DNA from: an uncultured archaeon
Lineage (GTDB): Archaea > Asgardarchaeota > Heimdallarchaeia > Heimdallarchaeales > Heimdallarchaeaceae
Reading direction: 5' to 3'
Assembly: GCA_964549075.1 (NCBI GenBank)
Contig: CAZJUB010000013.1
Coordinates: 1-52,147, forward strand
Length of the DNA: 52,147 bases
Position numbers and translations under genes: made by a program. The notes below the pieces were generated by a model. That model was not told the DNA's origin. It was given only the letters and a program-made list of their open reading frames with translations, and did not search any database. The first letter of the stretch is position 1. Each line of letters starts with the position of its first letter. This document shows positions 1 through 52,147 of this stretch, piece after piece.

Positions 1-374
1 ATACTTGTTGTAAAATTTGACGGAATTAGAATCACTGCATAATAGTTTCCATTCTCAACTTGGCTTATTCCATCTTCATAAGTCCCATTAGTTAACGTGA
101 CTCTTGTATCATTCACTAAATTATCAACTATCAATGTTCCTAAGCCAGAATCTTGATTGTCAATCAATACTGGGAGATTTATAACCTCTCCACTAAATGC
201 TAATCCAAAAATTAGCATGATAACGATAGGAACAATAGAAAGAAGTGCAACGGTTCTTCTATCTCTTCTAAACTGGTTTATAGTTCTTAAAGCTATAGCC
301 ATAACTCGTCGCATAGAAAAAGCTAAATTCTTGGGTTGAAATTCTTTTTCAGTTGATTTCTTTTTATTCTTCAT
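1..374 (-). CDS. ABC-2 type transporter permease (5' part; runs off window start)
   Basis: Not in track. ATG at 374 overlaps the end of the ABC ATPase; reads MKNKKKSTEKEFQPKNLAFSMRRVMAIALRTINQFRRDRRTVALLSIVPIVIMLIFGLAFSGEVINLPVLIDNQDSG..., the typical ABC-2 permease N-terminus (RD.R, TM1, then a D.D motif). Confidence 0.85.
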   Translation of the reverse strand, partial: MKNKKKSTEKEFQPKNLAFSMRRVMAIALRTINQFRRDRRTVALLSIVPIVIMLIFGLAFSGEVINLPVLIDNQDSGLGTLIVDNLVNDTRVTLTNGTYEDGISQVENGNYYAVILIPSNFTTS

Positions 375-1122
375 TTATGACCTCACCTTCACTTAATTTT
401 ATGAAAATCTCTTCCACTGTCTCAGCGTTATGTTTCTTTTTGAGCTCCTCAGGAGTGCCTTCTGCAATTAATTTTCCAGCTCTCATTAGTCCTATTCTAT
501 CAGCTCTTTCTGCTTCATCCATAACATGTGAAGTAATTACTAAAGTAACACCTTTATCTTGTAAAGATCGGAAATAATCCCAGAAAAATGATCTTAAGAC
601 AGGGTCCACACCTACTGTAGCTTCATCAAAGAAAACAATTTTTGGAGAGTGAATTAAAGAACATGCGATACTTGTTCTCCGTTTCATCCCCCCTGATAGG
701 TTTTTTACCATAGTTTTGCGTTTTTCTTCAAGTCGAAGTATTTGGAGCAGCTCAGTAAACTTGGTCTCAAATTCGCTTTTATTCATACCATATATTCTAG
801 AGAAGAAACGAACATTTTCTTCCAATGTTAAATCTTCATAAATAGAGTATTCTTGAGGAGCCAAACCAATATAATTGGTAATTAAACGTCTTTTCGCTGG
901 TATTGGATACCCAAGAACTTTGATTGAACCTGAAGTTGGAAAAAGAGCTCCACTTATCATGTTAAGTGAAGTGGTTTTTCCGCTTCCATTAGCTCCAATT
1001 AAAGCGTAGATTTCTCCTTGTTTGATACGAAGATTTAAACCATTCACTGCTTGAACTTTACCAGTCTTGTATATCTTTACAAGATCTTGTGTTTCAATAG
1101 CATATTCAGTTTCAATTGTCAA
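364..1122 (-). CDS. ABC transporter ATP-binding protein (multidrug/ABC-2 exporter type)
   Basis: Walker A GANGSGKT, signature LSGGMKRR, Walker B VFFDE, H-loop TSH; GGTGGTGA RBS upstream of the TTG start. Confidence 0.95.
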   Translation of the reverse strand: MTIETEYAIETQDLVKIYKTGKVQAVNGLNLRIKQGEIYALIGANGSGKTTSLNMISGALFPTSGSIKVLGYPIPAKRRLITNYIGLAPQEYSIYEDLTLEENVRFFSRIYGMNKSEFETKFTELLQILRLEEKRKTMVKNLSGGMKRRTSIACSLIHSPKIVFFDEATVGVDPVLRSFFWDYFRSLQDKGVTLVITSHVMDEAERADRIGLMRAGKLIAEGTPEELKKKHNAETVEEIFIKLSEGEVINEE

Positions 1123-1146
1123 TCTTTATCACCACCAAAGCATATA

Positions 1147-1213
1147 ACTACTACTTATGTTAGTAGTAATCATCTTTATAAATTTTTTGTGAACTACTAC
1201 CATCGATAGTAGC
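1147..1213. promoter_or_regulatory. Two palindromic operators flanking a TATA box in the divergent ABC/DinB intergenic region
   Basis: ACTACTA-N7-TAGTAGT (1147-1167) and ACTACTA-N7-TAGTAGC (1193-1213) flank TTTATAAA (1175-1182). Confidence 0.7.
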
Positions 1214-1271
1214 AACAGCACAATTCAAAGAGAATAAGAACACATATAAACAGTGCATTTAACTTAAAGAC

Positions 1272-1793
1272 TTGAAGAAAGAAGGGATAAAGATGAATGA
1301 ATCAAACAACAAAATCGGATTCAAAAAAAGTCTTCTGAATCAGTTTGATAAAAATTGGGAGATGGCGAAAATTGCTATTTATGCCTGTCCAGAAGATAAA
1401 TGGCATAGTGGGACTGAAGACTGGGTATATTCCTTTACAATTTATCACATAATAGAAACAGCTGGTTTCTATTCTAGAGATAATCCTGAAACCATGAAAT
1501 GGGGTAAGAAAGCTGGGATAGACTGGAATAAAGATCAGAAGGAAGACATAGAAGAAAAAAAACTCAAAATTTCTAAAGAGTTTCTATTAAATTATTTAGA
1601 AGAAATTAGAGAGAGAATCAGATCTTTGTTATCAGAAACAGACGATAATAGTTTACTTCAAAAAGATGAGTTTCATTGGTTTGATTCAGTTTTTGAAAAA
1701 CTTCTTTATCTTTTGCGTCACAATTCTCATCATATAGGTGAGTTAGCTAGAACTTTACGAGATTATGATTGTGATAGAATTAAATGGAATTAA
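1272..1793 (+). CDS. DinB/YfiT-like four-helix metal-binding protein
   Basis: N-terminal YH and C-terminal RHNSHHIGEL His motif; likely start ATG 1293. Confidence 0.85.
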   Translation: MKKEGIKMNESNNKIGFKKSLLNQFDKNWEMAKIAIYACPEDKWHSGTEDWVYSFTIYHIIETAGFYSRDNPETMKWGKKAGIDWNKDQKEDIEEKKLKISKEFLLNYLEEIRERIRSLLSETDDNSLLQKDEFHWFDSVFEKLLYLLRHNSHHIGELARTLRDYDCDRIKWN

Positions 1794-1896
1794 TTATAAT
1801 TGATTTACTTAAAGCATACTTGAAACAAATACAAGCATAGTTAACCAAACCTTTCGTTTCACACGAGTTTTAATAATATACTAAGTGTAATTTTAC

Positions 1897-3006
1897 TTGC
1901 AGAAATTAAATAAGGAGGTTTTGCAAATCTTTGCAGTTGGAGCTGAATTCTTTGTTTGGATGAAAATCCTTGGAGAAAACAAATTTAGTGTATCGCTTAA
2001 AAAATTGCCTAAAGCGTTTATAATCACATTTATTATAGTCCTTTTTTCGCCTTTTGCAATTTTTGAAAAAATACTATCATGGAAAAAATTACGAAATGTC
2101 AAACTAAAATATCAGCCAATTTTCATAATAGGTCATTGGCGTCAAGGAACGACCTTCCTCCACGAATTATTCAACTGTGATCCCAATTTTGAAGTTATGA
2201 CTCTATATGAGAGTGTATTTCCAAATCATTTTCTCTATTTTGAGAGTCTCATGAAAAGGATTTTTGGTTGGTTTCTTCCTGAGACAAGACCTCAAGATGA
2301 TGTGAAAATTGGGGTGGATGCACCTCATGAACATGATTTTGCTATTGCAAATCTGAGTTCAATGTCTCCTTATGTAGGAGTTTATTTTCCAGATAATCAA
2401 GATCTATATAACAAATATGCTACATTAGAAGGAATGACTGACAAGCAGATCAGAAGGATCAAAACAAGCTTTGATAAAGTGATCAAAAAACTAACTCTTC
2501 TAAAGAAGTATAAAAGATTAGTTTTGAAGAGTCCAGTTGATACTGCAAGAGTTAAATTCCTTCTTGAACTCTATCCAGAAGCGAAGTTTGTGCACATTAT
2601 AAGAAATCCATATGAAGTATTTTATTCAACAAGAAGAATGCATAAAAAACTTGTACCTGTTTTTCAGTTACAAGAAGGATACACAGATTTAGACGAATTT
2701 ATCTTCAAGATATTCGAAGGGATGTACAATAAATTTTATGAAGACATTAAAGAAATACCAGATGGGAATTTTATAGAAATTCGCTATGAAAATTTTGTTA
2801 CAAATCCTAAGGGAACTATGGCTGAAATATATAAGAAACTCTCTTTACCAGACTTTGAAGAAGCTGAACCGTTTATGGATGATTACCTTGATAGAACAAA
2901 AGATTTCACCCCTTCATGTTATAATATCCCAGAAACAGAAAGTAGGTTGATCGACTCCCACTGGCATAAGATTATTGAAAAAATGAATTATAAAAAACCA
3001 ATCTAA
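1897..3006 (+). CDS. Sulfotransferase (Sulfotransfer_3 / Stf3-like)
   Basis: PIFIIGHWRQGTTFLHEL 5'-PSB loop, LVLKSP, FVHIIRNPYEVFYS 3'-PB motif, IRYE. Confidence 0.9.
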   Translation: MQKLNKEVLQIFAVGAEFFVWMKILGENKFSVSLKKLPKAFIITFIIVLFSPFAIFEKILSWKKLRNVKLKYQPIFIIGHWRQGTTFLHELFNCDPNFEVMTLYESVFPNHFLYFESLMKRIFGWFLPETRPQDDVKIGVDAPHEHDFAIANLSSMSPYVGVYFPDNQDLYNKYATLEGMTDKQIRRIKTSFDKVIKKLTLLKKYKRLVLKSPVDTARVKFLLELYPEAKFVHIIRNPYEVFYSTRRMHKKLVPVFQLQEGYTDLDEFIFKIFEGMYNKFYEDIKEIPDGNFIEIRYENFVTNPKGTMAEIYKKLSLPDFEEAEPFMDDYLDRTKDFTPSCYNIPETESRLIDSHWHKIIEKMNYKKPI

Positions 3007-3065
3007 CTTTTGGTAAGATGATACAGAAAATAGATAAGAAAAATAAAAACGCAGGATGATAAAAC

Positions 3066-4157
3066 TTGTTTGCTATAGGTGCCAATCTTAAAACGTGGTT
3101 GAAATTATTGATTGAAAATGAATTTAATTTGTCATTATTACGCATTCCTCAGATCTTCATTATAACTGTGGTAATTGTATTTCTTACGCCCATAGAAATT
3201 ATCGAAAAACTACTTTTCAAAAGAAAAATTAAGAAAATTAAAATGAAAATTGATCCTTTATTCATTTTAGGTCATTGGCGTCAAGGAACTACATTCCTTC
3301 ATGAATTACTTATAAGAAATCCTAATCATAGTTATATGACAATGTTCGAATCAATTTTCCCTAATCATTTTCTCTATTTTGATAAATTCATAAAAAGAAT
3401 CTTTGGTTGGTTTCTTCCTTCTACAAGACCCCAAGATGATGTGAAAATTGGTGTTGATGCACCTCACGAACATGGTTTTGCAATAGCAAATCTTTGTTCA
3501 ATGTCTGTTTACTCAGGAACATATTTTCCTCTTAATCAAGAGTACTATAATCGATATGCTGCTGGTGAGAGGTTAAGCAATAAAGAAAAAAAGAAATTAA
3601 GGTATTATTATGAGTATATTATCAAGAAACTATACTATAAAAATGGAGATAAATTATTGATTTTGAAGGATCCTATTGATACAGCAAATATCGATTTTCT
3701 TTTAGAATTATTTCCAAATGCAAAATTTGTACATATAATTAGGAATCCATACGAAGTCTTTTTTTCAACTAAGAAACTACATGAGAAAACAATACCGATT
3801 TTTAGATTGCAGAAAGGTTACCCAGATCTTGAAAAATTAATTTTTAATTCTTATAGAGATATTTATGAGAAATTCTATCAAGATTTGAAACTTATACCAA
3901 AAGAGAATTTTGTAGAGGTCAAATATGAAGATTTCATTAAGAACCCTCTTACTCAATTAAAATTAATTTATGATAAGCTTGATTTGAAAGGTTTTGAAGA
4001 ATCTTTACCAGAAATACAAGCATTTCTTAATCAGGAAGCGGATTATGGTCGAAGTAAATACAGAATCTCTAAAAAGGATAAATTGGAAATTTACTCGCAT
4101 TGGGGTAAAATAATAGAAATTATGGGGTATAAAAAACCAGAAACTATAGTAAAATAA
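3066..4157 (+). CDS. Sulfotransferase, tandem paralog
   Basis: PLFILGHWRQGTTFLHEL, LILKDP, FVHIIRNPYEVFFS; long near-identical blocks with the upstream gene (RPQDDVKIGVDAPHEH). Confidence 0.9.
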   Translation: MFAIGANLKTWLKLLIENEFNLSLLRIPQIFIITVVIVFLTPIEIIEKLLFKRKIKKIKMKIDPLFILGHWRQGTTFLHELLIRNPNHSYMTMFESIFPNHFLYFDKFIKRIFGWFLPSTRPQDDVKIGVDAPHEHGFAIANLCSMSVYSGTYFPLNQEYYNRYAAGERLSNKEKKKLRYYYEYIIKKLYYKNGDKLLILKDPIDTANIDFLLELFPNAKFVHIIRNPYEVFFSTKKLHEKTIPIFRLQKGYPDLEKLIFNSYRDIYEKFYQDLKLIPKENFVEVKYEDFIKNPLTQLKLIYDKLDLKGFEESLPEIQAFLNQEADYGRSKYRISKKDKLEIYSHWGKIIEIMGYKKPETIVK

Positions 4158-4254
4158 AAGTTATTTTACTCAATTTTTCATTCAATCAAAGATATGTGCG
4201 AAGGTACAGGACCTAAAAGAAAACAGAATATAACCAGAACACGATGTATCCATT

Positions 4255-5541
4255 TTAATCACCTATTACTCCAATAGTTGGGATAATTGGTTTAGAAAAC
4301 TGGAATTTCTTTGTCCATATTGTTAAAAACAAAGTTCCTACGAAAATAATTATACTTGCGATCATCATTGTATTTGTTATTCCAATAGCATCCGCTGTTA
4401 AACCTGAAACTGAAAGACATGAAAAACTGAATACCTGTATATAGGCATTAGTTGCACTATAAGCTCTCCCTCTTACTTCGTTGGGAACCTCTTCTGCAAA
4501 ATATGCATTGATACTAAGACTCATCATACCGTTAAGAGTTCCCATGAAAAATCCGAAAACACCAATTATATAGATTGAAGTTGTAAATTGAAAGATAAGA
4601 TAATATACAACTAAAGAAAGTGCTCCAGAAATTATCGCTCTTGATCGTCCAATTTTTCGTTCATATTTCCCAAAAAGCAAATTACCAACAACGGTTCCTA
4701 GAGCGATGATTGCACCTATTATACCATATTCTGTTTGAGCTAGATTTTCAAAGAGAAAATTACCACCATATCTAACTTCGAAAATCCAAGGATATAGTAA
4801 AGGTCCAGCAAAAGCTGAACCTATTACTAATACGGTAAATAATAAGATGAGCACCTTGATGATTTTATGTTTAAAGATGAACATTATACCCTCCTTTAGG
4901 TCTGAGTAAACTGTATTTACTGTGATTGATTCTTTTTCTCTTGATGCAGATGGGATTAGAGTAAAAAATATCACTAAGCCAGATAACAAGTAACAGCCAC
5001 TAACTATCCAGAAAGCAGGTGGCCCAAAGAACGCATATATTGGTGCAGCTACTAGAGGTCCTAGCACTGCAAATGTTTGAAAAATTAATCTACTTATACT
5101 GATTGCTTTAACATATAATTTTAATCCCACCATTTCAGGGATAGCTGCTGAACGAGGTGAAGCAAAACTTGCAGATCCTACTCCATCAAGAAAAGCAATC
5201 ACTAGTAAGAAATAAAGATTATGAATAAAGGGGATGGAAATTATTGATATTGCACGTAATATATCAGAGGAAACCATTATCAATTTACGACTAATTCTAT
5301 CTGCAAATACCCCGGATATTGGTCCGATAAGTATCCAAGGTAAAGTCTGTGCAGCTAAAACCAGAGTCATTTCTGTTTTAGACCCAGTAAAGCTATACAC
5401 ATAAAGAACAATCGAGATTCTGAAGACAGCATCTCCAAAATTGCTAAAAGTTTGACCAAAAAGCAATTTTACAAAATTTTTATTTTTAAATACATCTTTG
5501 AATGATGATTCTTCGTTATTTTGCGAAACTGCTGTAGTCAT
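4255..5541 (-). CDS. MFS transporter (DHA3/H+ antiporter-like exporter)
   Basis: About 12 hydrophobic segments, motif A GVFADRISRK, GQTFSNFGD in TM1, EVRGRA in the C-half; GAGAGGT RBS. Confidence 0.92.
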   Translation of the reverse strand: MTTAVSQNNEESSFKDVFKNKNFVKLLFGQTFSNFGDAVFRISIVLYVYSFTGSKTEMTLVLAAQTLPWILIGPISGVFADRISRKLIMVSSDILRAISIISIPFIHNLYFLLVIAFLDGVGSASFASPRSAAIPEMVGLKLYVKAISISRLIFQTFAVLGPLVAAPIYAFFGPPAFWIVSGCYLLSGLVIFFTLIPSASREKESITVNTVYSDLKEGIMFIFKHKIIKVLILLFTVLVIGSAFAGPLLYPWIFEVRYGGNFLFENLAQTEYGIIGAIIALGTVVGNLLFGKYERKIGRSRAIISGALSLVVYYLIFQFTTSIYIIGVFGFFMGTLNGMMSLSINAYFAEEVPNEVRGRAYSATNAYIQVFSFSCLSVSGLTADAIGITNTMMIASIIIFVGTLFLTIWTKKFQFSKPIIPTIGVIGD

Positions 5542-5566
5542 GAGAATTACCTCTCGAAGAAAAAGA

Positions 5567-5671
5567 TTATTGAAGAGATCCCTTATACATTACATACTCT
5601 TCAAGAGATTCTAACACTTTTTTGCGCCATTCTTTTTGAATTAAATCTTGCTTTTTATTTTTACTAATCAT
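5567..5671 (-). CDS. Microprotein C, 34 aa (MISKNKKQDLIQKEWRKKVLESLEEYVMYKGSLQ)
   Basis: Below the track cutoff; ATG preceded by GAGGTGA; ends 25 nt before the MFS start. Confidence 0.6.
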   Translation of the reverse strand: MISKNKKQDLIQKEWRKKVLESLEEYVMYKGSLQ

Positions 5672-5697
5672 ATTATCACCTCTTTATTTTGAGCTAA

Positions 5698-5865
5698 TCA
5701 CATAGTACTGAGATATTTATTTATCAAATATCTGGATTGAGCTTTTGCTCTTCTTGTACGACGAGCTCTTTTGAGCTGATTCAACTCATTCTGTAATACT
5801 CTAATTTTTTCATCCAATTGCCTATCGGCCTCATTAAAGTCTAAATCTACATATTGTGTTGTCAT
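5698..5865 (-). CDS. Microprotein B, 55 aa coiled-coil + basic tail (MTTQYVDLDFNEADRQLDEKIRVLQNELNQLKRARRTRRAKAQSRYLINKYLSTM)
   Basis: ATG preceded by GGTGA; heptad F10/L17/L24/L31; aligns ungapped with microprotein A. Confidence 0.72.
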   Translation of the reverse strand: MTTQYVDLDFNEADRQLDEKIRVLQNELNQLKRARRTRRAKAQSRYLINKYLSTM

Positions 5866-5898
5866 TTTTTTCACCATTTTATGTTCAACAAAGCAACT

Positions 5899-6063
5899 CT
5901 AACCTCCAAGGAATCTTCCTGAGGATAAATTGTCACGCAGTGTTCTCTTTCTTTTCTTGTTGCTCTTCCTGCTTGTTTCTACCACTTCTTGCAGATCTTT
6001 GATGTTTTCATCTAACTTCTTGTTAATGCTTTGAAGTTCTATTTCGAGTTTTTTTGTTGTCAT
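5899..6063 (-). CDS. Microprotein A, 54 aa coiled-coil + basic tail (MTTKKLEIELQSINKKLDENIKDLQEVVETSRKSNKKRKRTLRDNLSSGRFLGG)
   Basis: ATG preceded by AGGTGA; heptad L10/L17/L24; paralog of B; first ORF after the operator/promoter region. Confidence 0.72.
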   Translation of the reverse strand: MTTKKLEIELQSINKKLDENIKDLQEVVETSRKSNKKRKRTLRDNLSSGRFLGG

Positions 6064-6075
6064 GCGATCACCTTT

Positions 6076-6174
6076 TTCTCACCTTTAGTGAGAACTGTTC
6101 TCACACCACGTAAGAATTCTACATATAAAAAGTTTTCTCACAATGAGTAAGAACTGATATCAGAATGATGAGAA
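6076..6174. promoter_or_regulatory. Array of palindromic operators TTCTCAC-N5-GT(G/A)AGAA around divergent promoters
   Basis: Copies at 6076-6094 (perfect arms), 6098-6116, 6135-6153 and a degenerate one at ~6157-6174; minus-strand TATA (TTTATATG) at ~6122-6129 lies between the pairs. Confidence 0.75.
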
Positions 6175-6213
6175 AACTTAAATACTTGAAAGAGATAATT
6201 AAAAATAGTAAAG

Positions 6214-6864
6214 TTGGTAATAATGTTATATAAGGATTTAATTGATTATGAACCTAAACCTGTATTGTTTATTGAAGATGAAGCTACAATGGATATACTC
6301 CGTAATCCGCTCTATACTCCCATACTCTCAATCTTGAGACATGGAATAAAAACACTCAAAGAGATCAAAGATGAGTATAAAAACCACACAAAAAAAACAG
6401 AAATTCCTTCAGATAAATCTCTATATCGCCATCTAAAACAACTTAAAGATGCTGGATTAATAGCAGAAGCAGGAAGGAGAGTTTATACAGAACAGACTTT
6501 AACTGAAAAACTATTTAGCAGAACTGCATATTTCTTCTATTCTCGACCAAGTGATCTTGAAAAGAGGAATAGGGAGCAACATCAACGACAAGCTGAACTT
6601 TTAGCAAAATTATTTAAAATTACTTTAAATATTCCTCAACCGCCTTCAGAAGGTATGTTGAAGATAACAGATAGAATCAAATTAAGTAGTATAAATAGTC
6701 ATGATGATCTTTTTAAGAATCATGTTGAAGAATTAGTTAAACTCTTTGAAAACGTAACTGCTACAGATCTTCAAGCGGTAGTAGAGATGTACTGGATTAT
6801 CAAACTGATGTTGGGGAAATCTGAATTTGACGAAGACTTCAAGAAATATCTCAAAGTAACTTAA
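6214..6864 (+). CDS. Winged helix-turn-helix (ArsR-like) transcriptional regulator
   Basis: PILSILRHGIKTLKEI...SDKSLYRHLKQLKDAGLI HTH followed by wing (EKLFSRTA); likely start ATG 6223. Confidence 0.85.
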   Translation: MVIMLYKDLIDYEPKPVLFIEDEATMDILRNPLYTPILSILRHGIKTLKEIKDEYKNHTKKTEIPSDKSLYRHLKQLKDAGLIAEAGRRVYTEQTLTEKLFSRTAYFFYSRPSDLEKRNREQHQRQAELLAKLFKITLNIPQPPSEGMLKITDRIKLSSINSHDDLFKNHVEELVKLFENVTATDLQAVVEMYWIIKLMLGKSEFDEDFKKYLKVT

Positions 6865-6927
6865 AAAACAGCTTACAAAAATTCATTCTTAATTTCCACA
6901 GCTTTTTTAACTGAAACCTGTACAAGT

Positions 6928-7401
6928 TTGAATAGTATGAAAAACGAGACTAAGAGTTTAATTGATGAGCTACTAGTTCGTCCTCATTCAGCTTTTCTAG
7001 CTACAATTGATGAAAATAACAATCCTTCAATAAGAGCAATTTTTAACTTAAGATGTAAAGAAAGATTTTCTCACCCAGCCAAAATAATAGAGGAGTATGA
7101 TGACAATCCCTATACAGTATATATTTCTACAAACACTTCTTCTATAAAGATGAAACATATTATTGAGAACAACAATGTTGCAATTTACTTCAGTCTTCCT
7201 GATGAAAGCAAAGGTATGATGTTACAAGGAAAAGCAGAAATTCTTGATGATATTGAATTTAAGAAGAAAATTTGGGAAGAATCATGGACAATGTATTATC
7301 CTGAAGGGTACACTGACCCAGATTTTACAATTCTAAAGTTTATACCTATTGTAATGAGAGGCTGGTATAGAGGACAACATGCGTATAATTTTGAAGCATA
7401 A
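6928..7401 (+). CDS. Pyridoxamine 5'-phosphate oxidase-like FMN-binding protein (general stress protein 26 type)
   Basis: AFLATIDENNNPSIR, YISTNTSSIKMKHI, LQGKAEI, YYPEGYTDPDF; likely start ATG 6937. Confidence 0.88.
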   Translation: MNSMKNETKSLIDELLVRPHSAFLATIDENNNPSIRAIFNLRCKERFSHPAKIIEEYDDNPYTVYISTNTSSIKMKHIIENNNVAIYFSLPDESKGMMLQGKAEILDDIEFKKKIWEESWTMYYPEGYTDPDFTILKFIPIVMRGWYRGQHAYNFEA

Positions 7402-7478
7402 CTAATCAAGATTGTCTAAATTTACATATCTGTACTAAAGACAAACATTAAATTCTGTTTACAAAAATTGAATTTATC

Positions 7479-8348
7479 ATGCCTAAGGAAGAACAAGTCT
7501 TCAATGTGAAACTAATATCTGAATTTGAAGAGAAAGCTAAAGAGGAATATATCAAAGTTTCAGATGGTTCAGAGGTAAAAATCTTAATTACTAAAGCACC
7601 AAAAGATAGTTTTAATGGGTACACTTTCTTAATTATTCCCGGGTGGGGTACTATCGTTCCTGGTTGGGAAGAGGTCTTAATGGAAGCAATTAAGGATTTC
7701 AACATTTTATATATTGAGTCTAGAGAGAAAATATCTTTTCATCCTGGTAAAGGGAAAATCAAGAATGATGTGAATAGACTCGCTCTAGATGTAAAAGAAA
7801 TCATAGAGCATTTAAAAATAGACCAAAGTAAAATTGTAACTGTTACTTCTTCATTTAGTACTCTCACTATAGCAGATTTATTGGGGACTAAAAAAATTAT
7901 ACCAGCTCTTTCAGTTCTCATTGGACCAGTCTATCAATTTAACATGCCGCCTACTACTAGATATATCTTCCACTTTTTTCCAACATTCTTCTTTTATCTT
8001 ACAAAACCAATTTGGAGATGGTGGGTTAAGAAATATAAAAGCGAGGATGCGGTACAATATGCAAAATATATGCGTGTCTTGGAAGAAGCTGATCCAAAGA
8101 AATGGCGAGCAGTTACTAAGAGAGTTTGTTTCACCAAGGTTTGGGATTTATACAAACAAATCGAAGACAACTATGTAGTAGTTGTTGGCATGGAAAAAGA
8201 TAAGATGCATGCAGCTGAATTAGCGAAAAAAATTGCTAACACAATTTCAGATGCTAAATATCTAAATATGGAAACAAATAGAGCAACACATTCAGCTGAA
8301 CTGGTTAAACTAATTAGAGACTTAATGAAAAAAATTCCTAAGAGCTAA
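7479..8348 (+). CDS. Alpha/beta hydrolase fold protein
   Basis: LIIPGWG oxyanion segment, atypical nucleophile elbow TSSFS, later Asp (KDKMH) and His (ATHS). Confidence 0.65.
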   Translation: MPKEEQVFNVKLISEFEEKAKEEYIKVSDGSEVKILITKAPKDSFNGYTFLIIPGWGTIVPGWEEVLMEAIKDFNILYIESREKISFHPGKGKIKNDVNRLALDVKEIIEHLKIDQSKIVTVTSSFSTLTIADLLGTKKIIPALSVLIGPVYQFNMPPTTRYIFHFFPTFFFYLTKPIWRWWVKKYKSEDAVQYAKYMRVLEEADPKKWRAVTKRVCFTKVWDLYKQIEDNYVVVVGMEKDKMHAAELAKKIANTISDAKYLNMETNRATHSAELVKLIRDLMKKIPKS

Positions 8349-8400
8349 ATATTTTGTTCGAAATTTGCTGATTTTTTATAATATGATTTAGCTTGTAATT

Positions 8401-8781
8401 ATGGATACTTTTCATAGCGAAATTTTCAAAATTGCGGATTTTCTGTTTTTCTGTGGAGAAAGGTTATTAGAGACAGAAAGTTTCATATTAGAATTAACTA
8501 GACGAAAAAAAAAGACATCTGATGAAGATTGGAGAAAGAAAATAAAAGAATTCTTAGATGAATACAAAGAATACAACTGTCAGGTTGATGTATTAGATAA
8601 ACGAACAAATGTAACATGTTCTCTTATAAATGTTAATCCTTTGAAACTTAGGACATTATACATGGAAATAATAGCTCACTTAGATTTAAGTACTCAATTT
8701 TCCATTATTCAAACTGATGAACCTCTGATTTATTTAATAGAAGTTAAAGATGAACTAGAAAAGATTGAATTAAGAAATTAA
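8401..8781 (+). CDS. Hypothetical protein
   Basis: 126-aa ORF with ATG; converges on and overlaps the radical SAM gene stop; no motif recognised. Confidence 0.6.
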   Translation: MDTFHSEIFKIADFLFFCGERLLETESFILELTRRKKKTSDEDWRKKIKEFLDEYKEYNCQVDVLDKRTNVTCSLINVNPLKLRTLYMEIIAHLDLSTQFSIIQTDEPLIYLIEVKDELEKIELRN

Positions 8782-10088
8782 AATTCAGTTTTCTTAACCT
8801 CTAGGTAACTCCAAACAGCATCATAAGCATCTTTTTCTAATTCTTTTAGAGTTTCACTCTTATTGCTGCGAAGATATTCTTCGATATAAGGTGTAATAAC
8901 GTTATTTAGACCAATTTCAATTAGTTGACTTCTATCAAAGTTGGAGATATCTTTTTTGTAATTGTTGAGTATTTTTGCTCCTTCATCCAACTGTTTGATT
9001 TCATATCTTGAACTCTTCACGAAGAAATTTTTCAAATACGCAATTTTATGCAAAAGTTCTGCAGATTTCAAATTTATTTTATGACGACCTTCAGGGATAA
9101 ATCTTTCAGCAGTATAATCTAAACCTAATTCATAGCCATATTTATACCCCTTAATCTCTGGCCAGACTAGATTAAATTCCTCGAAAACCTTTCTGTCTAG
9201 ATTCCCATATTTATCATTATTCCCATATAGTTTTACATACTTTGGATAAGTATCAGGAAAATACTGTAAAATTGTTCTCATAAATTGGTTCTTATTTCTT
9301 CCAGGTTTCAAAGTTAATCCCCAACAATAGATAAATTCCGCACCTGCTTCTTTTGCACTTTTATAGATGGTATTGATGTTTTCATCTGTATCTCCAATAA
9401 AAGGTAAGGAAGGGTAACAATAAACTCCTGAGTGAACTCCTTCTTTTCTCAGTTTACTAATTGCTTCAAAACGTTCATTTGTTGTACTAGCATTTGGCTC
9501 AAAGATCTTCTGCATTTCCTCATCTGCTAAAGTAATTGTGAAACTTGCACAAGCATACGTTTCTTCATTTATTTTTTTAAGTAAATCTAAATCTCTAAGA
9601 ATTAGCGTATTTTTAGTCAAAAAGAAAACTGGGATTCTATATTCGTAAGCAAGTTCTAGTAGCCTCCTAGTCACCTTAATTTTTTCTTCAGCTGGTTGAT
9701 AAACATCACAAACACCTCCTCCAATAAAGAGAATAAATTTACCTTTCGATTTATTATCAGCTGAATCTCTCAGATTTGGATAATAATCAACTAAAGTTGA
9801 TGTTTTCTCACGATTAATTGGAAAGAAACCTTTCTTATTTAGATATTGCTCTAATAATTCTGGTGCATTTTTCTTTACTCTGATTCTTGTACCAAAATCA
9901 TCATGCATATAGTAACCTTCTGATTTACCATCGCAATACACACAATCATGATAACAACCTTGATAGGGATTAAGATAAACTTCAGCCCAAGAGAAAAGGG
10001 ATATTCTTGCAGTTCGAACTAAAGATTTAGCTTCATATTCTTCGATGATCATAGTGAAACCATTTTTACAGATTTTGATACTTTTCAA
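8778..10088 (-). CDS. Radical SAM protein (SplB-like/Rv2578c-like)
   Basis: LNPYQGCYHDCVYC (CxxxCxxC), DVYQPAE, LTKNTLILRD, FEPNAST; likely start ATG 10052. Confidence 0.88.
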   Translation of the reverse strand: MKSIKICKNGFTMIIEEYEAKSLVRTARISLFSWAEVYLNPYQGCYHDCVYCDGKSEGYYMHDDFGTRIRVKKNAPELLEQYLNKKGFFPINREKTSTLVDYYPNLRDSADNKSKGKFILFIGGGVCDVYQPAEEKIKVTRRLLELAYEYRIPVFFLTKNTLILRDLDLLKKINEETYACASFTITLADEEMQKIFEPNASTTNERFEAISKLRKEGVHSGVYCYPSLPFIGDTDENINTIYKSAKEAGAEFIYCWGLTLKPGRNKNQFMRTILQYFPDTYPKYVKLYGNNDKYGNLDRKVFEEFNLVWPEIKGYKYGYELGLDYTAERFIPEGRHKINLKSAELLHKIAYLKNFFVKSSRYEIKQLDEGAKILNNYKKDISNFDRSQLIEIGLNNVITPYIEEYLRSNKSETLKELEKDAYDAVWSYLEVKKTEF

Positions 10089-10138
10089 TATAAATAATCA
10101 CATATCAAATAAGAATTTATGCAAAAAATGAGAGAAAA

Positions 10139-10591
10139 TTAGTAAGTAATTCCATGTTCAAGATAGTATTTCAAGATTGTTAGAGTTTCACCCCAACTAG
10201 TTGCATTAGAAAGCAATATTTTTCTACCTTCAGAGGTGTTTTTAAAACCATGCTCTTGAACAAAAATTATTGTTCCTTCATGAGCATAATCAAGCTTAAA
10301 ATGAACAGTTGTATAATATGTATCATTATCAGGTTGCCATTTGAATGCAAAATGATATGGTCTGATAAATTCTGTTATTATTCCTTTGTCTTCAGAAATT
10401 ATTTCTCTATTATTAGCATCCTTTGTTTTCCTTCTGAAATAGATAGTACCTCCAATAGTATTATCAACTACTGCACCTTTAGTAAACCATTCATCTAAGC
10501 CTTCTGCTGTTGATATAGAATCATACACTTTTTCAATAGAAGCTTTAATTATTGTTGAATGAGAGATTTCAGTATCAAAAATTTCTGACAT
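10139..10591 (-). CDS. SRPBCC (AHSA1-like) domain protein
   Basis: IKASIEKVYDSISTAEGLDEWF ... GWGETLTILKYYLE-type C-terminal helix. Confidence 0.9.
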   Translation of the reverse strand: MSEIFDTEISHSTIIKASIEKVYDSISTAEGLDEWFTKGAVVDNTIGGTIYFRRKTKDANNREIISEDKGIITEFIRPYHFAFKWQPDNDTYYTTVHFKLDYAHEGTIIFVQEHGFKNTSEGRKILLSNATSWGETLTILKYYLEHGITY

Positions 10592-10819
10592 TATTATCAG
10601 TAAGAAATTATTTCTTTATTTTTTAACTTATTATATTGAACAAAAATTTTGTTTCTTAACGAAATTATTCGCTTCGAATAGTCATTAATAGAATTTAACA
10701 TCGAACTTAGTATCAGCTAATAATCTTAAATTAAAGTAGTGTTTACCAAAGTTGAGTTTTTTTCACGATTAATACTAAATTAGCCTATTCTGAAGCTATG
10801 AAGAAAATTGGTAGAAGCC

Positions 10820-11272
10820 TTAATAGGTTATACCATGTTCCAGATAGAATTTTAGCAGTGTCAAAGCTTCTCCCCAGCCAGTAGCACATGCTAACATAGC
10901 TTTTCTTCCTGTTGGAGTATTTTCAAATCCTGATTCTTGGACTTTGATAATTGTTCCTTTATCAGTTTCATCTAGCTTAATGTGAACAGTTGTAGCATAT
11001 GATTTATTATCCGGATGCCATTGAAAAGCAAAATGAGTCGGTCTAGTTACTTCAATAACGGGTCCTCCATCTTCAATCACTCCATTCTGCACATCAGCTC
11101 GTTCTGATTCCCATCTAAACAGGATTTTTCCACCTTTCCTCCTATGTACTTCTGCTCCTTGTGTAAACCACTCATCTAGTCCTTCTGATGTTGATATCGC
11201 ATCATATACTCGTTCAATTGGAGCTTTAATAATAGTTGAATGAATAATTTCGGTATCGAAAATCTTAGCCAT
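10820..11272 (-). CDS. SRPBCC (AHSA1-like) domain protein, tandem paralog
   Basis: IKAPIERVYDAISTSEGLDEWF ... GWGEALTLLKFYLEHGITY; start set to ATG 11272 by alignment with the paralog. Confidence 0.9.
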   Translation of the reverse strand: MAKIFDTEIIHSTIIKAPIERVYDAISTSEGLDEWFTQGAEVHRRKGGKILFRWESERADVQNGVIEDGGPVIEVTRPTHFAFQWHPDNKSYATTVHIKLDETDKGTIIKVQESGFENTPTGRKAMLACATGWGEALTLLKFYLEHGITY

Positions 11273-11383
11273 TTTAATCAAAAATATTTCTCATTTTTAT
11301 TTTTAACTTATTATGTTGGACAAAAATTCCCTTTTTATAGCGAAAACATTCGGTTTAAATATCATTCTTGCTGTGTGAGGTTC

Positions 11384-13735
11384 GTGTCTTCTAAGAAAGT
11401 TATTCAGATTTCAGTTCGAAATTTAGTAGAATATGTATTTCGTAAAGGAGATATTTCCTTAGGTTACTTTGGGAGATCACGATTATTAGAAGGTACTAAA
11501 GCTCATCAAAAAGTTCAGAAAAAAAGAGGTAAGGGGTATAGAAAAGAAGTAGTAATCTCCGACAAAATAGAAAGAAAAAAAACCATTTTATTATTAACAG
11601 GTAGAATTGATGGTATTTTTGAAGAGAATGGTAAAACAATTGTTGAAGAAATTAAGAGTACAGGAGGTAATTTAGCTCATCTCACTCAGCAATCCAATCC
11701 TAGCTATTGGGCTCAAGCTAAAATTTATGCATATATCTATGCCTTACAAAACAATCTACTGACTATAACTATACAATTAACGTATTTTCAGATAGATCAA
11801 AAAAGTACTCGCTCGTTTCAACAGGAATTCAATTTTGGTGAGTTGAGAGCTTTCATTGAGGAAACAGCAGATAAATATCTAGATTGGGCTAACACTCTTG
11901 CTGATTGGTTAGTTAAGAGAAACAGATCAGTTAAGTCACTAGCTTTTCCATTTGATAATTTTCGTAAAGGTCAAGATAAGATGGTTAAAATCGTAGGTGA
12001 GGTAATCGATAACAACAAAAAACTATTCTGTCAAGCTCCAACGGGAATTGGTAAAACAATAGGAGCACTTTATCCTGCAGTTCAGAAACTCGGAATGGAT
12101 TTTGATTCAAAAATCTTTTATCTTACAGCAAAAACAACAACTAGATTCATAGTGGAAGAAACATTAGATATACTAAGGAATTCAGGTGTAAAGATCAAAT
12201 CTACAACAATAACCGCAAAAGCTAAAATTTGTTTTAAAGAAGAGGTAATTTGTGATCCAAATTATTGTGAGTATGCAAATGGGCATTTTAATAGAATAAA
12301 CGAAGCTTTGAAGGATATCTATAAAGAAGATTCCTTTAAAAAAGAAATAATTGAAGAATATGCTCGAAAGCACAAAATATGTCCTTTCGAATTTTCTTTA
12401 GATTTAACCAATTGGTCCGATTGCATAATTTGTGATTATAATTATGTTTTTGATCCTAGAGTATATCTAAAAAGGTATTTTCTAGAAGACAAAGGAGACT
12501 TCGTTTTTTTGATAGATGAAGCTCACAACTTAGTTGATAGAGCTCGTGAAATGTTTTCAGCAGAACTACAAAAACAACCTGTTTTAGAGCTCTATAGAAA
12601 AACAAAAAACAAATTACCAGCAATTTCGAAGATACTCAAACAGATAAACCAATACATGGTAACAAAGCGAAAACTATGCCAATTACTTGGAGGTAATATT
12701 CTTATTCAAAAAGAATTGCTAGAAGAGTCCTTTTTCAAGTTGTTAAGAAAGTTCTCAATTGCTGCAAATGAGTGGTTAGAAGAGAATATAATAACTGATT
12801 TTCGTGATGATTTTGTTGAATTTTATTTTAATGTTAGAACGTTCCTAAAAGTTGCAGAAGATTATGATAAACGTTTTATCACATATATCAGAAAATATGG
12901 TAACAATATTATAATAAAGCAATTTTGTTTAGATCCTTCATATCTTCTAAAAGAAGCGCTTAATAGAGGAAATTCTGCTATTTTCTATTCTGCTACACTT
13001 ACTCCTCTCGAATATTTTAAAGAGCTACTTGGAGGAGATAAGACTAGTTCAAAACTTCTTCTTCCTTCACCTTTTCCAAAAGAAAATTTCTGTTTAATGT
13101 TAACTGATGGAATCTCTACTAGATATATTGATAGAGAAAAAACTTACGAAGATATTGCAGAATTAATTGGAAAAACTATAAATGCTAAAGTAGGTAATTA
13201 TCTAGTCTTTTCTCCATCCTATGAATACTTGGAAGCAATTCTAAAGGAGTTTATTCCCAAGCAGAAAGAGATCGATATTATTGTACAGGAACAAAATATG
13301 ACTGAAGAAGAAAGAACAAAGTTTTTAGATAAATTTTCTATGTTTGGCGAAAAGACGCTTGTAGGTTTTGCAGTTATGGGAGGAATTTTTGGTGAAGGCA
13401 TTGATCTTATAGGTGAAAAACTTTCAGGAGCAATTATAGTAGGAGTTGGTCTTCCCAAAGTAAGTCCAGAAAGAGATATGATCAAAGAATATTTCGATAA
13501 ACTCAATAATAGAGGATTTCTTTTTGCTTATACATATCCTGGTATGAATAAAGTTCTACAGGCAGCAGGTAGAGTAATTAGAACTGAAGAAGACAAAGGA
13601 GCTGTTCTTCTGATTGGAGAAAGATACTCTACAAGAACATACTCTGTGTTATTTCCAGATGCGTGGTCAGAAATACAAAGAGTATTCGACAGTATAAGTT
13701 TGACAACAATACTCAGAGAATTCTGGAAAGAATAA
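11384..13735 (+). CDS. Rad3/DinG/XPD-family Fe-S DNA helicase with N-terminal PD-(D/E)XK nuclease domain
   Basis: N-terminal GTKAH..GRIDG..EEIKST..AQAKIY; Q motif RKGQ, Walker A APTGIGKT, four Cys (KICF, ICD..YC, ICPF), DEAH, SATL, QAAGRVIR. Start moved to GTG 11384 (GTGAGG RBS) to avoid overlapping the divergent gene. Confidence 0.9.
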   Translation: MSSKKVIQISVRNLVEYVFRKGDISLGYFGRSRLLEGTKAHQKVQKKRGKGYRKEVVISDKIERKKTILLLTGRIDGIFEENGKTIVEEIKSTGGNLAHLTQQSNPSYWAQAKIYAYIYALQNNLLTITIQLTYFQIDQKSTRSFQQEFNFGELRAFIEETADKYLDWANTLADWLVKRNRSVKSLAFPFDNFRKGQDKMVKIVGEVIDNNKKLFCQAPTGIGKTIGALYPAVQKLGMDFDSKIFYLTAKTTTRFIVEETLDILRNSGVKIKSTTITAKAKICFKEEVICDPNYCEYANGHFNRINEALKDIYKEDSFKKEIIEEYARKHKICPFEFSLDLTNWSDCIICDYNYVFDPRVYLKRYFLEDKGDFVFLIDEAHNLVDRAREMFSAELQKQPVLELYRKTKNKLPAISKILKQINQYMVTKRKLCQLLGGNILIQKELLEESFFKLLRKFSIAANEWLEENIITDFRDDFVEFYFNVRTFLKVAEDYDKRFITYIRKYGNNIIIKQFCLDPSYLLKEALNRGNSAIFYSATLTPLEYFKELLGGDKTSSKLLLPSPFPKENFCLMLTDGISTRYIDREKTYEDIAELIGKTINAKVGNYLVFSPSYEYLEAILKEFIPKQKEIDIIVQEQNMTEEERTKFLDKFSMFGEKTLVGFAVMGGIFGEGIDLIGEKLSGAIIVGVGLPKVSPERDMIKEYFDKLNNRGFLFAYTYPGMNKVLQAAGRVIRTEEDKGAVLLIGERYSTRTYSVLFPDAWSEIQRVFDSISLTTILREFWKE

Positions 13736-13743
13736 AAAAAGAA

Positions 13744-14334
13744 CTAAAGCTCTCCTTTAAGATAATTATGAATAGCTTCAGTTTTTGTAGATTTAATAAT
13801 CTCTTGAACAAGATTTTCAAAAGCTGTTTCGACATTATCACCGTATTTTGCTGAAGTTTCAATATAAGGAATATCATATCCACTCCATTGAGAAAGTGCT
13901 TTTGCATATTTTGCACCATATTCCTCAGGAATAGTTGTGTGTAACGAACCTCGAAGGTCATTCTTGTTCCCAATAAGAACCATAGGTACTTTCCTATTTT
14001 TATTGTTCTTAATTAATTCACGAACCCAATTTGCCAACTGTTCATAAGTATCAGGTCGTGTGATGTCAAAAACTAAAAGAGCACCTCTTGTTCCTATATA
14101 GAAACCTTCGCGGACTGCAGAAAATCTAGGTTGCCCTGCTAAGTCCCAGATAATCAAAGTGACTTCATAATCATCAACTTCGACAACTTTCGTAGCAAAA
14201 TCAGCACCTAAAGTCATCATATAATCCCTATCGAAAGTTTCACCTAGGAAGTTCTTTCTCAGAGACGTTTTTCCGACAGCCCCTTCGCCCAATAATGTTA
14301 TTTTAAATTTTTTAGTTTCCAGATAACCCACCAT
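13744..14334 (-). CDS. Rab/Ras-like small GTPase
   Basis: G1 GEGAVGKT, G2 TLGADF, G3 WDLAGQ, G4 NKND, G5 ETSAK; no C-terminal Cys. Confidence 0.93.
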   Translation of the reverse strand: MVGYLETKKFKITLLGEGAVGKTSLRKNFLGETFDRDYMMTLGADFATKVVEVDDYEVTLIIWDLAGQPRFSAVREGFYIGTRGALLVFDITRPDTYEQLANWVRELIKNNKNRKVPMVLIGNKNDLRGSLHTTIPEEYGAKYAKALSQWSGYDIPYIETSAKYGDNVETAFENLVQEIIKSTKTEAIHNYLKGEL

Positions 14335-14545
14335 TATTAGCTGTTTAATAATACTAGTTAGACTAATATATTATATGCCTTTTGGTTGTCTGATTTTTGT
14401 TCTAAGTTGAAAAAATTTGAATATTAACTCCCGACAAAAACCGTATGTCGTGACATTGTACATTATAAAGAACACTTTTTTGAGCTGATTAAAAAACTGC
14501 ATTACATCTTAGAATAAAAAAATTAGAAAGAACAAAGGATTCTTT

Positions 14546-15511
14546 CTATTTTGTTATAGGAAAGTATAATATAAATGGGAATTTACTCTCATCAGGTTCT
14601 CTCGGATTTGTAGTTTCTTCTAGACATTGATGTTTTCCGTATTTGTATATTTTACTTTCTTTGACCCACTCTGCAAGTTCTTTCCAAACTCTTCCTAAAT
14701 TATTAATTCCTAGACAATTCTTTGTAACAAATAATCCTTCAGGTATCACTTTAACTGTTACTTCATCATCCACCTCAAAGTCGTCTGGGATAGACATCCA
14801 GAACTCATATCCATAAGGATGGTCTTTATCAACAATAAACTCGCCTGTTTCTCTATCGTACTCGGGATCAGGATTGTTAAACCCAAATACTCTGTGTTTA
14901 TCTGGTTTATCGTATAATCCCAAGGGATTCGCCCAGGCATATAATTTAGCTCCAGCTTTAGGTTCAGGATCACCTAGAAATTCACCCATTGCATGAAATG
15001 AGACAACTCTCATTTCTGGTAAGGTCACTATTTTGAAATCATTTTCTTTTACCATTTTTGATTCACTACCTAATATTGTGTATTTATTGATTAACGCTTC
15101 ATAGCGTAACCTTAAGGATTCAAGCCTTTCCTTTTCACGAACTTTTATTTCCAAGAAGGTTTTAGCAGTATTTATCAGGACATCTTGTCCGTCAAAGGAG
15201 ATCTGATAAAGACCACGTTCTTTCTTCTCTATTAATCCACAATCAATCAAAATTGTAAGATGATTTGCAAGAGATGTTTTCGCGATTGTCATTGATTCTT
15301 CTAATTCACTGAACTCTAGTTCTTCTGTAAGCAATCTAGCAAGAATTTCTATTCTTGTCGGGTGATCTAGAGCTTTATGAAGGTCAGCAATCTCATCTAA
15401 AGATTCGAGAATGAACAATTGTATAGATTCGTTATTGTGGAATGGCATGTTTCCCATATTTCTCAACTCAACTATGTTCATAAGATTAATTCGGGGAATT
15501 TCTGAATACAT
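14546..15511 (-). CDS. ArsR-family HTH fused to GyrI-like small-molecule-binding domain
   Basis: KALDHPTRIEIL...SLANHLTILIDCGLI; C-terminal KIVTLPEMRVVS...FGFNNPDP...YGYEFW..IPEGLF. True start probably ATG 15457 or 15448. Confidence 0.88.
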   Translation of the reverse strand: MYSEIPRINLMNIVELRNMGNMPFHNNESIQLFILESLDEIADLHKALDHPTRIEILARLLTEELEFSELEESMTIAKTSLANHLTILIDCGLIEKKERGLYQISFDGQDVLINTAKTFLEIKVREKERLESLRLRYEALINKYTILGSESKMVKENDFKIVTLPEMRVVSFHAMGEFLGDPEPKAGAKLYAWANPLGLYDKPDKHRVFGFNNPDPEYDRETGEFIVDKDHPYGYEFWMSIPDDFEVDDEVTVKVIPEGLFVTKNCLGINNLGRVWKELAEWVKESKIYKYGKHQCLEETTNPREPDESKFPFILYFPITK

Positions 15512-15534
15512 GAATACATGAACAACTGAATAAA
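15503..15534. repeat. Four tandem 8-bp repeats (TGAATACA x2, TGAACAAC, TGAATAAA), probable operator
   Basis: Directly visible; lies beside an AT-rich TATA-like stretch between the divergent regulator and proS. Confidence 0.55.
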
Positions 15535-15608
15535 TATATGTCGGTACAAAATCAATCTAGACTGAATTTTTCTAAAATTGAAACATTAATAAACCCCTTT
15601 TTGTTCAA

Positions 15609-17093
15609 ATGCATGATACTATGTCAAAAGAAAAGATGAAGGGAATTTCTGTAAAGAAAAGTGAAGACTTTTCTCAATGGTATACTGAACTAATACAGAA
15701 GGCTGAATTAGCCGACATGAGATACAACATCAAAGGTATGGTACCGTACAGAGCATGGGCATCAATTACTATTAAAAGAATGTACGAGAAATATGAAAGA
15801 GCTCTTGAGAAAAAGGGGCATTTACCTCTAATTATGCCTACACTTATACCGGAAAGAAATTTCTTATTAGAAGCTGATCATGTTGAAGGCTTCTCTCCTC
15901 AAGTCTTTTGGGTTACACATGGAGGAGATAAAGAACTTGAAGAAAGATTAGCTTTACGACCAACTAGTGAAACAGCTTTATATCAGATGTATTCTCTCTG
16001 GATCAGGAGTTACAATGATTTACCTTTCAAAAGATATGTCTCTGGTCAGGTTTTTCGATATGAAGGAGGAGATACTAGAGCATTCTTTAGAGCAAGAGAG
16101 TTCCATTGGATAGAATCTCATGATGTTTTTGCAACTGAAGAAGAAGCAAGGCAACAAGTTATAGAAGATATGGAAACCACATATGAGATGCTGCAAGATG
16201 AATTTGCTATCCCAATTATCTTCTTCCAAAGACCAGAATGGGACAAATTTGCTGGAGCTGTTCATACTTATGCTGCTGATGCACTGATGGATTCTGGCAG
16301 AGTCTTACAATTACCTTCAACTCATTTATTAGGTCAAAATTTCTCTAAACCATTCAATGTAACTTTCATTGACAAAGATAATGAAGAAAAGTTTGGTTAT
16401 ATTACATGTTATGGTCCTGCAATAAGTCGCATTTATGGAGCTATGATTGCTTTATTAGGAGACGATCAAGGATTGGTTCTCCCATGGGATTTAGCTCCTT
16501 TGCAAATAGTTCTCATACCAATTTATAAGACAAAAACAAAAGATTTGGTTTTAGAAAAGGCAAAAGAACTATTGAAAACTATTCAAGGATATATTCCCGA
16601 TGTCTATATAAGACTTGATGATAGAGATTTCATCAGTCCAGGAGAAAAATTCAATGAATGGGAGTTAAAAGGAGTTCCACTCAGGATAGAAATAGGTCCC
16701 AAGGATATTGAGAATAATCAAATTATTAGTGTAAATAGAATTTCTGGAGAGAAATTGAAGGTTAAGCGAGATGAGCTGAAGAAATTCATCAAGGAATACT
16801 CGAAGAAATTTACAGAACAACTCAAGGAGAAGTATGCAGTTCAATTTGAATCTCAAGTCGTAATTGCAGAGACAATTGATGAAGTTAAAAAAGCAATTGA
16901 TGACAATAAGATTGCTTGTACTGGTTTTTGTTCTATAGATTTCGATGGTGAATCTTGTGCTGAAGTCGTCGAGAAAGAAGTCAAAGCCTATATCAGAGGA
17001 AAAAGAGTAGATTCAGAAACTAGAAAATTTGAGAAATGTTTAGTTTGTGGTAAAACAGCTCATGAGACAGTCTATATAGCTAGAAGTTACTAG
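15609..17093 (+). CDS. proS: Proline--tRNA ligase, archaeal/eukaryotic type
   Basis: FSQWY, LALRPTSET, FRYE..FFRAREFHW, HLLGQNFS, PGEKFNEWELKGVPLRIEIGPKD, C-terminal Zn Cys and ARSY. Confidence 0.97.
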   Translation: MHDTMSKEKMKGISVKKSEDFSQWYTELIQKAELADMRYNIKGMVPYRAWASITIKRMYEKYERALEKKGHLPLIMPTLIPERNFLLEADHVEGFSPQVFWVTHGGDKELEERLALRPTSETALYQMYSLWIRSYNDLPFKRYVSGQVFRYEGGDTRAFFRAREFHWIESHDVFATEEEARQQVIEDMETTYEMLQDEFAIPIIFFQRPEWDKFAGAVHTYAADALMDSGRVLQLPSTHLLGQNFSKPFNVTFIDKDNEEKFGYITCYGPAISRIYGAMIALLGDDQGLVLPWDLAPLQIVLIPIYKTKTKDLVLEKAKELLKTIQGYIPDVYIRLDDRDFISPGEKFNEWELKGVPLRIEIGPKDIENNQIISVNRISGEKLKVKRDELKKFIKEYSKKFTEQLKEKYAVQFESQVVIAETIDEVKKAIDDNKIACTGFCSIDFDGESCAEVVEKEVKAYIRGKRVDSETRKFEKCLVCGKTAHETVYIARSY

Positions 17094-17100
17094 ACAGCTA

Positions 17101-17120
17101 TTTTTTCTTTCTTTCATTTT
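17101..17120 (+). terminator. Oligo-pyrimidine terminator after proS
   Basis: TTTTTTCTTTCTTTCATTTT right after the stop. Confidence 0.55.
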
Positions 17121-17134
17121 AATGGATTAAATCT

Positions 17135-17827
17135 TTATAGAAACGTTAGTCCCAAGACAATTAATAATTGTCCAACAACATAGGTAAACATTGTAATAAT
17201 TCTTTCATACTTGAATTGAACAACAAATCTACCAATACCATTTAGAATATCTGAGATTAAAAATACCCAGGCACCTATGTATAATAGTATAAATCCAGTA
17301 ACTGTTCCTAAATTCAGTAAGAAAGTTGTACTTATACCCATAAATGTTATTACGAAAATATAGACTGTGACAGCTATTGTCATATCTCCTGTATGTTTCG
17401 TAAGTTTTGGTTGGACTATAGCTGCACAAATCACAAATGGTACTGCAAGAAATATACTCCACCATTGAAAATGACTAAAATCTTGTGCCATAATGATAAA
17501 TGCAATTATATAGAGTACATGTCCAAATAGAAAAGAGATCAAACCAGCTCGCAACCACAAATCCTTCTTTTCAGGATCAGGAATCATAAGAAAGACATCT
17601 CCTAAGAATCCCCATAGAAGAGCAGTTACTACCCACCAGTTAACTGTTAGTTCATTTGAAGATATATAAAAGAGAATTAAAAAAGGAATAATAAGTGGTT
17701 TCGTAATATATCTTATCCAGAGATATTTTAAATCATATTTTTCAGAAAGAAATTCTCCAAGAAGATGAAATAAAACTATGGCACCAAATATTGATATAAA
17801 TTCGATATTTGCATCAAACCAAGTCAT
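17135..17827 (-). CDS. YhhN/lysoplasmalogenase-like membrane hydrolase
   Basis: TKPL, GFLGDVFL, GLISFLFGHVLY, FLISD, TYVVGQ motifs; about 8 TM. Confidence 0.88.
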   Translation of the reverse strand: MTWFDANIEFISIFGAIVLFHLLGEFLSEKYDLKYLWIRYITKPLIIPFLILFYISSNELTVNWWVVTALLWGFLGDVFLMIPDPEKKDLWLRAGLISFLFGHVLYIIAFIIMAQDFSHFQWWSIFLAVPFVICAAIVQPKLTKHTGDMTIAVTVYIFVITFMGISTTFLLNLGTVTGFILLYIGAWVFLISDILNGIGRFVVQFKYERIITMFTYVVGQLLIVLGLTFL

Positions 17828-17881
17828 AGGAAATAAAGAAAAATGAAATTTATAAATTTTAGGCTCTCAATTGATTCTTGT

Positions 17882-19144
17882 TCATCTTTTCTTAGGGGTT
17901 AGATCTATTAACTTATATTCTCTCGAACCTAAACCTAGTGCATAAGCACTTGATAATTGAGTTTCAGCTATTATAGGCCGAGACTCTTCATCCACCCACA
18001 CACTGAATAAACCAAGTTTTTCTTCACCAATTTCCATAGCTTTTGGTTTAGGATTAATAGTTGTATGTGGTGCTACAATACCTGTTTCAGCTGGCGATTT
18101 AGGCATTCCAGGTGATTGTGTAACCAAATCTACACAAGCTTGATCGATTGCTATAGGATCTTCAGAATAAAAGATACCTAAATCTGGAACTAGGATATTC
18201 CCTCCAGCTGTTGCACAATCGCAGTGACTTGTTATATCAACAGCAACACTAATGTATCGCAATCTGTCATTACCAACTCCTTTAACAACACCAGCTGCAT
18301 TATCCATCATTCTTTCTACTTGTTCAACACTAGGAATACGTTTTCTACGAGCAAATACTTGTTTACTTTCCATCTCTTCTGGTTTGATACCATAGTGACA
18401 CTTTGCAAAACACATTAGACAAGCTATACAATTTTCTGCGTCATGAACTATCTTATTATTTTTATCTAAGGACAAACATTGAGTAGGGCAGATTCTAATA
18501 CACTTTCCACAAGCAGTACAATTATCGGGATTTTTCACATAGATATTACTACCACCACCTGCGTGAGCTGCACCTTTGCCTTCTTTTCCAACACAACCGA
18601 TTCCCAATTGTTTAAGAGCACCACCAAAACCTGCTCCATCATGACCTTTGAAACGAGAAAGAATAATTGTTTTATCCGCAATTTTCAATCCCATAGCCAC
18701 TGCAACTTCTTTGATATATTTTCCTTGATCATTCTTAACTCGAAAAGTCTCGGTGCCAATTACACCATCATCCATAACAACAGGCGCATTCATTGACGCA
18801 GAGTTTATCCCATGTTGGTTACCAAGATTCAGAAAACCAGGACCATTTGACATTGTATACTCTTTATTAGCTTCATCCCAGCCTAAACCAACACCTTCAC
18901 ACACCCAAGGTATACCCCCAGCTTTTCTAACTAAATCAACAACTTTTCGAATATACATAGGACGGAGGTGTCTGGTTTGATTTCTACTTCCAAAATGAGT
19001 TTTAATAATTACGATTTCATCAGGCTCAATCCAATTGCTTAAGCCTACTTCTTCATGATTCCATAAAAGCTCCAGACGGTCTATTAGAGAATCACCTCTG
19101 AAAATATCATCAGTACCTACCATATACACTTTAGATTTGCTCAT
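17882..19144 (-). CDS. DUF362 domain protein with 2[4Fe-4S] ferredoxin domain
   Basis: IKTHFG, SRFKGHDGAGFGGALKQLGIGC, CTACGKCIRICP/CIACLMCFAKC, CDC, DPIAIDQA. Confidence 0.88.
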   Translation of the reverse strand: MSKSKVYMVGTDDIFRGDSLIDRLELLWNHEEVGLSNWIEPDEIVIIKTHFGSRNQTRHLRPMYIRKVVDLVRKAGGIPWVCEGVGLGWDEANKEYTMSNGPGFLNLGNQHGINSASMNAPVVMDDGVIGTETFRVKNDQGKYIKEVAVAMGLKIADKTIILSRFKGHDGAGFGGALKQLGIGCVGKEGKGAAHAGGGSNIYVKNPDNCTACGKCIRICPTQCLSLDKNNKIVHDAENCIACLMCFAKCHYGIKPEEMESKQVFARRKRIPSVEQVERMMDNAAGVVKGVGNDRLRYISVAVDITSHCDCATAGGNILVPDLGIFYSEDPIAIDQACVDLVTQSPGMPKSPAETGIVAPHTTINPKPKAMEIGEEKLGLFSVWVDEESRPIIAETQLSSAYALGLGSREYKLIDLTPKKR

Positions 19145-19174
19145 GGGAGTATCTAGAATTGATTATTTATTAAT

Positions 19175-19897
19175 TTATTCTGTTAAATAAATCCCAATTT
19201 TACAGACTTCATCCCCTTGCATGACTGTTTCCAAAACTTCAACTTTTACAGGTTTTCCTAAAATAAACTCCCAAATACCTTTGTAAAATCCTGCTCCACA
19301 GAGACAGTAATACTCTGGAAGTTCTTTTTCTGGATCTTCTAATACTTCTCTTATTCGAGGACAATGACAGAAAAGTGCTCGTTTTTTATTTGGATCGGTT
19401 TCCTCAAACCATTCATGAATGTAAGCGCTTTTAGGGATTTTAGTAGCAATTATAGTATTATCATCTAATTTTCCTGCCATACCCATTCCTCTCTTTATAA
19501 TTTCTTGTATATATTTATCTTCAACATTCATCTGTTCTTTGAGAATATTCTCAAAATACTCTTGCATAGCTTTGTGAACTAATTTTACATCTTGAGTTTC
19601 GTCATAGAGAACCTTAAATTGCTGAAGATTTGATCTTGGATATTGACAAGAACATCCGGTCATAATCTCATATTTCTGCTCCTCACTAACAAGATCATCT
19701 AATTTTTCCATAGCTTTTTGAGTCCAATTAAAAACTTCAATCCTAGAAGACTTTGAAGTAATTCTTTCAGATCCTTCCAGAAGTTGACCTTTCACTTCTG
19801 TATCTGAGTAATCCTCTATACACATTGTGAAAACTCTCAACCAATATCTGTCAAAATCAAATTCATCAGTCATTACTATCATGATGTCATATGTCAA
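19175..19897 (-). CDS. Cys-rich conserved hypothetical protein (DUF6144/V4R-like)
   Basis: GCSC, FCHCP, YCLCGAGFYKGIWE..LGKPVKVEVLETV..GDEVC; likely start ATG 19873. Confidence 0.65.
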   Translation of the reverse strand: MTYDIMIVMTDEFDFDRYWLRVFTMCIEDYSDTEVKGQLLEGSERITSKSSRIEVFNWTQKAMEKLDDLVSEEQKYEIMTGCSCQYPRSNLQQFKVLYDETQDVKLVHKAMQEYFENILKEQMNVEDKYIQEIIKRGMGMAGKLDDNTIIATKIPKSAYIHEWFEETDPNKKRALFCHCPRIREVLEDPEKELPEYYCLCGAGFYKGIWEFILGKPVKVEVLETVMQGDEVCKIGIYLTE

Positions 19898-19964
19898 TTA
19901 GCTTATATTTTTACGTATTATTTTCTGCTAAAAACTTATTAATTTGCTAAAATAACTGTAATTT

Positions 19965-20444
19965 ATGCCAACTTTACTACAACTCTATTCTCTTTTAGAA
20001 GAGGAACGTATGAAGATTCTTGAAAGATTTACAAAAGTAGATAAGAAACATCTTTACTATTCGGAGAAAAAACATACCTGGAGTTCAGAAGAATTATTCC
20101 GACATATTTTGATGAATAACTATTGGTTACTTGACAATTTACCAGGTGGAGAAAAACTTGAAGCTCCACAAATTGCATTGAACACTGGTCAAGAAGGAAA
20201 AAGAGAAATTAGCATAGATGAGATTCGAGATTCTTTTATTTTGATTGCTGATATAATTAAACAACGTCTTTCATATTTAGGAAGACAAGAAGAGGAAGAA
20301 ATTATAGACTCGTTTCAAGGGAAGACGACTCGTCAAGCAGTCATTTCAAGATATATTTTCCACGAATTACGACATTTGGGGCAAATAAATTGGATATTTA
20401 AAAGGTCATCAGGATTAACTGATAAGGAGATTTATATGTTATAG
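19965..20444 (+). CDS. DinB-family protein
   Basis: WSSEELFRHI and HELRHLGQI His motifs. Confidence 0.85.
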   Translation: MPTLLQLYSLLEEERMKILERFTKVDKKHLYYSEKKHTWSSEELFRHILMNNYWLLDNLPGGEKLEAPQIALNTGQEGKREISIDEIRDSFILIADIIKQRLSYLGRQEEEEIIDSFQGKTTRQAVISRYIFHELRHLGQINWIFKRSSGLTDKEIYML

Positions 20445-20528
20445 TTTTTATCAAATTCACCTTGATTTATAACATAGCTACTTTATTATCCAAAACCTTT
20501 TTCTTCTTTGTTGTTTAAGTCCTAATAT

Positions 20529-21296
20529 ATGAAAAACGTTGATGTTTGTCTAACTTTTGATCTTGACGCTGACAGTGCTCAAGTAAGAAGAGAAGATGAG
20601 CCAGTAAAAGTTTCGAAAGGGCAGTTTGCTATTCAAAGAGGAGTTCCGAGAGTTCTTGAATTACTGAAAAAACATGAAATCAAAGGAACATTCTTTGTAT
20701 GTGGTTGGGTAGTTGATAAGTACCCAGGAACAATAGCTGAAATTAGAGATGCTGGGCATGAAATAGGAGCTCATGGGTATTTACATGAAGAATTAGATAA
20801 AATAGAATTCAATGAAGAAACAATTGTACATGAACACACTAATAAACTACTCGAAGAGCTGGATATATCAGTAAAAGGATTTAGAGCTCCCTATTGGAAA
20901 CTTTCTAAAAACACATTAACAATTATAGCAGAGATGGGTTACAGATATGATTCATCTTTCATGGATGAAGATAGACCCTATATTTATTCAGTTCCTGAAT
21001 CGCCTAGAAATCTTGTAGAATTCCCAATTGAATGGTTTATGGATGATTGGGTACTTTTCGAGATTCATCAAAAATCTCCTACTGAAGTATTTGATATTTG
21101 GAAATCACAATTTGATGCGCTTATAGAAATGGAAGATCTAAAAGATTCGAGAAAAATTTACACTTTAACCTGTCATCCAAGTTGTATAGGACATGCTTAC
21201 AGAATAACAATCCTGGATAGACTCATTCGTTACATGAAATCAAAACAAGTTAAATTTCACAAGATGTATGATCTTGCAGTTGATTATCTACTCTAA
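20529..21296 (+). CDS. Polysaccharide deacetylase (CE4, PuuE/PgdA-like)
   Basis: LTFDLD, HEIGAHGYLH, GFRAP, YDSS, LTCHP. Confidence 0.92.
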   Translation: MKNVDVCLTFDLDADSAQVRREDEPVKVSKGQFAIQRGVPRVLELLKKHEIKGTFFVCGWVVDKYPGTIAEIRDAGHEIGAHGYLHEELDKIEFNEETIVHEHTNKLLEELDISVKGFRAPYWKLSKNTLTIIAEMGYRYDSSFMDEDRPYIYSVPESPRNLVEFPIEWFMDDWVLFEIHQKSPTEVFDIWKSQFDALIEMEDLKDSRKIYTLTCHPSCIGHAYRITILDRLIRYMKSKQVKFHKMYDLAVDYLL

Positions 21297-21439
21297 AGGT
21301 TGACAACTAGGACTGTAACTATTTGTTCCACCAATTGATATTTTTTTGATTGATGTACCACAGTTTTGTTGATCGTTTTTCATTTCAATTTTTTATTAAT
21401 TTGAGCTAAAATAATTAGAGATTTTGATAATTCAACCAT
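21288..21439 (-). pseudogene. Collapsed Fpg/Nei-family DNA glycosylase relic
   Basis: ATG 21439 reads MVELSKSLIILAQINKKLK* (like the M.ELPE..I..QIN N-terminus). In another frame it is immediately followed by NCGTSIKKISIGGTNSYSPSCQPLE* (like the C-terminal Zn finger CxxCGTxIxKIxxGGRxSYxCPxCQ, with two Cys lost). Confidence 0.65.
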
Positions 21440-21629
21440 TTAACTGGCTTCCTTTATACGCATATCTGACTTAGCAAAATATGAAAAAGCTCGAGAATTA
21501 TATTTCGTACGAATCTTTTTTACTAAATTCTTTAATGCTTGAAGTCCAGTTGTTCCATTTTTTTTACACTTTATCTATTTTTTACTTTTTTTTACTATTT
21601 AAAGAAAATTACGACACAATTATGAAATT

Positions 21630-21733
21630 AAAGTAAGGCAAGTTTAAATATAAGGTCAAAACGCGTATTTGGATTTAAATTAAATCACAGCAAATATCTC
21701 GTTTTTTTTCCAAAAAGTAAGGCAAGTTTAAAT
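21630..21733. repeat. Perfect 20-bp direct repeat AAAGTAAGGCAAGTTTAAAT (21630-21649, 21714-21733)
   Basis: Directly visible; each copy ends in a TTTAAAT TATA-like element preceded by a purine-rich BRE-like stretch. Confidence 0.75.
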
Positions 21734-21830
21734 CTTATTTAAAAATCTGAAACTATGCTTAAAATTTACCCATAAAATGTTATAAAGGCACAAACGAAAC
21801 TTACAGCTCAGAACCTACAAGGTAAGAAGA

Positions 21831-22946
21831 ATGAATGATAAATATACATACTATAAAATGAAATTCGAACACCATTTACTTGAGGGAACACATTATAATA
21901 TAGGTCAAAAACAAGCAGAGATTCTCAAAAAAAGAGAAAATGTACCTATGGTTTATCTTTCAGGTAAATTCAACAAGAATAAATCAAGTTTCCAGAATTT
22001 TAAAGAATCTTTTGAATTCTATAATAGTTTTTGTCCTGGATTAAAAGAAGAATCAGAAGGTTTTGCAGATGCCTTTAATGCAAAAGTTGACCAATTGATG
22101 CTTTATGATTTTCCAGCTTCAACACAAAATTGTAGTCACTTTGCAGTTTTACCAGCATTAACTAAGAATAAAGAGACACTAGTAGGACGAAGTTATGAAT
22201 GGAAACATGATGACGAATCTTTAGAGTTTCGTACAACAAAAGTAAATGGAAAATACAAACATTTAGCTTTTTCTTGCATTCCATACGGAAGATATGATGG
22301 CATAAACGATCAAGGTTTATGTGTTACTAGTTCAGCAGGCGGAGCTTGGAGAGGAAAATTCACTAAAAAATCTATTAGTTGGGATTTGGCATTAAGAGTA
22401 ATAATAGAAAATTGTAAAGATGTGAGTCAAGCAACTAAACTACTTGAAGAAATTCCCATATATGGAACGAATATTTTTCTTGTAGTTGATAAAACAGGTA
22501 AAGCTATTATGATGGAAAATTTTAACACAACTATTGAACTAAAAGACTATGATCTTAATAGCGAAGAACAGTACATTATTGCAACAAATCATTATGAACT
22601 ACCTAAAATTGAGGGATTTAATGAGTTCAATATTCCTTGGTTGATATCGAATTCTAAGAAGAGACGTGAAATTATTGATGAATCAATTAAAAGAAACAAA
22701 GGTAAAATTACTGAAATGGAAATAAAAGAAATTCTCAGTAAAGAATTTCCCACAGGAATATGTTGTCATTGGTTTACAGATTATTTTGGAACACTATGGT
22801 CTTCTAAATATAATGTAACTAAAGGAATAGCTGAAGTTTGTTTTGGTCCTCCTACTCATAATCAATGGTTCTCTTTCAAAATAGATGACGAAATCACTAG
22901 AAATGATTATGAAGTTACTTTTCCAGATAAAAGAATTGATATGTGA
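21831..22946 (+). CDS. Peptidase C45 / acyl-CoA:6-APA acyltransferase-like Ntn hydrolase
   Basis: Autoprocessing site [24 protein letters not shown]. Confidence 0.85.
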
Positions 22947-22995
22947 AGTAACTTCTTTCCTACTTTTTTATATACTAGAAAAACTTCTCTTTTTT

Positions 22996-24672
22996 GTGAA
23001 TTCTAAAAAAGACAGTAATTTTGGATTAGGTAAGAGAGACCCAAGATTAGCTTATAAGAGAGCTCTTTATCATGGTTGTGGATATTCAGATGCAGATCTA
23101 GAGAAACCTCTGATCGCCATTGCTAACTCTTTCAATCAAATGAATCCTGGTCATATTCATCTTAATCAACTTGCAGATCTTGTTAAAGAAGGAGTCTTAG
23201 AAACTGGTGGAACTCCTATGATTTTCAACACAATTGGTATTTGTGATGGAATAGCTAATAGTGGGGAAAAGAGTAAGTTTGTTTTACCATCAAGAGAGAT
23301 TATTGCAAATAGCATAGAAAGTATGGTTCAATCACATGGTTTTGATGGTTTAGTATGCATTTGTTCTTGTGATAAAATAATCCCAGGAATGATTATGGGA
23401 GCTATAAGATGTAATCTTCCAACAATTTTCTTAACTGGAGGTGTAATGGATCCTGCTCAAATCCCTGGTATCGGTACTAAAGTTACTTCAGATATTAAAG
23501 AAGCAATAGGTCTATTTAATGCTGGTGAAATTGATGAAGAAACTTTTAGATTAATTGAAGAAAAGACTTGTTGTTCACCTGGTGCTTGTAACATGATGGG
23601 AACAGCTAACACCATGGCTTCTATAGTTGAAGCTATTGGATTATCTTTACCAAATTGTGCTATGACACCTGCTATTTCTATGGAAAGAAATCAACTAGCA
23701 CATAGAACTGGAAAAAGGATTGTAGTATTAGTAGAAGAAGAGGTTAGAGTAAATAAAATACTGACTGAAGAATCTCTAGAGAATGGAATTAGATTGGGAT
23801 TAGCTATTGGAGGATCAAGTAACATGGTTCTTCACTTGTGTGCTATCGCATATGAACTTGGCATCGACATGACACATGATATTTTTGATGAATTTTCTAA
23901 AACTACTCCTTTAATTGCAAATTTCAAACCTTCTTCAAACATTAATCTGTTCCAATATCATGAAGCAGGTGGTGTTCCAGCTACAATCAAGGAGTTACTT
24001 CCTATTTTGAATAAAGAAGTTCTAACAGTTTCTGGATTAAAACTGGAAGAAATAGCAGAACAATCCGTGAATAGAGATTATAAGATCATACACTCTTTAG
24101 ATCAACCATTAGCTTCTGAAGGCGGTTTAGCTGTCTTAAAAGGTTCTTTAGCTCCTGAAGGAGCTATAGTTAAACAATCGGCTGTTCACCCAAATATGCT
24201 TAAACATAAGGGACCAGCAAAGGTTTTCCATAGTGAGGAGGAAGTAAAAGAAGCTTTACTTGACAACAAAGTTGTTCCAGGTGATATATTAGTAATCAGA
24301 TATGAAGGACCAAAAGGTTCTCCAGGAATGAGGGAATTATCATTACCTGCTGCAATTCTAATAGGAATGGGTTTAGGAGATTCAGTAGCTATGATCACTG
24401 ATGGCAGATATAGCGGAGCAAGTAGGGGACCTTGTATAGGGCATGTTTGTCCAGAAGCGTGGGAAGGAGGCCCAATCGCTCTTGTAGAAGAAGGAGATAT
24501 AATAGAAATTGATATTCCAAATCGACAGGTTGATTTACTCGTTGATTCTGGAGAACTAACAAAGCGCAGAAATAGATGGAAAAGGCCAGAAAAGAAATAC
24601 AAAAAAGGAATTCTCAGCGTTTATCCAGAGTTAGTTTCTAGTGCAAAGAATGGAGCTATATGGAAAATTTAA
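22996..24672 (+). CDS. ilvD: Dihydroxy-acid dehydratase (IlvD/Edd family)
   Basis: [70 protein letters not shown]. Start moved to in-frame GTG 22996 to remove the overlap with the upstream gene. Confidence 0.92.
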
Positions 24673-25793
24673 GGTCCATCAGTAATTTCATTTACTTTTA
24701 CTTCTCTGAAATTTTCTCGTACAGATCTCACTGTAGCAAGTCCTAGTTGAAGGATATATCTTGCCTCTTTGGGATTTAATTCTATATCTTTATCTTCCCT
24801 CAAACCTTCTACAAATTCGTTTGAACAATTTATAAACGAGGAACTCCAGCTCGTATCGATATCAAGTTTAGAATTCCATTGACCTGTTTCATCCACCCAG
24901 TGAACTCCTGCTTGTCCTGGAGCACTATCTCCGCAACTTTCAAAGAATTTTCCTGTACAACCTGGAATGAAAATTATTCCTTTTTCTCCAACAATTTCCA
25001 TATATTCATCACAAGCATAATGGTCTGATTCCATTGGTAGAAAATCATGAACACTTGTATTCCAGGTACCATAATGAGATTTGTTCTTGCAAGAATAGAT
25101 TACTACAGCAGGTGTATCATGTTTTATTACTCCTTGAATCTTCTTTACTCCTTGCCAAGCTAATACTGATTCTATAGGTTCGTCTAAGAATTGTGCAATA
25201 ATACTATGTTTATGATATCCGTCATCAAAAAGAGTTGGTGAATTGTAATTCCCTTCTTCACTAAAACGCCATTTCCAGGAGGATATTGGAACTTTCCATT
25301 CAGATAATGCACTTAATCCTCCCCACATTCTGCAATCTACTCGTTCTGTTTTTCCAATTACACCTTCGTCGATTAATTTTTGTGCAAACTGATAAGGTGG
25401 ATAAAATCTAAAATTCTCAAATATTCTAAATCTAACTTTATTCTTTTCAGTCGCTTCAATCATGGCATCCATTTCAGATAATGTCATAGCTGGGACTTTT
25501 TGGAGTGAAATGTGCTTACCTGCTTCAGCTGCTTTGATAGTTTGCTCAGCATGAAGATTATGAGGAGTAAGAATCTCTACTGCTTCAACGTCCTTATTTC
25601 CAAGAAGATCTTCATAGTTTGTATACACATTTTCTACATTGAATTCTTTAGCAACTTCTTCAGCTCGCTTCTTATTTTTATCACATACAGCAATTAATTC
25701 CGCTTCTATATTATTCTCTTGTTTATATGCTTGAAGGTGGAGTGTACTTATTCGTCCTAATCCAATTATACCTATCCTGACTTTATCAACCAT
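24669..25793 (-). CDS. Gfo/Idh/MocA-family oxidoreductase
   Basis: GIIGLGRIS Rossmann motif, [27 protein letters not shown]. Confidence 0.9.
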
Positions 25794-25850
25794 GATTTTC
25801 GAATGAATACACGTTTAAAGATTTAAAAAAATGTTGGAAAAAAAGGAGGA

Positions 25851-26918
25851 TTAGGTTCCAATCTCGACACCAAATATAGTGCTTAAAACCCACTTATTAA
25901 AGAAACTAATCAATCCAGAAAGTGTTCCTACAGCTGAATAAACAAATAAGACATAATATTGCCATTTTGAGATATTTATTCCAAAAATTGCTTCCATTTT
26001 TCTTTTATAGATCTTAACCGGAACATTTACTGTTTTAACAATCTTATAATTCTGCTCGAATTCTATTCTCAGATTACTTGTAAGTTCTTTTGACCACCTT
26101 GTAGGAGTTAGGAAAAATTCAATAACAATTTCTTCAGCTTTCGGATCAAAATAAATAATCCTCTGACTTGGAGATACAACAGCAACATTACCTATAGCAA
26201 TAGGTCTTACAATCATGGGTCCTTCTTCTAATCCTTCAATTCTAGTTGTAGCTTCAGTCACTTTTTCTCCTAATTTCTTAGCTGTAAGTGAAAAGTGTTC
26301 TGCTTCTTTTTTATCTAATTTCAGCTCTTTAATCGTAAGTGCTTCATCGAATTCTTTACTTTTAATCAAAGTAATTTTGAGTCTAAACACTTCATCTAAG
26401 CACATGTTTTTTGGAAGCATAATGGATAAATCTCTTGAGAGATCATCGATAATGATTTCCTCTTCCTTCGCTAGAGTTGGAGGAATATAACTTGCTCTTT
26501 CTTCAACTTCTTCTCCATAATCATCAACCATTTCAGCTTCGTCCATCGGTGGTCTTGCTTCTTCAAGATCTACCATTTTTTCTTTCCTTTCTTCAGCCAT
26601 CTCCTCAGCTTTAGGAGTACTTGGTATAGCTCCAGCTAAGGTATCTATTGTAGTAGGTTTCTTTGCAGCCTTCTCTTCTTCTATAGGAGAGGAATCAAAA
26701 ACAGGTTGAGGAGAGGGACTTGATCTAGCAGCTTTACTCTTTCTTTTTTTAGCTCCACGCTTGGATACAGAACCTACAATTGGTATTTCTCTATCTCTTA
26801 TTTTAAATAGTCTATCTCCGAAATCAATTTTTTTTGCAGATATAGCAACAATTAGTGCGAATACAGCTGTTCCTACTAGTATTGCACCTATAATATAATA
26901 TAATGCATCTAAAGCCAT
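25851..26918 (-). CDS. Hypothetical membrane protein (N- and C-terminal TM, low-complexity linker)
   Basis: TM at residues ~5-27, basic then Pro/Glu-rich linker, beta-rich domain, C-terminal TM. Confidence 0.7.
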   Translation of the reverse strand: MALDALYYIIGAILVGTAVFALIVAISAKKIDFGDRLFKIRDREIPIVGSVSKRGAKKRKSKAARSSPSPQPVFDSSPIEEEKAAKKPTTIDTLAGAIPSTPKAEEMAEERKEKMVDLEEARPPMDEAEMVDDYGEEVEERASYIPPTLAKEEEIIIDDLSRDLSIMLPKNMCLDEVFRLKITLIKSKEFDEALTIKELKLDKKEAEHFSLTAKKLGEKVTEATTRIEGLEEGPMIVRPIAIGNVAVVSPSQRIIYFDPKAEEIVIEFFLTPTRWSKELTSNLRIEFEQNYKIVKTVNVPVKIYKRKMEAIFGINISKWQYYVLFVYSAVGTLSGLISFFNKWVLSTIFGVEIGT

Positions 26919-27094
26919 GAACTACTATTGTGATATGGGTTAAATAAAGATTGTGCGAAAATTGTTTTTCGTATAAAAGCTACGGACAATTTTATTTCGT
27001 GTGATTACTAGTTTTTGTCATAAATTATCATATGTTTTACTCACGTAATACTTGTCCTTTTTAATTGCATTTTTTTTTGATATAGTGGGGTATT

Positions 27095-27403
27095 ATGGCT
27101 AAAAAAATGTGCTATGAAGGTGAGGTCGTTTTTATCAATAAATATGGCACAAGATACCGTAGATGTGATAAAACTGACTGTGTGTGGAACGCTGATTGTA
27201 ATGAAATATCTACTGGAGGTATAATGTCAGGTAGAATAAAAATTCCACGTTTTAAAGTAAGAGTGTGTAATTGTTCAATAGAAAATCCCATAGCAATTCA
27301 TGAAGCTATAAAAGCCAGCTGTTATCCAGTAGAGGAAAAAATCCAAGGAGATTTAACTAACATAGAATTTATCAGAAATTTAAGAGAAAAACAAGCTCTG
27401 TGA
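27095..27403 (+). CDS. Small Cys-rich hypothetical protein
   Basis: ATG with GTGGGG RBS; 7 Cys in 102 aa. Confidence 0.6.
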   Translation: MAKKMCYEGEVVFINKYGTRYRRCDKTDCVWNADCNEISTGGIMSGRIKIPRFKVRVCNCSIENPIAIHEAIKASCYPVEEKIQGDLTNIEFIRNLREKQAL

Positions 27404-27445
27404 TAGTTAAAGCTTTAAATAGAGACTCCTTGAATTTCTCTTGAT

Positions 27446-28153
27446 ATGGATAAAAAAAGAATTCTAAGAGATACTTTCATCTATTTAGCGAGTTTTATTG
27501 TTATTGCATTAATGTTAGAAATAACAGCAATAGCTTATTTTCCTGGTGGTAATCATATTACAGGAGATACTGAAGGTTTTGATTTTGTTTATAATACTCT
27601 TACTGATCTAGGAAGAAATCCAACTCCAAGTGGAAAACCTAATCTCACTTCACAAGTATTATATCGTATTGCAGTTTTCTATATGTCGTTTTTTGGAATT
27701 GCTTACCATTCAATAATATGGAAATTTTTTACAAAAGACAAAGTAACGAAATATCTTAGCATCGCTGGATCTTTCTTTGGAATTGCACAAGCGGGACTTT
27801 ATCTAGGAGTGCTTTTTGTTGAGAAACATCCAGAACATAATCAATTTATTGAAGCAGCTGCTGGTTCGTTGATAGCAGCTGTTTTACTATATATGATAGC
27901 TTTTTTTAGAAACAAAGAACTAAATAAAATAAATCAATGGACGTATCTAGCTATATTTAGTATTGCGGTCATATATGCATCTGTGATCTTTGCAGGATTT
28001 TTAATAGTGAATTCTGGAGGGTCAAATACGCTGTTTGTAACAAGTCAAAGAATAGGCCATACCTTATTTAATTGGTGTATAGAAATCTCATTTATCATAC
28101 AATCTGTTGCGATATATTATTACCTTAAATCTCAAAAGATAATAGAAAAATAA
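27446..28153 (+). CDS. Membrane protein, DUF998-like
   Basis: YFPGG...YNTLTDLG after TM1, conserved-looking His (EHN), about 6 TM. Confidence 0.6.
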   Translation: MDKKRILRDTFIYLASFIVIALMLEITAIAYFPGGNHITGDTEGFDFVYNTLTDLGRNPTPSGKPNLTSQVLYRIAVFYMSFFGIAYHSIIWKFFTKDKVTKYLSIAGSFFGIAQAGLYLGVLFVEKHPEHNQFIEAAAGSLIAAVLLYMIAFFRNKELNKINQWTYLAIFSIAVIYASVIFAGFLIVNSGGSNTLFVTSQRIGHTLFNWCIEISFIIQSVAIYYYLKSQKIIEK

Positions 28154-28177
28154 TAAAAAAGAAAGAAAAAGGGAGAA

Positions 28178-29167
28178 TTAGTCCAGTTTATTTCCACAAT
28201 TGCCACAAAACTTGGCACCTGTGTCATTCTTAGAGCCACAGTTGGTGCAATACTTCATTTTACCACTAAGCTCATCATCTGTTGGATCTCCACAGCTAGC
28301 GCAGAATTTTGCAGCTGGAGATATCTTCTTTCCACATTGGTTACAGGTAATGAAAGCAGCTTCTACATCTCCTTGCTTTTCAATTTTATCTGCTTGTTTT
28401 ACTTCTTGTTTTGAGAAGAGATTGTTTATCATCACTGCACCAGTTAAGCCACCGCCTCCTCCTTCAGGGAGTTTATCGACAACTTGCGCCATACCTGCAT
28501 ATTGTTGGACTTGACCAGCTGAAACACCAGAACGCATCCAGAAGAGTCTATCACGATATTCTGGAGTAGTATCTATTCCGCCAAATTTTAGTTGCTTCAG
28601 TTTAATTCCAAACTCTAACAGATCACTAGCAACTTCTCCTTGTACAGATGACGATGTTTTTCCTAGATTTGACATAACATCTACAATGCTTTTTTCGGAT
28701 AATTTGCTAATAACTGATTGTACAACGAAAGATCTGAAGAATTCATTGAAAGCTGCTGTAGTGTATATATTTCTATTTCCTGCAATTTCAAAAGCAAATT
28801 TTTGAATATCGTCTATTTTATAGAAATAATCGCCAAAAAATTGCAGTGGAGCTAATTCTTGTGTTTGAGATCGCCCTCCGAATTTTCCTTGAAAGTCTGC
28901 CATATTGACAAAAATCACTTGACAATTGAAAGGAGATTTATCAAATCCAACAATTCTTGACAGAAATGTTGTTAACAGTGGAATATTCTTAGTTTTTATA
29001 AAATGTCTACCTGATTTGAGTACATCATAAACAACGGAGTCTTTGATAAATACTGCAACTTGATTAGGTAAAACATTACATTGATCACCCCAATTTAAGG
29101 TGTCACGAGGATGTCTATATAAAATTTCATCGCCACGCCCTAGGGGCCATTCTATTACTTCTACCAT
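28178..29167 (-). CDS. SPFH/Band 7-like domain protein with C-terminal double zinc ribbon
   Basis: YRHP...NQVAVFIKD...GRH..KTKNIPLLT...SPFNCQVIFVN (YdjI-like); CNQC..FCASCG, CTNCG..FCGNCG. Confidence 0.85.
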   Translation of the reverse strand: MVEVIEWPLGRGDEILYRHPRDTLNWGDQCNVLPNQVAVFIKDSVVYDVLKSGRHFIKTKNIPLLTTFLSRIVGFDKSPFNCQVIFVNMADFQGKFGGRSQTQELAPLQFFGDYFYKIDDIQKFAFEIAGNRNIYTTAAFNEFFRSFVVQSVISKLSEKSIVDVMSNLGKTSSSVQGEVASDLLEFGIKLKQLKFGGIDTTPEYRDRLFWMRSGVSAGQVQQYAGMAQVVDKLPEGGGGGLTGAVMINNLFSKQEVKQADKIEKQGDVEAAFITCNQCGKKISPAAKFCASCGDPTDDELSGKMKYCTNCGSKNDTGAKFCGNCGNKLD

Positions 29168-29362
29168 TTTTATACCTCTTTAGTATTATAGAATTTTTAA
29201 CCTCTAACGGTTCTATTTCAAAATATTACATTTCTTATTTTTAAAGGTATTTAATGAGGGACTTTAAAACTCAATCAGTTCTTAAATTTCTAAAAGATCT
29301 CAATCATTTCTCTAATTTCATCATAAATAAAAATTTAATAACATGTTTCCAAGTTAGTTTGT

Positions 29363-30973
29363 TTGCCTATGCTATCTAAAAAAACTTTGAGTCGTCTGAA
29401 TCACATTTTTGGCTTTATTATTTATTGCATTTTTCTACTATACTTTGGCTTTTCTATTGCAAATTTCGTAGTTAAAGCTGATGAGCTAAAAGCTGGTGGA
29501 ATTATCCTCAATTTCCTAGTTCTGATCTTCGAATTATTAGGACCTCTGTATGCTACCTATTTTCTTATCCAGAATATAGATGGTGTTCTTGATATCGGAA
29601 CTATAAAATATGATATAAAGAAAATCAAAAACAATCCTTTAATTGATGTTATTATTCCAGTTCATAATGTAAATCCGAAAATTCTAGATTTAACTTTGGA
29701 AGGTTGTAGTAAGTTTTCTTATCCAAACTTTAACGTATGGATCGCAGATGACAACTCCTTACCTGAGTTCGAGAAATCTTCACAAAAACTTGCACAAAAA
29801 TATAATTTCACTTATATGAGAGGAAAAGGCAGGTCTTACAAAGCAGGTGTAGTCAATCAAGCTCTTGCACAATCAAAAGCAAAATATGTTGCTATATTTG
29901 ATTCAGACCAAATTCCTGTCCCTGAGATCCTTGATAAATTTATAGCCATATTACAACAACATCCAGAATATGTTTTTGTTCAGGCTAAATATGAGTTCAG
30001 GAGTGTCACCAATTTTCTGCATATTTGGGAAACTATGTCTACTCATCAATTATTTGTTTCAGAAGGAGGTAAAAGGAGAATAGATTCAGTTGTTTTCTTT
30101 GGAACCTCTGCTTGTTTCCTTAAAGAACACCTCTATCCCTTACCTGAGAACAAGCTTTCTGAAGATTATGACCATTATATCACAATAGCTGCCCAAGGTT
30201 ATCATGGATATTGGTTAAACGAAGTTGCTGCTAGAGGATTATCTACAGAATCATTTGATCACAAGATGTCTCAAATGTTTCGATGGACAAAAGGGCAATT
30301 TGGAGCAGTAATGGACCATAAAAAAGAATTATTTCATAGTGAATTAAAACTTAGACAAAGAATTGATATTTTTATGAGTTCAACAGTTGTAGTTGTTTTA
30401 ACTTCGTTTTACTTTATGGGAGCACTGTATATAGCTTATTATTTCGCAGATATCCCTTTAGTAAGAACACTTGGAATTGACCAATTCGCACCTATAATCA
30501 TGGCAGTTATAGTTATGGTAGTATACTTTGGTGTTTTTGGAGCTGTGGGGGCTTATTCCAAAAAATCAAAAGATTTCAAATTCAGATGGTGGCATGTTTT
30601 GTTTTTCATGCTATATGGAGCTCTGATGGCACCATTCTTACTGATACCATTAGCAAATGGTTTTCTAGGAAGGAATAAAATAAAACCTGATAAGAAATTT
30701 CAATGGAATAAGAAGATTAGAGTCTATTTGATAGCAACAATATATACAATTCTTGGAATTGGATTTGCTTTTTTGGGAGTAATTTCTATATTAGACACAA
30801 TGAATATAGGAACAATGTTCCAACTATACACTGCAGCTCCGTACAATATTTTCTATGCGATATTCTTTTCTATAGCTTTCATGTTAATCTTTGCTCTACC
30901 ATTTGTTGCAATTTCAAAGAAATTCTTTAAGATAAAGGAATTTTATACAGAAGACACAAGTATTTATTACTAA
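29363..30973 (+). CDS. Processive GT2 glycosyltransferase, cellulose synthase-like
   Basis: ADDN, KAG, FDSD, VQ, SED, QMFRW (D,D,D,QxxRW); 2 N-terminal and about 5 C-terminal TM; no PilZ-sized extension. Confidence 0.88.
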   Translation: MPMLSKKTLSRLNHIFGFIIYCIFLLYFGFSIANFVVKADELKAGGIILNFLVLIFELLGPLYATYFLIQNIDGVLDIGTIKYDIKKIKNNPLIDVIIPVHNVNPKILDLTLEGCSKFSYPNFNVWIADDNSLPEFEKSSQKLAQKYNFTYMRGKGRSYKAGVVNQALAQSKAKYVAIFDSDQIPVPEILDKFIAILQQHPEYVFVQAKYEFRSVTNFLHIWETMSTHQLFVSEGGKRRIDSVVFFGTSACFLKEHLYPLPENKLSEDYDHYITIAAQGYHGYWLNEVAARGLSTESFDHKMSQMFRWTKGQFGAVMDHKKELFHSELKLRQRIDIFMSSTVVVVLTSFYFMGALYIAYYFADIPLVRTLGIDQFAPIIMAVIVMVVYFGVFGAVGAYSKKSKDFKFRWWHVLFFMLYGALMAPFLLIPLANGFLGRNKIKPDKKFQWNKKIRVYLIATIYTILGIGFAFLGVISILDTMNIGTMFQLYTAAPYNIFYAIFFSIAFMLIFALPFVAISKKFFKIKEFYTEDTSIYY

Positions 30974-30989
30974 GATTTGATTAGAGGAA

Positions 30990-32345
30990 TTAAATTTCCT
31001 CTAAGTTTTCTTCATAAGTAGATTCAGGTTGAAATTCTTCTAATTTTTTATCAATTATTTCCTTACAAACAGGACATTTAGGATTGAATCGTAACCAGGT
31101 TTCAAGATGGTCAACATGATAAATATTACCGCATAGTTGACATTTAGCTATCTTTGTTCCTCTCTCGATTTTACTGTTGCATATCATACATTTAGGTAGA
31201 AGTTCCTGGCAGTTCCAACAACTATCTCTACTTATTTCATTAGGTCTATTACAATTTGGGCATCTTACTAATTTTCTATATTGAAAAACTCTTTTCGTTT
31301 TTTGAGCTGTCTTATAGAGATACATTCTTGCTTTACTTATATCTTCACCAAAATGATCTCTCCAATCCAAGATTGGCTTGATTACAGCAATACCACAAAC
31401 TAATGCGGAAAGCGCGATTCTAACCTCTAAAACAAATATATCTAAGAGTTGTAGTACGATGAACATCACAATTCCAAACACAAAAAGGATAAGGTAATTT
31501 CGAATAATGATATATTTAATTGCTTTTCCAATAATTTTGAAAAACTCAACTGTCTTTTCATATAACCATACTACTAATTTTTTCAATATTTGAGGTATTT
31601 GTTTAACTGCTCTCCACCATGCTTGAAAAATGGTAACAATAACTCTACCAACGGTAGCTAGAATATCAGCTATTTCCTTTCTGAAGTGCCAGAGGAAATT
31701 GATTAGGATTAAACCTCCCCCAATCAGATACCAATAAAGTGGTTGAATCCATACCAATATTTCAATTGCAGCTAAAACTATTATTGTAATTCCTACAACA
31801 GAGAACAAATTCCATGGAGAAAGAATTAATTTCCAATTTATTCTTTTCCACATCCTTTTCAAAGCTTCTTTGAGTTTTTTCATTAAAGCTATTATTTTCA
31901 AATTCAAATCATATGCTTCAAAAAAGAAACCAAAAACAATAAGAATTACACCAGCAACCATGGCAATATAATAAATATATTCTCGTTCTATTACTGTCAC
32001 TCCTACTGCAAACAGAATTGCAGGCAAAGCAACTAAAAGAAAACCGATATATGCAGTTATAGCACCGGTTACGAAATAATCAATTCCTTTTCTCCTTAAT
32101 CTTCTTAAAATGAGAGCGAAAAATAATATCAAAACACCAATGACAAAAATTCCCAATATTATCCTGAATACTAGATCATCATAAGTCATGTTAAGAGCTG
32201 GAACTAAGGTTACAGTCAAGAGACCAATGATACTTAAAACAGATAGAGAGAATCCAATCCATAAAGTAGTAATAACAGGATTTCTTTCCACAAGATCCAG
32301 TTCTTTCTGTTCTTTTTCCTGTCCAATTGAATCCTTTTTACTCAT
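30990..32345 (-). CDS. Multi-pass membrane protein with C-terminal zinc ribbon and RING-like domain (putative E3 ligase)
   Basis: About 8 TM; CPNC-x10-CWNC-x3-LPKCMIC-x12-CQLC-x4-HVDH-x3-W-x6-CPVC. ATG 32345 overlaps the upstream TGA (ATGA) and has a GAGAGGTG RBS. Confidence 0.8.
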   Translation of the reverse strand: MSKKDSIGQEKEQKELDLVERNPVITTLWIGFSLSVLSIIGLLTVTLVPALNMTYDDLVFRIILGIFVIGVLILFFALILRRLRRKGIDYFVTGAITAYIGFLLVALPAILFAVGVTVIEREYIYYIAMVAGVILIVFGFFFEAYDLNLKIIALMKKLKEALKRMWKRINWKLILSPWNLFSVVGITIIVLAAIEILVWIQPLYWYLIGGGLILINFLWHFRKEIADILATVGRVIVTIFQAWWRAVKQIPQILKKLVVWLYEKTVEFFKIIGKAIKYIIIRNYLILFVFGIVMFIVLQLLDIFVLEVRIALSALVCGIAVIKPILDWRDHFGEDISKARMYLYKTAQKTKRVFQYRKLVRCPNCNRPNEISRDSCWNCQELLPKCMICNSKIERGTKIAKCQLCGNIYHVDHLETWLRFNPKCPVCKEIIDKKLEEFQPESTYEENLEEI

Positions 32346-34849
32346 TTTGTCCACCTCTCACGTATTTGTTGAATTAATTTCTTTGTACTTCCAGTTCGTA
32401 ACTTCTGCAATTCTCGTCTAAGTAATATGAATGCAACGACTGCAACTACAACAAAAGCGGCTCCCAGAGAGATTCTAATTGCGGTTTCAACATTTTCAAA
32501 AATATGGAAGAAATCTACGTTGAATGCTACTAAAAAGCCGTAAACTAAGGTAAATATCATGACAATCAGAAGAACCAGTCTGATGCCATTCTGATATATA
32601 TAAATTGAAACAGATTTGATAGAAAGCCAAATTGTAACCAAGATTTTATAGATAGTCTTAGGTATGCTAACCAGAAATTCCCAGAGTTTCTTTGGATGAT
32701 AAATGAAATGTGCAAATAGAACAAACATTCCACCAATCGAAACAATTATTATAAAAGGTATAAAACTGATAATTTCAACAGCGAAATAAAGTAACAATCC
32801 AACAACTACTGCTATAAATCCCAGAATTCTAGAGAGGATAACTCTATAATCGAAGAAAAATTTGAAGATAGCTTTAACAGCATGATAAATTTTTACAAAC
32901 ACTATCTTCCTACTAAAAACCGCACTAATTATAATTACGGTTATTCCAATCCACACAAGATACTGTAATTCTTCTAGTTCTACACCATAAACAATAAGGA
33001 CAATTCCTCCGGCGACACCAACCAACCTAAGGAATTCTTTTGTAATTGTCCACCAGTTTTTCTTGATGAATTTGATTAGTTCTACAAACCAATTCCATAT
33101 TGCTTTGAAGAAATCTACTATTAAATTTACAAAACGTAAGAAAGGATTGTAAAAAATCTCAATTCCAATAAATTTGATAACTTTCCAAACTATCTTATAA
33201 TGATGAGCTGGTATATAACCACAACTAACTGCTAAGAGAACAACATACCACCACTGTAATAGCCATGTTACTGATAAGTAGATTATAGCGCCAAGTGCTA
33301 CGAAATCTAAAAGATATAAGATTACTTTAAACCAATTCTTAACTAAAAATTTAACAGTTTTAACAAGTACCTTCCATAAAAATCTCAGCGGTTTTCCTAG
33401 CCATTTTATGAAATCCCAAAAAGCAAGAACTATCCCTTTTAAGAAATTGTATAATCTTATTAAAAACCATTTTCTAATAAAGATTTCAACTAGAATGATC
33501 CCAGCGATACCAGTGTAAACAAGGTAGTAAAAGTCAGAATTAACAACACCATAATAAATAAGAAAGATTCCAGTGCCTACAAAAATCAATCTTATTGTTT
33601 CATTAATAATTCTCTTGTAATAAGGTTTAATTATTTCTTCCCAGATAAATTTGAAAAATCCCGAAATCGCATTCCAAGTCGCGATTAAAACAGTTTTTCT
33701 TGAAAAAATCAGAGAAATGATTATAACAAATATTCCAATTGCTATAAAGTAATTAAACTGTTCAAATACAGCTCCATGATAGATAAGATATACTCCTCCC
33801 GCAGCTCCTACCAATCTTAGAATTTCTTTTAATATAGACCACCAATATTTTTGAAGAAATTTTGCAAATGAAACAATTCTATCCAAAATGGAAGAGGCAA
33901 TAGTGGAGATTAAAATCCAAATTTGTTTTAGAACTACTAGCCTAGTAAATATTAAACTAACAATTATAGTGACTATACCTACAGTAATGAGAAATGAATA
34001 TTCTGGTAAATTCAAACCATAATAAATCATTACTCCTCCACCAGCTGCTCCTGCAAATCTCATTATCTCTTTAAAAATAGGCCACCAATTTCTTAGCAAG
34101 AATTCGAAGAATCTTACAATAGCGCTCCATATTGATGTAATTAGGTTTTTAAAGAAAGTGTATACTTTGGTTAAGCTCAGATATATTATATCTACAACAA
34201 CATATTTCAAAGCTCTCCATATTAGTTTATAATGGTGGATTATTGGATAAACACAACTTAATGATAAAATAACTAGTTTCCACCATATTATCTCCCAGAG
34301 GATTAACACATATATTATTCCAGCTAGAGAAACTAAATCTAAAGTATAGAGAAGTATATCTAACCAATTCCTTCCTACCCATTTTGCAAACCTTACAGTT
34401 ATTTTCCACAGAAACTTAAAAGGTTGGATTACAATTTTCCAAATCAGCTGATCTATAAACGTAAGTTCGACCATAATTCCAAGAATGATTGAACCTATTC
34501 CCCAATATACGAAATAGTTGTATTCAAAATATCCTAAATTTAAATTTCTTAAAAACGAGATATCTTTGCTAGTGGAAAGGAGAATTAATAGGAAACCTAT
34601 CACGATAAGAAATACTCCTAATTGTACCTTCTTATTAACTGTTAAGTTGTAACGCAAAATCTGAACAATCAAATAAAATACAATTACCAGAGAACTAATG
34701 ATTAAAGCAATAAATAGGATATTATTGAGAAGTGTAATCTCTTCAATAACTAAGGATAAGATAAACAAGGCAACTATAATGCATACAAACGAATAGTAAA
34801 AAACATTAGAGAGTATTTTATGTACTCTTTTATCATCCTCTAGTTCCAT
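32342..34849 (-). CDS. Large repetitive membrane protein (TM-hairpin + amphipathic helix repeats)
   Basis: Internal repeats: (W)WxIxKExxRxxGAAGGxxLIYxG about 4 times plus degenerate copies; LYxLDxVxLxxIIY...SCxY...HHYKxxW twice. Confidence 0.8.
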   Translation of the reverse strand: MELEDDKRVHKILSNVFYYSFVCIIVALFILSLVIEEITLLNNILFIALIISSLVIVFYLIVQILRYNLTVNKKVQLGVFLIVIGFLLILLSTSKDISFLRNLNLGYFEYNYFVYWGIGSIILGIMVELTFIDQLIWKIVIQPFKFLWKITVRFAKWVGRNWLDILLYTLDLVSLAGIIYVLILWEIIWWKLVILSLSCVYPIIHHYKLIWRALKYVVVDIIYLSLTKVYTFFKNLITSIWSAIVRFFEFLLRNWWPIFKEIMRFAGAAGGGVMIYYGLNLPEYSFLITVGIVTIIVSLIFTRLVVLKQIWILISTIASSILDRIVSFAKFLQKYWWSILKEILRLVGAAGGVYLIYHGAVFEQFNYFIAIGIFVIIISLIFSRKTVLIATWNAISGFFKFIWEEIIKPYYKRIINETIRLIFVGTGIFLIYYGVVNSDFYYLVYTGIAGIILVEIFIRKWFLIRLYNFLKGIVLAFWDFIKWLGKPLRFLWKVLVKTVKFLVKNWFKVILYLLDFVALGAIIYLSVTWLLQWWYVVLLAVSCGYIPAHHYKIVWKVIKFIGIEIFYNPFLRFVNLIVDFFKAIWNWFVELIKFIKKNWWTITKEFLRLVGVAGGIVLIVYGVELEELQYLVWIGITVIIISAVFSRKIVFVKIYHAVKAIFKFFFDYRVILSRILGFIAVVVGLLLYFAVEIISFIPFIIIVSIGGMFVLFAHFIYHPKKLWEFLVSIPKTIYKILVTIWLSIKSVSIYIYQNGIRLVLLIVMIFTLVYGFLVAFNVDFFHIFENVETAIRISLGAAFVVVAVVAFILLRRELQKLRTGSTKKLIQQIRERWTK

Positions 34850-34974
34850 CTAGTAACATTAGTTAGATGAATATTTAAATATTAACAATTCGTAATTTCT
34901 TACCTATATCTAGTTAACATTGCATATCTCACAAGTTTAATATTTATAAAATCACATTTTTATCAAGTGATTTT

Positions 34975-36036
34975 ATGTCTGGACAAGAGTTTATTGTACC
35001 TTTAAAAGAAGTAAGTGCTATTGGTTCAAAATTCAGAATTATAAAACCTTCCGAGAAAAAGTGGATACTTAACATTGCTATTTTCATTGCATTTTATGGA
35101 TTTTGGTATTTAGCATTAGCTCTCCCTAAATGGGATAAGGATCCTCAGAAAAATTATGTTACGATAATAATTATTTTATTAGTTACTTTATCAATTATCT
35201 CTCCAATATTGTCGATTTTCCTATGGAATTGGATTGGTAGATGGGTAGCTAAAAAACTTGTATATCAGACACTTAAAATCAAACATGAAAACAAATCTGA
35301 AATCAAAGAAATGCTTGGAAACCTTAAGAAAGAAAATAAGTATAAAAGATTTAAATTCCTAAGAGTTGCCTTCTCAGCTATTCTAAATATTGATATTAAT
35401 CCAAATACTCAATATTACTTAGAAGAAGAAGCTTTTAATAGCGATGTATCTAGTATCCGAGTTTTTCTAAAAACAAGGATGTATGATCTAATCACTTCAA
35501 GTTTTAGTATAAGTATACTAATAGCTATGATAATAAGACTCAGTGGTCCTAGTTCTTTCTTTATTGGTTTTATTGCAGGTGCATTTGTTGTTCTTTGTTC
35601 GCCTATGTTAGCTGCATGGATTACACCTTTGATTTGGGCTATTGAAGATGCTAGAATTTCTTATATTAATGATAACAATGAAATTTACCATTTAGCTGAA
35701 AGAATGAGAAGAAGTATTCTTAGCAGATTTTTTAGTTTATCAGCATTTCTTTCTGGAATTATTTTTTTCACAGATGTTTTCAGACCCATCTTTGGGACTT
35801 CTGTTGATATTAAAGAATCAATCCTATTATTTCTTATATCTCTTGGAATAATGATAGTTGTAATCATTTTACTATCAGGAACTGCGTTTTTAGTTGGTAC
35901 TCTTTATCTTTCTATATTCCATGAGAAAAATGTAAATGAACTAAGAGATAATCTAAGCCATTTTCTAAAATATGCTCAAAGTAACGCAATTTTATCCAAA
36001 TACTATGAAGATGAGATGTTGCCAAATTCAAGGTAG
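34975..36036 (+). CDS. Hypothetical multi-pass membrane protein
   Basis: About 6 hydrophobic segments; no family recognised. Confidence 0.7.
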   Translation: MSGQEFIVPLKEVSAIGSKFRIIKPSEKKWILNIAIFIAFYGFWYLALALPKWDKDPQKNYVTIIIILLVTLSIISPILSIFLWNWIGRWVAKKLVYQTLKIKHENKSEIKEMLGNLKKENKYKRFKFLRVAFSAILNIDINPNTQYYLEEEAFNSDVSSIRVFLKTRMYDLITSSFSISILIAMIIRLSGPSSFFIGFIAGAFVVLCSPMLAAWITPLIWAIEDARISYINDNNEIYHLAERMRRSILSRFFSLSAFLSGIIFFTDVFRPIFGTSVDIKESILLFLISLGIMIVVIILLSGTAFLVGTLYLSIFHEKNVNELRDNLSHFLKYAQSNAILSKYYEDEMLPNSR

Positions 36037-37392
36037 AGGATGGTGATAGTGTTTATCAACTTCAACATATTTTTTTCCATCAAATATCAAATATTCAGCA
36101 TGTACATCATGTAATTCATTGTATTTCTGATACCAAGGAGAAGTACCAAGAAAAGACCATTTTTCAGCAATCTCTTTACTAATAGTTATTTTCTCATTTT
36201 CTGCAGCATATTGCAAAGTTTCATCAAGTGCTATTGAACATGCCAGAATAACAGCTGTAGGAGATGTTCGAAAAGATGAAAGATTCCAAATTCTAGTCTT
36301 CTTGATGATTTGATTTATAATATCTTTAGGAATTACATCTTTGGGTATATTTGATATTTCAATTAGATGTTCAATTAAAGTCCTATATTGACTTTCAGAG
36401 TAAGTATATTCTTTTGTAATATCATAAATATCAAAACTATCATCAACATAAGATGGAATATCTTTACCTGCGGAAATAACAAAGTAGTTAACATCCTCTT
36501 TGGGATATTTTAATTTAAGTTTCTCTTTTAACATTTTCAAATCCACATCAACTTCATCCGTAAAAATTACTAATTGCTTACTTGGAGATTTATCAACAAT
36601 CCATTGGGTTACTGTTTCTATTGAATTCTCTGGATTGGAATCTACTGTTAGATATTTTCCATCTTCTCCCTTCCAGAACTCTGTTCTATAAATGAATGGT
36701 AATGCTAACTCTTTGCATTTTTTCATTAGTGAGTAGGAGATTTGAGTTTTACCAGAACCTCCAAAACGTCCATAGATATGGACGTTTTTTTCTGGTTGAA
36801 TTCCATCTTTCATTCTTCTAAGTAATGGATTAAGTATTTGAACCAGAGAATGACTAATTGTAAAATCAAATCGCATCCAACAACAGTCAGGATCAACCAA
36901 TGGAGCATATTGTTGATATTTGTCTTTAATTTTCAAAGCATCTGCCCTTGAGAAACCGATATTTATCTGTTTTATCTCGGTTTCATTATGAGGAAAAGGT
37001 ATTGTAGGAATGACATCTGTTCCGTAAATTAGTTTTCTAGTATTCTTCAAGTTAATTTGATCTTCTGGTAAAAGACAATGATTATTCTTTATGTTGATAA
37101 ACCACAAATTATTCTTTGTTCTTATGTAGCTTCGGGAAAAAGAATTTGCTAAACGCACACCATCTTCCCAACCAAACTCATCTTGTATTTTATCATAAAC
37201 AAGATCAACTAAAATTAGATTTTCCAAACTATAATCTTCTTCTGTTACAATCACAACTAAACCTTTACGGTTTTGAATTATACAGTCAAAAAGAGCTATC
37301 TCTTTTTTAAATTCATAGACAGCAATAAGCTCAGGAAAAATTACTTCTAATTTTTCGATAAAGGATTTCAAAACTTCTTCTCGAGAGCTCAT
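36028..37392 (-). CDS. P-loop NTPase (AAA-like) with uncharacterised N-terminal domain
   Basis: VHIYGRFGGSGKT Walker A, LVIFTDEVD Walker B, followed by a helical lid-like region. Confidence 0.65.
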   Translation of the reverse strand: MSSREEVLKSFIEKLEVIFPELIAVYEFKKEIALFDCIIQNRKGLVVIVTEEDYSLENLILVDLVYDKIQDEFGWEDGVRLANSFSRSYIRTKNNLWFINIKNNHCLLPEDQINLKNTRKLIYGTDVIPTIPFPHNETEIKQINIGFSRADALKIKDKYQQYAPLVDPDCCWMRFDFTISHSLVQILNPLLRRMKDGIQPEKNVHIYGRFGGSGKTQISYSLMKKCKELALPFIYRTEFWKGEDGKYLTVDSNPENSIETVTQWIVDKSPSKQLVIFTDEVDVDLKMLKEKLKLKYPKEDVNYFVISAGKDIPSYVDDSFDIYDITKEYTYSESQYRTLIEHLIEISNIPKDVIPKDIINQIIKKTRIWNLSSFRTSPTAVILACSIALDETLQYAAENEKITISKEIAEKWSFLGTSPWYQKYNELHDVHAEYLIFDGKKYVEVDKHYHHPLP

Positions 37393-37402
37393 TATGTTAT
37401 AA

Positions 37403-38302
37403 TTATAAATTCTCTATTATATTTCTTAGCTCCATGAAGATTCTGCTAAAATTAGCATGTCCTTTATCCTCTTTGTAAAGTTCCTTAAGATCAGGGATGT
37501 GGATTCCTTTAATTTGAAAAGCTCGTTGAAGACAATAAAGAAGCAGTTTTCTGCTGTTTTCAACTACATTCATTACACTTGATAATGATACGTTTCTTTG
37601 TCTACACATTGCAACTTCCACTACAAAATCACCCAATTTATTGAGATATTCATTAGAAAACCAATATGCACCTTTCATTTTCCCAATTAAATCATTGGTT
37701 TTAATTGAATACAAAACTCTAGGAAGGTACAATATCCAGTTAGTTGCAAGATCATAATTGGGAGAATTCGTATGTTGAAATGGATAAGCTTTAGCTATTT
37801 GCTCTAGATTTGGTATTTCAAAGAGGAATTGCTGCCAAAAGCATTCTACTGGTGGAATTGGAAAATGTTGTCTTATATCTTCTCCATAGAGAACTTCTCC
37901 TTTATTAATAATCATAAAATCATCTGTCGAAGAGAGAGGGTATTTGTTAATTATTTCTTGTTGCATATTTTCAACTACCATTCCTTCTAAATCTTGATGA
38001 TTAATCCTTGGATTTTCGAGCATTGCATAAGGAACAAAATAAACCTTCAAAATTTGTGAAAAATCCTTATTCATTGTTGAAAGCTTTTCTATTATCAAAT
38101 CAAGTTCATTAAAATCATTCTCCCATAATCCTTTTTCTAGAATGATAATGATTTTTATCTGACTATATCTTTTGGAAAAATCGTCTAAAACAATATCACC
38201 AAAAAGAATGAAAGATTTGGTTGTTAAAGAAGTAGCAGTAAATTCTACAAATGTTTTGAGAAATTTAGGTAGCTCAGGGTATCTATCATAGGTAACTTTC
38301 AT
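37403..38302 (-). CDS. Aminoglycoside adenylyltransferase/DUF4111-like nucleotidyltransferase-fold protein, catalytic motif degenerate
   Basis: FILFGDIVLDDF...SQIKIII aligns by eye to YLYGSxALGDF...SDIDFLV; GEVLYGED; LPRVLYSIKTNDLIGKMKGAYW resembles the DUF4111 C-terminal motif. Confidence 0.62.
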   Translation of the reverse strand: MKVTYDRYPELPKFLKTFVEFTATSLTTKSFILFGDIVLDDFSKRYSQIKIIIILEKGLWENDFNELDLIIEKLSTMNKDFSQILKVYFVPYAMLENPRINHQDLEGMVVENMQQEIINKYPLSSTDDFMIINKGEVLYGEDIRQHFPIPPVECFWQQFLFEIPNLEQIAKAYPFQHTNSPNYDLATNWILYLPRVLYSIKTNDLIGKMKGAYWFSNEYLNKLGDFVVEVAMCRQRNVSLSSVMNVVENSRKLLLYCLQRAFQIKGIHIPDLKELYKEDKGHANFSRIFMELRNIIENL

Positions 38303-38350
38303 GGTAATAAATTAGGATATTTTATTATTAGCTTTTCGAGAGTGACAGCT

Positions 38351-38407
38351 TAAAAATAGAAGAAAAGAAAGAAGAAAAAGAAAAGGAAAAGGAAAAGAGA
38401 AGGAGGA
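38351..38407 (-). terminator. Long oligo-pyrimidine terminator after the pilin-like gene
   Basis: About 55-nt purine tract on + (T/C tract on -) directly after the stop at 38408. Confidence 0.6.
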
Positions 38408-40228
38408 TTACATATCGAATTCGAATACTTCCCAGCCTGTATATGCTGTACTTTCAACATAGAAGGATATGGTGAAATATACGTTTGTTGGACGGTCACC
38501 ATAGTCGAATTGTATAGTTAGATGGTGATCAATTAATGTTGTTATATTGACTCCACCTTGAGCAGAAGCAACATCGTATTCTACATCTTCTAGATAAGGA
38601 CCGCCTACATCATTTAACCAGTATTGAGCGACAGTATCATCATAGACTGTGAATACTTCATCAATTCTATTATTACCTCCCCAGTTAATCTTGAATTTAG
38701 TAATAGTTAATGGCACACTTGGGACTTGACTCCTAACATTGAAGGTCATTAATCCTCTAACACCTGGGAATATCCACCATCCATTTCTTCCATCTGTAAC
38801 TGTAGCACCGTATACACTTAAGACATCATTATCTACTTGTATCTGAGGTAATATTGATGAATTTCCGTTTGCATTTTTGGATAAATCATAAACTTGAGTA
38901 ATCAATGTATAATTATCATCTGGAAGTACGAAACTGCTAAAGTGCAATGTCCATGTTTTGGTATAAATATTATACGTAGCTTGGTGTTCTACACTTTGTT
39001 GATAAAGATATGTAAATGATGTTGTAAGACTGAAGAAATAAACATCAAATCTAGAAGTATCTATCCCTGAAGCATCATCAGCGTATACAATAATGTCAAT
39101 CGTTTCAGATAGGACTGCTTGAGAATCATTTGCTGGTGAGATAATGTAGCTTGAAGGTGCTAATACGTCTATTAGAGAAAATGCTTTTCCTGCACTGTTC
39201 AGATTACCAACTGCGTCTTTTACAAATATTGTAAATGTAAAGTCATCCTCTGCCATTACTAGTGTTTTTACGCCTGTTAGTGTATAAGAAGTTGTCACTT
39301 CACTACTTGAGGTAAAAACAGATTCTGATCCATAACTATCGCCTGAGAGTACTAATGTTTGATTAATAAGAGGTGCTCCTCCAATTATATCAGTAAAAAT
39401 CCAACTTGCTTCTATTGCATCTCCTTGATTGATAATTGAAGCATTGAGGCTTAAATCAACACCTATCGCATGATTATCAATGTTAAATGTACTTGTTTCA
39501 ATCACAGATTGGTTAAGTTCGTCATGTACTGAATATATAAGTTGATAACCAGTATCATCTGCATAGTCTGTTGAATCAATATTTGTAGCTAAAGGCTCAT
39601 CATTTAATTCAACGGATAGATCAGGTAGAATAAAATCATATGTTATACCTGAAGCACGATAACCTCCAGAAACAACAACTTGTGGGTCGATAATTCCACT
39701 TACCCAACTGTTGTCAGCTGGATTTAATATTGTTAATTGTAAAGACTGAATAAGACATTTATAATTCAAATTTTCAGGTGCTATCACTTCTAAACCTTCA
39801 CCGTATGTTAAAGCTATTCGGATGGAATTTTCTCCTACTGCTATATATTCTGAAGGATCAAACGATACAGCAATATCCAATCTTGCTGTAACATCAAGCG
39901 TTAACGGTAGTTCTTCAACGACAAGTTCAGCATTTTCTATTGTCGTAGTTTCTTCCACTACATCATTCAAGATAGTTATAGAGATATTTGTAATGGTAGT
40001 ACTCGCTGAACCTGAGTTTTGTAAAGTGATATAGACTAAATCTGCAACAGCATCACCATCACTATCAAACCATTGAGTTGTAACGAAATCCACACTCGAA
40101 GATCCTCGTAGTAATGGAACAACTATGAAATAAACCATAGCACTTGCTGCTACTACTAAACTAATAAGTAGAACAGTTGCAATTACTGGTGAAACTGCTC
40201 GTTTTCCTTTTCTAATCTTCTTAATCAT
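38408..40228 (-). CDS. Large archaeal type IV pilin/archaellin-like surface protein with Ig-like domains
   Basis: Strand corrected to minus (CAT at 40226-40228, TTA at 38408-38410). Class III signal peptide KGKRA|VSPVIATVLLISLVVAASAMVY; Ig-like segments (ILNPADNSWVSG, VKDAVGN, IISPANDS); AGAGGT RBS. Confidence 0.88.
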   Translation of the reverse strand: MIKKIRKGKRAVSPVIATVLLISLVVAASAMVYFIVVPLLRGSSSVDFVTTQWFDSDGDAVADLVYITLQNSGSASTTITNISITILNDVVEETTTIENAELVVEELPLTLDVTARLDIAVSFDPSEYIAVGENSIRIALTYGEGLEVIAPENLNYKCLIQSLQLTILNPADNSWVSGIIDPQVVVSGGYRASGITYDFILPDLSVELNDEPLATNIDSTDYADDTGYQLIYSVHDELNQSVIETSTFNIDNHAIGVDLSLNASIINQGDAIEASWIFTDIIGGAPLINQTLVLSGDSYGSESVFTSSSEVTTSYTLTGVKTLVMAEDDFTFTIFVKDAVGNLNSAGKAFSLIDVLAPSSYIISPANDSQAVLSETIDIIVYADDASGIDTSRFDVYFFSLTTSFTYLYQQSVEHQATYNIYTKTWTLHFSSFVLPDDNYTLITQVYDLSKNANGNSSILPQIQVDNDVLSVYGATVTDGRNGWWIFPGVRGLMTFNVRSQVPSVPLTITKFKINWGGNNRIDEVFTVYDDTVAQYWLNDVGGPYLEDVEYDVASAQGGVNITTLIDHHLTIQFDYGDRPTNVYFTISFYVESTAYTGWEVFEFDM

Positions 40229-40360
40229 ATAATTACCTCTAAAGGGTTACTATAAATTATAACATATTATAAGGTAATAAATCTTATTGCTGTACTAGTG
40301 ACAACTTGTAGTTAAAACGAATAACTTATAACTACTGTTCTAACTCGGAGACTTAGAGAA

Positions 40361-41011
40361 ATGACACAAGAAAAAAAGGTTACTGTAAAAAAACCAGCAT
40401 ATATTGAAAATGATAAGCTAGCAGATGAGATAAGAGATCTTATGAAAAGAAAGAATAAATTATACTTCAATATCATGGGTTCAATAGGCGCAGGGAAGAC
40501 TCTTTTGCTTGAAAGGATGGCTGAAAAATTAGCTCCACTTTACAAGGTTTTCGTGATAAATGGAGATGTAGCTACAACAATCGATGCAGACCGTATAGCA
40601 AAAAGAGGAGTAGATACAGTACAAATCAATACTGGAGGGGGATGTCATTTGAATGCGAAATTGATTAAAAATGAATTAGATAAAATCAATATAGATGATT
40701 ATGATATCTTCTTTGCAGAAAATGTTGGTAACTTAATTTGTCCTTCTGCATGGGATGTAGGAGCTCAGAAAAACATAGTTGTTGTAAGTATTACTGAAGG
40801 AGAATATGTGATTAAGAAACATCCAATAATTTTCAAAGGTGCTCAAATAGCTGTAATAAATAAATGTGATTTAGATGGTATGGGGTTCAATTCTGAAACA
40901 CTTGTAGAAGATGCTAAGAAAATAAAATCAGGTATGGAAGTTATATGTACAAGTGCTAAAGAAAGTACAGGAATTAATGAGTTTATAGCTGCTCTTGGCA
41001 TTAAGATATAA
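40361..41011 (+). CDS. hypB: Hydrogenase nickel incorporation GTPase HypB
   Basis: GSIGAGKT, GDVAT..DA, TGGGCHL, ENVGNLICP, NKCD. Confidence 0.95.
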   Translation: MTQEKKVTVKKPAYIENDKLADEIRDLMKRKNKLYFNIMGSIGAGKTLLLERMAEKLAPLYKVFVINGDVATTIDADRIAKRGVDTVQINTGGGCHLNAKLIKNELDKINIDDYDIFFAENVGNLICPSAWDVGAQKNIVVVSITEGEYVIKKHPIIFKGAQIAVINKCDLDGMGFNSETLVEDAKKIKSGMEVICTSAKESTGINEFIAALGIKI

Positions 41012-41023
41012 GGATTGTAAAAT

Positions 41024-41395
41024 ATGCATGAATATAGTCTTGCTTCAGCTATAATAAATCAAGTAAAACAAGTAGTGAGAGAGTATAAAGCTGTAAAAGT
41101 TAATAAAATCATTGTTTCAGCTGACCCATATGAAATGATTATACCAGATTTGTTACAAGATGCTTATAAAATGATAACAGATGAGCTTGAGATTTTTGCA
41201 GATTCTAAATTAGAATTGCTCAAATTACCTGCAGAAATAACTTGCATTGACTGTGACTATAAAGGAGAACCTGCAGAAGAAGGAGATAAGGAATTTGCTT
41301 TTAATTTCAAATGCCCTAAATGCGGTTCTCGAGACACTCACCTTAATATTAGACACCTTACAATTGAATCTGTAGACCTTGAGATACCAGAATAA
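41024..41395 (+). CDS. hypA: Hydrogenase maturation nickel metallochaperone HypA
   Basis: MHEYSLA N-terminus, CIDC...CPKCGS. Confidence 0.93.
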   Translation: MHEYSLASAIINQVKQVVREYKAVKVNKIIVSADPYEMIIPDLLQDAYKMITDELEIFADSKLELLKLPAEITCIDCDYKGEPAEEGDKEFAFNFKCPKCGSRDTHLNIRHLTIESVDLEIPE

Positions 41396-41448
41396 TTTTT
41401 CATCTTTTCTTGGAAAAATATAAAAGCAACAGACTATAAAATAAACGC

Positions 41449-41646
41449 ATGAAGAAAGTTCTCAAAATTATTGGCGGAATACTTTCTGGCATTGTTATAG
41501 TGCCAGTAGCACTTAGTCTAGCTCTTGTAATTGGTATAATAGTTGTTTTGATAGTCTTAATTGTAAAGCTATTCAGATTGATTACCTTCGCAGATTTAAG
41601 AAAAAAGAGAAGGAAATCTAAAGAGAAAGAAGTTAAAGAGAGCTAA
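41449..41646 (+). CDS. Small membrane protein
   Basis: Long hydrophobic stretch followed by a basic tail; ATG start. Confidence 0.55.
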   Translation: MKKVLKIIGGILSGIVIVPVALSLALVIGIIVVLIVLIVKLFRLITFADLRKKRRKSKEKEVKES

Positions 41647-42416
41647 GAAAATTCAATAAAATTAAGAGATACTTTTGATGTTGTAAGATAAACATCATCT
41701 TTTTTTATTTTGTTTTCTTTAATAAAATCATCTAACTGCTGCAAAGATACTTCAAAGATACTTTGATCGACATCCCATAAGCTTGAAAAAGATTTTTTGA
41801 CAATACCATCATAAATTTGGAGATTCGCAATAGAATTTTCAACAATTTTTGTTTTTTCTAATATAGTAACATCGAACTTTCTTATATATCGCTCGAAGCC
41901 TATTGATTTTGGTTCATCTTCCCTTGTAATATTCCAACCGTTTTCATGTAATATTTCAAAGAATTTGACATAGAAGGGATGTAATTTTGTTTCAGTATAA
42001 GCACTACCAACTACAAACACTTTACTAATATTAACAAGCTGTTCGAAAAATTCATCATAATGTCTTATGAGATGAACTATCTGAATTAAGAGAATAGCTT
42101 GAAAAATCCTTGAGAAAGGTAATGAAAAACCATCAGCTATCAGAGGATAACAAGGAGGATTTATCGATTTTAAATTTAGAAGTTTCAACATTTCTTTTGC
42201 GATATCTACCCCAAACATCTGGTATTTTTCTGATGAGAGCAAAGATTCTATTCTACCAGTTCCTATACCTATCGATAGTAAATTGTAGGGAGGGCTTAAG
42301 TATTTTGATTCCAAGTAATCCTGAACCTCTTTGATGAAAAAAGCTATAAGTTGAGAAGGAATTACTCTTGTTTCATCATAACTCTGTGCTATTCTATCGT
42401 AATTCCAGTATTTCAT
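41643..42416 (-). CDS. Class I SAM-dependent methyltransferase
   Basis: YDRIAQSYDETR, LSIGIGTGR, GVDIAKEML, ADGFSLPF; start set to ATG 42416 just after the peptidase stop. Confidence 0.85.
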   Translation of the reverse strand: MKYWNYDRIAQSYDETRVIPSQLIAFFIKEVQDYLESKYLSPPYNLLSIGIGTGRIESLLSSEKYQMFGVDIAKEMLKLLNLKSINPPCYPLIADGFSLPFSRIFQAILLIQIVHLIRHYDEFFEQLVNISKVFVVGSAYTETKLHPFYVKFFEILHENGWNITREDEPKSIGFERYIRKFDVTILEKTKIVENSIANLQIYDGIVKKSFSSLWDVDQSIFEVSLQQLDDFIKENKIKKDDVYLTTSKVSLNFIEFS

Positions 42417-42417
42417 T

Positions 42418-43503
42418 TTATTTCCACAAATATCTATCAAATTCTACTAGACGTTTAGATTTTTCTTCTACTAACACATCATCTTCGATACGTATACCAA
42501 ATTTTCCAGGAACATAAATTCCAGGTTCATCTGTATGAACATTCCCTTTCACTAAAGGTTTATTGTTTCCTTTGACTATGTAAGGTTCTTCGTGGACTTG
42601 TAATCCTAGACCATGTCCTAATCGATGAGTAAAATACTTACCATACCCAGCTTTTTCTATTACTCCTCTAGCTACAAAATCCACTTCTTCAGCTGGTACT
42701 CCAGTTTTGGATTTTTCAAGTGCTGCAAAATTTGCTTCTTCTACTATAGAGTATATTTTTTTGAACTCATCTGAAGCTTTTCCAAAAACACTAGTTACAG
42801 TAATATCAGCAAAATAATGTTCACAAGATGTTCCTGCATCTATCAGAATCACACTTTCTTCCTTCAATTTCTTATTTGAAGGCTTTCCATGGGGGACTGC
42901 ACTATTTTCATCAATTTGAACTAGAGCCCAACTCATTTCGCTAGAAAGTAGAGTCATTTGTTCTTGGGCAAGTTTCAATATTTCCAACTCCGTTTGCCCT
43001 TCATTTATTAAATTCAAAGTGTTAATTATCCCCTCTTTTGTAAATTCTGCTGCTTTAACCATTCTTTCAATTTCTGTTTCATTCTTAATAGATCGTAATT
43101 CATTAAAAATTTCGCCACCATTTACAAAGTCACATGAAGGAAACTGCTTTTTTAATTTCATATAGATTTCAAATGGCATTGTAGGCTCTAAAGCAATTTT
43201 CTTTGGCTCATAAGAAATTGTCTTTTTAAGCACAGAATAAGGGTTTTCTTCCTCTTTCCATGTTGTTACATCATCAAAAGTCGTTTGTATTTGCATATTT
43301 TCTTTTTCAAAAAATGGCGCTATAAGCAAAGAATCTTCAGTTTTATCAATTACTCCACAGATTAATCTCTCGCTCAAAGAAAGATATCCTCTGAACATGT
43401 AGAAGAAGTTTATCGACGGAACTACCATCATCATATCAATATTTTGTGTTTGTAATTTCTTTTTTACTAACTTCTGTCGTTCTAGAAAGTCTATTGGTTT
43501 CAC
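42418..43503 (-). CDS. Xaa-Pro aminopeptidase/dipeptidase (M24B)
   Basis: Creatinase-like N-domain; PHG, IDAG, ADIT, HRLGHGLGLQVHEEP, EPGIY, GIRIEDD. Confidence 0.95.
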   Translation of the reverse strand: MKPIDFLERQKLVKKKLQTQNIDMMMVVPSINFFYMFRGYLSLSERLICGVIDKTEDSLLIAPFFEKENMQIQTTFDDVTTWKEEENPYSVLKKTISYEPKKIALEPTMPFEIYMKLKKQFPSCDFVNGGEIFNELRSIKNETEIERMVKAAEFTKEGIINTLNLINEGQTELEILKLAQEQMTLLSSEMSWALVQIDENSAVPHGKPSNKKLKEESVILIDAGTSCEHYFADITVTSVFGKASDEFKKIYSIVEEANFAALEKSKTGVPAEEVDFVARGVIEKAGYGKYFTHRLGHGLGLQVHEEPYIVKGNNKPLVKGNVHTDEPGIYVPGKFGIRIEDDVLVEEKSKRLVEFDRYLWK

Positions 43504-43589
43504 ACTATTTGATTCTGTTTTGATTATTTAGATTTTTTGCAGTCTTTCTAGACAAAACATTTATTGAACTAGACAACAAATCTATTATC

Positions 43590-45884
43590 ATGCATCTCTC
43601 TTTATTAGATACACGTCCTTTCAATAAATTTGTTGAAATGGAATTAGAACGAGATACCCTATATCATTCGTTCACTACTTTAGATGAACCTAAAGAAATT
43701 TCAGAAGCTTGGGTATCTTTTGCTGAATCTTGTTCTAGAAATCTATCTGCTATTAACAATCTTGCTGATATGGCAATAGAAAGAATCTATGATGTTTTAT
43801 TTGATGTGGTTCGAGGCAAAGACAATCCTCTTCCTCTTCATCAATTACTTTATGGAGATTTTAGAAATCAAGTTATGGCTTTAAATCAATTTGAGTTACA
43901 ACTAAGTGTTCTAACATATGTATATTCTCAAGTAAGGAATAGAGGAGTTTTTGGTCATTCTCCCTCAACAAGCCAATATATTTACTACATAACCTCCAAA
44001 GAGTCAATTGATAGAATTCTATATAGGGTTCTTAATGATCAATTACCACCAATTGAAGTTGAAAGCTTCACTCCAGCCCCCACAAAAACTGATATTCTCA
44101 GAGTCCTTATGCCACTAGTACAACTAGAAAATCAAAAAAGACTTTTGCCAATCTATGATAGCCTTCCGGATAGTAAAGACGATCCTTCCGTTCTCCTTGT
44201 AAAGAGCGAATACGACTATATCCAAGGAGTTACGCTTGTTTCTCATATTATCGATATTTCACGAAAAGCATCACAAGATTTCTGGTGGGGAGATCCGATC
44301 TCAGAATTATCGATACTCAATCATGCTAGAGAGCATTTTGAAACAACTCTTGAATATCTCAGTAAAACGTCTGAGAAACAAGGTAATAGAGCATATACAA
44401 TTAAAAATGAGTTTTTACCTCTAGTAGATGCGCATTCTTCAATCTCACTCGTACAACATTTCAAATATCTTGCGAAAAATGCAATGGAGACAGGTGATTT
44501 GGACCATGCTTCATCTTATTACAGTAAAGCACTAAAAGAATATGAGACAGCTTGCAAACTGCTAAACTCTACTGATAATCCGGATAGTAATATAATCTAT
44601 AAACAACTTCAACAAGATGAATCTGAATTAAAAATTCTTGATTCACTATCAAAACTTGGATTGAAATATTCAAGCATCGTCGATCATCTTTACAATCAGA
44701 AATATGAGAAAGCTCTAGATGAATTTGTTGGATTAGACAAATTAATCGCTAGAATGGAAACAGTAGGTTCATTACCTTTTATTTATGGAGTAAGTGTTGC
44801 TTATTCTTCAGCTGCAACAATTACAACAGAATTATTAGAACAAGATCTCTCTCACTTGAGTATCATTGATAGGTTAATTTCACAATTCACTTTTCCGTTA
44901 AAAGCTATGAGCGCTGCTTTATCTGATATCTATCTTAATCTTTTAAAAATAGATGATGAAAGACCAATTAAAAGCTTTGATGAATTAGAAGAATTAAATG
45001 AAAAATTATCATACTTAGAAAAAGCAATTGAGTTACTTCCTTCATTTTTACCAGAAAGAGATGATCAACGTAAGAAAATACATGCAATAAGAAACTACGT
45101 CAAATCCTTGATCGCAGAAAATAAAATCTATCTGTTTGCAGACAATAACATTGTTCTTGATTTAATTTTACGTGCAAGAGCTCATTATTTTGCAAAGAAA
45201 GCTGACCAGAGTTTAACAGGTATTAAAAATAAAGAAAAACAACTAAATAGTCTTATCAATGATCGAATGATAGAAACGAAAACTGTAGGAATGGTTACAG
45301 AATCAAGTCTTGTTACTCTAGGCTTTCAAAGCACATATAAGAATGTAATTAGAAGTTTTATCGAAGAATTAGTGGACTTAACTCATGAAGCAGAAAGTCT
45401 TCCCAAATATCTTGGAGAATCAGTTGAAAAGCAATTTAAAGAAATGACAGAGTTTACTGAATTGATAGATTTAATTCTTTTAGACACCCAAGAATTGATT
45501 GCGATTAATAAAGATGTTTCCATCAAAGGTAATTTGATTAACTGGGATTTTGTAAAACGTAGGAACATATTTGGCCCAATAATTAAAAAAACATTTGAGG
45601 CAATCAAAGACATTTTACTTGCAGAGGTTTATCAGCTTACAGGTAAAAACGATATTGCAGCAGGATGGTACTCAACATCAGGCAATTTATTCTATGAAGT
45701 TAGTGAAAGCTTAGGGAAGATAGTAGAGTATCTAGAAGATCAAAAAGAATTACCTCAGATGATTTATACATTCTCATTATTCTGCAGAGAAAATGCAACT
45801 GCTATTAGAGATAGACGAAAAAAACAGCCAGTTCCTTATCAAGAACTTGTTTCAACTTTAGATTATCTTGTACTAAATCTTTAA
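43590..45884 (+). CDS. Large alpha-helical (TPR/solenoid-like) hypothetical protein
   Basis: Helical Leu/Glu-rich pattern; TPR-like segments LAKNAMETGDLDHASSYYSKALKEY and LAEVYQLTGKNDIAAGWYSTSG. Confidence 0.65.
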   Translation: MHLSLLDTRPFNKFVEMELERDTLYHSFTTLDEPKEISEAWVSFAESCSRNLSAINNLADMAIERIYDVLFDVVRGKDNPLPLHQLLYGDFRNQVMALNQFELQLSVLTYVYSQVRNRGVFGHSPSTSQYIYYITSKESIDRILYRVLNDQLPPIEVESFTPAPTKTDILRVLMPLVQLENQKRLLPIYDSLPDSKDDPSVLLVKSEYDYIQGVTLVSHIIDISRKASQDFWWGDPISELSILNHAREHFETTLEYLSKTSEKQGNRAYTIKNEFLPLVDAHSSISLVQHFKYLAKNAMETGDLDHASSYYSKALKEYETACKLLNSTDNPDSNIIYKQLQQDESELKILDSLSKLGLKYSSIVDHLYNQKYEKALDEFVGLDKLIARMETVGSLPFIYGVSVAYSSAATITTELLEQDLSHLSIIDRLISQFTFPLKAMSAALSDIYLNLLKIDDERPIKSFDELEELNEKLSYLEKAIELLPSFLPERDDQRKKIHAIRNYVKSLIAENKIYLFADNNIVLDLILRARAHYFAKKADQSLTGIKNKEKQLNSLINDRMIETKTVGMVTESSLVTLGFQSTYKNVIRSFIEELVDLTHEAESLPKYLGESVEKQFKEMTEFTELIDLILLDTQELIAINKDVSIKGNLINWDFVKRRNIFGPIIKKTFEAIKDILLAEVYQLTGKNDIAAGWYSTSGNLFYEVSESLGKIVEYLEDQKELPQMIYTFSLFCRENATAIRDRRKKQPVPYQELVSTLDYLVLNL

Positions 45885-45915
45885 TCCTTTCTTTTTCTTC
45901 TTTTCTCTTTCCTTC
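45885..45915 (+). terminator. Oligo-pyrimidine terminator
   Basis: TCCTTTCTTTTTCTTCTTTTCTCTTTCCTTC right after the stop. Confidence 0.55.
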
Positions 45916-45970
45916 AAATTCCTAAAACTTAAGATTTAAAATGCTAGTTGATGATGTTTGGTAGAATTAT

Positions 45971-46879
45971 ATGGAAGATCTACTTAAATTTGAGAAGAAA
46001 GGTATTCCAATTACAATAATAGGCTTACCCTATGTAGGAAAAACCACACTAGTCAATTGGATTAAGGACGAGAAATTTACTAGACCAAAACCGTCTATTG
46101 GAGTAAATTTTGAGCAAATCGAGATAGGAGGTTTAATTCTCAATATTTTCGATATTTCTGGGCACAAATCCTACAGATCGACAATTTGGAAATCTTATAT
46201 TATGACTTCAGTTGGTATCATCTTCGTTTTAGATTCATCTGATAAAGATCATATAGATGAAGCAGCCAAGTGGTTCTGGATTATAGTAGATGATTGGTTA
46301 AAGGGGAGATATTCTGATAAAGTTATACTCTTTCTAGCAAACAAGTCAGATCTTAAAAATTCTTTAGATGTTGAGCAGATTATGAATAAACTCAGCCTTA
46401 CTAAAATGTCTAATTATTCAGATCTTTCATTTCAAATATTTAAAACTTCTATTAGAGAAAACACAAATATAGACTATTCAATGAAGTGGTTTGTTAAAAA
46501 AGTAAAACAACTTGTTGAGCTTCAAAGTATAAAACCTGAAGCTATTTTGATTTCAGACACTTCTGGGAATGTCTTGACTATGTACGACCCCAAAAAAATA
46601 GTTGAAGATCCAGATATGTTTGTAGGGTATCTTAAAGCTTTAAGTGGTTTTACAAATGAGTTATTAGGACATGAAAAATTTAAAGTGATTAAGGTGGAAC
46701 CACACTTTTATTTTATTACTGAAGAAAATCAATATAATATTTCTATAGCTGTAAGTGATGAAAGAATATTACCTGAAGCTAGAAGACTTTCTTTTCTTAT
46801 ATTTCACTATATAGAGGAAAATAAGGATAGTTTAGACTCTAAAGAATTGAATAGATATGTACATACTTTGTTCTCATAA
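45971..46879 (+). CDS. Arf-like small GTPase fused to C-terminal longin-like domain
   Basis: GLPYVGKTT, PSIGVN, FDISGH, IWKSY, GIIFVLDSSD, ANKSD; C-terminal AILISDTSGNVL...DPDMFVGYLKALSGFTNEL...IKV longin-type pattern. Confidence 0.85.
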   Translation: MEDLLKFEKKGIPITIIGLPYVGKTTLVNWIKDEKFTRPKPSIGVNFEQIEIGGLILNIFDISGHKSYRSTIWKSYIMTSVGIIFVLDSSDKDHIDEAAKWFWIIVDDWLKGRYSDKVILFLANKSDLKNSLDVEQIMNKLSLTKMSNYSDLSFQIFKTSIRENTNIDYSMKWFVKKVKQLVELQSIKPEAILISDTSGNVLTMYDPKKIVEDPDMFVGYLKALSGFTNELLGHEKFKVIKVEPHFYFITEENQYNISIAVSDERILPEARRLSFLIFHYIEENKDSLDSKELNRYVHTLFS

Positions 46880-46974
46880 AAAGAGAAAAGATTTTATAGA
46901 TAAATAGATGGGGTAATTCCACAAAGAATATAAAGTCTTTATAATTATCTTCTTTGTATCGAAAGGTGAAAGAT

Positions 46975-47565
46975 ATGGACTGTAAATTCTGCAAACTAGA
47001 AAACATTAAACTCATGGATGATAAAACAACTTTCAGATGTCAATATTGCGGATATTCTTTTGAAGCTTCTAAAGCAGCTATTTTATATGATAAGCTTATG
47101 TCTATGCCATTAAATTCTTGGTTATTAGCATCAATTCTTTGGTTTTCAGCAATGCTCACTGGAATTCTCTTTGGTCTTGGATTTACCAGTGGATCTCTAA
47201 ATACCACAGTTATTTTCTTATTCTTGTATGGAGCAGCAGCATTCATTTATGGTTTTTCAACATCTCTTGATTACATGCAAGGAATTTGGATGTGGATTAA
47301 ATCAACTTTAAGACATGGAAGAAGAGCAGATTTTGAAGAAATAAAGAAAGAAGTACAAATTTTAAGAAAGAAGAAAATCGTTAGTGAGATGGCAACTGGA
47401 CAGTCATTAGATAGCCTAACAGGGAGCTTCATTGATACAGATATCAGACCAGGTGAAAAACGAGTTCCAAAACTTGCTCCTTCATTCTTAGCAGGTTTAT
47501 ATTCCATAGTACTTGCTGCATTGTTTTTAATTGTATTCAATCAAATATTCCCTCCTTTAATATAA
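46975..47565 (+). CDS. Zinc-ribbon membrane protein
   Basis: CKFC...CQYCG at the N-terminus, 2 TM, soluble segment, C-terminal TM; ATG 46975 with AGGTGA RBS. Confidence 0.7.
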   Translation: MDCKFCKLENIKLMDDKTTFRCQYCGYSFEASKAAILYDKLMSMPLNSWLLASILWFSAMLTGILFGLGFTSGSLNTTVIFLFLYGAAAFIYGFSTSLDYMQGIWMWIKSTLRHGRRADFEEIKKEVQILRKKKIVSEMATGQSLDSLTGSFIDTDIRPGEKRVPKLAPSFLAGLYSIVLAALFLIVFNQIFPPLI

Positions 47566-47566
47566 A

Positions 47567-48430
47567 CTAATTTTCTTCAATAATTAAAGAGCGTAAATAA
47601 AGGATATTCTTAATATCCCCCCTTATTTCATCTACTGGTGTTTCGAGTATCCAAGGTTTTGTTTTCAATTGTGAATTATTTATCATTGCACTGAACCCTT
47701 TCTCTCCTATTTCTCCTAAACCCAAGTGTTGATGTCTATCTAAGCTAGAGTTCAATTTACCAATAGAATCGTTGGCATGAACTAGAGTAATTGAATCTAC
47801 ACCAAAATTAGTTTGTATATCATCTAATGTATTTTCTACAGACTTTTTTGTTCGAAGATCATATCCAGAAGCAAAAGCATGACAGGTATCATAACAAACC
47901 TGAACAGCTGTTCTATCATTAATTTCTTCTAGAATTTTACCAATATTCTGATGAGATCCTGTCAATGAATTTGCACCTCCAGAAGAATTTTCTACAAGTA
48001 TTACGACTTTTCTTTCTGCATAACTTATCCCCTTAAGAATTGAATCAATATATTTGTTCATTCCTTTCTCGAAATTGCTACTTTTGTGTGATCCTCCATG
48101 AATAACAAAGTAAGGGACCTCTAAAGCTACACACCTACTTAATTCGTTTAGAAATGATTCTAGAGATTTTTTTGACACTTCAGGATCAGTAGAAGCAAGA
48201 TTAGGTAGATATGAGATATGCCCAAAAATAGGATCCAGCTTATATTGTTTTATTTTTCTTTTGAAATTCTGAATCTCTTCATCTGTTAGAGTTTTTACAG
48301 CCCATCCTCTTGGATTTTTTGTAAATATCTGAAATGTGTTACACTTACTTTTTAATGCTCTATCTATAGCTAAATCGATTGATTTTGAGATTGAAACATG
48401 ACAACCGATTTTAACTTCATTAGTATTCAT
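47567..48430 (-). CDS. nfo: Endonuclease IV (AP endonuclease)
   Basis: IGCHVS, QIFTKNPRGW, HISYLPNLAS, HGGSH, ENSSG, CYDTCHAFASGYDL, HANDS, DRHQHLG, ILETP. Confidence 0.95.
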   Translation of the reverse strand: MNTNEVKIGCHVSISKSIDLAIDRALKSKCNTFQIFTKNPRGWAVKTLTDEEIQNFKRKIKQYKLDPIFGHISYLPNLASTDPEVSKKSLESFLNELSRCVALEVPYFVIHGGSHKSSNFEKGMNKYIDSILKGISYAERKVVILVENSSGGANSLTGSHQNIGKILEEINDRTAVQVCYDTCHAFASGYDLRTKKSVENTLDDIQTNFGVDSITLVHANDSIGKLNSSLDRHQHLGLGEIGEKGFSAMINNSQLKTKPWILETPVDEIRGDIKNILYLRSLIIEEN

Positions 48431-48443
48431 ATTTAACACATGG

Positions 48444-49433
48444 TTAGAAATTGTAAGTAGAAGCGAGATCCATATATTTCTTTGATAGATTAATTATGTC
48501 TTTTTTCTTCTGATCGTTTTGTTCTTGGAGAGATTGGGAAAAATAGACTTTTGCTCGAACATAAGCTCTATAAGATTTATAGAAGTTTATAATAACTGAA
48601 TTTGGTTTTAATTGTTCATCAGTTTGTTCGAGATATGTTGTTAGAAAAAGATCAGATTTTTGTTTCATATTCTGAAAATCTAAATCCATAGCGAGGAAAG
48701 AAACCTCTTCAAGAATATCTTGGACTCTCAACATCTTATTGAACTCTATACAATCAAAGATAATAATTTCATCGTTTGATTCGAAGATATTGTTTAGGAT
48801 TAAATCCCCATGGCCATCAACTATTTTCTTTCTCTCTCCTCTCCCTTCAAAATATTCTTTACTAATCTGTAAAAAATTAAAAACTCTTTTCTCTAAATTT
48901 TCATTGTATGGAAATTCAGGATAATTAAGAGTTGTTCGGAAATTTTCATCCCATTTCTCAAAGATATTTTCATAAATAGAAAAGTCTGGAATGAGTATAT
49001 TTTTCTGATGAAATTCAAATATTATTTGAGCTAGTTTTATAAGCAATTCTTCTGAAATATTTTCTCCTTTGTTTACTTTATTTTGTAACAAATCTCTTTG
49101 TTTTAATTGCTTCATTTTTACCAAATACTCCAAAACATCTCCTTTGCCTGATATCTTGAAATCTGAAGTAAGAGGAACAACATCAAGATAAATCGTTGGC
49201 GCTAACCGTCTATTTAAGACTAATTCATTTTCACAAGCAATTTTTCTCATTTCTAACGTAGAGAAATCTAAAATATCACCAAATTTAATCTCTTTCTTCA
49301 TTTTATATGCAAATGGACCGGATAGAAAAACACAACTTAGATTAGTCTCAATAACCTGAATTTCAGAATTTGCTTCATGACTATAGGTTGAAGGATTAGT
49401 TAGTAACTTAATTTTTTCTTTCTGTGACAGCAT
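48444..49433 (-). CDS. Aminoglycoside-phosphotransferase-like kinase (N-terminal half of Rv2004c-type bifunctional proteins)
   Basis: IETNLSCVFL..FAYKMKK, LDFSTLE.RK..CENELVLNRRLAP, DGHGDL..NN, FDCIEFN, FYKSYRAYVRAKV. Confidence 0.85.
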   Translation of the reverse strand: MLSQKEKIKLLTNPSTYSHEANSEIQVIETNLSCVFLSGPFAYKMKKEIKFGDILDFSTLEMRKIACENELVLNRRLAPTIYLDVVPLTSDFKISGKGDVLEYLVKMKQLKQRDLLQNKVNKGENISEELLIKLAQIIFEFHQKNILIPDFSIYENIFEKWDENFRTTLNYPEFPYNENLEKRVFNFLQISKEYFEGRGERKKIVDGHGDLILNNIFESNDEIIIFDCIEFNKMLRVQDILEEVSFLAMDLDFQNMKQKSDLFLTTYLEQTDEQLKPNSVIINFYKSYRAYVRAKVYFSQSLQEQNDQKKKDIINLSKKYMDLASTYNF

Positions 49434-49983
49434 GATGAATCATTTCTAGTATTTTATCGTGGTCTGTACCCATATCTACATCTATATGATGAAGTTTAGT
49501 TGGTTCAAACAGCTGTTTATATCTGTTATAAATCTTAGAATCAGCATCACTTAGAGTACGTCTCTCTCTTTTCTCTCTCTCCTCAAATCTCTTCTCAATT
49601 ACTTCTTCAGAGCAGGTTACTAGGACTAGTAGAAATTTTGCATCAAATCTCGCACAGATTCTACTCACTTTTGCTCTCATTCTATCTTGATAAAAGGTAC
49701 CATCTAAAACACAGCCTACGCCATGTTTAAGGAGTGTATAAAGAACATAGTAAATGGTATCATATACAACTTGTCTCTGCCGGTTAGAATAAGAACCTCT
49801 ACCGAAATGATCTCTTCGTACATCTCGAAAAATCCTTTTTCTAACTGAATCAGTACTAATGTGTTCTAATTTATATCTTCGAGCTAATCGTCTAGCCAAT
49901 GTTGATTTTCCGGTACCGGGTAAACCTGCTAGTAAAATTACTAACGGAGGTCTTGTTCGATTTCTCTGAGAAATAATTGTCAC
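49408..49983 (-). CDS. AAA_33-type P-loop kinase (C-terminal half of Rv2004c-type proteins)
   Basis: LAGLPGTGKSTLA, STDSVRK, VLDGTF, SDAD; the GTG start overlaps the upstream TGA. Confidence 0.88.
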   Translation of the reverse strand: MTIISQRNRTRPPLVILLAGLPGTGKSTLARRLARRYKLEHISTDSVRKRIFRDVRRDHFGRGSYSNRQRQVVYDTIYYVLYTLLKHGVGCVLDGTFYQDRMRAKVSRICARFDAKFLLVLVTCSEEVIEKRFEEREKRERRTLSDADSKIYNRYKQLFEPTKLHHIDVDMGTDHDKILEMIHHAVTERKN

Positions 49984-52147
49984 TTCCTCTTGTAATGATC
50001 AGGGCATTTGTAAAATTTCTCTTCTTTAAACATCCCTTTCTTTACAATCTCTTTTGAATGTTTCTTACAGAGAACCTTATTACAACTTGAACACCTAATT
50101 ATATGATTATCACAAACATACTCATCACAAAAATCACATTTTAAAGCATTGACTGAAGAAATGACATTTTTACAGAACGAACAAACAACTGCATGTTCTG
50201 GGCATAAAATAGTTTTTGAGGAAGATTCAATAATTGAATGGTCATTACAGAGTACTCTCCCACAAACAGAACATACATCTGGTGTCGAAACAAATAGCAT
50301 TTTTGCTGAATGCTTACTCAGACAAACATCACATAGTAAGTGAACTTCTGTACCAAGTACTGATTCCGCTATACCATTTACTCGTATCTTATTCCCTTGT
50401 GAATCTACAATAGAGATTTCAGCTAATGATACAGGAATGTAGACAAGTGCAGCATAAATGTCCTTAATTTCGGAAGTTTGTGGTGTGATGAAATCTTTTC
50501 TTTTTAAGATGTTTTTGCTTTCCTCAAGCATTTTCACTTTAGGTGAGGATTTAATCATACTATCAATTTCTTTTATTCTTGCCACACCATCTTCAATTTC
50601 CTTAACAAAATTTTTAACAACCTCAGGACCGAATTTGATGGTCTCAATAGCTTTATTATAGTTACCTACTTCGCTGGTGCTTTTGTACTTGAACTTATCT
50701 TCCATAAGTGGTTTTAAAGATATATAGATTGCTTTAGCTTCTTCTATTTTGCTTTTAAATTGCTTAACTCTTTTCCTTTTATCATCAATTATAGACCAAA
50801 TTTGTTCCCGCTCTTTTTCAAGTTCTTCTATCCATGCTTTTATCTCAACATCGTGTTTATCTTCAATTTTGTATAAACCTTCAGTTATTGCTTTGTTCCA
50901 TGCTTCTAAATAGAATGTTTGATCAATAAGAAGAACATCGTGAAATGATTCCAGTATATTCTCTGGTTTCCTTTGAATATTAAGCTGTTTTATATTTGAA
51001 GATGAAGGAGCAAATAAACTACCAAGATTTCTCATGGGGAGAACAGAAATTAATTCTTCAAAGACATCTTCAGGTTGTATAGGGATGCTTGTTTCTTCCC
51101 AGATTTTTTCCTCATCCTTAAACTCAATTCTATCAACCAAAGGAAATATTCGTTTTATTGGTAATTCCAATGAAATATCTTCCAATCTATCTGCATTTGC
51201 ATATTTTACTTTAAGACGTCTTTTTGCTTGGATATGAAAATCAACATAAAGAAAAGGAACATACGCTAATTCAAGATTTTCTGTACCCAGATATTTGATT
51301 TTCTCCCCTCCAAAAAATTTCTGTAGCAGTTCTTTAAAATCTACAGCTTCATACTTGAGGTATTGCTCTCCCATCGATTTTACAATATGACTTAAATCTA
51401 TAGATTCAATAACATCTGGTTTTGTATCAGGTTGTTCAACAATTGTCTCTTCAATAATTTCTTGTTCTTCTGAAGGTTTGATTTCTTCATCTATTTTTGC
51501 TGGTTCTATATCTATTTGTTTATCTAAAAGACTAGGTGTTTTGGTCAATTTTCTGATATTAGAAAGCTCTTTTTCTAAATCTTCCAAATCTAGACCTTTC
51601 TCTAAATCATCAAAATCAACTGAATCAATATCATGATCGTAGTCTCCTATTTGCTTGCACAAAGTAGAAGGGGGGAGTTCATACATCCGTGCAACATCTT
51701 CGTCTGATAAGGTTTTATGAATTGTGTATAATCGTCTAGTAAGTATATGAATAGGAGCTTTAAACACATCAGGAGAGAGAACATAAAATTCTCCACTTCT
51801 AAATTTCGGCAATTGATCTATGATAAATCTTGCTTCAGGATGAGACTGGAGCATATTATCCACTATTCTTAAATCTTGAGGGGTAACGAATCTGCCAAAT
51901 AAGAAAGTACTGACTTGCCCAAAAGCTTTATAGTCTACATCACTAATATTTTGAGTTGCAACAAGCATTGAAAGACCAAATTTCCTACCTTGTTTAAATA
52001 GCAGCTGTAACCATTGTTTGGTTGGTGGATTTTTTGGATGAGGCGGGATTAATTGAGGAGGTCCAGCTAATTCATCAATATAGAAAATCAACTGTGGTTC
52101 AGTGGAGGGATTCGAACGAATATAGGTATAAAGACTTTGAGCTAAAG
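49980..52147 (-). CDS. HerA/VirB4-like (DUF87/DUF853) ATPase with coiled coil and C-terminal Cys/His zinc-finger array; 5'-truncated by window
   Basis: Frame stays open beyond the track start (..LAQSLYTYIRSNPSTEPQLIFYIDE). Walker B FYIDE, NPPTK..LFKQGRKFG, ATQNISDVDYK; tail of CxxC..CxxH repeats. Confidence 0.82.
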   Translation of the reverse strand, partial: LAQSLYTYIRSNPSTEPQLIFYIDELAGPPQLIPPHPKNPPTKQWLQLLFKQGRKFGLSMLVATQNISDVDYKAFGQVSTFLFGRFVTPQDLRIVDNMLQSHPEARFIIDQLPKFRSGEFYVLSPDVFKAPIHILTRRLYTIHKTLSDEDVARMYELPPSTLCKQIGDYDHDIDSVDFDDLEKGLDLEDLEKELSNIRKLTKTPSLLDKQIDIEPAKIDEEIKPSEEQEIIEETIVEQPDTKPDVIESIDLSHIVKSMGEQYLKYEAVDFKELLQKFFGGEKIKYLGTENLELAYVPFLYVDFHIQAKRRLKVKYANADRLEDISLELPIKRIFPLVDRIEFKDEEKIWEETSIPIQPEDVFEELISVLPMRNLGSLFAPSSSNIKQLNIQRKPENILESFHDVLLIDQTFYLEAWNKAITEGLYKIEDKHDVEIKAWIEELEKEREQIWSIIDDKRKRVKQFKSKIEEAKAIYISLKPLMEDKFKYKSTSEVGNYNKAIETIKFGPEVVKNFVKEIEDGVARIKEIDSMIKSSPKVKMLEESKNILKRKDFITPQTSEIKDIYAALVYIPVSLAEISIVDSQGNKIRVNGIAESVLGTEVHLLCDVCLSKHSAKMLFVSTPDVCSVCGRVLCNDHSIIESSSKTILCPEHAVVCSFCKNVISSVNALKCDFCDEYVCDNHIIRCSSCNKVLCKKHSKEIVKKGMFKEEKFYKCPDHYKRK

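Follow-up and report, generated by a model that had tools for sequence, protein, structure and literature searches.

Three short open reading frames (ORFs), here called A, B and C, on the minus strand of the window (the whole 52,147-nt stretch of archaeal DNA analysed here) are genuine protein-coding small genes. Their arrangement places them in the 5′ part of a four-cistron operon, presumably transcribed as one unit, that ends in a DHA3-type MFS antiporter, and we consider it very probable that they belong to a repressor-controlled operon which was built up stepwise. As to function, we tentatively favour, at somewhat less than an even chance, an overall interpretation in which this stepwise operon encodes small proteins that act in trans and exert feedback on the repressor; the main rival to such trans-acting regulation is a leader-peptide role for C.

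Layout and coding status of the small genes

All four cistrons run on the minus strand. ORF A (6063 to 5899, 54 aa) comes first and is followed by ORF B (5865 to 5698, 55 aa, or 59 aa if an alternative upstream ATG at 5877 is used), ORF C (5671 to 5567, 34 aa, a basic amphipathic small protein) and lastly the MFS gene (5541 to 4255, 428 aa, Mef/EntS-like), with gaps of 33 nt between A and B, 26 nt between B and C and 25 nt between C and the MFS gene. Each start has its own SD site on the same strand: AGGTGATC at 6066-6073 for A, which is conserved in the genome G020, GGTGA at 5871-5875 for B, AGAGGTGAT at 5675-5683 for C, with a GGTGA-type SD kept in orthologous loci, and GAGAGGT at 5549-5555 for the MFS gene. 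These sites are complementary to the 3′ end of the genome's own 16S rRNA (...GGATCACCTCCT). Upstream of A, operator O2 (6076-6103; TTCTCA-N7-TGAGAA-N3-TTCTCA) lies between the A start and a TATA-like box, CTTTTTATATG, read at 6122-6132 on the minus strand as the putative operon promoter. Next come the half-sites of operator O1 (6135-6174), namely TTCTCA at 6135-6140, an imperfect TAAGAA at 6148-6153 and TGAGAA at 6169-6174, and then a divergent wHTH regulator gene on the plus strand (6223-6864, 213 aa), PH1932-like, of ArsR type and presumably autorepressing. A sequence-only reading of the window had described three co-oriented short ORFs with ribosome-binding sites, separated by 25-33 nt, leading into the MFS gene, with a repeated operator and a divergently oriented wHTH regulator upstream of them. 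Coordinates, SDs, gap lengths, the TTCTCA/TGAGAA sites and the regulator gene all agree with that description.

Counterparts of equal length are found in other species of the genus, with 34 aa for C in 11 of 13 loci, 55 aa for B in 6 of 6 and 54 aa for A in 2 of 2, although the related loci all come from one genus and such counts are consequently not independent. Purifying selection, which the sequence-only reading had put forward as a check, is evident in frame: pooled pN/pS is 0.36 for C, 0.48 for B and 0.40 for A, against 0.77-1.54 in shifted frames (0.77 and 1.54 being the values for the two shifted frames of C). In the species comparisons of the three genes dS is saturated and dN ranges from 0.15 to 0.57, with dN/dS of 0.14-0.50 for B and 0.20 for A against its equal-length G020 ortholog. 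DNA contigs from four sequencing runs matched the locus over part of its length, nearly identically, and yielded no variants of use.

Short ORFs are possible in AT-rich spacers, and in 7% of dinucleotide shuffles of the 672-nt gap at least two non-overlapping, same-strand ATG ORFs of at least 34 aa were found, which lends some substance to the idea that A, B and C are chance open frames within a regulatory spacer. However, at least three such ORFs were present in 18 of 5000 shuffles, three that each carried an SD in none of 5000, and paralog families of the small genes exist. Above all, lengths conserved across species and purifying selection specific to the reading frame, both read from sequence comparisons, refute the chance-frame idea, to which we assign a vanishingly small probability.

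The sequence-only reading had further supposed that the genes were hidden below gene-calling cutoffs. This is incorrect, as the exact A, B and C sequences are already present, unnamed, in public predicted-protein collections, that of C in the NCBI, JGI, ENA and Logan protein sets and in the ESM Atlas, where C had no usable neighbour. Its remark that A, B and the MFS protein all begin with MTT is true of this genome, but in relatives B begins with MTA, MTS, MIE or MAE and the MFS protein with MTQ, MSE or others, and the shared starts are coincidental.

Stepwise assembly and the two small-protein families

The pump exceeds the cutoffs of PF07690 (4e-36; 125 bits, cutoff 33.4) and PF05977 (5e-21; 75 bits, cutoff 27), while its match to TIGR00900 (3e-60; 204 bits) is under the curated cutoff of 319.6, so that it is placed in the DHA3 subfamily solely on its best match. 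MFS orthologs of 69-82% identity occur in 12 other genomes of the genus, and across the resulting 13 orthologous loci the gene is preceded by C in all 13, by B in six and by A in two, in nested clades. Loci with C group together in the MFS tree, as a clade supported at 100/100, within which the B loci are nested (94/92) and, inside those, the A loci (100/98). This nesting indicates that C joined the MFS clade first, that B was then inserted in one subclade, and that A arose there by tandem duplication of B. The synteny that the sequence-only reading proposed to test is found for C throughout, but B and A follow it only in part, and there is no unitary three-microprotein cassette.

To judge from its sequence, A is a diverged tandem duplicate of B. 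The two proteins match by BLASTP at 3e-05 over the N-terminal 25 aa, the A/B region contains DNA direct repeats approximately 198 nt apart, and the B-family HMM scores A at 7.7e-23, A being among the sequences from which that HMM was built. Members of the B/A family are 42-55 aa long and combine a coiled coil with an arginine-rich part, B itself having an acidic coiled-coil N-terminal half and an arginine-rich C-terminal half. B-family genes were found in 20 of 28 genomes of the same archaeal family and in none of 272 elsewhere in the phylum sample, and they also occur in public records titled Candidatus Heimdallarchaeota, which agrees with the Asgard affiliation presumed in the sequence-only reading. 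The genome studied has two B paralogs. Most B-like genes stand separately, next to members of an unrelated family of 140-170 aa, and one B subfamily lies ahead of a coiled-coil protein that carries an ArsR HTH domain. Searches of Pfam, NCBIfam, PHROG and PDB with A and B returned only sub-threshold coiled-coil matches; that of A to a PHROG entry without known function (E 4e-4) covers the coiled-coil stretch only.

Some apparent relatives of these proteins were rejected. A 391-aa protein (P0040) placed in B's 90% cluster is unrelated in sequence, and its membership is thus a clustering artefact, while the long matches to the B/A profile (4 of 34, at 291-5817 aa) are repetitive coiled-coil proteins and not fusions. 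The GG end of A was considered as a tag of ubiquitin-like or SAMP type and set aside: relatives of the A type end in GG, GD or GR, and A, at 54 aa, is helical and charged and matches no beta-grasp family.

The C family consists of proteins of 34-41 aa ending in ...[KR]GS[LF]x, and it is unrelated to the B family (hhalign probability 0.4%). C has no match in Pfam, NCBIfam, PHROG or PDB, and a check for viral origin in IMG/VR found no relatives of either B or C. In the genomes sampled, the C and B/A families are confined to one archaeal family. Members of both families are likewise found where no MFS gene is adjacent, in many cases standing alone; C-like genes that possess a TATA box of their own and, upstream, a CACAAnTTGTG motif are either stand-alone or placed before unrelated genes. 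The HMM did not confirm additional C-like tblastn matches upstream in loci L033, L034 and L036 or those in L056.

All three proteins have a pI of 9.5-10.1 and a GRAVY of -0.98 to -1.14, their most hydrophobic 15-residue Kyte-Doolittle mean is at most 0.18, which leaves no hydrophobic segment, and none carries a signal or leader motif. On these sequence properties A, B and C are predicted to be soluble, basic and hydrophilic, and roles as membrane subunits or exported peptides are consequently unlikely. Gene adjacency is the one feature that speaks for accessory subunits of the MFS protein or for cationic peptides exported by the pump, as proposed in the sequence-only reading, together with the presence of C-like genes before a 180-aa membrane protein in three loci. 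However, the pump belongs with the DHA3-type antiporters of small molecules, and many members of the small-protein families are not beside any transporter, so that, taken with the hydrophilic character of the proteins, we regard both roles as highly unlikely.

The regulator and possible roles of the small proteins

Profile comparison identifies the divergent regulator as a PH1932-like wHTH protein of ArsR type with near full-length similarity. Compared with the PDB, a profile of 11 orthologs gave a single match, 1uly/2cwe (PH1932; E 2e-8), aligned with 1uly over 179 of 211 positions (12-190 of 211 with 3-170), and Pfam matches to HTH_20, PadR and MCM_C were all under cutoffs. All 11 loci compared share the operator layout: every control region, 140-196 nt long, contains between four and eight exact half-sites, against 1.07 per kb genome-wide, and the position of the TATA-like box between two operator clusters is likewise conserved. 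Operator-type palindromes number only 20 in the whole 3.2-Mb genome, and five of the eight intergenic palindromes lie beside members of the wHTH family, the regulator having eight paralogs in its own genome.

In the interpretation that we favour, the wHTH protein would bind the TTCTCA/TGAGAA operators and repress both itself and the operon until relieved by a ligand or by stress. The small proteins would act in trans, with C, and perhaps B and A, binding the repressor or its DNA or RNA target and thereby exerting an anti-repressor-like feedback on induction. The existence of stand-alone C-like genes and of mostly separate B-like genes is consistent with action in trans. A link to the regulator is suggested by a C-like gene that heads an FAD oxidoreductase cargo and faces a wHTH paralog whose operator is likewise TTCTCA-N6-TGAGAA, and by several wHTH paralogs of this genome that face other small genes of 79-100 aa. 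On the other hand, a wHTH-MFS pair on another contig of the same genome (C36) has no small ORF, and some C-like genes lack an adjacent wHTH gene and stand behind a different upstream motif, from which it follows that the C family is not tied to the PH1932-like regulator. Moreover, sequence searches with A, B and C found no similarity to a known anti-repressor or to any Pfam, NCBIfam or PDB family. We regard an anti-repressor or feedback function as distinctly less likely than not.

The stretch between C and the MFS gene provides an additional element. A T5 tract at 5560-5564 on the minus strand, 2 nt past the C stop, is a candidate leaky archaeal terminator or attenuator; if it acts as a leaky terminator, it would keep the small proteins in excess over the membrane pump. 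A run of at least five T within 25 nt of the stop follows C in 12 of 13 loci, B in none of six and A in none of two, against a background of 20% of 347 short co-directional gaps in the genome, T-runs, found at 20-30% of comparable sites, being frequent in a genome of 31% GC. A bacterial promoter and terminator scan, ill-suited to archaea, performed at chance level and gave no bacterial-type terminator. A more specific proposal, that the two lineage-specific microprotein families, recruited in succession, are dedicated partners of the expanded PH1932-type repressors and form a peptide-modulated switch (anti-repressor or co-repressor), of a type so far undescribed in archaea, in which the oligo-T tract sets the peptide:pump ratio, is on balance unlikely.

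Bacterial DHA3 pumps such as Mef are controlled by leader peptides, and C could be a cis-acting leader peptide of this kind. Its translation up to the stop beside the oligo-T tract and the MFS SD would then control read-through or translational coupling, the sequence ...Y[KR]GS[LF]x would be an arrest or termination-context motif, and B and A would be passengers. The geometry of the locus is well suited to such a role, given that C invariably lies directly upstream of the MFS gene, with its stop 10-55 nt before the MFS start (13 of 13 loci), that the oligo-T tract so regularly follows it, and that the MFS SD is situated 11-17 nt past the C stop, where a terminating ribosome would cover it. Furthermore, the C-terminal motif is the best-conserved part across the wider C family, and C-like ORFs are the first cistron before several different cargo genes. 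However, at least five C-like genes (L083, L085, L086, L087 and one L077 copy) have no credible co-directional downstream gene, indicating that the C family can function alone, while others precede unrelated genes, and in C itself conservation and purifying selection extend over the whole peptide and not the end alone. The RNA hairpin predicted in the 3′ half of C is also weak (7 pairs, consensus -1.45 kcal/mol), and Rfam gave no match in 5400-6300. We therefore consider a leader peptide an unlikely explanation, albeit a serious contender. Among the four roles proposed in the sequence-only reading, the anti-repressor and the leader peptide appear to be the two live ones.

The composition of the small proteins admits one further alternative to feedback on the repressor, namely that A, B and C are not operon regulators but general nucleic-acid- or ribosome-binding stress proteins co-induced with the pump ('pump plus target protection'). 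The C-terminal halves of A and B have net charges of +7 and +9 and contain runs such as RARRTRRAKA, in line with the high pI of all three proteins. Each family has multiple copies, most of them stand-alone and in varied contexts, and the B subfamily before the coiled-coil protein with an ArsR HTH domain would also accord with this explanation. Nevertheless, sequence searches brought up no homology to an established RNA- or DNA-binding family, a high charge is in itself weak evidence, and the fixed position of C before the MFS clade in every one of the 13 loci would be left unexplained. We judge this alternative distinctly unlikely.

No part of archaeal genomes is less well understood than their small proteins, and no known organisms are more closely related to eukaryotes than the Heimdall-group archaea. 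The locus yields two families of orphan microproteins, one of 34-41 aa and one of 42-55 aa, for whose reality the comparative evidence is clear, in a well-defined setting of operator, repressor and pump, and the order in which the small genes joined can be traced, which makes it a compact test case. Should the peptides modulate a PH1932-type repressor, archaea would have a regulatory module not seen in them before; otherwise, the locus is a well-documented case of an operon that has accreted small genes. Its practical importance is modest, both families being limited to one archaeal family.

Comparison with known systems

AcrZ is a small membrane protein with a single transmembrane helix that is bound to an efflux pump. 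The present locus would resemble it in that microproteins are linked functionally to such a pump, but A, B and C, having no hydrophobic segment, also have no AcrZ-like transmembrane helix. For the regulator, the only solved relative is PH1932 of Pyrococcus horikoshii (1uly/2cwe), an archaeal wHTH protein of ArsR type that has a helical domain at its C-terminus. The papers found in a literature search name PH1932 only as a family label, and we found no operator, ligand or small-protein partner described for it.

Leader-peptide attenuation is exemplified by mef/erm, and to our knowledge no such attenuator has been described in archaea. Our literature searches found no archaeal leader peptides of such a kind and nothing on the A, B and C families. 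Regulation of resistance and efflux genes by upstream ORFs and leader peptides, through ribosome-dependent attenuation, is treated in the uORF4u paper (PMC10219788). Our locus shares with such systems the placement of a short conserved ORF directly before the gene of a DHA3-type pump, the two being separated by a T-rich tract. The C family differs in its stand-alone members and whole-peptide conservation, and no alternative RNA structures were found.

Within the archaea, a parallel is offered by sP36 of Methanosarcina mazei, a small protein that reportedly works through GlnK. sP36 acts on the ammonium transporter AmtB1 (PMC10714827), and is comparable as a soluble archaeal small protein that modulates a membrane transporter. 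In contrast to our case it belongs to nitrogen regulation, it has no sequence relation to A, B or C, and contact between these and the MFS protein is only hypothetical.

The closest counterpart of the mechanism that we favour for C is ArmR, a peptide antirepressor of MexR, which controls the mexAB-oprM efflux operon of Pseudomonas aeruginosa (PMC3290565). That system differs from ours in being bacterial, in that ArmR is encoded in a separate, NalC-controlled operon, and in that its target is a MarR-family protein that governs an RND pump. In our locus, the peptides share an operon with an MFS pump, the regulator is ArsR/PH1932-like, and no sequence similarity to ArmR was found. What the two would have in common is the action of a small peptide upon the winged-helix repressor of a drug-efflux operon.

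Three short genes ahead of the transporter gene

The interval between the MFS gene (5541 to 4255, minus strand) and the divergent wHTH regulator gene (6223-6864, plus strand, ATG at 6223) holds three minus-strand ORFs, each with a Shine-Dalgarno sequence: A (6063 to 5899, 54 aa; AGGTGATC at 6066-6073), B (5865 to 5698, 55 aa, or 59 aa from an alternative upstream ATG at 5877; GGTGA at 5871-5875) and C (5671 to 5567, 34 aa; AGAGGTGAT at 5675-5683). The A/B, B/C and C/MFS spacers are 33, 26 and 25 nt, and the MFS gene has its own Shine-Dalgarno sequence (GAGAGGT, 5549-5555, minus strand). All four words fit the 3' end of the genome's own 16S rRNA (...GGATCACCTCCT), and GGTG occupies the Shine-Dalgarno position of approximately 10% of 1034 long ORFs (crude calling) versus 1.8% in the background. 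When the 672-nt gap was shuffled with dinucleotide composition preserved, three or more non-overlapping, same-strand ATG ORFs with a minimum length of 34 aa arose in 18 of 5000 shuffles, and three such ORFs each with a Shine-Dalgarno sequence in none of 5000, confirming the arrangement described in the sequence-only reading. Nearby lie a PNPOx-like FMN-binding protein gene (6928-7401, plus; PF16242, 3e-15), a sulfotransferase gene convergent with the MFS gene (3066-4157, plus; PF13469, 6e-30), a gene for a 289-aa protein without a Pfam match (7479-8348, plus) and a 436-aa ORF with a CxxxCxxC motif that is radical SAM-like by eye (8778-10088, minus).

With the MFS protein as query, 12 of the 24 remaining genomes of the genus yielded orthologs (69-82% identity), together with remoter paralogs at 50-58%. 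A C-type ORF lies directly upstream of MFS in all 13 orthologous loci, ending 10-55 nt before the start codon, and is exactly 34 aa long in 11. B-type ORFs of exactly 55 aa are present in 6 of the 13 loci, and 54-aa A-type ORFs in 2 of 13, with A assessable in 12, given that one contig stops short of its expected place. In the closest species the order and lengths are those of the window: a PNPOx-like gene adjoining the module, wHTH (213 aa from its ATG), A (54), B (55), C (34) and MFS (428). Nei-Gojobori counts indicate that synonymous change is saturated and non-synonymous change restrained in all three ORFs, with dN/dS of 0.20 for A, 0.14-0.50 for pairs of B and 0.15 for the closest pair of C. 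This restraint is frame-specific: pooled in-frame pN/pS is 0.36 for C, 0.48 for B and 0.40 for A, compared with 0.77-1.54 in the two shifted frames. On this pattern of substitution and conservation, A, B and C are genuine genes. None of them was found at the 15 to 17 paralogous MFS loci in the genus; two weak tblastn matches there were dropped, as an HMM gave them no support.

The sequence-only reading had also presented the peptides as a hidden cassette below gene-calling cutoffs. This is wrong, as the exact A, B and C sequences already exist, unnamed, in public predicted-protein collections (for C, the NCBI, JGI, ENA and Logan sets). The expected synteny with MFS is borne out in full by C, and for B and A in the minority of loci given above. 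A "hidden, unitary cassette" is consequently an overstatement, while the finding itself is real and its anatomy well supported.

Assembly of the operon and distribution of the peptide families

The three genes are distributed in a nested rather than a unitary fashion. Maximum-likelihood analysis of 28 MFS proteins, with two truncated rows omitted, places the 13 C-linked proteins in one clade (100/100); inside it the six B-bearing loci form a clade (94/92), which in turn contains a clade of the two A-bearing loci (100/98). The simplest reading is that C would have been recruited first, B inserted later, and A produced as a tandem duplicate of B, reverse losses being possible. A and B have a weak but detectable kinship (BLASTP 3e-05 across the first 25 residues), and DNA direct repeats occur at a spacing of approximately 198 nt.

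A single profile covering A and B, searched against 1.84 billion representative proteins (E <= 1e-3), matched 34, of which 30 are 35-80 aa long and 4 are giant repetitive coiled-coil proteins. Public records carrying the family are labelled Candidatus Heimdallarchaeota. In a 301-genome sample of the phylum, 20 of the 28 genomes (two genera) that share the taxonomic family have it, versus none of 272 elsewhere. One 391-aa protein (P0040), placed in B's 90% identity cluster, was rejected as a clustering artefact; its sequence is unrelated and ROK-repressor-like by eye. Two settings account for the majority of members, which are separate genes; two further copies exist in the own genome, on contigs C153 and C48. 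In the first setting, a B-like gene lies approximately 500 nt from an unrelated, unnamed family of 140-170 aa with a CxxC...HxC pattern. Proteins of the latter family (130-170 aa) occur in several copies per locus, each approximately 500 nt from a B-like gene (e.g. L005 on C153, 750-1211 and 2471-2950; also L009-L012, L015, L016, L019-L024, L069 and L072); they have a basic N-terminus (...KTQIKSRARRY.QDL.DAPL..GLELY...) followed by C-x-x-C ... H-x-C, match no Pfam model, and are named only "hypothetical protein" in Heimdallarchaeota records. In the second setting, a small operon begins with a gene of a B-like subfamily whose proteins terminate in ...EV[CV]W (L006 on C48, 1-1623, minus; also L025 and L026). 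Downstream come genes for a 77-aa acidic coiled-coil protein and for one of about 415 aa, in which a long coiled coil is joined to a C-terminal ArsR-type HTH domain (PF01022, 1e-5). Most stand-alone B-family proteins (P0013-P0036) have a C-terminal P-x-x-x-G (e.g. ...IPSQG, ...YPLAG, ...NPIRG), which the MFS-linked B proteins lack.

The C family is distinct from that of B (hhalign probability 0.4%). A strict profile matched 14 of 24 other genomes of the genus and none of 22 from other genera of the order; a widened profile recovered relatives of 34-41 aa in 20 of 30 other genomes of the same family, all sharing the C-terminus ...L-x-[KR]-G-S-[LF]-x. These C-like genes precede a 180-aa membrane protein (3 loci), an ORF of about 75 aa plus an FAD oxidoreductase (2 loci) or, at a distance of approximately 230 nt, a small zinc-ribbon ORF (4 loci), and at least 5 loci have no credible co-directional neighbour. 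A TATA-like box of their own and a CACAAnTTGTG motif lie upstream of these genes. In the own genome CACAAnTTGTG occurs at only 4 sites, all intergenic; three of these are upstream of small ORFs, including one of 43 aa (C17:38389-38520). The second C-like gene of the own genome (C22:18575-18688; L093 1498-1611, minus; 34-37 aa) is preceded by a TATA-like box of its own and by the motif GTCACAACTTGTGTTCACA..TGTG at C22:18740, and is followed after 75 nt by a gene for a 183-aa membrane protein. The ORF of about 75 aa is conserved between the C-like gene and the oxidoreductase (L075 on G003:C55, 2100-2450; L076 on G021:C86, 3100-3490, in two relatives' genomes), with its own Shine-Dalgarno sequence and a GC-rich hairpin plus T-run on its 3' side (aggaggaggtttttcctcct...ttttttt).

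Searches with A, B and C against Pfam, NCBIfam, PHROGs and PDB sequences gave nothing above sub-threshold coiled-coil noise, and viral contigs yielded no relatives. The peptide families are orphan and narrowly distributed.

Regulator, operator and oligo-T run

Among PDB sequences, a profile built from 11 wHTH orthologs matches only PH1932 of Pyrococcus horikoshii (1uly/2cwe; E 2e-8, nearly full length). Pfam HTH models score under their cutoffs. In each of the 11 loci whose regulator gene is complete, the control region is laid out alike, reading from the wHTH start towards the operon: a TATA-like box for wHTH, TTCTCA, about 16 nt, TTCTCA-N6-7-TGAGAA, the operon's TATA-like box, about 20 nt, TGAGAA-N3-TTCTCA-N6-7-TGAGAA, the Shine-Dalgarno sequence and the ATG. 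Exact half-sites number 4-8 per control region of 140-196 nt, versus 1.07 per kb genome-wide, and only 20 palindromes of this type occur in the 3.2-Mb genome, 8 of them intergenic, of which 5 adjoin members of the wHTH family. Archaeal repressors are known to block polymerase recruitment, and the putative operators, placed on both sides of the TATA box and across the expected start site, would be compatible with a repressor acting in this way.

Eight wHTH paralogs exist in the own genome, several of which face other small genes (79-100 aa), and in another species a paralog with the same operator lies opposite a C-like gene heading a different cargo. At C10:53700-60500, small genes (79-100 aa) lie interspersed among five paralogs, and those encoding 85 and 87 aa are similar to an 86-aa ORF beside a wHTH paralog in L076; TTCTCA/TGAGAA palindromes occur there at C10:54411 and C10:58991. 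At C36:12892-15151, a paralog is divergent from a 476-aa MFS_3-like gene across an 88-nt spacer with no small ORF, a pair that might be used as a natural control when asking what the microproteins do.

Oligo-T serves as the termination signal of archaea. In 12 of 13 loci, the 25 nt after the C stop codon include a run of at least five T (in the window, 5560-5564), a count that overstates independence because the loci are related. Such a run follows none of 6 B or 2 A stop codons; genome-wide, it is present in 20% of 347 short co-directional gaps and at 30% of 336 convergent 3' ends. The run may have been C's own terminator when the gene was recruited, retained since as a leaky stop, in which case fewer transcripts would extend into the pump gene.

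Peptide roles and known systems

The transporter is a 12-helix-type MFS protein, most similar to the DHA3 model TIGR00900 (3e-60, under the curated cutoff) and to the Mef, EntS and Tap models. Exported cationic peptides or membrane accessory subunits of this pump, both suggested in the sequence-only reading, are disfavoured because all three small proteins are hydrophilic (GRAVY -0.98 to -1.14), strongly charged to the basic side (pI 9.5-10.1) and free of any hydrophobic window (maximum 0.18). A and B combine an acidic or neutral N-terminal half with a strongly basic C-terminal half (net +7 and +9). A further reading, in which the peptides are stress proteins that bind nucleic acids and are induced along with the pump but regulate nothing, seems unlikely. 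We tentatively prefer small proteins that would act in trans, with feedback on the PH1932-type repressor or on the nucleic acid that it targets, since the family can occur as genes of its own, C has become fixed at the front of the regulated operon, a paralog of the regulator that shares its operator likewise lies opposite a C-like gene, and small genes are repeatedly found opposite this regulator family. The main rival, which we hold to be rather doubtful, is that C serves here as a cis-acting leader peptide, coupled to the oligo-T run and the MFS ribosome-binding site.

The literature searched contains nothing on the A/B or C families, supplementary files lying outside the search, and small-protein catalogues may list them. 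The locus stands outside each system compared here on account of the absence of homology, the stand-alone occurrence of some family members and the lack of a transmembrane helix. The nearest in logic is ArmR, a peptide that acts as antirepressor towards MexR in the control of mexAB-oprM (PMC3290565), the nearest in anatomy are bacterial leader peptides before resistance and efflux genes (PMC10219788), and the nearest archaeal case is that of Methanosarcina small proteins modulating transporters and enzymes (PMC10714827).
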